DNA of 63,897 bases, filler included, from Hyphochytrium catenoides (GCA_900088475.1; 13 parts of 13 records of this genome joined end to end with filler, not necessarily neighbours in it), one strand, 5' to 3'; positions 1 to 63,897 are shown, numbered from the whole stretch's first letter. Numbers and translations: made by a program. Notes: generated from the letters alone by a model not told the origin.

Positions 1-877
1 TCTCTCTCTCTCTCTCTCTCATGATAGTCCCTAGGTGCGGGGGCAGTCCATCAATCACCAAGGGAAACTTCCAACGCCTCTCCTCTTCCCAACCCTTGGC
101 CCAAGCTGTAGTAATAAGACACCATCCTGCTAACATAATCAATGATTTGGCCTGAGTAGTAATATTGATTCGGTGAATCAAAATGAAGAAACGAGCCGTC
201 CACTCCCTGTTTCTTCGTTCTCCGATTATCAATCTAGAATACGCTTGATAACTATTAGATGAGGGTGGTGGGTGGGTATGGGTTTTGGGTCTATTATCCG
301 GGTTAGCGCTGTTCTTCAGGGTTCTTGATCTCATTCATCTGATGAGCAGGGTCCCTTCTGTGTTCTGATGTGGGAGACAGAGACAGAGACAGAGATAGAG
401 CAAAAGAGAGTCTGAAGGAAGAGGACAAAGACAGAGAGGGGTATTAGTACTCTAACAGATAAAAGAGATAAATGGAAGAGGGAGACAGAGCCACAGAGAA
501 ATGGGAGAAGAGAGTCAGAGAGTGAACATATTGGGTGGAACATCACCGAGCAGAGCAGAGCAGAGGAGGAGGAAAGTGACAGAGCAATGTGCCGCGATCT
601 CCAGAGCGCCAAGAGGTCACTCTCTCTCTCTCTGCAGTTTGACTCAAGGGTAATCCAACGCTGCCTCGACTCCCACTCCCTTCTTTTCGAATCGTCAAGA
701 ACGCCGTCAATCAGCCTGCGGTCCGGCGCTTACGCTTGACTCCTAGACGGGTAACCCGAGCAGCACTCATACCCCAGCGGAGCTTGCAGGCGTGTACAGC
801 GGCGAGAGTAGGGGAAGCGAGATTGGGAACGTATACGAAGAGGACAAGCAGAGGATTGGCTGAGGCAGAGCAACATC

Positions 878-3510
878 ATGTTCAGCGTGGCGCAAAGCGG
901 GGTTGCTACCAATGCGGGTGCTAGGGAGAGGATGTAAGTATACGAGGGTCCACGACTTGTGGCCCCTGATCCGTCTGATAACTCTATTAACAACTCTCTT
1001 TTTCGTTTCTCTAGATTGTGCTGCCTTTGTGGCATGTCGATAGAGCCAAATCCTGCGAATATGTGCAGTACTTGCGTGAGTCAACAGGTCGATGTGACGG
1101 AGGGGATCGACAGACATCCCATCATATTCCAATGCAGGAAGTGCCTACGGTAGGCAATGAGTCAAATTCTCCCTTTCTGCAGCCCTTTGCCTCCACGTCC
1201 TTCAGTTGCCAGAAAATCTTCAGTGGGTCTTCTACCATGCCTTTGACCGCCATCATTGTCTTTGCAGGTGGCAAAGATCAGCCACGGGTGGATTTTCTCA
1301 AGCGGATCTTGAGTCTACAGAGCTCCTAGCAATTTGTCTGAAGCGAATCCAGGGATTAAACAAGGTGAAGCTGCTAGATGCCTCCTTCATCTGGACTGAG
1401 CCCCACTCCAAGCGCCTGAAGGTCAAGCTTGTGGTCAAGAAGGAGATAGAGGTGAGGGTCGCCTCTTGCTCACTTTCAACAAGCTGTGGATTCCCAACCT
1501 TTTATATTCTCTTGCCATGAATGTCGGGATTTGTCCTCCCGCACTTGGCTTTCACACTAAGACTCTTGGTGCTTGTCATCTGCTTCTTTGCGGTTTCCGA
1601 GTCGATGGCTGTAACTGATTGAGTGTACCGCCGCAGTCAATGAATAACCTAGCGGTGACGGACAGCATGGTTGTGGAGTTCGTGGTTCAGAATCAGCAGT
1701 GCCCAGAATGCGGCAAACAAGCCACCAATGACACCTGGAGGGGCTTGGTCCAAGTTAGACAGAAGGTAACACGCACCTTAACCTATAACTCTGGGTTTGT
1801 CGGAGCTGGTTTCCAGCCTTGTGACTAAATGACGGTCGTTGCCGTCATGGACATAAAGCAGCTTCTCTCTTGATAGATTATGCTAGCTCCCCGCTCCTTG
1901 TAGAGTCCTAAAAATTCTGGCTTTCACTTCAGGTTGAGCACAAGCGGACTTTCTACGTGTTAGAACAGCAAATCATTAAGAGCAACGCACAAGCCAATTG
2001 CCTGCAGATTCATCCCGTCAAAGACGGAGTTGACTTCTACTTCAATAGTCGGAGTGAGGCGGAGAGGTTCAGTCACTTCCTCGCCAAGCATGTGCCACAG
2101 AGAACTCGCACTTCAGAAAAGCTTGTTTCTGAGGATGTAAAGAACAGCACAGCAAATTTGAAGACAACAATCTCTGCGGAGATCGCACCAGTTTGCAGGG
2201 ACGATATAATGATTCTTCCTCCACGCCTAGTCGCGCAGTGCAGCAGCATCTTTCCCTGCGTTTTAGTTAGTAGAATAGCCTCCAGCATCCACGTCATTGA
2301 CCCTTTCACGTTAAGAAGGTAAGGAACGTCCCATGGTGGTGCCACGTCTAACAGCACAGTTCTAATAGGCTACCGCTCTCCTCGATATCGCTATCAGCTT
2401 TTCACTATTCTTCCTCCTCATCACGTTCTTCCTGCGCTTTGCCTTCTGACTAACTGTGGAATCCCCTACCTCTGGCAGTGGCGACATATCAGCCGACAAG
2501 TTCTGGCGTGACCCGGTTTGGCCTCTAGCGACGAGCAGAGACATGGTGGAGTTTACGGTGCTGGATGTGGAACCTTTGCAAAGAGGACAGAGAACAGAGA
2601 GAACGCGGGAGTTCACGCTTGCGGATGCCGAGGTTATTCGGTCTTCAGATTTTGGTGAGCACTCTGCTACGATGCTTCCTTGAATTTGTTTCGAAGCGTG
2701 AGCTGGCTTTGCCGGTCGTCTTAGAGTTTATACAATGTTCTCTCAATCTGTTGAAGCCATTCTCATCATCATAATTATACCGCTGCGAGACCCATCTTCT
2801 GCCACCTCCTCCAGTGCGTATCCTCGGGTGTTTTTATTCTTCATCGAGCGGTGGGCTGACAGTTCTGTGTGTGCAGGCGTCACCGATGACTATGTGACCG
2901 TACGGACGCACCTGGGTCAGGTTTTAAATGCAGGAGACACAGTCCTAGGCTACGACTTTCGAACTTCAAACTTCAACGATCGACTGCTACACTATATGAA
3001 GGGCAAGGAGCTTCCTCAAATTATTCTAGTGCGCAAGATCATGCCGCGGACTAGAGCGGTAAGGGTTATCCCTCATGCCCATGACTTGCTTTCCGCGTTT
3101 GAACTTCCATCCCTTCTATGGCACCATTGGGGGGCCTCCGAAAAGGGAGGAACTTGGGAAGCTCTCTTGCGTTTCATCCTCCTTGGCTGTTGGCTCCTTT
3201 AGTTTTGGTGTCTGCCCACATGCCTCTAACTACTTTCGCAAACCGCTGCATGCATGCCATATGTTAACAGAAGTCAAGGAAGTTGCGGAGTATTGGAATG
3301 ACAGCTGGTGGCGACGCCAAAGGAAAGAAGGAAAAGGGTCCTAGCAAAGCAGAGCTTGACTATGAACTCTTCTTGCATGAGTTAGAGGAAGAGGATCCTG
3401 ACGGTCTCTCTACTGCTTCAGTGCCCGCCGACGCAGTGGAGGATAGTGACTCTCCTGACTTGTCAGAGCTTAAGGCTTCTCTACCTCCTCTCAGTCCGGC
3501 TGGAGCATAA
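878..3510 (+). CDS. NMD3: 60S ribosomal export adaptor NMD3, multi-exon
   Basis: ATG at 878; exon 1 (878-933) splices in frame to 1015, giving ILCCLCGMSIEPNPANMCSTC...CRKC. Later exons give ELLAICLKRIQGLNKVKLLDASFIWTEPHSKRLKVKL, QCPEC, VQVRQKVEHKRTFYVLEQQIIK, DGVDFYF, RTHLGQVLNAGDTVLGYD and a C-terminal YELFLHELEEED. GT-AG introns; TAA at 3508-3510. Confidence 0.96.
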
Positions 3511-3933
3511 ATAGCACCTTAGAGCTGTTAGTCTCAAGGCACGTTAGGAAAACGTTATAACAAGCTGAACGGGAGCAAGGTTGTCCTTGGAGGTTGGAAG
3601 CGCCTGAACTCCCGCGGGATATTGACAACTCGCACAGCCGTGAGGCTAGCTAATAATGGGACCATCGTTGCATCTCGTATGACTTGGCTGGGAGCATGGA
3701 CGCTCCTAGTGCTACTGAAAGAGGGACCCAAAATGCACACGGGACCTCGTAGCTATAAGAAGAAGTAACGCAGCGGCACTTATTCGTGTTTGCTAAGGAG
3801 AAGGGATTCCACATGTATAGCCAGGATTTTTGCGGACTTACTACTAAGTTATTTTATAAAAGGTGTTGACTTAGTCTACATGAGCCATCGGGATAAGGCA
3901 AAGAGTTAACCAACGGCGAGGCTTAACCCGTCC

Positions 3934-6405
3934 TTAATTTTCATTAAATGCACCGCGATCCATCTCAATAATCGCTGTGTGCATTGACAACGTGTCCCTC
4001 GCCAGATCTACGTGGAGATTCTCTGTTGGGAAAAACAAAACCGAGGCCATGCAATGGAGAACGGAATCAACAACAGCCATGCTCGGTAAGCAGTAAACCT
4101 TAAGAGCGATCCTTACCAATCAGCTTTCCATCAAGTACTGCGACTCCAGCGTCGCTGCTGATGGCGTCCTCCCAAGCTTGAATAACCTTCTTCGCATGCT
4201 CCACCTCTTTACTTGAGGGAGAGAACACATCATTCGTGATGGAAATAGTCTAATAACAGTAGAACATGGTGTCACCCGTTAGAAGACCGTTCGAAGGAGA
4301 TAGGATCTAAAGATAGTGCTGCTGGAGTTTCTTGACCTTCTATTCCTGCTCCATCTCGCCCTTTCAAAGCTAGACTTTGGTTATTTGCCCTTAACCTCTT
4401 CGTTCCACCTCTTTCCTTCTAGTCCTACCTTAGGGTGTATAATGGTCTTTCCATCAAAACCAAGGTCCCGGCCCTGTTGGCAGACGTCGTGAAAAGATTC
4501 TAAGTCGTGGATATCTAGCTGGACGCCATCCAGAACCTTCAGGCCATAAGATCGGCCCGCGAGAATTATCATTGAAAGGGAAGGAAGGAGAGGGAGCCGG
4601 TCGGGCATCGTGTTGCTGCAGCGTAACTCCTGTGGATACAAGGGCAAAGGGATTAGTTATCGCAAAAGGGGGAAGGGCCCAGACTTCCGGTGTCCACAGT
4701 TGCCAGCAGGCAGGAAAAAACGCTATGAGCATATGCATAGTGTGACATGTGATTCGCAAGAGACAGCTCTTTCCAGATGTAGATGGGACGGGGATCTAAA
4801 GGTAAACCCTTGAGATTCTTAGACACCGTGTGGCAAGCTAAGTAGTCAAACATCTTCAAGCAAAGAGGTCAACAAAATACTGCTTATCGGGACTGCATCG
4901 TGACGACCAAAGGATAGGGCAGAGTAGAAGATCGAAGGAAGGAAGAGACAGAAAGGAAATCCGGACAGCTGTCCGCGGAAAAGAGGGGCGTACCTTGGAC
5001 AGGTCTGAAGTTCCGGCCACAAGGACTTTCAGCCGCGGATGAGATCTGGCAATCTCTTTGGCATTCAGGACTCCAAGTGGTGTCTCGATCATGGCCCACA
5101 GCTCCAAGGCTACGAAGGCAGAAGAAGCAAGAGGAGGAATAAGAAAGTACACAGTGACTCAAGGAGGGAAGGGAAGATAGTCGTCCAAAACCCAGGTGGA
5201 AGCGACAGTAACTATCGGGTGTAAATGGGCCCTTACATCGAGGAGCTCGTAGCTCTTCAAGCCTTCCAACAACACTTAGTACATCATCGGCACAGCTAAC
5301 TTTCGGAACAACCACAGCATCAAGTCCTGCGACGGTTCGTGTTGACGGCAGACGTAAGAAAATGTGTGACACAAGGGCGTCAACATAGAGAGCGCAGCGC
5401 GATACGGCAGTCAATCCAAAAGAAGAGGTAAGCTGTTCTTGCTGGCTAAGTGTGCACTATCGAGAGGATTCAAAGGGAAGGAGTAGCCTGTCCGTCCGTC
5501 TATCTTTACTTCCTCCAGCTAACGATGGCTCTCGAAAGCTAGACGTTCTCTCGCATCCTTCAGGCCCTCACGTCCTACCTAAGCTTACGACGCTGCTCAA
5601 GTCATCCTCGCCCCACTGGGAGTCCAAACTGTTTATCCTCACTGTCACTGTCCGGAAGCCGAAGCCCCCTTGAGAGACCTCCTCCATCACTGTTTGCCGT
5701 GCCTCCGCCTACGATTGCATTGCCAACATTCGCTTGAGCAATCATTTTCCGTTCAATCTTACGCTTCTCTCCCTTTCCTACTGCTCCTCCCTTCTCTAGG
5801 CTCTCCTCATTATCACTCTTCTTATTCATATGCTTCTTTCCTAGCTTTCCTAACTTTCTGCCACCCCTCTTGCTCTCTCTGTCTTTGTCTTTCTCCAGCT
5901 CATTGTTATTTGCTCTCTATCCCGCTGTGCTGCATCTCCCTCTCTCCCTCTCCTTAGGTTGTGACTCCTTTGCCTCTGTACCTTCATATGAGGAGCAACT
6001 GCATCCTCTAAGTCGAGAATCAACGCATCAGCCTTGAGCTGTCTAGCTTTATCTATTGCACTGCGGCGGTTTCCTGCAGATGTAATCCCCGCAAGCGTGA
6101 GATGACAGACATCGGCGTGACGCATGTACTCGAGAGGAACAACAAGGAGAGATGTCTAGAAGAATAGCGTAGGGAACGGGCCCAAGAGAGCCAGCTAACG
6201 TTGCGAAAAGGTCTAGTCGCCCTTGACCTGGGGTATAGAGGACGCTCCTCAGCGGTCTCAGGTTCCGGGTGGACTTGAACTCCTTCAGATGGTTGTTGCT
6301 GCCATCACCAAAGTCTCTCCGAAAGACCAAAGGACCTGTGGTCTTCCGAACCCCAGCCCAAGGCCGAAAGGATGACCTCAGCGGAAGAGCAGCTCCACGA
6401 AGCAT
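3934..6405 (-). CDS. HpcH/HpaI-CitE family C-C lyase / (3S)-malyl-CoA thioesterase-like protein with a probable mitochondrial presequence, multi-exon
   Basis: Spliced motifs RPLRSVLYTPG, KADALILDLEDAVAP, VRINSLDSQWGEDDL, VVVPKV, LWAMIETPLGVLNA, GTSDL, LDGV, QGRDLGFDGKTIIHP, ENLHV. The N-terminus MLRGAALPLRSSFRPWAGVRK is Arg/Ser/Ala-rich and acid-free. Confidence 0.9.
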
Positions 6406-7128
6406 CGAGATGCTGATGTTGGACACAAAGTGAACTGGCAGAAGCCACTGCTTTCCGACAAAGGGCTTCACTCTCTTAGGTCACCCAACAGGTAACTGCT
6501 CGGAACGAGGGAGAAAGGACACTCGCCGTGGGTGGACCAGACTGCTCTACAGATCTATTCAATCGAGGACAAAGGGAGCCAGAGACTCTGCCAAGTCACC
6601 GCAGAAGGAAGAGGAGAATCAGGTACGATAGCAGAGGACGGGAGAAAATGACTCTGGCGGCTCCTCTCAAAAAAGCCGCAGAGACGGTCAAACTGCAGCG
6701 TCAGTGACAGAGATGAAAGGCCTTCGTGCGCGCTCCGAGCAGCTCATAGACCAACGAGAGAGCCAGCAACAAGAGGTGTGATGAAGGCTCTGGCTTGCTG
6801 CACTCCTTGTGCCATCATCCTCATCATCCCAGCAGCAGGAACCAAAGATGTGGCCGATCTTTTCCGTTTCTATGCCACAATTGCAGGTGTTGGCATCATA
6901 CTATTCCGAATAGTGCTCCTATATGAGTAGCTAATTCTAATACTTGAACGGCCTACCGTCTTATATTAGGAATGCGTCATTGAGGTGAGGATCAGAACGC
7001 CTGTCCTTAGTTTTTTGTTCTCCTTCTTCCAAGAAAGCAAGGACGGGCGGCCTTCTCTTGTTCTTCACTTCTTCTTCACTTTCTCCTTTCTTGTTGCCAG
7101 GACTCCGATCCTCCTCCAGTCTAGGAGA

Positions 7129-7384
7129 TCTGCTATAAGACACAGATGCTACGCTGCCCCATGGCTCAGCCACTCTTTAGTTTACTACCAGCAGAGGGGA
7201 GGTTGAGCTGTGAGCTATCTGTAGGGCCGGCTCCCGCGCTCTCCTCTGCTATANNNNNNNNNNNNNNNNNNNNNNNNNNNNNNNNNNNNNNNNNNNNNNN
7301 NNNNNNNNNNNNNNNAGTTTACTACCAGCAGCGGGGAGGTTGAGCTGTGAGCTATCTGTAGGGCCGGCTCCCGTGCTCTCCTCT
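7129..7384. repeat. ~116-bp tandem duplication straddling the scaffold gap (7254-7315)
   Basis: 7179-7247 recurs at 7316-7384 with 2 substitutions; TCTGCTATA recurs at 7129 and 7245 (period 116). Confidence 0.75.
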
Positions 7385-9657
7385 TACTTCTGATAACATC
7401 GCGGAGAGATATAAGGGTCAAGGTAGATTCTGATAGTGAATGTGGAGGAGGAGTGTCTGTTTCTTTGAGCCTCTACTTGCCGCCCGACAGTCGGAGTAGT
7501 CCTCCGTGAAACGGGAAGGACGGAAATAAGATGAGGGAGAAGAAGATAAGAGTACGTGCTAGCCAGTCCCAATGTCTAGCTCTGTCATCATGCAGGAGAG
7601 GCTAAAGATTGATTGATGGCAACCATACTGGGCACCACAACTACTGCATCCTGAGGAGCCAGAAAGGTCGTCATGACCTTACCAATAACCCTGCTTTTTG
7701 CTCTCATTATCAGGTAGGGGAAGAGCAGCAGAAAGAGAGGATCTGCGGGAAGCGTGAAGTAGAGAGCTCACTCTCTAAAAACAGTTTGAAGCAAGACGTC
7801 AGAAATATCCATATCGTAGTGCTACCTTTGCCAATCCTCTTAGCTTGGCCGACGGCTGCCAAGGCTTCTCCCCGTAGGCCACGCGGTGGAGGCTACCTCG
7901 CGACCAGTTATCAAAAGGCCCTCCACCTAAACGTTTCTTATTGTCATGCTAGTAGCAGGTGCGGCTTATAAGAGATGGTTGGTCATCATTTACATTGATG
8001 GGGAGAAAGAGCTACTAGACAAGATCTGCTTATTATGGCCGTTGTCTAGCTGGATGCGCGTCTATATGCGTGCATGCCTACCCTGCGCTTCTCTCCCTCG
8101 TCCTATGAATTGGGGTCTTCCCGTTTAGCTCACATCATTGATGGACAAAGCGGCGGTAGGCCATCATTCTATCTGTACCATGGGCCGACTCGACCGATAT
8201 CTAGCATAGCATGATTGTGCTGAGCGATAGCAGCGGCGGGACTACTCCCTTTCGAGTCTAGTTTTGCTCGTTCCTGCCTCTGCCTACTGCCCATCTCTCT
8301 GTCTCCTGACTCTTCGTGTGCTTCGCCATCTCCTTTTCTCTTACTTCACCGCTAACCTCCCCCTCCTCCTGCTGCCGTTGTCTTCACTGATGCGTTGTGA
8401 CGCCACTGTGATTGATGAGAACTTCCTGGAGCCTCTTTTCGTTACTTTTGGCCATCTGGATCTTATTTCAGCTTGTTTCATTTTACCAAAACATAGTAAA
8501 AGACTTACGAATTGTTCCACAATTACGAAAACCCGAACCCTTTAGGTATACGTAGCAATAGTGGGTATCGCCACCACCAAATTCGCAATCCTCACTGTTC
8601 TCGGGACGATGGTTGTGTTTGGACCGATGACATAAAATTGCTCCTCGGTTTACCACTGTCCAAAGCTAGCGCCTGATAATCTGACAACTTCATCTCATCC
8701 TTTGCCCTGCCCTACCTGCACCAGCAACCGTCTGGGCCCTGGGCCCAGCAAGGGCCCAGCAGACAGAGACTAAAATGATGGAAGAGCAGCTGAAAGCAGG
8801 AAGACAGCAGCCGACGACAAGGAGGAAGAGAAGGGGAGCAAGGGAGTAGTTCTAAGGCAGAAGGCTTGTGAAGTGCCAAATGTCCTCCTAGCTGCTGCTG
8901 CCTTCCATGACCACAGTCTGCCTCTGACTGATTGATAGGTGATCGACCAGGCCCTTATTAGCGACCTGCCTCCCTTCTCACTTCCTGAGAGGACATGACT
9001 CTTCGTTCCTCCGGAGCTGTAACCTTCATCATCTACTCATTGACCATTTCAGACTGCGGGGGTTGAAGAGGAGGTGGGGTTTGGCGATGAAGACGAACAG
9101 GGCTAGGACTAACAACAATGGTCGGAGAGATAACTCGGCGGGTCAACCTCTGCCAACCTCTTTCTTTGACCAAACATCGCACAGAAGAGTCGTAAAGCTC
9201 AGTCACCGTTTCGGCAATCGTGAGATTTGAGTCGTAAAGCAAAGTTCTAAGAGATGCAGAGAGCTAGTAGGCTGCAGTCTATGTGGCTTTGGACCTCGAC
9301 GACTGGTGAGATGATGCTTGGGGACGGACGCTGCGGTGTGTCAGCTTCAATAAACCAGATGACCGTTTCCCCTTTGCCATGCTACCAATGTTACCAGTCA
9401 ATCCCCCTGATACGTCACGTGTGACCTGCTCTGTGATCTTTGTTCTGACTCTCCATTTCTTGAATCTTATATCCCAGCCAACTATCCTCCCCCTCCCTAG
9501 TTGCCTACCATTCTTTAGATATTCAACTTGTTGTCAGCTGCTAAGCATCATTAGCGAAACAGCCACCTCCCAGACACATAATCTACTATCGCCTTCGTCG
9601 GGCCTCTTGCTAGGGTCGAGCCGGTGCTGCGCTCGGAAAAAGCGTTAGTCCTCGACC

Positions 9658-11448
9658 ATGCGGAGCATCCTTCTCAGTCTTACAGCTGCCATAGCTGTGA
9701 CCTTGGCTTCAGCAGAGCAGTTTCAGTCTGCTGCCGAACATTCTACCCTAAACGCACTGCATGGGACCAGGGTTCGAAGAGCTTTAGACGTGCCACGTGA
9801 TCCGAAGCTCTATTATGGCCCGCTAATCTATCTACGCGACAACAGCGGCAAATTTAAAGACTCCAGGCTAGACAGCGGAGGTTGGTGGATGACCCCCGTC
9901 CATGCCAATCTCCTCCCTAATGGCAAGATTTTAATCATGGGATGGTCCCGACTGGCTTTTCAAGACTGTAACATGGAGGCTGGAGAGGGAAGGAAGCATG
10001 GTCTCAGCTTCGTCCTTGATCCAGCGACACTGCCCAGCGCGCAGGGGGCGATGTACAATATAGAGCCACTAAGTGAGGTGCCCAAGCAGTTTGATAGAGA
10101 CGTAATGTACTGCTCTGGCCACACGCATCTCCCTGACGGACGAATCCTTATTCTTGGAGGTGCCACGTATCAAGAGCTGGGCGTCAAAGACAGAGAACAG
10201 GAGTATGGGTTGGACTATGTGAGGGTCTTTGATCCTACCAACAACACGGTGACACGGCTTGAGGAAGTGATGCCTATCGGCACAGCTTGGTATCCCAGCG
10301 CTGCCCGCCTGCCAGGCGGGAAAGTGCTCGTAACAGGTGGCTTCTTCCGCTGCTGTGGGGACCAATACCTGAACACGGGGCTGGCGATCTTCGACATCAA
10401 TAAGTTCACTAGAGGAGAGAGGGGATACTGGGAGTTACTAGCAAGGCATGGAGAGGAAGGTACCGCACGGCAGATTGGACCTGGGCTGCGCGATTACACG
10501 CACTTCTTCGTACTACCTAAGCCTGTAGATGGCAAGGGGGTCGCAGCCATAGGCGCATGGGGTAAGATCACGCTAATCGAGACGAACGATGTAAACGGAA
10601 GGCAGTGGTCTGACGTCTACAACGGTGACCGGCCTCACCCTGATGGTGCTTATCCTACTGGCTGGGATTCTAGCAGCCTTCTCTCTCCTACAGGAGAGCT
10701 CATGATAATGGGCGGCAGCGATGGGTATAATACACTGCAGAGAATCGACCTCTGGAACCCTGAGACTAAACAATGGAGATCCGTACACACTGGCATCAAA
10801 CGCCGCAACCCTGACACCGTCATTTTACCTGATGGCACGATACTCATCATCAACGGAGATAGGCCAGACAATGCTCCCTGGTATGACTTCAAGAAAGACG
10901 GTGATGAGTGTGACTACCGCTGTCCACAAATCTTTGATCCCTTCACTAATAGCATTCGGACCCTGCCAAAGTGGGAAGAGTGGGACCTAGACCGCCGTGG
11001 CTATCACTCGTGGGCAATTGTGATGGCTGATGGGAAGGTTCTCACAGGCGGAGGGGTGTGGGATCACGGAGGTATTGCCTGCGAACATCCCAGTATGAGG
11101 ATCTTTACGCCTCCCTACCTCCTGAACCTGAAGAATTCCAGACCAGAGATCAGTGAACTTAGTGCAACAACATTTAGACCAAGAATGTCAGTGCGTCTTA
11201 GCATCAAGGGAGAGCTAAGGCAGGAGCGTGCGGTTGCCCTCCTTGCGCCTGGTAGCTTCACCCATGCCTTCGACCAACACCAGCGTTATGTAGCTCTCTC
11301 CTATCACAAAGTCCCTGATCAAAATGGGGTCTTTGAAGTTTCCTTGCCACAGGACCAAGTCATCATTGCGGGTGGCTACTACCTCTATGTCATCAACATT
11401 GATGGCACGCCTTCGGTCGGCAAGTATGTGCAGGTAGAGGAGAACTAA
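9658..11448 (+). CDS. Secreted copper radical oxidase (CAZy AA5, galactose/glyoxal oxidase family; Kelch propeller + C-terminal Ig-like domain), intronless, 596 aa
   Basis: Signal peptide MRSILLSLTAAIAVTLASA and propeptide RVRR. All five catalytic residues are present: Cys152 (MYCSG), Tyr212 (WYPS), Tyr449-His450 (RGYHS), His536 (FTHA). Kelch LPDGRILILGG-type repeats, FTPPYL and a GYYLYVI...PSVG tail. Confidence 0.93.
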   Translation: MRSILLSLTAAIAVTLASAEQFQSAAEHSTLNALHGTRVRRALDVPRDPKLYYGPLIYLRDNSGKFKDSRLDSGGWWMTPVHANLLPNGKILIMGWSRLAFQDCNMEAGEGRKHGLSFVLDPATLPSAQGAMYNIEPLSEVPKQFDRDVMYCSGHTHLPDGRILILGGATYQELGVKDREQEYGLDYVRVFDPTNNTVTRLEEVMPIGTAWYPSAARLPGGKVLVTGGFFRCCGDQYLNTGLAIFDINKFTRGERGYWELLARHGEEGTARQIGPGLRDYTHFFVLPKPVDGKGVAAIGAWGKITLIETNDVNGRQWSDVYNGDRPHPDGAYPTGWDSSSLLSPTGELMIMGGSDGYNTLQRIDLWNPETKQWRSVHTGIKRRNPDTVILPDGTILIINGDRPDNAPWYDFKKDGDECDYRCPQIFDPFTNSIRTLPKWEEWDLDRRGYHSWAIVMADGKVLTGGGVWDHGGIACEHPSMRIFTPPYLLNLKNSRPEISELSATTFRPRMSVRLSIKGELRQERAVALLAPGSFTHAFDQHQRYVALSYHKVPDQNGVFEVSLPQDQVIIAGGYYLYVINIDGTPSVGKYVQVEEN

Positions 11449-12061
11449 CGACCGCATGCACTTAGTCTATCGACAGTTATGTTGCTACAGCAGCTCCCCT
11501 GTCATCAATCAAACTATAACCCTTTGGAAATTATTGATGGGCTTGCAAGAGTGTGGTACAGAAGAGCCAAATGAAAATAGACTTCTTTTATATCCACAGA
11601 GCTCCGCACTTAATGAGGAGGATAATAGCATGTTGAGAATGCCAAAGCAGCCGCACATAGACCGCAAGTCCGGCTGGCTCTCAATTAAGTTAAGGCACAC
11701 AAGAGTCTATGAAGAAGGGACAGCCTTCTTCACAACCGGAAATGTGTATCTCAATGTCAAACTGTGGCCCCGTCGTCATCATAAGACCAGGGCATCGTTT
11801 TTTAGCCCATACCTACGGTCACACCTTTCATTTGTGGCATTACCCTGCGAATTGAGTCTGGATAAAGTCCCCTGCTACCTTTACTACCCATATTTTCGAC
11901 ATCTCACGCCTGCTAGGTCGCGTACGGACCGACTTTGTACATTAGGCAAGCAATCCTGAGTGTCGTCGTCTGCTCTAAACTATCCCCGTGCAATCGTTGG
12001 ATACTCCCTTATACGCACAGGCACCAGAGCACTGTCATCATGGACTGAAGCCATGTGGCTA

Positions 12062-13330
12062 CTAGCGCCTTTCAGCTTTACTGGTAGAGCCCCTAGGTCT
12101 TCCGCGGCCGCGCTTTAGGGGGAGGGGAACGCCGTTGACCACAGTTGCACTTACTCCTGGCATGCTGGCCTCAAAATCACAATAGGAACATGTCCAGCAA
12201 ATGATCTCCATTCGTCCTGTGATCAGACGGATGCTCTTTGTCACTCGATCAGGAGCTGGGTCGCCGACTCGTAGGCCGGGACACTGGCTGAAGTGCTGCT
12301 GCTCCATAAATTGATCTAGAAGAAAAAGGTCCATGCAAATCGGCTCTTCTTCTCTAAGGCTGCATGGCGCAGGAGGTACCTCCGCCTCGCCAGCCTTCTC
12401 ATGGGTAAGGTTGTTCCTGCGGCCCTTCTTGCCTTTGTTGGGTTTAGATCTGGATGGAGGCGCAGTTGCAAGGACACCCGGTACGTCGGTCCAAGACACC
12501 CCGTCATTAAGTCTGTCCACTTCTTCCTGAGTGAGATTGATAATACGGCCTCGCGCTGGGTTGCGAGAAGGCAACTGCGGGTGAGAGTCTAGGTCGCTCC
12601 AAGGGCTATGTAGGCGGCCATGGATGTGGTCGAGCTCGTCCTGAGTCATTGCGCTGAGAGAGTCTCTCGTCTTAGACTTTTTAGACTTTGGCCCAGGTGG
12701 TGGAATGACCTTATCTGTGATAATCAGGTCAAGGGAGACATGAGTCTCAGTCTCGTCGGTCTCAGGGAAGCTGACGTCGAAGGTTTTGTCCAGGTAGTTT
12801 AGTCCATGAACAATGCCCTCTTTCCGGGCTCTCGAGCCCTTCTTCCCAATAATTCTCTTGCATTTGACTGTCACTGGGCTGTTCACCTGAAGCTCATAGG
12901 TGTCGAAGAGTTTCTTGCTAGAGGAAGCAATCTGAGAAATTGTTCCATAATGGCGCTCACAGAGGTGATAGAACGGACTCATCTTTCCCGTAGTGCGCGA
13001 CTTTTTATCAGCGAAGGGACGGATTTCCACTTTGGCATCAGCCGCTAGCTCCAGGAGCGTCTTGCCAGCAACAGCCGACTGGCAGATCTTGTGAAGTCTG
13101 CCATGACAGATAGTTTTGTTGCATCTGCCACCATAGGAACTTAGCAGTCCATTTCCTAGCACACAGGATGGCAGGGCGGTTGGTGACATGGAGTCTTTCG
13201 AACTAGATAAGCAAGGTTTGGCTTCTGATATTGAGTCAGGTGAAGGAAGAGGCATGTCTGCCGTCTTTCTCGAGGCAGACGCCCTGCTAAGGTTTGACGC
13301 GCCGGGCGGAGGCTGATTTTCTTTCTCCAT
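12062..13330 (-). CDS. Intronless 422-aa putative DNA/chromatin-binding protein (THAP-like C2CH finger, Tudor-like segment, H/C zinc finger, AT-hook); probably the N-terminal half of a Mutator-like transposase
   Basis: Open 1.27-kb ORF. Motifs: C..C...HLCERHY, EGIVHGLNYLDKTFDVSFPETDETETHVSLDLI, HFSQC...CWTCSYC, KRGRGRPRG. Domain labels are by eye. Confidence 0.55.
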   Translation of the reverse strand: MEKENQPPPGASNLSRASASRKTADMPLPSPDSISEAKPCLSSSKDSMSPTALPSCVLGNGLLSSYGGRCNKTICHGRLHKICQSAVAGKTLLELAADAKVEIRPFADKKSRTTGKMSPFYHLCERHYGTISQIASSSKKLFDTYELQVNSPVTVKCKRIIGKKGSRARKEGIVHGLNYLDKTFDVSFPETDETETHVSLDLIITDKVIPPPGPKSKKSKTRDSLSAMTQDELDHIHGRLHSPWSDLDSHPQLPSRNPARGRIINLTQEEVDRLNDGVSWTDVPGVLATAPPSRSKPNKGKKGRRNNLTHEKAGEAEVPPAPCSLREEEPICMDLFLLDQFMEQQHFSQCPGLRVGDPAPDRVTKSIRLITGRMEIICWTCSYCDFEASMPGVSATVVNGVPLPLKRGRGRPRGSTSKAERR

Positions 13331-14550
13331 CAACCTTTATCTTTTTTGGGGACCGATGTCCTCCCAACGATCAGCGCCCTTATTTATCCCTGAATCCTGA
13401 CTGCTGGTGGCACGTTGGCAGTTCTCAGTAAAAAGAGCTTAAGAGCTTCCGGGGGATCTGGGAATCAGATGAATGAGATAGAAATGACCTGGCCTTGAGC
13501 GAATGTCAAGAAGCGGTAGCTTGAGTTCAGATGTGTGTCCTTCCTCCTTTCTTCTTTCCCCATGTCGTTTATCAGTCCAGGTTCAAACCTGTGTGAGTTC
13601 TGAGTGCAGGAAACTATGAGAAGCATGATAATGTGTCGATTGTCTGTTCTTCTTCTCTGGCGCCTCGAGGCAATGGGGAGCGCCCGTGCCAGGACTAAAG
13701 CCTTCAGAAGCGTGCAGCAGTGCTTTGTTGAGCCCCTGGCGGAGAGCTATTCATGGTTCTTAGGCGCAGATCAAACCATCAAATCTTCTACCAATTTTGA
13801 ATCCTACACCGAGCTTAAATCATCGCTTCTGATAGTCAATTAGGATGGACCTAGTATTTGAACTTGGATAAGAAGCATAAATGGCTTTACAACGCTGAAT
13901 AGCTGTTTAAAGGCTGTAGGCTTCTACGGAGTACGTTGTTTCCTCTTTCATAACAACCCAGATATCAGCCAAAGGGTGTCCTCCACTTAAGTGCTCTCCT
14001 TACGTTTTCGTATTTCTTATTGTTCGGATTGGACTGCTATTCCTCTTAGCAAAATGGGTACAAAAAAGCTCGTCCTTCGCATGGAAATATAAGACGAAAT
14101 TATAAAAAGCCTATCTTCAGGTTGAAAGACCCTAAGACTGACGTATATTTTGTGTCTCTGTTAATCCGCTAGCCGCAGGTCTTGATAGCCGTTAGCGGAT
14201 AAAAGGAAGGGCTCCCCGATGACCGCTAACGGAATCGCCGTGAATGTGAAGAAAAAAATCTTTCAGAAGCAAGTCGACTCTCAGCTCGGAGCTTTCTCAG
14301 TGTTCGCAGTCTTCATGATGGGAGTTGGGGCTTCTTTCTTGACCTTCCTAGCTCTCAAGGAGAACTCCATGTCTCGCCAGCTTGTTGCTGGTCGGCTTTG
14401 GCACTGAAGAGAGAAAGATTATTGTCGCTTCAACGGGCAGGGAGACGTCCTTCGTGACTAGCTGTTCTCTTCCACTATCAGGATCTTATTGCGGTAGACA
14501 GAACGGCCTTGAAAGTTCATAGACGCGCTGAAGTCCTTCTACCCCCAGCA

Positions 14551-15575
14551 ATGATGTTTCGACAGTCACTCCTTCGCCGTGTACCTCTAGCTGTCCAGAG
14601 TGCAATACGAGCACCTCTTAAGCGTCAAGCTCCGGCACTCTATGTGGCTAACTTCTCCAGTCGCCAGGCCTCTTCGGGTATTGACCGGTCACTCGATGTA
14701 CCGATTGCTAAGCGGGGTCCTTCGAAGGCCTTTACTTCTTTCTGTGGTCCTCCTCTGCCCAGCTTCGCTTTCTTTCTCTCTCTTTGCTCGTTCTCACAGC
14801 TATCCGGCGTCATTGGTGCAGTACCGTTACCTTTATGCATTCGTAGACGTCACGCCTTCCTTACGCGTCTTGGCATTTCTCTAGGCCGTGTGCAGAAGAT
14901 TGAGTCAATGGACCAGTACCAGACATTTGTGAAGGACGGAAAGTCGGTAGTCTACTTCACGGCCGTATGGTGCCCGCCCTGCAAGATGATCAGTCCAGTC
15001 TATGATGAACTAAGGTGAGCGCGAGAGGGCTAATAAGAGAGAAGAATCTGACCGTGGTGCGGCAATGATATATTATCCATTTGGTTGAGGGTGCAAATAT
15101 TGAACCGCGACACTGCATGTATGGAGCAAACATAAGACAGGAATTGGATAGAAGGAGCCGTCTTCCTTCAAATGTTAGAGGGCGAGGGGCGCCACATCAG
15201 ATTGTTTCTAACCTACCTCAGTATTGAGAAGCAGATGACACTGAGCATGACGGCATTGGCACTTTAAGCTTACATAGTGTCTTCTTCACTTAGCTCTCAG
15301 TTCCCCGACGTGAAGTTTGGCAAGGTTGACGTGGATGATGTGGGGGATGTGGCAGAAGCTGCGGGAATCCGGGTAAGTCAACAGCAAGACAGCTTCATTG
15401 CTCGCCGTGTGCAACTGAGATGATGATGATTGCCATCTGTACTCGCATTGCCCATATCCAGGCTATGCCAACCTTCCAATTTCATAAAGATGGACAGGAG
15501 ATGAAGACGATGAAGTTTGAAGGGGCAGATCAAGGCAGATTAAAGGAGTCTGTGGACTCTCTGGACGCCCAGTAA
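14551..15575 (+). CDS. Thioredoxin (WCPPC active site) with a probable mitochondrial presequence, 4 exons
   Basis: Exons ~14551-14677, 14885-15014, ~15294-15372 and ~15462-15575 splice in frame: SVVYFTAVWCPPCKMISPVY...FGKVDVDD...IRAMPTFQFHKDG...EGAD. The N-terminus is Arg-rich (MMFRQSLLRRVPLA). Confidence 0.93.
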
Positions 15576-15758
15576 TGTTTGCCCCAAAACAAAGGAAAAA
15601 AGAAAGCGAAAAGTGAGTGCGAGAGAGAGAGATGAGAGAAGGAGAGAAGAAAGCGGGAGCCGACGAGGACGACGACGAGGCTATAGGTTCAACCGTTATA
15701 GTAAGGTTATGATTGACTCTTGACAAAATGGAGCCGTGAGGTCTTATTGGCACAGTCC

Positions 15759-18700
15759 TTATCCGGGAATTTGTGGTCCAGGAATGAAGCTATCGAGGGT
15801 CTTCAAAATGGTCTCTTGTGAGAACACTCGCCGCATAGCGGACTGGGCCTTGACACCCTTTATGGCCTTTGAAGGGTCTGCGCCTGCTACTGCCGGCGTG
15901 ATGAGGTGTGAGGGGTACTTTCTGCAAACAGAAAGTGAAGTGAGAATCGTGCCGAAGAGCTAGCGTAGGACGAAACAGCTCATTTTCATAGAACCAGCGC
16001 GAAGTGACCCACTGAGAGAGAGAGAGCGTTCCCCTCCATGTCGCCCTTGTTAGAGCAGAGAGATGCTATCCATCCAGGTGGCGATTACTGGTGTCTAGAA
16101 GCACGCCCAACAGAAGACAAGAGGCTTCACAACCCACCTGTCATGGAAAATCTTGATCTTGGCTTTGGTGAAGCTCTGCATATCCGTAAGAGCATCTAAA
16201 GTGCCGCTATTACGTATCCAGCGAGGATGAGAGCCTTTGCAGTGACGAGGGAATGAAGAAGGGAACCAAAGAGTGTTAGGCGTTGTCAGTATGGAGTAGG
16301 TTGGCGTTCAAGCAAAAGCCCAGCCACTCCACGGTTGGGCCCATGCAGAGGAGAGTGGGTACCTGATGCAATCATCACTCGCAGCCTGTGACCCTTGAGA
16401 AAGCGCTTCGCAGTGGCCCAGAGGTCAATTTCGACCTCCATTGGCACGTCAGTGCCCTTCGCTTCTTCCGCGGCCGCTCTCTCGGCTTTCCTTCCCTTAG
16501 GCTGGATCTCCACAAAATCACTAGCCGACTTACTAGTCGTGACAGCGGGCTTCACCCTTATCAGCCCATCGCAAACGTGATGGGAGTTGCCCTTAGGGTC
16601 CACATCGCAAAGTCTGCCGTAGTAGTCAACCATGTGGCCAGTGCTCGACCTAGGAAGAAAGATAATCGTCAAAGTGATGCTCATGGACTCTTGTCCACCA
16701 TCTTCCCAGGCTTGTCTCTTACCACGCATAGAGCACGAGCCTTACGTATCCTACAATCTCGAGGTCCTGCTGCAAGGGCTCTGAAGTGAAGACAATGGTG
16801 TCTTCTCTCTGTTCCAGAGGCCGGTTTTCCACGGCTCCAGCAGCTATAGGATGGAACACTGGCCCTGAAAGAGACCCACCATAAGGGATCTTAGAGTGGT
16901 GCGGAGAAGAAGCAAGAGTTCGGGCCCACCAAGTTTGAAGGAGCTCAGATCACTAGGCTAAACGCCAGCCTTAGGGCTATGAAAGAAATTGAGAGCATAC
17001 GCCGAAAGGAACATAAACAACTGACCAGCACAGGCACCCGGGAGAAAAGCTTCAATAGCAATAGAAGTAATATCAGTACCTCCGTGTGTTGGTGTAGGGT
17101 TCTCAGGGTCATAGGTGTACGTGGTGTATGAGTCTTGGCAGCGCGGAGGTTCATTTCGCTGCAGCAATCCCTCAGGATGGAGAAAGTGCTTCACCTCTAT
17201 AGCAGGTGGCGGCCAGGTGTCGAACTCCTTCCATTTGCCGGATGATGGGCGCTCGTTCATCACATAAAGTCGCACAGCTTTACGATAGTCCATGCTGCCT
17301 TCCCCACGAAGCTGCAAGTCAAGAGAAGCGAAAGAAAGAAGTATCAATAGTCGTCATACTATGTACTAGATAATGGTAGAGATGGAGAAGCTGATCCACC
17401 GGGACCGCGTAAGAGCGAGGTTGCTAAGGGCCAGCGGAGGGTTGTGAGTACGTGATCATCTTATACCTGATGGCGGAGGAAGGTCAGCCCTTCCTGCAGT
17501 ACTACCCTGAAACAGTGGAACTGAAGGGATTCAAAGTGCGTCCAAGGGCCAATCGTAAGAAAGTATTGAGGTGACCGTCCTTGCTGTCTAGCTTCTACGT
17601 TGTGCTTCTGTACAGCAGAGAAGTCGGCCAAGGTGGCTGTGCATTGCGAAGTCAAGAAAGGGTGTTAGGATGGACGATGAATGGCATAAAGACAGCACAA
17701 GACGACGATTGAGCCTTTTACAGAGCAGTGAGGTCAAAGGGATAGTTGTCTTGGGAATTTTCCGTTCTATTGGCTTACATCGTAGGAACATGTCAAACCA
17801 GCCCCCCATAATATGTGATGGAGGAGCCAACGGGACGGACTCAGTGTACGACCGAGGAGCCCACCATTTCCCCTAACGGCAGGAGAGTTAGTTATGGTTG
17901 GGTTTGCACGTCACCACCATTTGCGAAGACAGATTAAAGGTGACTGCACTGCAAGGTTTAGAATGGAGAAGGGCTGCAGAAGGGACTCTTCTGCTGACCA
18001 GAACAGGCGTTAAGGAGGAAAGAGTACAGAGCTATGTGCGAGGAGAAAGCGTTACGTATAACGCTTGCCTTGGGATTAGGGTTGTATGTTGTCACCAGGG
18101 GACATCCCATACGTTTGACAGCGTTAACAAAAGACTTCTCTCTGCTCGCCTCAGCCATTAGATGATCCTGCACCCACCAGACAGGCCGATTGAGGTAAAT
18201 AAGGCCTGTAAGTACTCTTTTAGTGTCAAGTCAGGGGGTGTGATAGCGATGAGTCTGATGGGACCCAGCTTGAAAAAGTGAAGTCTCTCTGCTGGTGCCT
18301 ACCGGGAATCGAGAGCATTCTAGGCCGTGCGGCCTTTCCTTCCCCAAGATCTGGATTGCCCTCCGTGGAGCCCCAACGGAAGAACTTATGGGTTCCTTCG
18401 CCTGCGGGATATGCACAAGAAGTCAGATGGAGTCTAATACAATCTTCCTCTTACGCCCTCTTCCCTCTCTCTGTTGCCCGAGTCCTTAATTCCTATACAA
18501 CTCATTTGGTCCTCTGAGCCATTTCATCGCCCCACTTTTCCCACGCGGTAAGGCAGCTATGGATGCGTACCTCCAACTGTGTACATGAGGTGCGTATACC
18601 TCAGGGCAAGGTCCATGGCGTAGGAGTTGTCTGAGTTGTTGATCTGGCACATGTTTGAGGTCGTCATGACCGGTACCAAAGCTGAGAGTGTCGCAATATC

Positions 18701-20024
18701 GTGATCACCTTTCCTCTGCACAAATCAGAAGTTAGTGAGACCAGCTTCAAGGTTCTGTTTTGCTTTTTCCTCTCTCCTTCCAAGACCACGCACACGCAAC
18801 CACTGAGTCACACACTGAGCTTCACACTGCCTCCCTTCTCCCAAAGAACTATTGGCTTCCGGTTATGCTGCTGTCTCTTATCTCCCCAATTCAGTCCGCT
18901 CTGTGTCTCATTAGATGCTCGATCGTCCCCTATCTCGGTTTTCTGACAGCGCCCGCTGATCGCATCCTCATTTTTCGTCTTTTTCTCTACGTTATGGTGC
19001 AGCACTCCACATCTATTTGTTGTCGCGTCTTCAGCTAGGTTGCCTACCTGACACTGCACCTGAGCATGGAGGGCGGCCCACTGTACGATGCCCAAGTATG
19101 AGATTCCAAACATCCCAAGCTTGCCATTGAACCAGCTCTGCCGCTTAATCCAGCGAAGCGTGCGGATGGAATCCTCCACCTCATCTCCCGCATAACTAAA
19201 GTCTCCATCAGAGCCGAAGCGGCCACGACAATCTTGAATGATTACAATGAAGCCGTGCTCACAGAACCTGTAGATAGGGAAGAAGGAGACATAGGAGGGC
19301 AAATATTGCTGCTGGTGAGAAACGTGTTGGTGGATAAGACTAACTCCAACGGCGGATGGAGTGGTGAAGAGAACCAAGGCGTAAGACGTAAGCAGGGACG
19401 AGAAAGCGAGTTTGAGCAGAGAAGAATGAGATGAATGATAGCAAGGTGATGAGAGCAAGAGGAATAAGGAGGAGAGCCAGAGAAAGGCAGAGAGAAAGAG
19501 AATAGAAGAAAAGATAGATACGATCCCAGACGCTACATTCACCGTTGGACGACCTACCTTTGTCCCATGTACTGCAGTAAGAACTTGCTATAGGGCGTCC
19601 GGATCAGCAGAGCGGGATACTCTTCCTTCATCACATTCTCCTTTCGGGGAGAGCGCGTATAGAAGTTGTTAGGCTCTGGAAAGTAGATGTCCATCTCTAG
19701 CATTGGACGGCCATCTCCTTCAATCCGGACATTGGCTCTCCTTGTCACTGAAATCTGTCGTGGGATCGGCGTGCCATTAACGGCTGCCAGCGCGTACTGA
19801 AGTGCTCGAAATCCCTTCCATCGGAGGAGAAGAGCGAGGAGCAGAGTGTATGCAGCTCGCCTAATGGAGGGAGGCAGCCGTTGGAAGGCCTTATAACGAG
19901 TGGCACAGTAGGCGAGGAGCGAGCCCAGCACTTGGCCAACTCTTTGGGCGCTATGCGGCTGTGGTCCACCGGTCCGCCAGTTAGAGAGCGTCGCAGGAGC
20001 CATCGCGGGCGACGCCATGGTCAT
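15759..20024 (-). CDS. CocE/NonD family alpha/beta hydrolase (peptidase S15 / cocaine-esterase-like), multi-exon
   Basis: LIRTPY, QDCRGRFGSDG, WFNGKLGMFGISYLG (nucleophile G-x-S-Y-x-G), GGWFDMFL, LTIGPWTH, YTYDPENPTPTHGG, RLCDVDPKG, FLKGHRLRVMIASG. TAA at 15759-15761. Confidence 0.92.
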
Positions 20025-20506
20025 TTATTAGGGAGATGAGCAAGCTAGAGCGGAGTTATCCCTGGCTCTGTATCCCTTGACTCTGGCTGGTCCTTCGATT
20101 GAACTCTTTAGCTGAACTCCAGGTGCTGAGCTCTATCTCGTCCCTTCTTGCTACCTCCTGCTCGTAAGACGTCTTGTGAAGAAGGGGTCCTTGTCGTTGT
20201 TGAGGAGTGCTGGATCTCTTGCTCAGCACCCGCGACTTAGACTCCTCACACAGCCAGGAGAGACCTAGAACTATCATCAGATCACCTGGCGGGAGCGCCA
20301 AAATTCTTTTGAGATCCTTGAGCTTTGCAGACAGGACCAGGGGCCAGAAGGCCAAGTGATGGAGGGGGAAGAACACGCCCAAAGGGATGACAAGACTCCA
20401 GGAGCTGCGAAGGGCATGAGACGGACAACACATTTGGACCACGAGGATTATGTGTGTGAAAAAGGAGGGGTTGAGAGAGAGACAGAGAGAGGGAGAAAAG
20501 AGAGAA

Positions 20507-20554
<48 letters not shown>

Positions 20555-22933
20555 AGATCATATTTTAGGATCATAAGCCAAGAACTTGACATAGAGGGCT
20601 CACTTGTTACTCCTACTATCCATCACCGAGGACAGAGAGAGAGAGTAGAGAGAGAGATATAGATAGATATAGATAGAGGTAAGAGAGAGAGAGAAAGATA
20701 AGAAAGTGAGAGTGAGAGAGAGAGTGAGAGAGAGAGAGAGTAACAGAGAGAGAGAGAGAGAGAGATCTTAGGCCAAGAACCTGACATGGAGTTGGGCTTA
20801 CGGGCTTCTCTTCTTTCATCAATCACCAAAAGGAAGGAACCTTCCTTGCAGCTGAAGAGGCAGATTTTCTCTAAAACGTCCCTAATCATAAGCCTCCAGT
20901 AGCCGCTTTATATACGCGGATCCTGAGATTGCTTTCCGAAGATGGTCCGCCCCTGCTTCCCTGCTTCAACTTCGTCGCTCACGTCAGGTCCTTAGATGGC
21001 ATCGTGCGTGAGGGCCATTCAGAATAATAGATGTATTTATTAAGGATATTAATCGCCTAGTAAGCTCTATATTGGAATATACAGTATATTGTATGAGTAC
21101 AGTAGACAGAGGAGTCCAGTTGGACGCGTCAGAACCCTTGGAAGCTCTTCATGCAGTGATGGTGGATCCTCAAAGAGACTTATAAAAAACATTAGCAGAA
21201 TGAGGATCGGTGGGCTGCGACCTGCGACAGCCAAGCATGATTGTGCGCTAATTAACGCTTTGTCTTACAGAGACTCTGGCTGTTCCAGTTTCCAACCCCC
21301 ACGTGCTTGAGAGGCTAGCTCTTCATTGGTTAGCATCAAAGAGAGCCCGCACAGGCGGCAGCTGGCACATCATGCTCAACAGATGGCCGCACCATGTCGC
21401 ATCGTCCTCTCTGGTAATTGAGCTGTAAGAAAGGCACTAAATACTCGCAAGATTCCAGACAGGTGGCTGTGTTTAGACTCAGGAGGAAGCCCACCAATGA
21501 GTGGAGGAAGTGGTGCTTTGTGCTTGAGATCAGAGGGGCTTAGGTCCCGTAGAAGTTATGGCGCAGTTCGAAGCTGTCCAGACTGTCGGACCAAATTGTT
21601 GTCTCGAAAAACTAAGCTGTTTTGACTTGATATCTATCTCGAGGATTTCGATAACCCGCAGTGCAAGCTCTTCGTACGGAAAAGGCAGTAGGGCCATGTG
21701 GAATAGAGGGAGATTACTTTTTGAGACACATCCTAATAGCGCCGGGCGAAAGTTCGTTCTCCTTACAACCCTGCTCTCTGAAGGACCATGACAGATAATG
21801 ACCTAGTCCGTACCATGGAACCAGCGGTGTGCTGATGTCAAGGCCAGTGCGCCATATAGGCAGTTGCTCTTTCTTTGCAGTACTATCGGTGCCTTTCGGC
21901 GACTGCTGCTTACTCTTTTTAGGGGCAGCTCAAGGTCACCCTAGACCTCCTTTCATCAGCCTCAAGCTTGATTGTCAAACGCCGTCTATGTAGAATAGCT
22001 TACTTTCCCAGCTTCATGTCTCTTGTTATTCTGCTCATGTAGTGCCTTTTGAGACAACGGTGGGGCATTGTCAACGTTACCTGATCGGCTAAAGATAGAT
22101 GAAGATTCCATACGTTACCACTAAATCAAACAGTCAAATCAGCACTCCACAATCTAGCGGCTGAGCATTTCTTCGATGGCTTGGAGCCACGTATTCCGGC
22201 TTTACTCCAGCACGTCACTCACTGGAGATTCTGCCTTTAAGCGAAAGGACCTCGAGGGCCGTGACAGCGTATCAACAGCAAAGCCACTAAAGATTTCAGC
22301 TAGTCTTTGGAGCTGGGCTGCTATGTTCAGTGGGCCACGCTGCTGGCCCTAACTACTAAGCAGCGAAAGTTAAAAAAAGAGCTGCGTGCTGCTCGTCCAT
22401 GGTGCAGATTTTATGCATCTCCGACCTTGACCAGACGAAGGCCGTTACAGCTCTTCTTTATCCAGAATAGTAACAATGTTGTCACGAATAAGAATCCATC
22501 TATAATGGTGGTATTTGGTATACGATCATCATGAGTGGGGCTGGGTGATGGCAGGAGGTGTCACCAAGAAAACATCTGTCCTCAGGACACCTGGACAGGG
22601 ATGAACTTGTCGCATTTGCCTTCATCAGTCCTTTCAACCTTGCCTTCCCTGCAAGGGGCCGAGCAGATCGAGGGGCTTCTTCTTGCACTATCAGGGCGTA
22701 GTGTTCTGCTGTAAGGGCTCTGTCAAATCATTTGGTCTATAGCCGGTGATAGACTTCGCGGTGACCAGAGGTTAGCCCATCTAAGATTATGACCGGATCA
22801 ATCGGCGTCTTCAGCGTCATGAAGCTCTAAAGGAAAGCGGGACTCTATTGCCCATGAGAACTAAGATCAACATAATACAACGATGTCGCTATAAAGGTCC
22901 CTGAACTGTCATTGGCCTTACGATAGTGCAACA

Positions 22934-25437
22934 TGCCGCCGAAGTCGTAAGTCTCTCCAAGGTTCTGCGCTTGCTCGAGCTTAATTGATATACTTATTCC
23001 TCTTAATACACAGGGCCAAAAAGAAGAAGGGCGATGGCAAAGATAGCGGTGAGACAGCAGTCCAAGAAGAGTAAGTGGAGTCTTGAAGGGCCCTCACTTT
23101 CAATGAAGATCACCTCATATCCTGCAATAGGCTCCGACACCTGAAGGCCAAACTCCTATTGCTGGAATCTCAACTGACGGAGGAGCGAGAGCTTTCTAGC
23201 TGTTTAAACAAGCAGATTTTAGCGAAGGATGAGAGGATTGTGGAGTTGCAGGTTCAAGCGCGGCGAGAGCAATCAAAGCACGCGGCCGACTCCACAGCTA
23301 GTCAGGAAGAGGCTATCACGGTTCATAACGAGGTCCAGCACACTGTGAAGGTTAGGCTATTCCAAGCTGAGCACTAAGGGTCAAGCTTGTCTTACCATCT
23401 ATAAACACCTTGGCCCACAGTCTTTGGAGGAGAAGATCGCATTGCTGCAGCAAGATCTTGCAGCGTACAGCATCGTGGAGAAGGAGAATATATTCCTCCG
23501 AAAGCGAGTAGAGGAGCTACGGCAGGAGCTTACCCAGCAGACACAAGTGAGTCATAGAGTACTCCTATAGCACTATGGCGATGAAAGCTGTCACTTATAT
23601 CCGACCTGTACCAGGCTCACTCTGAGGATATGGCCAAGACGAAGAAAGACATGTTTAATCTTAGAGTACAGCTTGAACAGGTTTGACACTTCTTGCGCCC
23701 ATGTCTTTATCCTTGAACCTCACTTTACGTCCAAACTTCGCATTAATGACCCCATCCTCAGACCTTCCGAAAGACTGTCCAGGAAATGGACGAGAAGTAC
23801 CATCGGATAGCATTCGACGAGATGTCAAGCGAGAGTAAGGTAAGGCCTACGCGTGGGCTACCTTTATCAAAAGATGAGCTTGACCACAAACTGTTTAACG
23901 TGTAGAATGCGCTGGTGGCCAACGCAAAGCTAAAGGATGAGCTTTCAATGCAGAGTGTGGGGGTAGAGAGTCTGTTAGATCGTTGCACAGGGCTAGAGGC
24001 TGCGTATCAGAAGATGGTAAGTCCTAGAGCACTTCGGAGGGATGGCAATCTAGACTCGGAAGACGTTGACACAAATTTTGCTTCTTCCTCAGAAAGTTGA
24101 AAAGGATATTTTAGAGAATAGCAACGCCTTGCAGCTAAAGCAGGTACTTGTCATACACTGTGGCTTTTTGTCAGCATTTTCTATGTCTTATCGTCTCTTT
24201 CCTATCCCTTGCTCTCCCTCAACGTCTAATTGCTCTAAGTAACTGGGCAGTCCAGTTCTCACCTCTGCCGCTTCATCTCCTGTCTGGCGTACTCCAATAA
24301 ACTTGCTTGTGACATGGAAGATTGGCCTTATGAAGCGACAGAAGAACGAGTTTGAAGCTAGGATATCGGATCTGCAGGTGCTGCATAGTGTTCCCCTTCT
24401 GACAGCTCACAAGGGCGCTTAATCGCCTTTCTTACGTCACCGTCAAAGCGCAGATCGCTTTGAAGATGGCCCAAAACAAGGGCAATGGTAGCAGCAGTAG
24501 CTTAATGGTTCATCAAGAAGACAGCGAAGACCGCCAAGCAGTTCGAGAACAGCTGCAAAAGTATGTAGCGCTTCATGAGAAAGCCCAGGTAAGTCACTCA
24601 TTCCTCTGCCCTCCATGTAGTGCCTGGTCTTCCCCCTCGTTGTATTGGCGCTCAACCTAGCTGGACTCTGAAGGACGTCCACCCGTACGGCCAACGGCTC
24701 ACCATTCGCTGTTTCTTCTTTAAAATTGTGTCTAGAACCGAGCGCTAAAATGGAAGAGACGCGCAATGGAGTTGACCAAGCAAACCTTATTGGCCAGCAG
24801 GTAGTTGTGCAGACTTCTTACAGTGAAGCACATGGTAGGAGCTTACGATAAAGTTTCCCGTCATCTTTGTAGTTGCTCCAACGGCACGGGAACGTCTGAG
24901 GAGCTTCTCAGGCTTGCTGGGCTGGAAAGCGGCACCAATAGTGACGCAGAAGGCCGACCACAAACAGAGCAAGCGCGAGTCCCAGGTGACGAGCTCTTTT
25001 GACAGCACATGGCTACCCGTTTTCCTTTGTATGACTGTATGACCGATGTGGCCGAAGCTAAAGTGTCATGCTTCCTCCGCATAGATATCAACTTGGAGAA
25101 CTATGAGACTATCATGGCTATATGGAAGAGTTCATCACCCAGACGCAATATAGGCGACGCGCCGGCTCTTCCCCCGCCAAAAGCGTCAAACAACTTTCCC
25201 TGGAATCTCACTGGCGGTAATACCTCGAAGCCCAGCTCAGCCACCGCATCCCCAAAGATGGCTGGCATTCGTCGTCCTCAAACTTGCACTCCATCTCTCC
25301 CGTCATCTGCTACTAGAAGCTCAGCTCTTCAGACAGCAGGCATGGGAGTTATGAAAAAAAAGGGTGGGTCTACCATGCCCACTTTAGCACCAGCGTCACC
25401 TACTAGTCTTTTGTCTAGTCAGTCGTCAGCCATTTGA
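22934..25437 (+). CDS. CFAP157: Coiled-coil cilia/flagella-associated protein, CFAP157-like, many short exons
   Basis: MPPK...KKKKGDG start. In-frame spliced coiled coil includes KKDMFNLRVQLEQTFRKTVQEM...AFDEMSSESKNALVANAKLKDELSMQSVGVESLL...KVEKDILE, followed by a low-complexity C-terminus ending at TGA 25435-25437. Confidence 0.65.
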
Positions 25438-25687
25438 ATGTAGGGACGACGCTATGATTGTAGGCAGGAGGTGACGGGAACCCATCAGTCTTTGTTGCGT
25501 CATCCTCTGCAAGCAGCAGCCTACACCTACCCTCATCTATCCTCATAGAGCTTCATGATGTGCTAAGAAGGGAAGGGAGTTTGATATATGCAAATGACTC
25601 GTTTACCAGATTAAACAAAGGCGTTCGTTCTGATGCCTTCACGCAGATGTCAGGCCCTGTTCTTATATTTTGCGTGTAAATGACGGT

Positions 25688-26590
25688 TCATTGAGCGTTA
25701 TCCTGGCTCCTTGTTACGGTTAGTGGAGTTTCCCAATGGCGATGGGCGAGGGTGGAAGGTGATGGGCACGCGCGCATATACAGCGATCCACATGTAGAGC
25801 ATCCTTGGCAAGCGGTTAGGGGACAAAAACGAATAGGGTCAGAGGATAAAGCGAGGCTAATAGGGTTCCCATCGGATGACAGGGATATATGGAGAACGAT
25901 TGGGTAAGATGAAGAGGGAGAGGCGATAGAGAGAGTTATCGACAGCAACTGCACTGGTTAGGGCCATGCACGGACAATTCTCATCAGGAAAGTAGCAAAA
26001 GAAAAGGAGGAAGAATAAAATCCAGAACGGGAGGGAGAGAGAGCGAGAGGGAAGGAGAGAGAGGGGGAAGGGGAGAGAAGGAGAGAGAGGGAAAGGGACT
26101 TCCGTAAAAGGAACTGGGCACTTCTCTTTGCCTGTCTTTCTCTTACCATGCACAGATCTCTCTCTCTCTCTCCCCTCAGAGAGACGTAAATAACTCTCTT
26201 TCCCTCTCTCCCTCTCCCTCTCCTTCCCTCTCTCTCTCTCTCTCTCTCTTTCTCCTCTCTTCTCTGTCTCTCTCTCCCTCTTGACACCGTGCAGGTCCCA
26301 GGCCGTGCCACTGCGGCCCTTCTGTGGCCCGGGAGGAGAGAGAACAATGAAAGCCTCTCACTACCGTTTTGTCAGCGATGCATATCGCTCTATCGCAGAT
26401 CCAAATACCTCAATCAGGAATACATGACATACTAATCCAAATGAGTACGGTAACATCCCACCCACTCTGTTTTCCCATAAGACAGTCTTAACTATGAAAA
26501 GTAAGATTGGGTGGGTAGGCGTATGGAGAATTGGTGGTTTCATTTGGGACCGGTAACGGCCACGGTGGCGCTGTTGGGACTGCTGGGCAA
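25688..26590 (-). CDS. Possible 3' exons of an unidentified gene cut by the contig end
   Basis: Short AG/GT-bounded segments (...KTVLWENRVGGMLPYSFGLVCHVFLIE / KGRSGTAWDLH / QLLSITLSIASP...) separated by CT-rich intron-like tracts. No family recognised. Confidence 0.3.
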
Positions 26591-26688
26591 AGGTGAGAGG
26601 ATGGGATGTCCAGGGAAAGAGGAGAGAGGGAAGAGCAGATGACTAAGAGGTGATGGTGATCGAGCCAAGAAAGAGAGAGAGAGAGAGA

Positions 26689-26788
26689 NNNNNNNNNNNN
26701 NNNNNNNNNNNNNNNNNNNNNNNNNNNNNNNNTTAATTAATTAANNNNNNNNNNNNNNNNNNNNNNNNNNNNNNNNNNNNNNNNNNNN
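26689..26788. other. Artificial contig linker (44 N + TTAATTAATTAA + 44 N). Identical linkers at 28807-28906, 30839-30938, 38405-38504, 41600-41699, 45008-45107, 46225-46324, 56054-56153, 57644-57743, 58975-59074, 61026-61125, 62503-62602
   Basis: Twelve identical 100-nt spacers, each carrying a six-frame stop cassette. Confidence 0.98.
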
Positions 26789-27489
26789 TACTTCAAACCT
26801 CGCCTCAGCTGCGTGACTCTGTACTCCATCTCTTTTTATGTACTTTAGCGAGGACGACAGCTCCCTTCCTACCAAACCGACTAGTCTCTTCTTAGATGTT
26901 GACTTGTGGGGTACTTGGGAAATTGGAAAGGGAGATTAGAATGGAGTGGCGGCCGGACTAGAAGATGCGGCCTTATCCGCATCGATCCGAGGACTCGGAT
27001 GCCTCACAGCCACCCATTTAGATGGTGATTTAATTGCCATAGATAATACTAGCTGCTAACTATGCTATCTTGTAATGGCGATATCTCAGCAACTAGAAAG
27101 AGTTAGAAGCTGAGATTTTGGACAGTAAAAGGACTGCCGTCCATACTACCGGACCCTACATACAATATAGTCAAGGGGATTCTGATCAACATATGTCCAT
27201 CCAAGTTCCTCCCCCCAACGAATACCTCGCCAAACGCCCCGATACTGCTGCCCGCGCCTTGGCAGCCCCTGAACGAACCAGCAGACAGCGTATGCGGCAA
27301 CCACGATTCAGCTTCGATAGATCCGTGTTCACCTCCCTTGGCCGTTGCGAAAACCTGCGCGGATGCCCAGACAGTCTACAACCCCCTTGTCCAAACCCAG
27401 CACGAGCAACCGATTCCCCACAACAAGTGCCTCCCTCCCGCATTCCGCTTTTCTAACGCCGACTTCAACAAGAAGACTCTATTTTCTCC

Positions 27490-28755
27490 ATGGCTAATCA
27501 CCTTATAAACTCCTTATCACCCAATGAACCCCGAACGATAGAGGAGGTTCTTTCTGGACCGGATGCGTCGGAGTGGAACGCCGCTATCCTCAGTGAAATG
27601 GCATCTATGGAACAACACGACGTTTGGGAACTCGTTGAACATCCTCCAGGAGCAAACGTCATTGGGTGTACATGGGCATTTCGCGTAAAATATGGAAGTG
27701 ATGGCACCATCGATCGCTATAATGCACGGCTCGTTGCTCAAGGCTACAATTAGAACAGGGGATCAATTACAACGAGGCCTTTGCGCCAGTGGTCAGCTAT
27801 GAGTCCGTCCGATGTATCCTCTCTTTAGCTGCGATGTATGACTTTGAGATTCGTCATCTGTGATGAACTTTACAGAGATGGGTGGCAATGCCTGAAGCTT
27901 CTGTATGAGCACAATCTAGATGCAATGATAACAAAGGGACTTGGTATTGATGTGTGTGGAGATTTCTCTGAATCATCACTCAGTCCTGAGAGCCTGGTCT
28001 GGACTCGAGATCTTTTGCTCGGCCCAGCTTCCCTCATCATCTCTCTCTCCTCTGCTGCTCCTGTGTTCTTCTGGAAATTCTTCTCACATCCCTCTTTCCA
28101 ATAACACAGGTGTACCCGTAACGTCTATGTCCCTGAGAGCTAGTGTGTATAGAGAGTGACTACTGTACTACTGACAACGAACATAGTAGCACTCAACAAT
28201 CTGGATATTCGTGCTGCATTTCTCCATGGAGATCTTGACGAGACCATATACATGCGCCAACCCCCGGGAATCGCTCAACCAGGACAGGAACATCTGGTTT
28301 GTAAGCTAAAGCGCAGCATTTATGGGCTCAAACAAAGTCCTCGCCAATGGAACAAAGTATTAGACAGTTATCTTCGCGACAACGGATTTGATTTGAACCC
28401 AGCTTGTGTGAACCTTGCGTCTACATCAACAGGTCCGGGGAGGATGGCAAGCCAACCATCGTGTCGACTTTCGTAGACGACCTGCTGATCTTCGCGCCAA
28501 GCAACAATCGTGCGGATCAAGTTAAAGGACTTCTAAAGGACAAGACTTAGGAGAACTCCAATACTTCCTAGGAGTAGAAGTTATTAGGGATCGAAAAAAT
28601 CAGAAGATTTACCTTCGCCAACGAAGATTTATTCAAGACCTTCTGAAGCGCTATGGCATGGAAGATTATAACCCAATCAGCACGCCTGTTACTCCCGGTG
28701 AAAACCTACCCAAGGCAGACTCTCTCTCTACACTGACTTCTGAAGAGGAGGAATT
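27490..28755 (+). mobile_element. Decayed Ty1/copia LTR retrotransposon, reverse transcriptase region
   Basis: EPRTIEEVLSGPDASEW, RYNARLVAQGY, FAPV, RHLDIRAAFLHGDLDETIYMRQPPG, CKLKRSIYGLKQSPRQW, FVDDLLI, FLGVEV. Premature TAG at 27751-27753, frameshifts and an internal insertion. Confidence 0.95.
27861..28198. mobile_element. Solo LTR (338 bp, TG...CA) nested in the copia RT, 5-bp TSD ATCTG
   Basis: Starts TGATGA and ends TCAACA. ATCTG lies at 27856-27860 and 28199-28203. Removing the insert restores the RT codons CGT CAT CTG GAT ATT (RHLDI). Confidence 0.9.
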
Positions 28756-30983
28756 TGTTATAATGTATGGGATTTGAAGACACTCTTATTTAGGTTATGT
28801 GGTCTANNNNNNNNNNNNNNNNNNNNNNNNNNNNNNNNNNNNNNNNNNNNTTAATTAATTAANNNNNNNNNNNNNNNNNNNNNNNNNNNNNNNNNNNNNN
28901 NNNNNNGTTGACCTTCATCAACCTGACGATTAGTGAAGCCCAGGCTTGCGTTGTTTGAGCTGTTCAGGTAGTGCCATGCCTGGGACTGAATTGATTAACA
29001 TAGTTCTAGTAGTCAGATGAGCTACACATTTGAGTATCCACTCCTCCAACAAGGCGCTACGGGAAGGGTTTGCTCACACATCTTTCCTGGCTTGAAAGCG
29101 TGCCACAGCCAGGTTCACCACATTTCCTACCTCGATTTTTCGTCTCTTGCCAAGGAAGGTTGCCTCTTATTTGCAAGAGCACGGACACGAATGCATTAAA
29201 GAAAAGAACACAGGCAGCAGCAGCTGGTACTGGTGGGGGAGCATTTCTAGTGCGACAAGGATGATGTAAGGAATCAGCGACGAGCTCCGAGCTCGCCCAA
29301 TGGAGGTGCTATTTTCAAACAACTCTTTACTGGCGGGCGTGGAAGTGATCTGAGGCAGAAGTTCTTGGTCATGCAATCGTTGCGTATGCCGATCTTTGGA
29401 TCACCTTCATAGCTCACGCCTTCCTTCCAAGCCCACATGAAAATCGATGCGCAATACAAAGCGAGCAACGGCAACGCTGGCCACAAAGAGGCATGCACGC
29501 TTCCTCGTCTAGAGAAAATAGTAGGACGCTAGGTTTGGTAAGGGAGCAGAAAGAAGAAAGGATAGCAATAATTGAGGAGTTCAACCTCTCTAGAGCAAGG
29601 AGGTTCTTGAGTAGAGATTGATGCAGGATCTCGTAGGTGCTAATGATGGCAAAGTATAACAGTGCTGAGTGATGGCCATGACGGCAACGAACATGGGTTT
29701 ACGCTGCAAGCCAAAGTAACACCCACCCATTATTAGCACTTTACTTTGGAGACAACAACGCACCATTGACCGCTCATCGCCATCACCGGATTAGGATTTT
29801 GGCTGCAAGAGGCCAAAGCATTGCCCTCATCAGGCATTTTCCCTTTCTACTTAAGGTTGGCTCTGATGCCTTCAGTGGTGGTCGTACGACTACGTTTCTC
29901 ACTCAGTGGGCCAGCCCTACATTGCTTGTCTACTATCGAGCTTTGTACTGTCATTAGCTCAGAACCAACCAAGTTTATTACGTCATAGCTCGTTCCGTCC
30001 TCTGCACAAACAATTTTGTCAAAGATCTGACTCACCAAGGCATCTCTGTTCACTAGAAGAGTAACTAGAGCTTCTGGCGGGTTTGTCCTCATGGAAAAGA
30101 TGAACGAAGCGCTGTCAACGCCGCACGCATTCAAGGACCACGGTCCTCCTGCTCTAGATCCTCGACTCTTTACTGTCCGCGATGGTGCTCGCTCTATTAG
30201 CAACCGCTGGAATGTTGAGACCAAGACGGAAGAAGAAGGAAAAAAGACGGAAAGAAGATGATCACGCAGATTCTACTCGTAGAAGTTATTAGAGAAGAAA
30301 TCTTCACGTGTATCTACCAGTTCCCTAATAAGGCCTTACTGTACATAATATTTGTATAGTTCTAGGATGGCGGGAACTTCAAATCCAATAATATTGTACC
30401 TGTACAGGTAGGCTTGGAGTTCTTATTCCTAGACTTGTTATGGATACCTTGACTTGCCAATACAAGTACCGAGTACGGTTCAAGTAGAATAGAGGCTACA
30501 CAAGTATTTGGTACTTGCGGACTTGGCTCTGTGAAGAGTATGCGGTAGTGCTTTTTGGTTCTTGGTTGGCATCATCGCGAAGCAGCGAGGAAGTGAGAGA
30601 TTGAGCGCCCGTCGAGGCTTGTCACTGGTCAGAAGCCACACCAAGGGACCAAGGGAAGCAGCTATCATTATAAGGCCATTATGAAGGCTTTATCTGCTCA
30701 GCACTGCTTATGGAGCGATATAGAGCAGCAACCGACAATGTGATCACAAGCGGTGTAAACCTTAGCTGCTAACTTAGTCCGTTCTTGGTGCTGCAGCTGC
30801 GGACACCAATGGGAGAAGATGGCAAACAAGAGAGGCGTNNNNNNNNNNNNNNNNNNNNNNNNNNNNNNNNNNNNNNNNNNNNTTAATTAATTAANNNNNN
30901 NNNNNNNNNNNNNNNNNNNNNNNNNNNNNNNNNNNNNNTACATCTCTTGGGTCGCAAGTCATTCTAATGTTGAAAGCCGTACT

Positions 30984-31645
30984 TTTATTTAGTTACTAGT
31001 TGAGAAACTAATAAGCGGAGTAACTACACACTAGACGTGCAAGTACGAGTACCGTACTGTCGTCTCTACCACCTCCACACTCCACCACACCACCACTACT
31101 ACAGGTAGAGAAGACCTCCGGCAACAGCTCCAGGAAGCTGACCAAAGATCGCATCCTCCATATGCGCAGGCAGGGGCATCCGGTGGGAGACCATTTCAGC
31201 ATTGCAACGTTGCAAGAGGACAGAGATTCGTCTGTAAGCGGTGGTAGTGAGACATGAGAGAGGAAGACCTACACTCCCACACCTATCAAAGATAGCCCTA
31301 AGCCATTCTTTCAAGGTCAAATGAACGGTTTCCGTTGCCCCGCCAAAGGACTCCCACGCCAAGGGCCGGAAACCATAGCCTTGGTCCTCACATTCCTCGG
31401 CGTAAAGGGCAATTTTCCTCCTATGGGCATGCTCTGCGATGTATCCTGTCCGAGCCGCTGCATAAGGTAGGGTGTTGAGTTGCACCGAGTCGGAGACAGT
31501 AACGTCAAAGAGCGTGCAGACTCTTTGAGGCTCAAATCCCTCAATGGCCAGGTCACCTGGGCGATGACCATTGGGTAATACCCTGTCTGGAGGTTCAGCT
31601 CTGGCCAGAAGTCCTGCCGAACGAGCTAGGCCTAGGAGGAGGTCC
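30984..31645 (-). mobile_element. 5'-truncated non-LTR retrotransposon with a restriction-like endonuclease domain (CRE-like), 13-bp TSD
   Basis: Open frame DLLLGLARSAG...HRPGDLAI...LFDVTV...RRKIALY...C...GYGFRPLAWESFGG...YRRISVLLQRCNA, with a short 3'UTR ending A-rich. TGAAAGCCGTACT is duplicated at 30971-30983 and 31646-31658. Confidence 0.88.
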
Positions 31646-31985
31646 TGAAAGCCGTACTATGCCTCCGTCCATCGATCCTTTGGGTCGGCGCCGCCGTCCA
31701 TTGTCGCTGCTGTCAAACCTGCTGGCACCATGGACCTAGGAAGAAAAGCTCTCTTGTCCACAAAGAAGACAAGCTTAGTAAGCAAACGCCACAGCACTCT
31801 GGCTTTCTATTCCTAGATTGCCTTCTGCCTTCTCCCTCCTCTTCTCGCTCCCTCATCATCTCAGAAGAGCTGCTCCTCCCTCCATCATAGTCGGACCTCG
31901 CACCACTTTCGATCTGAACCTACCCACCCACCCACTATGCCAAGCTCTATCATGTGGGGATGGGTGGGCGATGTCCAGCTTGCAA

Positions 31986-32033
<48 letters not shown>

Positions 32034-32964
32034 AAGAGAGAGGAGACAAGGGAGAGAGTGAAAGAGAGAGAGAGAGAGGGAGAGCGCGAGAGAGAAAGAG
32101 GGAGAGAGAGTTGTGAGAGAGAGATAAAAGTGTGAGAGATAAACAGAGAGAGAGAGAGAGAAAGAGAGAGACAAAAGAAAGCTGGAACAGGTGTGGGGAG
32201 CTTTTGAAAAACCGCGCTCGTCTCTTCTACTTCCTAGTAGATTCTTGGAATCTTCGTCCTGTGGTGGTGCTGATGGTCATCCTCCTGGAAAGAGAAGGAT
32301 AGAAAGGGAAGAAGAGTTCAAGGAATTGAAGGTGGGCGTGCTGGTGCAGGTGGCGGCCGTGGCCCGCTGTGTGCAGTGCCGCCACTGTCGCCAGTCATCC
32401 CTGTTGTTGCCTCGCTCCTCCCTGCCCACCGGCTCTTGAAGAAGAAGACTTGGCTTGTGCATCAAGCTTGAGAGAGAAGAAGGAGGCGGCGAGGGAAGAG
32501 GGAGACAGGCAGAGGACAGCAAACAGTGCTGAGGAAAGCAAGAGAAAAGAGGCGTGACTGACTGAACCGACATGTTGACCGAAGGGACCTGCCGCTTCTG
32601 TTGAGCTGAGGCTCTCGCTCTGGCTTGTTGCCGTCCACCCGGTGTTCTTGTTGGCAAGCAGCGCGCGCAGAACCTCCAGCAGCAGCAGCCACCACTCATC
32701 ATGGTAGAGGATAGAAGCTTGACAAGAAAGGGGCAGCAGTCCAGGATCCTTCAGCTCATGAAGAGAAAGAAGGAAGACAGCGCTGGGTGGAAGGAAGAGG
32801 AATAAAAGACAAGAGAGGAAACAGTGGCCGTCCATAATGTGGCCTAGTGGCGTACCTCTCACTTGGCCTCTGGCGCCAGAGGAGAACCCCACAGCGCCTC
32901 AGTCCGTACCTTCTTCTTCCAGATCGTTTCGCTTTAGAGTCTCCTCTCTTTCTGAACAGGTCCC

Positions 32965-33001
<37 letters not shown>

Positions 33002-34285
33002 CTCCACTGGATATTTTTTAATAGCCTGTTTCTCTCTCTCTCGTCTTCTCTTTCTGTCGCAAGTGGGGCATGTGAGCTGGGAGGGTTGACATACGGCCTG
33101 ACGTGCCCGTTGGACCATTTGTCATAGCTTGGTTGGCTGGCAGCATCCTCTTCTTTGAGGAGTTGAGATGGCGGTAGAGAAGGAACGCGTTTCTCTCGCT
33201 TTCTGTCCGACGCCCAGACCAGACATCCATCTTATGTCTTCTTTGCTCTCTCTCTCTCTCTCTCTTCTCTACCTAGGCCCTGTCTCTTTCTTCCCTCTCT
33301 TCATCTTTCTCTCTCTCCCTTTCTCTCGTCTTCCTTCTGCTCCATCTTTAAGGAGCAAACCCTCCTTTATTGTTAAGTAAAATATCCCTTTTCCCCTTTG
33401 TCTTCGGGCACTTCTGATCTCCTCTGAGCTTTCCTTTGCCCTCCTGCTGCTTCTTCTCCTCTCTTTCTTCTCTCCCTTCTCTCTATCTCTGTCCCTCTCT
33501 CTCTCCTCTTTCCTCCTCCGTTTGCGCCAGCAGGAAGAGGTTCAACAAGTCAGAGCCGCTGATGGTCTGACTCTTGGGGCTGCGGAAGTGCATACACAGG
33601 ACACTGCTCGCAACACGTTGCACCGTTTGATGACCATCAGCGTCCTCCTTCCGCTGGCCAATGCTCTCAGTTAACCTCTCCTCCATGGCCTGTCTCTCTC
33701 TCTCTTCTCTCTTTGGGTCTGTCTCTCTCGTTCTCTCTCTACTAGGTTCTGTCTCTTTTTCTGAAAGCCCACCCTTCGCTGTCGGCAGCGACAGACATCA
33801 TGATAGCGCTCTGAACCCGAAGGACATGAACGCTATATAATATATCTCATAGCTATGCCCAAGAAAAGGACGAAGTTTTCTCTCCTTTGTCTCTCTCTCT
33901 CTCTTTCCTGTCCGTCCTGCTTTATCAGGTCGTCTCGCAGGCAAGCGTGAGCTGAGGTCGACCTACACCTCAGAAGCTGTGACCTGAACGTGAGGCCGCA
34001 ATCCCCATTACTAACCTCTGCCTTGCTTCAACTTCCGTCGTGGACGTCTGACTTCCCGCTACTGCGGAGTTGGGCAGAGAGAGATGACAGAAGCAGCTTG
34101 AGATGACTAATTGTCAGTGTTTCTGCTCTTTGTCTTGCTCCTCCGCCAGCTGTTGGGTCACTGCTGCGATGGCTTCGCCGAGGAGAAGATGCCGGGGGGA
34201 TGATGGACAGCCAACCATCCGACGGACAGTAAGAGACGGCTTAGCAAGAACTCCAGCACTCGCCTCTCCGTTCTCAAGCTTCATT

Positions 34286-34325
<40 letters not shown>

Positions 34326-34557
34326 CAAATTGGCCATCAACTCAGCTCAAGCGCTGCTGGTGGTCATCTCATTCTCCAATTTCCAACACCAGGAGCAGAC
34401 CTTCCGGTTGCAGCTAACTAAGAGGCAAGCCCAACTACACGCCAGCCCTACTACCAGCAGCAAGCACCATCCCGTTTTCCCTTTGGCTTCGTCTGTCTCT
34501 CGCCCATTTGAAGACATTTGCATAGATCTCCCTCCTCGTCTAGCATCAGACTGACCA

Positions 34558-35496
34558 ATGGCAACTAGTAACTTTTGCACCGTTCTTCCTCGGCCCACTA
34601 CCGGCCTAACTACTGCCGGGACCAGCTTATTTATCGCTCTTCTATTGGCGTTTACACCCTATGAAGCTGTTCAGGGTCATTCGTTCCTCGTCTGCACAGA
34701 CTTGAGACCCGATGGCTCCTGCCAGGGCTATCCAAGGAACTTCAAGGCCTTCACTGTCGTTCAGGACGGATACACTTACCGGCCTGGCCGCACGGGCGTG
34801 GCCTGTGATCCTGACAAGCAGAGTAGATCAGGCTCTGCTGGGTCATCGTACTCGTCCACCTTTCCAATGGCAAAGGCCAACCCAGGAGACTCTTTGACTT
34901 TGCAATGGCCAGCTAGGAACCACGCACCGGCCAATCTTCCTGGTAGGACTGTTCAGGTCTACTGGGAACCTAAGCCATCCGTCGCTAGCGACCCTTCTCA
35001 ATCAGAACTAGAGAACAACCTGCTGGCGGAGCTACCATTTGGAGACTATGGAAACGGACAGTCTGCCTGCGCGCCGGGCACGCCTAACGACAGACTCTGC
35101 AGTGGAAGCTTCAAAATCCCTGGAAGCGCAGCGCCAGGAGTCTACACAATGCAGTGGTGGTGGGAGTTCAACCCTGGAGAGTTCTATGCCACCTGCTTTG
35201 AGGTTAACGTGGGCAATGTTGATGTCGGGAACCCCGACGATGGGGAGGAAACCCCCACAGTCTCTCCTAGCAGCTCATTCCCGACGGCTGTCCCCACAAA
35301 CTCCACCGATGGCCCCACAGTCTCTCCGAGCAGTGCATTCCCTACTGCTGTCCCCACAAACTCTACTGACAGCAACTCTTCATCTTTACAACTCAACCTA
35401 CAGAAAACAGCAGAGAGTGATGATGACGAGGATGCGGTCGTAGACTGCGGGGCAAGTAGGCGGCTGCGGAGAAGCTTGAAGAAGCTCCAGTATTAG
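34558..35496 (+). CDS. Secreted protein with predicted N-terminal histidine (LPMO-like / histidine-brace copper protein), intronless, 312 aa
   Basis: Hydrophobic leader ending AVQG|HSFLVC; second His in WPARNH; GVYTMQWWW...EFYATCFEV tail; 6 Cys in the globular domain; Pro/Thr/Ser repeat linker. Confidence 0.75.
   Translation: MATSNFCTVLPRPTTGLTTAGTSLFIALLLAFTPYEAVQGHSFLVCTDLRPDGSCQGYPRNFKAFTVVQDGYTYRPGRTGVACDPDKQSRSGSAGSSYSSTFPMAKANPGDSLTLQWPARNHAPANLPGRTVQVYWEPKPSVASDPSQSELENNLLAELPFGDYGNGQSACAPGTPNDRLCSGSFKIPGSAAPGVYTMQWWWEFNPGEFYATCFEVNVGNVDVGNPDDGEETPTVSPSSSFPTAVPTNSTDGPTVSPSSAFPTAVPTNSTDSNSSSLQLNLQKTAESDDDEDAVVDCGASRRLRRSLKKLQY
35254..35373 (+). repeat. 2 x 60-bp coding tandem repeat (PTVSPSS[S/A]FPTAVPTNSTD[G/S])
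   Basis: Copies at 35254-35313 and 35314-35373 differ mostly at synonymous sites; each carries an NST sequon. Confidence 0.9.
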
Positions 35497-36274
35497 AGCG
35501 GCAAGCCTTGACGCCCCTCTCAAGGGGCACTGTGGGCGAAGGGAATTGACTCGAGGGCGGAGGCTCACAAAGCTCTCTCCGTCTCTCTCTTTCCCTCCCG
35601 TGTTCATAGAGCGTGTCTTCAACTCTTCAAGGCCCTCTCCACCCTCAATAGTCCTTCTGGCAGTACCTCTAGGATAATAGAGTCCGTGACTATGGCAGAG
35701 CAACATGCGGTTGTCCTGTCTCCGTCGTTGCGGCAAGCACTCCATTATTTAGATGATATCCTCAATATATTAGATCCATAATGTAAAGTCTCTCCACTTT
35801 GACTTCAATGTTATAACCTCGAGCCCTGTCCATAGGCAAAGCACATCTCTCTCTAAGAAGAATGACGCCTGCAGAGGCAAGCCGTCTCTCCTTCAAGCGC
35901 TTGTCCGTCTCCAACAGTAAGCCCTAGAAGACAGGGTAATCTTCTCTCTCAGGAGTCTCTGCTGTCTTTCTGCTGCTCTTCTCTTCTGTTTGTGCTTTCG
36001 TCCTTCTCCTGCTGAGTATCCTCGGCAGCATCGGGAGGCGGGCCCAGCGTGACATGAGGCGGGGATTATGAATATATCCATCTGTTATTTGTGTATCTGG
36101 GCTAAAAGGCTTCAGGTATCAGCGATAAAGCTAAGAAAGATTCGCACAGGTTGAAGAAGAGAGGAGGGGCGAAGAGAGGGAGAGGGAGAGAAACAGAGAG
36201 AAAGAGAGAGATAGGGAGAGGGAGAGAAACAGAGAGAGAGAGAGAGAGAGAGTAAGACAGACACAGAGAGAGAG

Positions 36275-36306
<32 letters not shown>

Positions 36307-36470
36307 TACACTCTGGAGCTAATAAGAGCTGAGTGTTGGAAGCATTGGGAAGGGAAGGAAGAGCTCACATTCGCGGTGGCAGCGCCTGCAGCACAGTTGA
36401 TAGCTTTCCACAAGCCTCCTTCCAGACCCGACGATCATAAAGGACGCAGAGCAACACGGGAAAGTTAAAG

Positions 36471-38404
36471 ATGGGAGAAGAAGTCGACGCGCAGAAAGCC
36501 CTGCAGTTCAAGGGCGCAACTTACCCTGTCTCCTTCAACAAGCGAGACCTCATCGTGTACGCTCTGGGCATTGGAGAGACAGACCTGCAGTTCACTTATG
36601 AAGACCATGACAACTTCAGTGCCTTCCCCACCTGTACGGACACGTGTGGCAGCACACTTCCCATTGCTTTTGACCACAGTCCTCCGCTTTGCTCCTCTCT
36701 CCCGTCTCTCGGTTCCCTCCTAGTGTTACTTCTAATAGGCGCTGCCTCCGCTTAGAGGGTGGCTAAGTCCATCGTCTCGGCTCCCTCTGTTTCCTACTTC
36801 TCTTCTGTCAATCGGCATGTTCTTAGCTTCCAGGCGCTCTATGTTGATCTCATTGTCTAGGTTTTCCTTTGATTGGTTTTGGCTCTCTCTGACTGTGTCT
36901 TCCTCCGTAGATCCGGTGGCATTGACCTTTAAAGGGACCTCTCAGGAGGTGGTTCCGTTCCCGCCGAAGACTATGCTAACGTTTCCTGAGGGAATACCGA
37001 TGATCAACCCAGCGATGATTCTTCATGGAGAGCAAGAGATTGAGATTATTACGCCTCTCAATCCAGAGGGAGAGGAACTGACAGCGCACCAGTCTGTTCT
37101 CTCTCTCTGGGACAAGGGGAAAGGCGCTCTGCTGGAGATGGAGACCGTGATGAAGAACCAGAAGGGAGAAAGCGTTTGCAGAATGATTTCTGGGAGCTTC
37201 ATGAGAGGTCTCACAGGCTTCAAGGGTGCAGGACGGCAGCCGCCGCCTAGGTAAGATGACTTGCAGAGCAAACTAAAACATGATGAAGCCTCTATCTCAT
37301 TTGATCCTCACTCTCTCGTTCTCTCTCCCGCTGCAGAGCTAAAGCGCCTTCTCGTGCTCCTGACGCGGTCGAGACCATCAGCACCTACCCCAATCAAGCA
37401 GCTCTCTATAGGCTCTCAGGGTAAGAGACCATTTCGGCTCTTCTCCTTTTGCGTGGACTAATTATTCGACATTCTCTTCCCTCTCTGCTCACTGGCATTT
37501 CCTTTCACAGAGACTACAACGCCCTTCACATTGATCCTTCCATAGCTCAAGCTGTGGGATTCAAGCGCCCAATCATCCATGGACTCTGCTCCATGGGGAT
37601 TGCCACAAGGGCCATCCTTAAGGCCCTCGCAGGCGGAGATCCAAAAAAGCTGAAGAAGATTAGCGTCAGGTGGCTGAACTAGCTTCTTTCTTTAATCACT
37701 TTTGTACGCGAGTTGAACCAACAAAGATTGCCTCAGCGTTCCTCCTCCATAGCCCAATCTGGAGCAGTCCTGGTCGGTTCTTACTATTTTGGTCTTGTTT
37801 CTCTCTACATCTCGATGCATCGCACCTAGTCATTTGACTTGGCCTTCTTGCTTACCATAAACAGCCAAAGTCTCCCATCCCCTGATCTCATAGAGTTTGT
37901 GTCTCAAGATTTGTCCGACTTACATTCGTGAAGTTGCGACCTCAACTGCTTGACTTCGGCCGCGGTAACCCTCTATTGTATTGCTCTATAATTGCACTAC
38001 TCAGGTTCTCGTCTCCTGCCTACCCGGGGGAGACCTTTGTGACCTCAATGTGGAAGGAGGGAGACCGAGTTATCTTTCAGACCAAGATTAAGGAGAGGGA
38101 CGTGATCGTGCTGGATGGCGGTGTCGCCGTCCTAGAAGGAGCTGCGGCGTCCACGCCATCACCTTCCACTCAAGGTAAACCTAGATATCTGCTCGATGTT
38201 CTGTCTTTATGGGCTCTGCTCGGTTGCACCGTGGCACCAGTGCAACCGACTTTGCGCTACGCAATCTCGATCCTTCAGGGTTGACACCAGGAAACATGTG
38301 TAGACTGCAAAGTGTACCCATGCTCGTCAGCGCCTCTTTCCGTTGTACCCTGACTCACTAGATCTATGACTCCTACAGGCTCATCATCCTCTACCCGGCT
38401 GCAA
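36471..38404 (+). CDS. ECH2: Peroxisomal enoyl-CoA hydratase 2 (MFE-2 hydratase / MaoC double hot-dog), 3' end cut by the contig end
   Basis: RDLIVYALGIG, FSAFPT, ILHGEQ, DKGKGAL, catalytic YRLSGDYNALHIDP...GFKRPIIHGLCSMG, VRFSSPAYPGET. Confidence 0.92.
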
Positions 38405-38704
38405 NNNNNNNNNNNNNNNNNNNNNNNNNNNNNNNNNNNNNNNNNNNNTTAATTAATTAANNNNNNNNNNNNNNNNNNNNNNNNNNNNNNNNNNNNNNNN
38501 NNNNTCCTGCATCTGCTCGACAAGCTCTCAGGAGTCGCTTGATATCCTACTCTTTCTCTCTTTCTCATGTTCCTTCCCTCCTCTTTCTGTCCTCGTCCTT
38601 GTCTATCCGTATTTCTTTCTCTTCTCTCTGCCTGTTCTTGGTCTTGCATTCTCTCACTATCCCTCCTTCATCACTATTCCGCATCTATTGTCTACCCATT
38701 TTAG

Positions 38705-40941
<2,237 letters not shown>

Positions 40942-40948
<7 letters not shown>

Positions 40949-41042
40949 GAGCTTGAAAATGGGGATAGGGAAGTCTGAGCAAACGAATGGTACAGTAAGA
41001 GCTTGAAAAATGGGGATAGGGAAGTCTGAGCAAACGAATGGT
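40942..41042. repeat. 50/51-bp tandem duplication over the putative kinase stop codon
   Basis: 40942-40991 is repeated at 40992-41042 with one extra A. Confidence 0.9.
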
Positions 41043-41484
41043 ACTGGAGGGTAATAGCTGACAAAAGGAGAGAGGGAGAGAAACATAGAGAGAGACCGAA
41101 GGGAGAATTACTAGGCGGAAGAATTATACCTGGCTTTTATCAAAGTGTTTGACCCCATAACCTCTCGCTCCAGCAACGAAAGGGAAGAGGTACGAGACCT
41201 GTACGTCTATCCTGAGGGTGAAGGCCTGGATGAAGCAGATTACCTAGAGGCGGAGAAGGAGTCCAATGGCGCGGGCCTGTTAACAGACTTATAGCACGAA
41301 GGAGCCGTGCATATCTCCGCCAGGCAAACAAGATGTTGTAGAAGAGAGGAGCCCAGGAAAGGGCGAAGCGGACTAGAGAAAAGCAACTGAAGTTCTACCA
41401 GCTCCGCAACATCGGAGGCACGGGAGACTTCTATCCCAGGTATCTCAAGCGCCGCTCTTAGCAACACGAGACCTAGGGAACAGA

Positions 41485-41533
41485 GCGCAAAAAGGGCACC
41501 AGCTTATTTGCGCAAAAAGGGCACCAGCTTATT
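41485..41533. repeat. 25-bp tandem duplication GCGCAAAAAGGGCACCAGCTTATT
   Basis: Direct copies start at 41485 and 41510. Confidence 0.85.
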
Positions 41534-42129
41534 CGAAGCTAAATTTGGTCCTTCTGAACAAGCGCTTTCCGCTTATCGTTAGATGGGCTCCTCGTATCTN
41601 NNNNNNNNNNNNNNNNNNNNNNNNNNNNNNNNNNNNNNNNNNNTTAATTAATTAANNNNNNNNNNNNNNNNNNNNNNNNNNNNNNNNNNNNNNNNNNNNG
41701 TGACAGGCATTGAAGAGACACAGCGCCACGGTGTGATCTCACTCCCTCTTCTCTCTTCTCTGCCGTTTCTTCCCTCCTCATTTCTATCAACTACTCTCTC
41801 TCTCTCTCGGCCACTTCCGTCTCTCTCTATTGCGGGCCCTGTTAGAAAGTGGAGCTGTGCCTGTCCCCTATCTCTCGTCGTGGACGCCGCCTTCCGGGTC
41901 TTTTTGGTCTTTAGCTTGTGATTCCTGAACCTCTCTCCTTCGCTTTCTGTCGCTCCCTCTCCCCTCCGCGGTCTCCTCTCCACCTGGGACCACTAAATTT
42001 TGCTCTCTCTCTCTCTTTCTTCAAGAGTCTCTCTCTCTCTCTCTGTCGTCCTTATCTCTCCAGCCCTAGCATCGGCCTAACTCTGTCTCTGTCTCTAGAA
42101 CACAAAGAGAGAGCAAAAGAGATAGAGAT

Positions 42130-44021
42130 ATGGACCTGGTACTCGGCTTCTGTGACGAGCATTTCTTCACGCCTCACGTGTATCCCAAGGAATGGCCAGA
42201 GGGAGATATCTGGCGACAGAGTCTCTCTCTCTTCATCATCTCCGTCGTCAGCGGCTATCTCCTCTACTTTGGAGTCAATGCTCTCGCGTACATCTTCCTC
42301 TTTGAACATGAGTAAGCTACGGGTTTCTCTCTCCTTCTCGGCATGCCTCCTCATAGCCTCTCTCTCTTCTTCTCGGCTCTGTCTTCCCTCAAATGCTTAT
42401 CTTTTATTTCTTCTGCCCTAGGAGAGCGTCTTTCTCCTTCTCTCTCTGTTCATCTGTTAATTCTTTCTTCACTTCCTCTTTCGTCTCCCTTTTCTCTCTG
42501 AGCATCTCCCCATTTCACGCTTCCTGCTATCTCACTTCGTACGGTCATGCGCTGTCTTTCCTCACCTACTCTCTCTCTCTCTCTCTGCCTCTCTCTCTCT
42601 CTCTGTCTTTTCTCTCTTTAGGCTGAAGAAGCACCCTCGGTTCCTGCGTGAGCAGGTGGCGAAGGAGATTGACGTGGCAGTGCGCTCGATCCCGATCATG
42701 GCGCTCTTCACTCTTCCTTTCTTCCTCCTCGAGGTCAGAGGATACACGCGCCTCTATGACTCCATCGCAGAGACAGGATGGGCGGCGTACTTCCTCGGGT
42801 ACGCTCTTCTCTCTCCCGCTTTCTCTCCCAATTCTCTCTCTCTCTCTCTTCTTTCTGTCTCTCTTTGGGCTTATACCGCGCTTGACATGAATCTAAGCTT
42901 TAGTCCTCTCCGTCTTTGTCTTTCTGTCCATCTCCAATCCGTCCCTCTCTGTGCCGTCTGCTCTCACGCGTCATATCCTTCTCCTCCTTCTCTCTCTCTC
43001 TCTCTCTCCCTCCTCCCCCTCACGTTTTTCATCTCTCTCTCCTGCAGGATCTTTCTCTTCTTCTTCTTCAACGACTTCTTGGTCTACTGGATCCACCGCT
43101 GGCTGCACCACCCCGCCGTCTACAAGTACATTCACAAGGAGCATCACCGCTGGCTCATCCCCACGCCGTTTGCCTCCCACGCCTTCCACCCGCTCGACGG
43201 CTTCCTCCAGTCCGTGCCCTATCATCTCTTCATCCTCGTCTACCCGCTGCACAAGCTCTCTTTCCTCGTCTGCTTCTTCCTCGTCAACATCTGGACCACC
43301 TCCATCCATGATACGGCCTATCTGGTAAGAGAGAAAGGAGAGCTGGACAAAGAGGGAGAGAGAAGAAAGGAGGAGAGAGAGAGACACACACAGATTAAGA
43401 GAGAGGGACAGAAAGAGGCGTGGGCACTTGTGCCTAAGAGGGGAAGTGAGGGTTGTGCAGAGGAAGAGAGCGGGGTGTGAGGCCGGAGACGGAACGAACC
43501 AGAGAGGGAGAGAGACTATTCTATAAGATAAAGAGAAGAACGAGCTGGAGGGAGAGAAGAGAAAAAAGAAGAGCTTCATGGGCTGGAAAGGAGTAGATAT
43601 TGAAAGTATCGGGTAGCTTTTCTCCTTTGTTCCCTTTTCTCTCTTGATGTCCTCCTCCTTCTATTTCTCATGAGGCTCTCCCACCCTTCATAGTGCATCC
43701 TTCTTCTTCCTCTGTCTCACTATCTCTCTCTCTCTGCCGCCTCCCTCGTTTTCTCTCTTATTCTCTTTCCAGATCCCGAAGTCTCTCTGGGGCATCGTGA
43801 ACTGCGCGGCTCACCACACGGACCATCATCTCTACTATAATTATAACTATGGGCTCTACTTCACACTCTGGGACCGGATTGGAGGGTCATACAGAGAACC
43901 ATCGCCTTTCTTAGGGAAAGGGCCTTTTGATGACCTGCTCAGACTTGAGAGAGAGGGGAAAATCTCTCTCTCTCACCCTGTGAAGACGTCCGTGCCCCAT
44001 CAGAAGCCCAAGGCAGCTTGA
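42130..44021 (+). CDS. ERG3: Sterol C5-desaturase (ERG3/SC5D), 4 exons
   Basis: MDLVL...D...FTPHVYP..WPE.DIWRQ, LKKHPRFL..Q, EVRGYTRLYD; His boxes HRWLH, HKEHH, HHTDHH; PTPFASHAFHPLDG and NYNYG.YFTLWDRIGGSYR. Exons ~42130-42311, 42622-~42798, ~43049-43326, ~43774-44021. Confidence 0.96.
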
Positions 44022-44234
44022 GAGAGAAAGAAACGATGAAAGGGACGAGAGAAGGCAGGAAAGGGAGACAGAAGAGATCGTTAAGAAAGTACAAAGGGAG
44101 AAAGAGAGAGAGAGATATTCTCCTAGGTCTGGCGCCGGATGTGACAGACTATCGCTAATAATGAACAGTACGCCTTTTTCTTAAGCTTTTTGAATGGAAT
44201 AGAGGTAGAGTAGAGTCGCACGGCTGGTGTAAAC

Positions 44235-44309
<75 letters not shown>

Positions 44310-44498
44310 ATCTTATTTCTCTCTTCCAAATCCTAAATCCTGCTCACATGATTCTCCCAGAGGTTAGCTTCATCTTTTCCCTCGTGTCTCTCTTCTCTTC
44401 TAACATCCTGTTCCCGTTGAGGGGCACTCTTTGTCTCTCTCTTTCTTTTGGTGTTCTCCTCTCGTCATTCTCTCTCCTGTTCATGGATTTACTCTCTC

Positions 44499-44671
44499 CT
44501 AGCTCGTCGCAGCCTGTGGGGCTGCGGTGGGCTCTGGCACCACGATAACCTCATCTCCTGGCCAGTCAGGGAGAGAGGAAAAGGTCTTGTTAGCGTTCCT
44601 GATGTAGCGCTCGACCAGGAGACCCATGTCCCGAGCGACCAAGGCACAGACAACCTCCAAGAAGAACTTGG
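44499..44671 (-). CDS. Terminal exon of an unidentified gene convergent with ERG3
   Basis: Polypyrimidine + CAG acceptor, then KFFLEVVCALVARDMGLLVERYIRNANKTFSSLPDWPG...TAG with gene-like codon use. Confidence 0.4.
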
Positions 44672-44971
44672 CTGGGAGAGAAAATGGCGACAAAAGAGAG
44701 AAACAGTGTGAGAAGGCGGTCGCAGATATGTGATAATATATAGATATATCAAGCGAGACAGAAAAATCACTGGCAGAAACACAGAGAGACAGTATATTTA
44801 TAGAGAGAGAACTACCACGACCGCAGTCCGCGGAGGGGGGAGACAAGGTGGAGAGAAAGGCGGGAAAGAGAGAGTGATGACTGGGTAACAGAGAAAAGCG
44901 CTGTGGCTGCAGGATGATAAGACACCCACAGTCATAACGGAGAAAGATAAAGATAGAGAGAGGGATCGTAA

Positions 44972-45007
<36 letters not shown>

Positions 45008-45303
45008 NNNNNNNNNNNNNNNNNNNNNNNNNNNNNNNNNNNNNNNNNNNNTTAATTAATTAANNNNNNNNNNNNNNNNNNNNNNNNNNNNNNNNNNNNN
45101 NNNNNNNCAGCTGCTATACCGGCGTTCATCCAAGGTCTTGACCCCAAAGCATTACTAGGAGTCCCCCTGAGTGCTGCTGCTCCTCGGCAGGCACAGCAAG
45201 TCGCTGCCACGACTATGATAAAGAAAGCTCCAGCGACTAAGAAGAACGCCTTTAAACGGTTGAGGAGGATCACGAAGTGGAACATCAAGCTATGTGACTG
45301 CCA

Positions 45304-46224
45304 GACTCACAAGGAACTGAAGGATATAAGGAAAATGGAGGATTTGAAGCGGCGTACCAAGCTACGCTTAGACGGAGAGTTCTGAGGCATTACGACGTAC
45401 CTTCCCCCTGCAGAAGAGAGGTCATTGGCCTATATCGCAAGAAGGGCCGACGAGCGCTCGCTGAGCGAGCATTGGTGCTATCTGGTACAAGCCAGATATT
45501 GGCTAAGCACATAGAAGAAGGTACGCATAGCCAGCTATTGCTATTGCGCATCAGAGACGAGGAGCAACGGGACCTTAACGCCTACAATTGGAAGTTTTTC
45601 GGCGCAGAAGAAGGAGACCGGTTTGATCTTTTTCAACTACGGAGCAAATCGTAAGGGGTTCTGGAATTGAGCACCACCCCAGCTAGCATTCATAGTCGTG
45701 GCCTTGAGCCCGTCCGCCTCCATTTTTGCGTGGCCGCTACTCCAGTCTACCTCGACGAGGAGCTGACGGTCAGGTTCAATAATCTCAAAGCACTGCATGA
45801 GCTCCTCCAGCTGCTTACACATTGTATCGCAATTCCAGAACCCTTCACGATTTGCTCCGTAGTTGAAAGAGATCAAACCGGGACTGCCGGTCGGGTAAGG
45901 ATCATCTGCCTCTCGTTCCATGAACTTCCTTCTTTTCCCTGCCCGAGAGGGATGACAATTTATCTAGCTGGCTATGCGTACCTTCTTCTACGTGCTTGGC
46001 CACTTTCTGGCTTGTATCAAATACCACCAATGCTCGCTCAGCGAGCGCTCATCGGCCCTTCTTGCGATATACGCTCATCGGCCCTTCTTGCGATATAGGC
46101 TAGTGACCTCTCTTCTGCAGGGGGAAGGTACGTCGTAATGCCTCAGAACTCTCCGTCTAAGCGTAGCTTGGTACGCCGTTTCAAATCCTCCATTTTCCTT
46201 ATATCCTTCAGTTCCTTGTGAGTC
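45304..46224. repeat. Long inverted repeat (arms 45304-45537 and 45965-46224) around a transposase fragment
   Basis: The arms are reverse complements with about ten substitutions; the right arm carries a 26-bp tandem duplication (46046-46097). Confidence 0.9.
45637..45921 (-). mobile_element. DDE-type DNA transposase fragment
   Basis: G.N.EGFW...M..Q......FE...P......VDWSSGH.....GL....MN..WGG.Q matches a pattern typical of eukaryotic DDE transposases (recalled, not searched). Confidence 0.55.
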
Positions 46225-46324
46225 NNNNNNNNNNNNNNNNNNNNNNNNNNNNNNNNNNNNNNNNNNNNTTAATTAATTAANNNNNNNNNNNNNNNNNNNN
46301 NNNNNNNNNNNNNNNNNNNNNNNN

Positions 46325-46534
46325 TAGGCGTAGTTTGTCGAACGCATACTTAATGGTAGCATCAAGTTCCCCAGACTGCGGCTGAGAGAAGGATTCTTCA
46401 GACATTAGGCTGTCAATTAGGGCATCGCAATAGAGCCGGACAGTGGACCAGCACGAGATAACAGCCTGAAGGTCTTCATGCTCTCCCAACTGCCAGGGCT
46501 GCATTTTCTCTACCAACTGACCCACGCTAGCCAT
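46325..46534 (-). CDS. 5' end of a hypothetical protein, cut by the contig end
   Basis: ATG-initiated open frame MASVGQLVEKMQPWQLGEHEDLQAVISCW... running into the linker. Confidence 0.3.
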
Positions 46535-47079
46535 CGAAAAAGGGCTAGATGGAAGTATAGTGTGGAGAGAATATGAGGCACTACGATCTAAAAGAGAGGA
46601 ACCATATCACGGCCTACGCGCTGTCAGGGCCCACATAGAGCTGAACCTTGTCTAGTTCCCGGATTCACATTCCTGGACAGGCTCAACAAGACCTATCAGT
46701 CCATAGGGCCTTGTCTTAATCCTCTGCCTCGATGCCAATAATGCGTTAGACAGAGCTCGACAGATTAGAAAAGCTGCAGGCTGGCCGCTTATCTGAGACT
46801 TGCTGGCGGCTGGCTGCAGTTTTTCAGATTTCTCTTGTTGGCGCCATCAAAAATAGGCCGTTACCGGCATTTTCTGCAAAGAGAGCGTTAAATATAGGTC
46901 AGCAGCCACAGCGATGGCCATTGATTATACTCAAAAACTATATAACAAAGCCAAGCTATAACAATATAACCAAATAAAGGAGACAACTTGGTTAGGAAAC
47001 CATAGATGCGACAATATTAGGATATATCAGAAGCTTTTCAGTTGCAGAGGAAGAGAAACTGTGTCAAACCTACGAGGCC

Positions 47080-48398
47080 ATGGAGGGGTTGACTCTGACA
47101 TTGAGCTCTATCATAGGATGCAGTCTTCGTCCTCTTCCGTGCTGTTGGCTCGGCAGGCAATAGGGAAGACACCCACTAGCGAGGGATTGGCTGAGTTACA
47201 GCTCCTTGAGACGTGATGTGGCCAGCGCAGGAAGGAGCGGTCGGTCTCAAGGATCCGACAAGCAAGCCAGTCGATGGGTCCCGACGCCGATCAACGATGC
47301 GGTCACAGGTCAGCGTGTCTCATCTTGGCGTGCGCTACCCCTTCAAACAGCCCAATGCTGTGCTTTCGTCCAGAGCTAATCAGGGATCGTCTTGATTATC
47401 TAGGGACAGAGTTTGCAAGAGTTCCAACCGTCTATGTCGCTTGCCCATGGAGACATCGATTTCACGCAGGTCTTAGAGTCCGTGCTCAGTGCGGAGCCCT
47501 CAGGGACAAAAACTGCAGGTAGCAGATAGCTGCTTCGTCTTATGCGCATTCCTTAAACTTCTAGATGCATTCCGAGCCTTAGATCTATCGGTGCTCTTCA
47601 TTCGTCTGCCTGCATATCAGGAGGGAAAGCTTTAAGTGACGAGCAGCGATTATGGGCTGAGGCTGCTGAGGTCCGTGCGACTCTGTCTACTGATTAGAAA
47701 GAAGCGTGGAAGAGCAATACTGACCTTCTTGTTGGCTCTATCCTAACAAGGTCCGGAGAGCCTTGGCCAATCTGCCAAGCGTCAATGCTGAGCATTACCT
47801 AGCGGCGATGGACAAGCTCCAAGAGGTCTACGACGCCTCGGGTAGGTATAATACGGAGAATAGCCCACCATCATAACGGCAGTAAAGAGAGAACTTTAGG
47901 TCCAAGCACCTACGTTAAGGTTGTCCCGTAGCCTTATCGAGGTCCTCCTTTCATCTTCGATGTCCCCTTCTCACAATCTGGTATGACCGGACACCACGAC
48001 GATGCTCTAGAGACGGCTCCATTGATTGCCTCTTCTTCTTAGTTGCCAGAGAGGACGTACTTCTGTCTTTGGAGCTGTCCCTAATGACTCATCGAGATTT
48101 CTACATTCAGAAGCTGAAGCGTTTGGAAGCACTAGGTGAAGCAAATGGGTAAGGCAGGCATGAGAGGGACAAAAGCATAGACCAGAGTAGACCAAACATT
48201 CCATACTCTTTCCTTTGTGACGTTCGCCTTCGTTGCAGTTTGTACTTTGTGCTAAGCATCTACTGTGTGTGCGACAGGTGGGGCTCAGGTCCTCGAGCGA
48301 CAAACCTGTCTTCTGAAGAGAAAGAGAAGCTGACGAAGCTCAAGGAACTTATCACTCAGTTCAAGGACGAAAGCAGACGTCAATCAGAACAGCGATAG
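47080..48398 (+). CDS. Hypothetical multi-exon helical protein
   Basis: Chain of GT-AG-bounded exons: LIRDRLDYLGTEFARV / ALSDEQRLWAEAAE / VRRALANLPSVNAEHYLAAMDKLQEVY / AREDVLLSLELSLMTHRDFYIQKLKRLEAL / WGSGPRATNLSSEEKEKLTKLKELITQFKDE...TAG. The start is uncertain. Confidence 0.45.
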
Positions 48399-48688
48399 GT
48401 AAAGAGACCTAGTAATGGGAGAAAGGAGGAGTGAGATTTGCGCGTGCAGAGGCATGACGCTCCACCTGATGAGGCTCGGGCTTCAAGAGCAGTGTCGCTG
48501 GGAATAGTAAACAGTGGTACTTAGTGTTAGGGTTACCCCAACCGTAGGACCAACAACGGTCCTTGCCCTTTTGGGCTTCAGATGAGTGTATTTATAATGT
48601 CTCTTGTTCCGAGAGCCAGCTGTGTGCCGTGACAATCATCAATAAATAATAAATAAGCGATAACATCATCCACACTCTCCTCCATTCC

Positions 48689-49660
48689 TCAAGCGGCGAG
48701 CGTCTTTTCTAACGATGGGTCCGGCCGTGGCTTTTTCAGTTCTGTAACTACATCGATGAGCTGGGATAGAGCAGTCTCCTTCTCCTCCAGTTTGTCCAGC
48801 ACACTTCTTCGCTCACTCTGGACCACAGAAAGCTTTTTCTCTATCTTGCCTACTTTAGCCCTATTAACGTTGATGCTGTGCTCTAACTGCAAAAGGAGGA
48901 CTCGAAACTCGTGCTCAATGATGTGCAGCGTGCGCCTCCGTCGTTCCTCTATTGCTGCCCGGAGCTCATGGTTGGTTGTGTTCTTCAGCTCAACTTCTAT
49001 CTGGAGCAGCGACGCCTCGAACACAAGGAGCTTCTGTTGAATGTCCGTGTACTTACTTAGAGATTCATCTCTGATATATTCACAAAGCTCAAAAGCCGAC
49101 GCCAGTTCAGCCTCCTGCAGGGCCAGAGACTCTGCTTCCTTCTCAAGGTTATCGCGCTCAACTCGAAGAAATGCTAGAGATGATCCCAGCGAAGCAGACA
49201 TCGATCTCAATGCCCTCACTTGATCCCTTGGTAGCTCTATTGGGTCATCTTTGTGCAAGGGAACTTTCAAATGGCGCGGATCATGTGGTTCCCAAAGAGC
49301 CTGACATTTTTCTCTTCTCGAAGCTATCTGCAAGAGCTTCTTAGTGATGTTGGGGGGATAAATTGTGCGAAGGGATAGCTTTTTCGCTCTTTTCATGCTT
49401 CACTGACTGTTCCACAGTCTCGATTGCGGGCAAGTGCGCTCTTGAAGTCACGATATCGTGCTTGGAGAGCCTCCCATCCTCTTTGCTCCCAGATAACACT
49501 GGGAAAATTGAATGGACTCGGCCCGCCTGCCAAGGGTCTTCTAGGGGCAAAGTTGAGAAGGTGTCCAAGGAGGGCTCCTTGAAAGTCTCCTCGTTGGTAC
49601 TGCGCCTACGACGATCCCAGTCTTCTACGCCAGATCCCAGAGTTTGGTTAGCGCTTTAAT
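48689..49660 (-). CDS. Hypothetical coiled-coil protein (5' structure unresolved)
   Basis: A 235-aa heptad-rich ORF at 48689-49396. The upstream frame (to ~49660) is plausibly joined by a GT...CACTAA...TTGCAG intron. Confidence 0.6.
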
Positions 49661-50381
49661 GTTGATGACAATGAGCGATGACGGCAGAAGAAGGCCGATG
49701 ATGGCGCTACTGATCTCTCTTCACAACTGAGCAATTGTTTACATTCTGGAGCTCAGCGGCGGACGAAATCGGGGCCTCATCTTCCCTCTCACCTTCTTCT
49801 GCATTTGCTATTTATACGCCAAACTTTCCCGAGAAATCTTTCCGACCCGAAAGCTTTCGTAAAAGAAACCAATTGCAAATTAGCCCGTCAATTTCAATTT
49901 CTTTATTTCATCCTTATACGTTAACCGCCACATACAAACGAAAAGACATTCAGAAATGTCACAGCAGTGGTAATACGTACCTAGTTGCTAAACTAAATAG
50001 CAGAATGGTCTAATAATACGCCAAATAAGAAGCGAACCATGAAGAAAATAACGCCCAGAAGCGATAACTTTGAACTTTGATTTTTCCTAAGATATTCGGG
50101 CCAAACACAGAAAGAATTTGCAGCTTCAATCTCCGTTCAATCTCCGTCTCTCCCAGACGCCAGACATTGAGGTCACGGCTTATAGAAGACGAAGCACGGG
50201 AGGCGGTGCGCGAGAGTGCAAGGTCACTGCAGGGCATTGCGCTGCCTGACGCTCTATATTGATGATGCTGAGTTGGCCAGGATACGTGCGAAAGTGTGCA
50301 CCGCTCTATATCAGTCTATCGCTCATGAGGTCGTTGAATCCATAGGACGGGGGTCGCTGCAACTGCCGTTTGATAGTCTCC

Positions 50382-53300
50382 ATGGATGCTGAGTACGAAT
50401 ATCGCTACCTAGTTGATTGGATTAATACATTACCTCTCGACAGCTGTTGCTTAGTTGACAGGTGAGTACCGTCCTGGCGGATATTTAGGGTCTTAGGTCT
50501 AACCTCTGTGTGACAGCTTTGAAGATCTCCAGGATGGCCTCATCCTTTCCCAGATTGTCTGCTTCTTTACAAAGGTGCACACTGTTCCACGATACCGTCT
50601 TTGTCAACTTAGAGCTAATATTTGCCTTGAAGAAGCAAGGGCCTCTTTCGAACAGCAGCGCTACGGACCAGCTTCTCTTCTGCCTTCGCGTCCTTGGGCT
50701 CAGCCAGGAGCAAAGCGCGCGACTTCTTACGGACGCCCCAGCCTTTCGGCAAGCAAGAAATCGAATAATAGCCCTTATTATACGAGAAGTCAAAGAGCGG
50801 TATCAAGAGAGCACATATCCTCTCCCAGACTGGCAAACGGACAACGTAACTGTGATGACATCTTGCGCTGAGATGAATGAAGACGAAAAGAAGGAGGAAG
50901 AAGAACAGAAAGAGGATGGACAGGGTGAAGAAGAAGGAAATCTGGAGACGGTTGAGAAGGAGGCCGAAGACGAAGAGCTCCTCAGATGTCCCGAGGCGGT
51001 AGCAAGACCGCTGTACCAAGTCTTGCAGGGAACAGTGGGACATCAATCACTAGCTGTCCAGCTAAAATCTATGGGACTACTGAAGCAGCAGAGGATATCC
51101 GAAGAAGACAACGTTGTGCCTAGAACTTACCTTTCCACTGTGGAACATGGACAGCAAAGTATGGGTAGACAAATTGTCTATCAAGCCCTTGGCTGATGAT
51201 GAACGCTTACATGCCTGTCCGGCGTCTTGCTCTGTCTGCCCTTATCAACTTCCTTACCGAGCTGTTTCTCAACCTAACAATCTCTCTATCTCTTCTCTTG
51301 GTTCCAGATTCCCCGGAAGTACCCCGCCAAAGTCTTTTAGAAGGAGCGGCGGGTAACAGCCGCGGGTTTGTCAAGAGCTCAATGTGGGATCCAACGTATT
51401 ACAGGCGAACGAAGGGAGAGAGGGAACACCAAATTTTGAGAAGGAACGTGGCAAACCACAGTAGAGTTCTTAGCTCTCCTAACCCTGGAGCCGCTAAAGC
51501 TGAGAGTACCTTAGCCGTTCTTGATGAAGGATACACGCCGCCCATTCGTAGTGGTGAGACAGGAAAAACCTCTCTTTCCCAAGACAATCGCCCCAGGGGC
51601 CGTCGACGTAAGGCAGCCTCCTCTCTTGTTTCGGACGCCTCACCATTTTCTACTCCTTCCGTGGAGGAGCTTGAGGACATGGTTGTCTGGCTAAAAGAGA
51701 TCGGAGTGGAGTTGCCCCTCATCTGGGGCGTTGAGAGGGGGGAACCTTCCAATGGCGTTGCCAGTAAGGAGGCCATATCGTCTTTTGTCCTCCTCTTCTC
51801 CGATGGTGTAATCTTCAGTCAGATCGCTGCACACTTCGCCGTCAGGTGCGCACCCTCACCTCATGCTTCTGTCAACTTAGCTCTTTTTATCCCGCCGTTA
51901 TGGTTTAAAGCCAGACCTTGCTTCTATCCTCGGTCTAACGTCTGCTAGAGACCTACGCTTCCATTTTTTGTTCTCTTAACAGTGTTTATAGTTGACCATC
52001 TCACTTCGCAGTTTCTGCTTCTTGTTTTGCTTCCTTCGACAACTATTTCGGGGAAAGGTTTCTTGGTGCAGCATCTCGAGTACTGGTGCGGCCGCACAGC
52101 TCGAGGCCCGGGAGCGTGATCTTACAAGGAACGACACTAAATCCCAGGACTGCTGCGCAAGCGACACAGAATCTAAACAGAGCTGCGGCAGTGTTACGGA
52201 AAATAAGGTAGTAGCTGATTCACTTCTCCTTCTATTCAAATCCCATTGCTCCCTCTCTGTTGGGCAAATTCTCATTGCTCCCACTCTGTTGGGCACGTTT
52301 TTAAAGACTTGGCCTGACTTCCTGTCGGCTTGTTGATGTTGAAGTAAACTGGGCAGACAGCGAGCTAGCTCTTCTAAGGCAGTTCTTCTTGTCCATTAAT
52401 TTCCGATGCGCCGGATTCCATTCTCCCCACACTCATTATCTAGGAATTCTCTCTTCCAGCTTGTCGCAATGCTCATAGCTGGTTGTCCCTATCGTGTCCC
52501 CTATCTTACCTTGCTCTCTTCTACCTAGGGAAGTGAATGGAAGGTACCTTGTCCGTATCCAAGAAGTACGGATAGGAAATGTCGCTTTGCTTTTATCTTT
52601 GCTCTCTGACCTACGTTCGGCTCTTCCTCGAAGGGCTGAGACTCCGAGTTTCGGAGGTAAGGACCTACAGGGCACGCCAAAGACCGAGGCCCTACAGATT
52701 TGCTTAAGTTCTCTTCAAATTCCTGTAGAACAAAGCGTTCATGTCCCTTGTTTGCGGGAGAAGCCAACTGTAGAAGAGGTTAACTCTCCTGCATTATCTG
52801 GCAAAGAGAAGGATAAGTCCGAGGACAATCTAGAGGCGCGGAGACGTGCACCTACGGTTACTGCCACATCCATTCCCCGAAAGGATATTGGAGACGATGA
52901 CGCTGAGTGGAGTGAAGAGACAGAGGTTGAGAGTGTTAGAAGCCCTGTTGACCTAGTGGCCATCACCCCGCAGCAGGAGAGGGCGACACGGTGCTGGCTG
53001 GATTCCTTAGGTCTGCCTGTGACCCCCCGTGCCGTGGGAGAACTCCACCTACTCGAGGATCCCATCAGAAATGGTGCGAGGGAATGTTGCAACCTTCCGC
53101 TGTGCTTTGTCGTTCTTAATTGCTTCGTCATCTCTCTTTAATTTTTCTCGGTGTGTATCGTCTCCTTCGTCTGTCATTCTCTATACAGCGATATCGTTCC
53201 TTTTCGGCTCTAGTTCTACCTCCCTCCCAAACCGTGGACCACTTCCTGTCCAAGCTTACCCTTTCGTTTGCCGTAGTCGCCTCAATAGCGAGGGTCCTAC

Positions 53301-56053
53301 GCCAGTTCATCTACCTTGGCATGGGCGGGCATCTTCTCCTACCAATTTGGCTCTAACCCTGCTTGCTCCCTTTCTCCTTCGCTTACTCGTGTTCGTCTAT
53401 ACGCTATCTATCTATCCTGACGGCTTTCTAACCTTCCCACTCTCCATTGAAACTGCTTATCTCTCTTACTTCAATAGGGACTCTTCTCTGCGACTTAGTC
53501 CAGAAGCTATCTCAGAAGTCCAAGCCTCTTCAGGGCTTCTCCCGAGCTCCGAAGAACCTGGAAAGTGCAAGATTCAACGTTAGGACTGCACTCACTGTCC
53601 TGAGAGCGCTTCTGAAGAGAGAAAGCGACTTCCCTACTTACTATCTCTGGGCTCCAGAGGAGATCCTCAGAGGCAATAGGAACTTTGTATGGGGACTACT
53701 ATGGAATCTAATGCAAGCCTTTCCTCGGGTTGGAAGAGGGGGAGAGAGGGGGAGAGAGCAAGGGCAGGAGGTGGGCATTCTTTCTGACATCACAATGGTT
53801 GTAAATGACAGAGAAAGAAACTCTTTCATGCAAACCTTTGCCGAGGAGGAGTCCCACGGCCAGGCAAGACAAAGAGTAGAAAGCTCGCTTCTGAACTGGC
53901 TTCAGAGCTTATCCCCTTCTCTTCCCCTCTCCTCCCCTTTGTCAACGTTCCGATTCGAGACCATCATCGAGGTCATGAAGAGTGGAGCTCTTCTCCTCGC
54001 TCTAGTCAGTGTGCTGAGGGGCCAGCAGAAGAGAAGGGCCCACTCTCTCTCTTACCCGAGAGAAGTTTCTCTCTCTAACATAAACCAGGCACTTACAAAG
54101 CTGTGTCAGGAGTTTGGCCTTCGCCGCTCATGGCTGAACCAGGTAGAAAAGGTGAGACAGTTCCCTGTTGTTGTCTTTCTGCTTCTGTCTCTTGCTGCCC
54201 TTCTCACATATTCCGCTGGTTGACTCTCGGCCGTACCTGACGATAGTGAAAGACTGCAGCCAGAGTATTTTTCTCTCGCTCCTTGACCTGTGTAGCCTAG
54301 CAAGCTGAGAGTTGATTTTCCTTACTCCGTTCCTCCCTCTGTACTCTCTCTCTACTCTTTCTCTTTTTTGTCTCCTCCCTTTTTTCTGCCCTATGTCGCG
54401 CACTGTGAGACAGATTGCAAGCGGGAATCAATGTCTCATTGTGGAGCTATTGGTGGATATCCGTGATATATTTATAAGAACCTCGCTGACGGGGACAAGC
54501 GAGAAATTGAATGGCAGAAGCAAAGGACGAAATCGAAGGATTGAGAGAGAGAGAGGCCACGAGAGCATTCTGTTCAGTCCTGATTGGATAGCTTTGGAAA
54601 AGCGACTAGACCGAAGTACTGAAGAGCAGGATTGCCCAGAAGAAACAGGAGGAAGGAGACCCTTTGATGAAATAGAGATAGAAAAGAGGTCCTTTTCACT
54701 TACATTTGCTGTCGAAGAGACATCAGATGGGGCATTTGCCTCCTCAGATCTCTTTCTTCCGCCCCGGCCGGATATTATCTCTTCAGATTCTGGCCGACAT
54801 GCGTCTCCACACCTTTTCGCAACGGGAAGAGAGAAATCCAAAGAGACCCATGCAAAGGATCCGATCTCATTCTCTCTGTCTGCCATCCCTCTCTCTCCCA
54901 TTCCAAACCGTCCTGGTTCGTCTATCACTCCAGAGCCACTTGACTCAAGCCTGACATTAGCAGACCTGGCAGATGGAGTGCTGGAGGGCATTGGAGATAA
55001 TGAACGACAGAGTCGTCCATCCAAGGAAAGGATAGACATTACTGGGATAGAGGGAGGGAGTCCTGAAGATATCTTTCCCACTCCTTGTCCTTCGTCTTCG
55101 CTAACAGACCAACGCCATTCCTCTTTAGCTGACAAAGACATCCTTCCCGTCCCTCCACCGTCACATGAGCGAACTGTGGTCCTAAGCCAGTCACCCATGC
55201 TCAACCCTCATGGATATGGTTTAAAGCAGGAGAAGAGGGAGCCGACGGATCTCTCTCTCACCCTGCAGGACTTCTCTCTCCAAAGTCTCGAGTTAGAGTC
55301 GCCTGTAGACGAGGACCAGAGACCAGAGCTCTTTCGTACTGTGGGGATAGGAGCATCTAGCCAGCGAAGGGAGGAGAGCAGGAAACCAGAGAAGACGGCA
55401 GAAAAAGAGACGAAAGAAGAGAGAGAACCAGGGAGTCGTCGCAGTCATAGCTCCATGGAAGCGCTTACTAAATGGCTCACCTCTCACGGCATTCAGGCCA
55501 TAAACTTAGAGCGGAGACAGGTCAGACTTTAGGAGGCGAACGGGCTTACCAAGGGGAAAGGCAAGAAACTAAATGACGGCAATAAAGAGACTGCAGCGGG
55601 GAGAGGGAAAGCAGGTGATGGGCATAGCGCTAAGAAGGGAAGAGAGAGAGAAACGAGAGAGAGTAAAAGAGAGCGAGGAAGAGAGAGAGAGAGAGAAAGA
55701 AAGAAAGAAAGACAGCAAGCAACACAAGGTCAGAGAGAGAGAGAGAGAAAGTGAGCGACGAGCCGAGAAGAAAGAGAACAAAAAGAATGTCTTTACTGAT
55801 TCTGGCTCTAAATGTGTTCCTGCAGATCCGAGGAAACGACCCACAAGCTGAGAACATAAGTGAAGAGGACTTTAGCACCATCTTCAGAGACGGAGTGCTC
55901 CTGCTGCAGCTGGTGGAACGAGTGACGAGGAGAGGAAGAAAGATCCCCGCTATCGTCCAGAGGCCAAGAAATAAGGCTCAGTGCCTTTTCAATATTAGGA
56001 AGGCGCTTGCCATTCTTGGAGAGAACAATGTAAAATCCAACCTGGGTCGTCCT
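50382..56053 (+). CDS. Large multi-calponin-homology (CH) domain protein, 3' truncated
   Basis: Five CH-like units: LVDWIN...FEDLQDGLILSQI; VVWLKEIG...FSDGVIFSQI; CWLDSLG...IRNGTLLCDLV...NVRTAL...ILRGNRNFVWGLLWNL; LLNWLQSL...MKSGALLLALV...NINQAL; LTKWL...FRDGVLLLQLV...NIRKALAIL. Confidence 0.75.
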
Positions 56054-56485
56054 NNNNNNNNNNNNNNNNNNNNNNNNNNNNNNNNNNNNNNNNNNNNTTA
56101 ATTAATTAANNNNNNNNNNNNNNNNNNNNNNNNNNNNNNNNNNNNNNNNNNNNAGAGAGAGAGAGAGCCGGGGGGAGAAGGGGAAGACGGAGAGGGAGAG
56201 AGAGTGAAAGGCGGTTGTGGACAAGCGTTAAAGGACACGAAGGAAAGAGATAGAAGAAGAGAGGAGAGAGAGAACGATGTACAGACTTGGAAAGAGAAGA
56301 ATGAGGCCATTACGCCAGCAAGGAAAGCAAGACAACCATCGCGACATGTGTAGAGGCAACAAGTGACAGTGGGACTTCTAAATTTGATTTTCCAGGAAGA
56401 GCACACGGCGCGCACAGAGAACCAAAATGGTGAGCAAGGACACAGAGAAGAGAGAAGAGAGAGGAGAGAGAGAGAGAAAGTGACC

Positions 56486-56829
56486 TGAGCGCACGCGGCG
56501 CCAGCAGACAGAGAGAAAGCAACCTGACAAGGAGACAGCTAGTAAGACGAGAGTCTCGGAGGTCCAAGAGAGAGAAAGAGAAGAAAGAAATCCATAGATC
56601 ACGATTCGTACAGTGTCCTTCCTGAGGCGGAGATGCCTGCGCGGGCTTGAGCATCGGTTGAGCTGACTGCCCTGGTTGGAGCGGAGATGAAGACACGACG
56701 GACACGTTGGCTTGAGCCATTTCTTCCTCTGTCTCTCTCTCTCTCTCGTGGACCTCCGGGACTCTCGTATTACTAGCTGTCTCCTTGTCAGGTTGCTTTC
56801 TCTCTGTCTGCTGGCGCCGCGTGCGCTCA
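56486..56829. repeat. Near-perfect 89-bp inverted repeat (arms 56486-56574 and 56741-56829, 166-nt spacer)
   Basis: The reverse-complement alignment shows only 3 mismatches, over non-microsatellite sequence for most of its length. Confidence 0.92.
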
Positions 56830-59074
56830 CTGCTGCTACGTCTTTCCTGCAGACGGGAAATTTTGACACTAAAAGAGAATGAGAGAAGTGCCACGGAAGT
56901 TGCTCCGAAAGGTCTCTCCTCGTCCTTCACAAAGCTCTAGGTTATATTCCACCTCTTCGCAACCCTGACTCTCTAGCCACCGCACCACTCTCTCTCTCCT
57001 CTCTCTTGCTCAAACGTCCCAATTCCTCTCTCTCCTGGCGCCGTTGCCCTGTCTCACTCTTCTTACCTCTTGCTCGTGGTCTTTCTATCTCTATCTCCGT
57101 CAGTCCACGCTTAGCACGTATCTGATCTGTTCTCTGTCTGGCCTTCCACTCTATCTATTTCTTCTCTCTTCCTCTTTCCTCCTTGTCCATATCCAAAGCC
57201 TTGTCATGCTGCCTTTCGGTCTCTCTCTCATTCTAATGCTGAGATCTTTTCCCTTCGCCCGCTTGGCCTAGGCTTCTTTAGCTCCTCGTCCTCCTCCTTC
57301 ATCTCCCTCCCGCTGCCGTGTCGTCCTCTAGAATCAGAGCGATAGGAAGGGCAGCCGCGCAGTAAGGGGTTGGATCTAAAGGTGAGGCGGGTGGGAGGGA
57401 GGCCGGAGTGGGACAAAGAAAGGAAAGTGAGACAGGCAACGACGGCTGTGACACGTCCATGGATAAGGATTAGTGGAAAGGCAGAGCTTCTGTTGGAGGC
57501 GGCGGAGGTGCGACTCAGAACTTGGAAGGCAAGAGAAGTGGTGGGCGTGTTTGTAGGAGGAGAGAGAGAGTGAGTAGAAGAGAAACCGAGATAACGAGAG
57601 AGAGAGAGAGAGAACATGATATAAAAACAAAAGAGAGAGAGAGNNNNNNNNNNNNNNNNNNNNNNNNNNNNNNNNNNNNNNNNNNNNTTAATTAATTAAN
57701 NNNNNNNNNNNNNNNNNNNNNNNNNNNNNNNNNNNNNNNNNNNCAGGGCACGTAAGTGACGTAAACCTCGAAGTCAAGGAGTAGAACTAGTAAGAGCATG
57801 AAGTAAACGATTTAGTACAGAGGAGACACAGATAATAAGCATACAGTGGAGAATGAATGAGTGCAATGAATGGAGGGGAGAAAGAGAAGAAGTAGTCAGG
57901 ATGCCGGAGGCAAAAGGCCAGCAAGATAGGAGTGCGATGGGAAGAACAGAAGAGCTTCTGCTTGACAGTTGAAGCTGAAGAAAAAGATGACAAAGTCCGA
58001 ACGAGAGGAGGAGCTCGACAAAGGAGGATGATGGGTCTGTTGCCTCAACTCTGCCACGCAACCAAGGAATGGAGCAGACGCAGCGTTGTTGGCCCAGGAG
58101 TTGTGCTCTGTTATTTGTCCTGTACAGTCTCAGTTCTGGGCAGTGTTCTCCAAACTTTCTTGGTGCATCATTCGCCTAGTTTCCAGTGTGGATCTTCCCT
58201 TTATGATCTCTGTTGTCCGCCTCCTATTTCCCGACCTTCATAGATGATCTTGTCTTCTACAGGAAGCCATTTCATAGCTATCTAAACTTCTTTAGGGGAA
58301 GACAAAGAGGAGAAGAGACATAGAAGTGAACGTACACATTGAAGTCAGATGGCGCAGCATCATAAAGAGTTAAATAAAGATGCTCTTTCACTGATGATGT
58401 ACGGACAAGCTCTCTTTCTCTCTCTCTCTCTTACCTGGTCGCTCTTTCCCTGACAGGTAGGTTTTATCCCTTCTGTCTGTGGTTATTCTGTTCTCAGTCG
58501 TTCTCTGCCTTGCATCCTTGCGCCCTCTTCTCCTTCTCTCCCACTCTCTCTCTCGTTCAGCTGATGCAGAGAAACTCAAGCTCCGAAATTTCTGCGGCGT
58601 ATCTTCTTTCCTACGGTCAGCTCTTTGGCACCACAAGAGATTCAACAAAACATATAGTTTTCCTATGGAAAGATTGAGAGCTTCTAGATAGGGGAAATCA
58701 ACCTCTATAAAGTGAAACATTCCAAAGTGAAGCTTTCTTGTCGCCTCTCTCATCCAGTCATTCCTTCCCGCTCCACTGGCGCCAGGTTCGGAAGGGTTAT
58801 TATTCGGCATGTTTCGTTATTCTAGGGCATAGATGTTACAGCAAATCTTGAATATCCAAAATTATTACTTTCTGATGGTTGGTTTGGCCAGACGGTTTAT
58901 TCTCGGTCCGTACCTCTTCGGGTAGTGTGAGTGGCGGGAGGGGCTTTGTCCTCTCTCTCTCTCTCTCTTTCTCTNNNNNNNNNNNNNNNNNNNNNNNNNN
59001 NNNNNNNNNNNNNNNNNNTTAATTAATTAANNNNNNNNNNNNNNNNNNNNNNNNNNNNNNNNNNNNNNNNNNNN

Positions 59075-60582
59075 GTAACGATAGAGGAATCTATCATGAA
59101 AGTCCAGCAAGTGCAATAAGACGCCTTTAGCGGTTGCGCAGAACATTCTACAAAGTGGACACCGCTTTTCCGTGGACACTTCTGTCCGCCGCCTCATGTT
59201 ATCGCCATACAGATAGTGAAAGGAGACCTGAGAAGAAAGCCGGTGAGTGCTGAGCATGGAGGGCTGCGTGCTTTGACTGACTTACCTGACTAAAGCTACT
59301 ATCCGGTTCCCGGAGAAGTTTTCTCCGCTTTCCCCGCCCTTCCTGTCGAGTTTCCACCATGACAATGTGAAGCGACGTCGGATCTACCGAGAACCTCCAC
59401 TGGTCATAATGGAGAAGCGGGTGGTACCAGGAACAGGGGTTGACATACCTTGCTCTCTGTCATTTAATGTAAGGATTCGTTTCTGGCCCGTGTTGACTTT
59501 TGCAAGTTCAGAGGCAATTGTCATGTGTGTCCAGGCTACCGGTCTTCCCTTTGGCGCTTCACCTGGACCTGCGCTAGGTTAGCTCACTATGAAGTGTAAA
59601 GTGCCACGGTACAGGTCTTACGATCCATCAGGCTGTTTCCCATTCCTTGACTTGCTGCTGAGGATAACGTCTTGAAGACCTTAGCTTGATCTGAAAGTTG
59701 CAGCTTCAAAGGCTCTGTGCCTAGCTCGTTTAGCGACACTACTGGGAGCTCCTCGCTCTCGTACAGCTGAAAAACAACTGAAAGTTCGCATCCGCCTTGT
59801 CCCGCCAGTTCTCCAATGTCCACGAGCCCTTCAACTTGCCTCTTGAGCCCTGTTGTCACAGGATAGTCAGCAATACCTCGTAGTGTGGTCCCAGAGACAG
59901 GAGATACTTCCAGAAAGCTGTCTAGTGGCAGATTTGGCATTGAACTAGTTTGCGAATAATTGCTAAGAGAGCTGACACTCGGAACAAGGTCAAGAAGAAG
60001 GGCTTCTTACCTGTCCAAGCCTGACCCACTAGCTGGTAGCGCCTGCTAGCGGTAATCCTGACAAAAAAGGAAATCAACAAGGCATAGCCCGTCTGGAACC
60101 GCTGCCCTTTTCCAAAGGAAAGAAATGGGACTGTGATGGAAATGTTAAGTAGGCCCAAGCTGGAAGCATCAACAGTCCGATTGTCCTGCACAAGATGCCT
60201 GTGTCTTCTTGCCATTGAGTTGTGCGTCAGCCGGTAACTAACATTATGGTCGCGCGTTAGGAGTAGCTAAAGCGATAATGCAGTGGCAACAAAAGGAACT
60301 GACCTTAGGGTTCGCGGGAGCAAGAAGGGACATTGAAGGAACCGGAGCTCCAAGAATTTATAGAAGGAGCAGAGCGGATGGTAAGTCTGTGAAAAAGAAT
60401 CCTCCGGTTCCTTGCTCAGGATCAGATTGAGCTCACTGTCTGAGGCCAGGACGCCTGCTTTTGAAGGTAAGGACGCCCTTTTCCTAACATGATTAACAGT
60501 CAGCATCGCTCCAGAGGCAAGCATGTGCAGTCGGAAGTCCCTGTGCTGAGTCGGTCGAGCCTTACCGTTTGGTTGGCGGCAT
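59075..60582 (-). CDS. SUZ12: Polycomb PRC2 subunit SUZ12/EMF2-like, 3' part (VEFS domain) cut by the contig end
   Basis: The N-terminal FYKFLELRFLQCPFLLPRTL parallels SUZ12 IYRFLRTR...PIFLHRTL. The C2H2 region VSFHYLYGDNMRRRTEVSTEKRCPLCRMFC...LLHL..FHDRF parallels FYQFLYNNNTRQQTE...CPWC...LLKHL..CHSRF. ATG at 60582 (MPPTKR) with canonical introns. Confidence 0.82.
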
Positions 60583-61332
60583 CTTCACTGGCGAAGTAGC
60601 ACGTAAGCCTGTCCTGCTCGATCCCAGCCCCCAAGAGAGATATTATCCCAGACCCGCAAGAGAGATGGAAGGCTTAGTCTTTCCAGCCAGCAGCAGCAGC
60701 AGCTAGGGGACGCCGAGAGACACAGCGGGCCATCAGGGTACCGCTGGGCTGCTGCAAGAGCGGAGGAGCTTTATGCTATGAGGAGAGATCGGGCCCAGCC
60801 TGGGGTCTGGATGAAGGTTGAAGCGCGCTGATAATTCAAGCAATAAACTATGAAGAAAGCCCTTGAACCCTCAACATGTCCTACCAGACCTCCCCCAGAA
60901 GCTATGAGGCGGTCATCTAAGAGAGAGGGAGAGGAGAGAGGAGACAAGGATCCGCTGCGGCGATCCCGGCTGCAGGTTCTCAAGATGATTCCTTATCCGG
61001 CTCGTCTGCTGCCTCTCAGGTGCCANNNNNNNNNNNNNNNNNNNNNNNNNNNNNNNNNNNNNNNNNNNNTTAATTAATTAANNNNNNNNNNNNNNNNNNN
61101 NNNNNNNNNNNNNNNNNNNNNNNNNCGCAGAACAATAGAACAAAATGGAGTTTCGACTCAGTGTTATTTCTGTCCACGCGACCAAGACCTCGGATGGTGG
61201 TAGTACTTCCCAGGGTTCTATGTTGGGGTTCGACGATATGTTCTTCTTTGCTGTGGAGAAGGATGGACCCTCATTATTCATTTCACCTCACACATCGCAA
61301 GCGGGCTTGGCCCTTTTCAGAAGACCGAAGTC

Positions 61333-62502
61333 ATGCCAGCAAATAGTGTGGCGAGGCGGGAGATGGAGAAGGTAGTCGCGCCTTTGATCACTACTGATAG
61401 GGTTCTTGTGCCGGAGGATATTGAGGGTATAAGGGTTCTGATTGACAATCATTATAGAGCCGGGAATATTCTCTTCAGCTGGACAAGGGCGCTCAGAAGC
61501 CTGTTGTCCGTCAAGCAGCCACCAGCTGTCATTGAAGCTGTATGTGATCTCCTCTCTCACGTCATGACTACAAGACTCTTCTCGTTCGAGAAAGCGACTA
61601 CCGTGGAGGTGGTGAAGATTGTACGTGGTCAGGTGTTGGTCAGGGCTCAAACAGTACTTGCAGGAGTACGGACCTTGCAGAAGATCGAGGCTACCCACGA
61701 TGCAGGGCTACGTACAGCACAAGAGGAAGCGAAACAAGGAATCGCCTCTCAGAGTGTTACTTTGATACGTGCTTGGACGACACAACCAACCTGCTGGTTA
61801 TCGCTTTTAAGGAAGCAGATATATCAAACTTGAACAGCCTGGTTAACCTCTACTCTCAAATTGTCAGAGAGCACATTCGTATGTCACCTATGTGCCCTGC
61901 TTTACGTACGTGGATTGCAGTGGATCGCACGCATTATTTGTTGTTGAGGTTGATTAAGGAGTCTGATAGGAGACGCTCTGAAGCCATCTTCAATGCATAC
62001 CTTCGGACCATTCTTGCAACACTGGAACTTTATGAACACAAGATCGACTACGAGGCCGAGAAGAGAGAGTATATGAATGGACGAAGAGGACCACTGAGCT
62101 GGGTACAGCATGCGATGGACTGGTGTAGCTACTGCTTTGGTAGAATCCAGATAGAGCACTACTTCATTTTGCTCAAAACTCTACTCACAAAGCTATGGTT
62201 GTCACCCACGTCAACGTCAATGACAACCTGTATCAGCACGGTATGGATCAACCAGGAGATGCTTAAATGGTCAGCTTTACTACGCAAACAAGAGGACTCG
62301 CATCCAAAGAAGACGGAGCTTGTCAGGTCTATCCTGAAGCTCTTGGTGTCCACGGCTGAGGCTGATAGTCCAGATATAGGAGATCCACTGCCACGACAGT
62401 TCCTGGTCAGGATCCTGGTAAAGTCCCCTCTTATGCACGCATTATGTTTACCAGCGGTAGAAGCGGAGCATCAAAAGGAGATGGAACTTCTCCGACAACG
62501 CT
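61333..62502 (+). CDS. Hypothetical alpha-helical protein in two overlapping frames (intron or frameshift near 61770), truncated
   Basis: ORFs 61333-61833 and 61773-62502 overlap and are both long and protein-like. No family recognised. Confidence 0.4.
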
Positions 62503-62602
62503 NNNNNNNNNNNNNNNNNNNNNNNNNNNNNNNNNNNNNNNNNNNNTTAATTAATTAANNNNNNNNNNNNNNNNNNNNNNNNNNNNNNNNNNNNNNNNNN
62601 NN

Positions 62603-63897
62603 AGCCATCGCTATGCAACTTGACCCTAAAGATCCATTGAGAGCCGATCAGATGAGCGCCGGGAGGTGGGGGGGGCACTAGATCGTAAACCTCATGGGAC
62701 TGCATTGATGTAAGCTCTGAGGTAATGGCGGCTGGCCATTCTGTGGCATGAGGTCCAGAGAGTGCCTCGCGGACTGTTTTCGGTTCAGAGACATGCAGAA
62801 GATTAGCCTGGCCTACTGGAAAAGAGAGAGAGTCTTCTTGTAGCAGTCTATCACGACTACGAGTGATAGGACTGAGTGGAGAAGTGATTGTGGTCGGAGA
62901 GGAGGGAGAAGAAGCTGCGGGATGATCCTCGTTTTCGTCAAGCTCGCTCGTCTCCATCCCATCAGCAACGTTGCTTTCTGGCTCCGGCCCCAGACAGTCA
63001 TTGGTGGGTTCCTCTGGACTTGCTTCGTCAGCAGAAGGTTCACTTTCTTTTTCTGCTTGTCGCGCTGCACTCGCTTCACCAGTTACTTGCGCTGCTTCAG
63101 CGGCAGTTGCTTCTTCGCTCCCTATGATGGGAAACAAAGAGACATAGTCATAACGTTGCTGGCTTTCTGCCTGTTTGAGTAGAAAGGCCCCAGAGCGAGA
63201 CTCGTCGATAGCCACATCACGCCGCACAGAGATTCTCTTGGTCAGAGGATCATACAGTCGATAGCCATGGGTGCCAGAGTCATACCCTACAATGATATAC
63301 CGAGAGCTCCGCGCATCAAGCTTTCGCAGCATCGTCAACGGCTTTAAAGCATACGCAAGTGAACCAAAGACGCGTAGATGACCAACATCAGGCGGCTTGC
63401 CATACCACTTTTCGTAGGGGGTAGAGCCATCGAGTGAAGCAGTAGGACAGCGATTAATCACATGAACTGCGGAGGCCAATGCATCTGCCCAGAAAAAACG
63501 AGGTAGGTCAGTAGCAATGAGAAGGCATCTCGTCGCCTGCATGACAGTTCTCATCCAGCGTTCACAACAGCCGTTGCTAGAGGGGGAATAAGCAGGTGTA
63601 GGAGAGTGCAGGATGCCGCGGCGAGAGCACACTTTGTGTGCAGCACTGCTAACGAACTCTCCTCCGCGATCGGAGCGTATCTTCTTCACGCGCTCACCCG
63701 CCTGGTTCTCCATGAAAGGAATGAGCTCCTCCAACTTAGCTTCTGCTTCTCCTTTGCTCCGAAGATATTGCACAAAGCACCTCCGAGAGTGATCATCCAC
63801 CACGCGCAGAAAATGTACATAGCCTTGATAGCTACGAGTATTGACATTGCCAACATCGGCGTGCAGAAGTTCCAGCAGTCTTGTTGTCTTACGGGGC
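62603..63897 (-). mobile_element. Ty1/copia LTR retrotransposon pol fragment (integrase core, linker, start of RT), uninterrupted
   Basis: LELLHADV, VDDHSR, KIRSDRGGEF, SNGCCER (D,D-35-E), FWADAL, TPYEKWYGKPP..HLRVFGS, KLDARS, GYRLYDP, EPKTVREAL. Integrase precedes RT, which is the copia order. Confidence 0.96.

What the first reader, a model, noticed from the sequence alone, without database searches (positions are those of the whole stretch)
34558..35496. Unclassified histidine-brace (LPMO-like) secreted copper protein
Seen: the leader ends in AVQG directly before His (codon 34678-34680). A second His sits in WPARNH (mature residue ~82), and an E-F-Y motif (Tyr ~170) lies in a G-x-Y-T-x-Q-W-x-W...E-F-Y-x-x-C-x-E-V tail. 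A glycosylatable Pro/Thr/Ser linker follows, with no recognisable CBM. Established: His1 / His~70-100 / [QE]-x-[YF] is the copper-site layout of lytic polysaccharide monooxygenases (AA9-11, AA13-17) and related X325/Bim1-type copper proteins. Inference: the HSFLVC...C.GYPRN...WPARNH signature does not resemble the characterised CAZy LPMO families I know. It recalls uncharacterised HSW...GYPR secreted proteins, so it may be a new LPMO or copper-chaperone family in a protist. The gene is intronless in an intron-rich genome.
Basis: partly seen in the sequence, partly recalled or inferred. Interest (0 to 1): 0.78.

Follow-up and report, generated by a model that had tools for sequence, protein, structure and literature searches.

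The report
Uncharacterised LPMO-like secreted copper protein
This intact protist gene encodes a secreted protein with the fold and copper-binding "histidine brace" of the polysaccharide-cutting LPMO enzymes; it belongs to a eukaryote-wide family (overlapping Pfam DUF7492) for which I found no experimental study.

Summary
ORF 34558-35496 (+) encodes 312 aa: a leader ending AVQG, then His41. Only one other histidine exists in the whole protein, His122 in WPARNH. An E-F-Y motif follows (Tyr210), then an unfolded Ser/Thr/Pro tail.

The protein is not an orphan. An exhaustive search found 365 cluster representatives with the consensus HSWxxC...CxGYPR. They come from amoebozoans, dictyostelids, an ichthyosporean, a glaucophyte, chytrids, Mortierellomycota and metagenomes.

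In 64 aligned domains His1 is present wherever the N-terminus is complete, His82 is invariant, and Tyr170 is Tyr or Phe in 63. About half the relatives match Pfam DUF7492. The window protein itself scores below that model's cut-off.

The AlphaFold2 model (pLDDT 91.7) matches only LPMOs in the PDB (Z 10-12), about equally for AA10, AA15, AA13, AA11 and AA9. All alignments start at residue 1. By sequence, AA11 is the nearest solved family, through the C-terminal strands only.

Close relatives carry CBM2, GH5 cellulase or CBM1 modules. This favours a true polysaccharide oxidase over a copper carrier.

Verdict: a real, probably functional histidine-brace LPMO-fold protein in an uncharacterised but already catalogued family. 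Activity and substrate are inferred, not shown.

The parts
34558..35496 (+). Complete uninterrupted ORF, 312 codons plus stop
   Evidence: Colinear with relatives from the leader to the end of the domain. DNA contigs of two runs of the same organism confirm the sequence.
34558..34677 (+). Leader, residues 1-40: long n-region, hydrophobic core LFIALLLAF (residues 24-32), then TPYEAVQG with Val at -3 and Gly at -1
   Evidence: Hydropathy. Predicted helix 19-31. In 89 relatives with a Met start the His follows a leader with A, G or S at -1 in 84 cases.
34678..34680 (+). His41 = mature His1, proposed N-terminal copper ligand (amino group plus side chain)
   Evidence: Codon cat. His in 61 of 61 non-gap rows. 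Model residue 1 aligns to His1 of solved LPMOs.
34678..35217 (+). LPMO-fold domain, residues 41-220 (mature 1-180), with six conserved Cys (precursor 46, 55, 83, 171, 181, 213)
   Evidence: AlphaFold2 pLDDT 91.7, pTM 0.88. Foldseek top hits are all LPMOs, E down to 4e-7. VIA-align Z 10-12. Cys conservation.
34921..34923 (+). His122 = mature His82 in WPARNH, proposed second copper ligand
   Evidence: Invariant in 64 of 64 aligned domains. It is the only other His in the protein.
35179..35187 (+). Glu208-Phe209-Tyr210 (mature E168-F169-Y170): proposed second-sphere carboxylate and axial tyrosine
   Evidence: The family profile aligns this motif to E138-M139-Y140 of the AA11 structure 4mah. Tyr in 60 and Phe in 3 of 64 rows. 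Glu in 37 and Gln in 10 of 64.
35218..35493 (+). C-terminal extension, residues 221-312: Ser/Thr/Pro/Asp-rich, three N-glycosylation sequons, acidic then basic end, no hydrophobic GPI-type end
   Evidence: Composition and sequons. pLDDT 35-52 and no secondary structure. No Pfam hit. No CBM-like exon found downstream in the piece.
35254..35373 (+). Two tandem 20-aa repeats, PTVSPSS(S/A)FPTAVPTNSTD(G/S), inside the tail
   Evidence: Read directly from the translation.

Best explanation
The gene encodes a secreted protein. Signal peptidase cuts after AVQG and leaves histidine as the first residue.

The free amino group and side chain of His1, together with the side chain of His82, hold one copper ion (a histidine brace). 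The site sits on one face of an LPMO-type beta-sandwich. Tyr170 lies on the axial side and Glu168 in the second sphere, as in AA11 enzymes.

After reduction to Cu(I), the site would use O2 or H2O2 to oxidise and break a glycosidic bond in an insoluble polysaccharide. The substrate is most likely cellulose or a related beta-glucan, from the cell's own wall, cyst or matrix, or from food. The glycosylated disordered tail would act as a spacer or wall tether.

Shown here: the intact gene, the conserved residues, the fold, and the family and its appended modules. Inferred: cleavage, copper binding, catalysis and substrate.

The protein belongs to a eukaryote-wide uncharacterised family whose core clade is Pfam DUF7492.
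For: 1. Gene: the ORF is intact and is the only long frame with homologues. The four domain polymorphisms are all synonymous.
2. Leader and His1: relatives have A, G or S at -1 in 84 of 89 cases and His directly after the leader.
3. Conserved site residues: His1 61 of 61, His82 64 of 64, Tyr170 60 Tyr plus 3 Phe, Glu168 37 Glu plus 10 Gln of 64.
4. Fold: the model has pLDDT 91.7. All 50 listed Foldseek matches but the two PmoD chains are LPMOs. Z is 10-12 to AA10, AA15, AA13, AA11 and AA9, each from model residue 1.
5. Sequence link: the family profile hits AA11 structures 4mah, 9exj and 7p3u at E 1.8e-5 to 1.6e-4, with E-x-Y aligned to the AA11 E138-x-Y140.
6. Polysaccharide context in close relatives:
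- The Paradermamoeba isoform P0152 (40% identity over 219 aa) carries CBM2 at E 3.1e-16.
- P0008 carries a GH5 cellulase at E 3.8e-45.
- The closest relative, P0001 from Gloeochaete, has a CBM2-like C-terminus by language-model features, score 0.91.
- Other relatives carry CBM1, CBM96, CBM18-type and Carb_bind modules.
Against: - No copper binding or activity has been measured for any member that I could find.
- The window protein itself has no CBM.
- The second-sphere position is Glu or Gln in only 47 of 64 rows.
- There is no clear RNA evidence. The only possibly-RNA run holds one 232-nt contig.
- SignalP was not available.
- Histidine-brace LPMO-fold proteins without oxidase activity exist, such as X325/Bim1 (PMC10952591, PMC13353379).
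Confidence: 0.6

Rival explanations
1. It is a non-catalytic copper-binding protein on the LPMO scaffold, like fungal X325/Bim1. It would capture or hand over copper at the cell surface and would not cut polysaccharides.
For: - The window protein has no CBM, and its Ser/Thr-rich tail resembles those of wall or surface proteins.
- X325 structures 6ibi and 6ibh are matched at Z 9.0-9.2.
- The second-sphere Glu/Gln is not universal.
- An acidic residue five positions after the Tyr (Asp or Glu in 62 of 64 rows) could in principle be an extra ligand. This was not tested.
- Reviews stress that a histidine brace does not predict oxidase activity (PMC13353379, PMC10952591).
Against: - The C-terminus is charged (RRLRRSLKKLQY) and is not a hydrophobic GPI-type signal.
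- Closest relatives are fused to CBM2, GH5 cellulase and CBM1. Such fusions make sense for an enzyme acting on polysaccharide.
- The axial Tyr/Phe and the E/Q-x-Y motif are kept as in active AA9 and AA11 enzymes.
- AA10 and AA15 enzymes score higher (Z 11-12) than X325.
Confidence: 0.22
2. It is merely a very divergent member of an existing CAZy LPMO family (AA10 or AA11), so the family is not distinct.
For: - UniRef names dictyostelid and chytrid relatives 'Chitin-binding type-4 domain-containing protein'.
- A review reports an AA10 gene in Dictyostelium by peptide-based annotation (PMC6690862).
- Three of 150 relatives give weak LPMO_10 hits and six give weak AA9 hits.
- The family profile reaches AA11 structures at E 1.8e-5.
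Against: - The window protein has no AA9 or LPMO_10 Pfam hit even at E<=10.
- Dictyostelid relatives P0004, P0012 and P0018 have no Pfam hit at E<=0.01.
- The AA11 match covers only the last ~45 residues.
- Structural Z of 10-12 is about equal for five families, with none standing out.
- Pfam keeps the core clade as a separate entry, DUF7492.
- dbCAN and CAZy family models were not available, so this is not fully excluded.
Confidence: 0.1
3. It is an unexpressed or decaying gene copy, for example a retrocopy since it lacks introns, with no present function.
For: - There are no introns, whereas the neighbouring gene has several.
- No holder run is on record as RNA.
- The exact protein is absent from the gene-call collection.
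Against: - The frame of 312 codons is intact and every family-invariant residue is present.
- All four polymorphisms in the domain are synonymous, while replacements occur only in the leader n-region and the tail.
- Base composition equals that of the flanks.
- A run guessed to be RNA holds a 99% identical 232-nt contig over 34602-34833.
Confidence: 0.05

Closest known systems
Pfam DUF7492 (PF24320), a domain of unknown function found mainly in fungi
   Same: Homologous over the whole domain, from His1 to the final strand. The window domain hits bona fide members P0028, P0032 and P0037 at E 1e-16 to 1e-17, and these score 47-62 bits on the Pfam model. They share the HSWxxC...CxGYxR start, the invariant second His, the WxW...E-x-Y-x-x-C-F-D end and six Cys.
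   Different: The window protein scores 18.5 bits against a cut-off of 27. Its nearest relatives score 19.6-23. It therefore lies in clades outside the Pfam boundary, and in the quick tree it falls outside the 17-row DUF7492 core clade. DUF7492 has no assigned function, so membership explains nothing about mechanism.
AA11 lytic polysaccharide monooxygenases (Aspergillus oryzae AoAA11, PDB 4mah/4mai; A. fumigatus AfAA11A/B, 7p3u, 9exj)
   Same: N-terminal His after the leader. An E-x-Y motif aligns residue for residue with E138/Y140 of 4mah, within a G-x-Y-T-x-x-W-x-W ... C strand pair. Same fold, Z 10.1, rmsd 2.7-3.3 A over 133-142 residues.
   Different: Sequence similarity is limited to the last ~45 residues. 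The N-terminal HSWxxC...CxGYPRN region and the WPARNH loop have no AA11 counterpart by sequence. Appended modules in relatives are cellulose-type (CBM2, GH5, CBM1), whereas AA11s are mostly chitin-active (PMC8668981 abstract).
AA10 and AA15 LPMOs (e.g. Lmo2467 5l2v, ScLPMO10C 4oy7, CBP21 2bem, Thermobia AA15 5msz)
   Same: Best structural matches: Z 11.3-12.0, 145-148 residues at 2.9-3.3 A, from residue 1. Secreted, with an N-terminal His.
   Different: No Pfam LPMO_10 hit for the window protein. Sequence identity in the structural alignments is 7-15%. From my own knowledge, not tested here, most AA10s carry Phe at the axial position and place the second-sphere Glu/Gln on a different strand.
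X325/Bim1 (DUF6595) LPMO-like copper proteins of fungi
   Same: LPMO-type fold with a histidine brace, secreted, no CBM, Ser/Thr-rich C-terminal region. Z 9.0-9.2.
   Different: X325 proteins have a GPI anchor and an Asp as fourth copper ligand (PMC13353379, PMC10952591). The window protein has no hydrophobic C-terminal signal, and its relatives are fused to cellulose modules. Whether a carboxylate reaches the copper could not be tested.

Membership tests
LPMO-fold histidine-brace proteins (superfamily level) | Signal peptide whose cleavage leaves His as residue 1 | tested here: met
   Hydrophobic core at residues 24-32, Val at -3 and Gly at -1 before His41. In 89 relatives, A, G or S is at -1 in 84 and His follows directly. 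This is rule-based: SignalP and N-terminal sequencing were not available.
LPMO-fold histidine-brace proteins (superfamily level) | Second, internal histidine conserved | tested here: met
   His82 is present in 64 of 64 aligned domains and is the only other His in the protein.
LPMO-fold histidine-brace proteins (superfamily level) | Axial Tyr or Phe near the C-terminus, in a Q/E-x-Y/F motif | tested here: met
   Tyr170 is Tyr in 60 and Phe in 3 of 64 rows. Position -2 is Glu in 37 and Gln in 10. The motif aligns to E138-x-Y140 of 4mah.
LPMO-fold histidine-brace proteins (superfamily level) | Immunoglobulin-like beta-sandwich of LPMOs | tested here: met
   Model pLDDT 91.7. Foldseek top hits are almost all LPMOs. 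Z 10-12 over 133-160 residues. Atlas shape match TM 0.83 to a cluster auto-named LPMO.
LPMO-fold histidine-brace proteins (superfamily level) | His1, second His and Tyr clustered at one flat face | not testable with these tools
   Model coordinates are not returned by the tools, so the only evidence is that residue 1 aligns to His1 of the solved chains.
LPMO-fold histidine-brace proteins (superfamily level) | Binds one Cu and oxidises a polysaccharide | not testable with these tools
   This needs biochemistry. No paper on any member was found.
Pfam DUF7492 (PF24320) | Score at or above the gathering cut-off (27 bits) | tested here: not met
   18.5 bits, E 1.2e-3, residues 177-222 only.
Pfam DUF7492 (PF24320) | Significant full-length homology to members above the cut-off | tested here: met
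   phmmer E 1.2e-17 (P0028), 3.6e-17 (P0032) and 1.3e-16 (P0037) over query residues 1-178/185. These three score 47.6-62.2 bits on PF24320. 76 of 150 relatives match at E<=1e-3.
CAZy AA11 | Sequence similarity over the whole catalytic domain | tested here: not met
   Single sequence E 0.19. Profile E 1.8e-5, but only profile positions 138-182.
CAZy AA10 (Pfam LPMO_10) and AA9 (Pfam AA9) | Match to the family model | tested here: not met
   No hit for the window protein at E<=10. P0001 scores 24 bits against an AA9 cut-off of 27.8.
CAZy AA13-AA17 | Sequence similarity to solved members | tested here: not met
   In the profile search of all PDB chains only AA16 7ze9 appears, at E 0.067. AA13, AA14, AA15 and AA17 are absent at E<=10. 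dbCAN HMMs were not available.
X325/Bim1 | C-terminal GPI-anchor signal | tested here: not met
   The C-terminus ...DCGASRRLRRSLKKLQY is charged and has no hydrophobic end.
X325/Bim1 | Asp carboxylate as fourth equatorial copper ligand | not testable with these tools
   No coordinates were available.

The most novel reading that the evidence does not exclude
The window protein and its HS[WF]xxC...CxGYPR relatives form a separate, ancient eukaryotic LPMO family, a candidate new CAZy AA family. Amoebae, glaucophytes, ichthyosporeans and early-diverging fungi would use it to oxidise cellulose or related beta-glucans, either in their own walls, cysts and stalks or in food. That would extend oxidative cellulose cleavage to protist lineages where it has not been studied.
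Probability: 0.4. Interest if true: 0.7.

Novelty: new member of a known kind. Interest (0 to 1): 0.5.

Why it matters
I found no experimental work on this family in the searchable library. It nevertheless keeps every hallmark of a histidine-brace enzyme and is spread across several eukaryotic supergroups. Some members are fused to cellulose-binding modules and to a GH5 cellulase.

If it is active, it would give protists, amoebae and early fungi an oxidative tool for cellulose-like polymers. Dictyostelid stalks, amoebal cysts and glaucophyte walls are candidate targets (my own background knowledge, not tested here). It would also add a scaffold for comparing how the second sphere tunes copper reactivity.

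If it is inactive, it would be a second large group of LPMO-fold copper binders beside X325. That also bears on how well a histidine brace predicts function.

Tried and rejected
- Word-index protein search with the full protein found only one relative. The exhaustive search was needed.
- NCBIfam gave nothing.
- P0088, a 2134-aa hit with 11 matched stretches, looked like a tandem-domain relative. The family profile does not match it, so it was a low-complexity artefact.
- I looked for a downstream CBM exon that splicing might attach, using tblastn with the C-termini of P0001, P0152, P0008 and P0004. Nothing was found.
- P0001's C-terminal domain shows no BLAST similarity to the CBM2 of P0152. 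Its CBM2-like nature rests only on language-model features and a weak Pfam hit.
- The read tools returned only DNA-type contigs, so transcript ends, strand and expression could not be shown.
- The careful tree did not finish. The quick tree leaves the window protein unresolved within a 47-row group.
- AA18, mentioned in a 2026 review and in PMC13431639, which cites Santos et al. 2025 for it. I take it, from my own knowledge, to be the bacterial CelOCE type and unrelated; not tested here.
- Nine literature searches found no paper on DUF7492 or on this family. Subscription-only papers are not covered.
- The organism was not identified. Run names are coded and the length filter of the word search made the neighbouring gene unsuitable as a query.

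Full report
**1. The observation**

The piece 30939-38404 holds one long homology-supported frame at the stated place: 34558..35496 (+), 312 codons, ATG start.

The translation begins with a 22-residue polar stretch. A hydrophobic core LFIALLLAF follows, then TPYEAVQG, then HSFLVCTDLRPDGSCQGYPRN.
- Codon 34678-34680 is His41.
- His122 (34921-34923) ends WPARNH.
- E-F-Y occupies 35179-35187.
- These two histidines are the only ones in the protein.
- Six cysteines lie in the domain.
- Residues 221-312 are Ser/Thr/Pro/Asp-rich. They hold two 20-aa tandem repeats and three N-x-S/T sequons.

**2. Is it a real gene?**

DNA contigs from two runs of the same organism cover the ORF.

The other runs differ at 13 positions inside the ORF:
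- Four fall in the catalytic domain and one in the leader core. All five are synonymous.
- Replacements are confined to the n-region of the leader (V9A, P13S) and to the tail (S274A, A293V).

The sample is small, but the pattern is what purifying selection on the domain would give.

Base composition does not differ from the flanks.

The downstream gene (36471-38284, +) is an MFE-2 hydratase-2/MaoC gene split into at least four coding pieces. So the host is an intron-bearing eukaryote, and this gene is uninterrupted at least from the leader through the domain.

No run on record as RNA holds the stretch. One run guessed to be RNA, from another organism label, has a 232-nt contig 99% identical over 34602-34833. 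Expression is therefore not shown.

The exact protein is not in the large gene-call collections.

**3. Relatives**

The word-index search found one relative, a 5'-truncated transcript of the glaucophyte Gloeochaete. It is 50% identical over residues 104-218.

The exhaustive search with the mature domain found 365 cluster representatives at E<=1e-3 and 124 at E<=1e-10.

Named members come from:
- Paradermamoeba levis;
- the dictyostelids Acytostelium, Tieghemostelium and Cavenderia;
- the ichthyosporean Chromosphaera perkinsii;
- MMETSP transcriptomes;
- the chytrid Rhizophlyctis rosea;
- the Mortierellomycota Lunasporangiospora and Podila.

All are 'hypothetical protein', or carry the automatic UniRef name 'Chitin-binding type-4 domain-containing protein'.

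Eighty-nine of the 150 listed proteins start with Met, carry a hydrophobic leader and then H-[ST]-x-x-x-C. The residue at -1 is A, G or S in 84 of them, and the median His position is 23. The family consensus is HSWxxCxD...CxGYPR...PMA...G...WPAxNH...C...C.G....P.....G.Y...W.W.FN.GE.Y.TCFD.

In the 64-domain alignment:
- His1 is His in all 61 rows with a complete N-terminus.
- His82 is His in 64 of 64.
- Tyr170 is Tyr in 60 and Phe in 3.
- Position 168 is Glu in 37 and Gln in 10.
- The six Cys are each present in 60-63 rows.

**4. Family assignment**

The window protein gives only a sub-threshold Pfam hit: DUF7492, 18.5 bits against a cut-off of 27. It gives no AA9 or LPMO_10 hit even at E<=10.

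Of the 150 relatives, 76 match DUF7492 at E<=1e-3, the best at 1.2e-21.

A well-supported 17-row clade in the quick tree consists of bona fide members at 47-62 bits. There the Pfam model starts at the N-terminal His. The window protein's nearest relatives score 19.6-23 bits or nothing.

The protein is therefore homologous to DUF7492 over its full length: E about 1e-17 to members above the cut-off. It lies outside the Pfam boundary.

**5. Link to characterised LPMOs**

By sequence, the family profile reaches only AA11 structures (4mah 1.8e-5, 9exj 3.9e-5, 7p3u 1.6e-4). The match is limited to the last ~45 residues. There G-x-Y-T-x-x-W-x-W and E-x-Y-x-x-C align with the AA11 strand pair, and E168/Y170 fall on E138/Y140 of 4mah. 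From my own knowledge, Tyr140 is the axial tyrosine of AoAA11.

AA16 (7ze9), AA10 and AA9 chains appear only at E 0.07-1.3. AA13, AA14, AA15 and AA17 do not appear at all. A profile of the DUF7492 core alone behaves the same way.

By structure, the AlphaFold2 model of the mature domain is confident: pLDDT 91.7, pTM 0.88. All 50 listed Foldseek PDB matches are LPMOs except the two PmoD chains.

VIA-align gives these Z values:

| Family | Z |
|---|---|
| AA10 | 10.2-12.0 (one small 142-residue domain, 5aa7, 9.5) |
| AA15 | 11.4 |
| AA13 | 10.7 |
| fusolins | 10.1 |
| AA11 | 9.5-10.1 |
| AA9 | 8.6-9.8 |
| X325 | 9.0-9.2 |

Every alignment starts at model residue 1, and at the first residue of the chain wherever the entry is numbered from the mature end.

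No family stands out. The distance is of the order seen between different AA families, not within one (my judgement).

Against the ESM Atlas, the best shape matches are two Mucoromycota clusters without a Pfam family, auto-named 'Lytic polysaccharide monooxygenase' (TM 0.83) and 'Chitin-binding type-4' (TM 0.78). A DUF7492 cluster follows at TM 0.70.

**6. Enzyme or copper carrier?**

The window protein has no CBM. Its tail is predicted unfolded, with pLDDT 35-52. Its C-terminus is charged and not GPI-like. No CBM exon lies downstream in the piece. Disordered C-terminal extensions are common in all LPMO families (PMC8615602 abstract).

The informative evidence comes from relatives:
- A Paradermamoeba isoform, 40% identical over 219 residues including the leader, carries a CBM2 at 60 bits (E 3.1e-16). 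It ends in a hydrophobic stretch.
- A metagenomic relative, P0008, at 39% identity, is fused to a GH5 cellulase (E 3.8e-45).
- The Gloeochaete protein ends in a domain that looks like CBM2 by language-model features (0.91; 15 of 20 hits in that family). This is a lead only.
- Other members carry CBM1 (4), CBM96, Chitin_bind_1 and Carb_bind modules.

Such fusions are expected for an enzyme working on insoluble glucans, not for a copper shuttle. The retained axial Tyr and E/Q-x-Y motif point the same way.

Against this, no member has been assayed as far as I could find. The second-sphere residue is not universal. X325 shows that the brace alone does not prove activity (PMC10952591, PMC13353379).

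I put the fold and brace at about 0.9, a catalytic LPMO at about 0.6, and cellulose-type substrate at about 0.35.

**7. Novelty**

The kind (LPMO-fold histidine-brace protein) is known. The family is already catalogued as a DUF, and pipelines already attach LPMO-like names to some members. So this is a new member of a known kind, in an unstudied family.

Nine full-text searches found no paper on DUF7492 or on this group. One review mentions an 'AA10' gene in Dictyostelium from peptide-based annotation, which may refer to this group.

The family would become notable if activity is shown. It would then be a candidate new AA family spanning Amoebozoa, Holozoa, fungi and Archaeplastida.

**8. Limits**

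- There was no SignalP, no dbCAN and no model coordinates, so the copper-site geometry was not measured.
- There is no clear RNA evidence.
- The organism was not identified.
- The tree is only a quick one.

Noticed in passing
window 36471-38284 (+): Multi-exon gene for a peroxisomal MFE-2 hydratase-2/MaoC-type dehydratase. Coding pieces at about 36471-36632, 36979-37251, 37512-37679 and 38000-38110 match MFE-2_hydrat-2_N and MaoC_dehydratas. It shows the host is an intron-bearing eukaryote.
   Followed up: partly
window 31099-31571 (-): Two overlapping ORFs of 128 and 84 aa with no Pfam match. They might be a decayed or lineage-specific element. The origin is unknown.
   Followed up: partly
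window 31985-32171, 32966-33004, 34285-34322, 36173-36306: Long AG/TC dinucleotide microsatellites flank the gene. Assembly contigs of the public runs break at them.
   Followed up: no
window 34551-34602, 35743-35814, 35987-36071: Within single runs, two contig versions coexist with clustered differences and small indels. This is consistent with two alleles or haplotypes in the sequenced strain.
   Followed up: no
relatives P0007 and seven others: Eight of the 150 listed secreted relatives end in a WW domain (best E 7.2e-13). This is an unusual partner for an extracellular LPMO-like domain and is unexplained.
   Followed up: no
relative P0152 (Paradermamoeba levis): Architecture: leader, LPMO-like domain, Pro-rich linker, CBM2, Ser/Thr stretch, hydrophobic C-terminal end. 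This suggests a surface-anchored, cellulose-directed version of the family.
   Followed up: partly
ESM Atlas feature search, row 3: A cluster of hypothetical proteins, mostly from Nucleocytoviricota (giant viruses), scores 0.90 by language-model features. The family may have viral members. This is a lead only.
   Followed up: no
window 34602-34833 and 35314-35530: Runs labelled with two other organisms (X5, guessed RNA; X6, kind unknown) hold short contigs 98-99% identical to parts of the ORF. They could be related strains, contamination or transcripts. This is unresolved.
   Followed up: no
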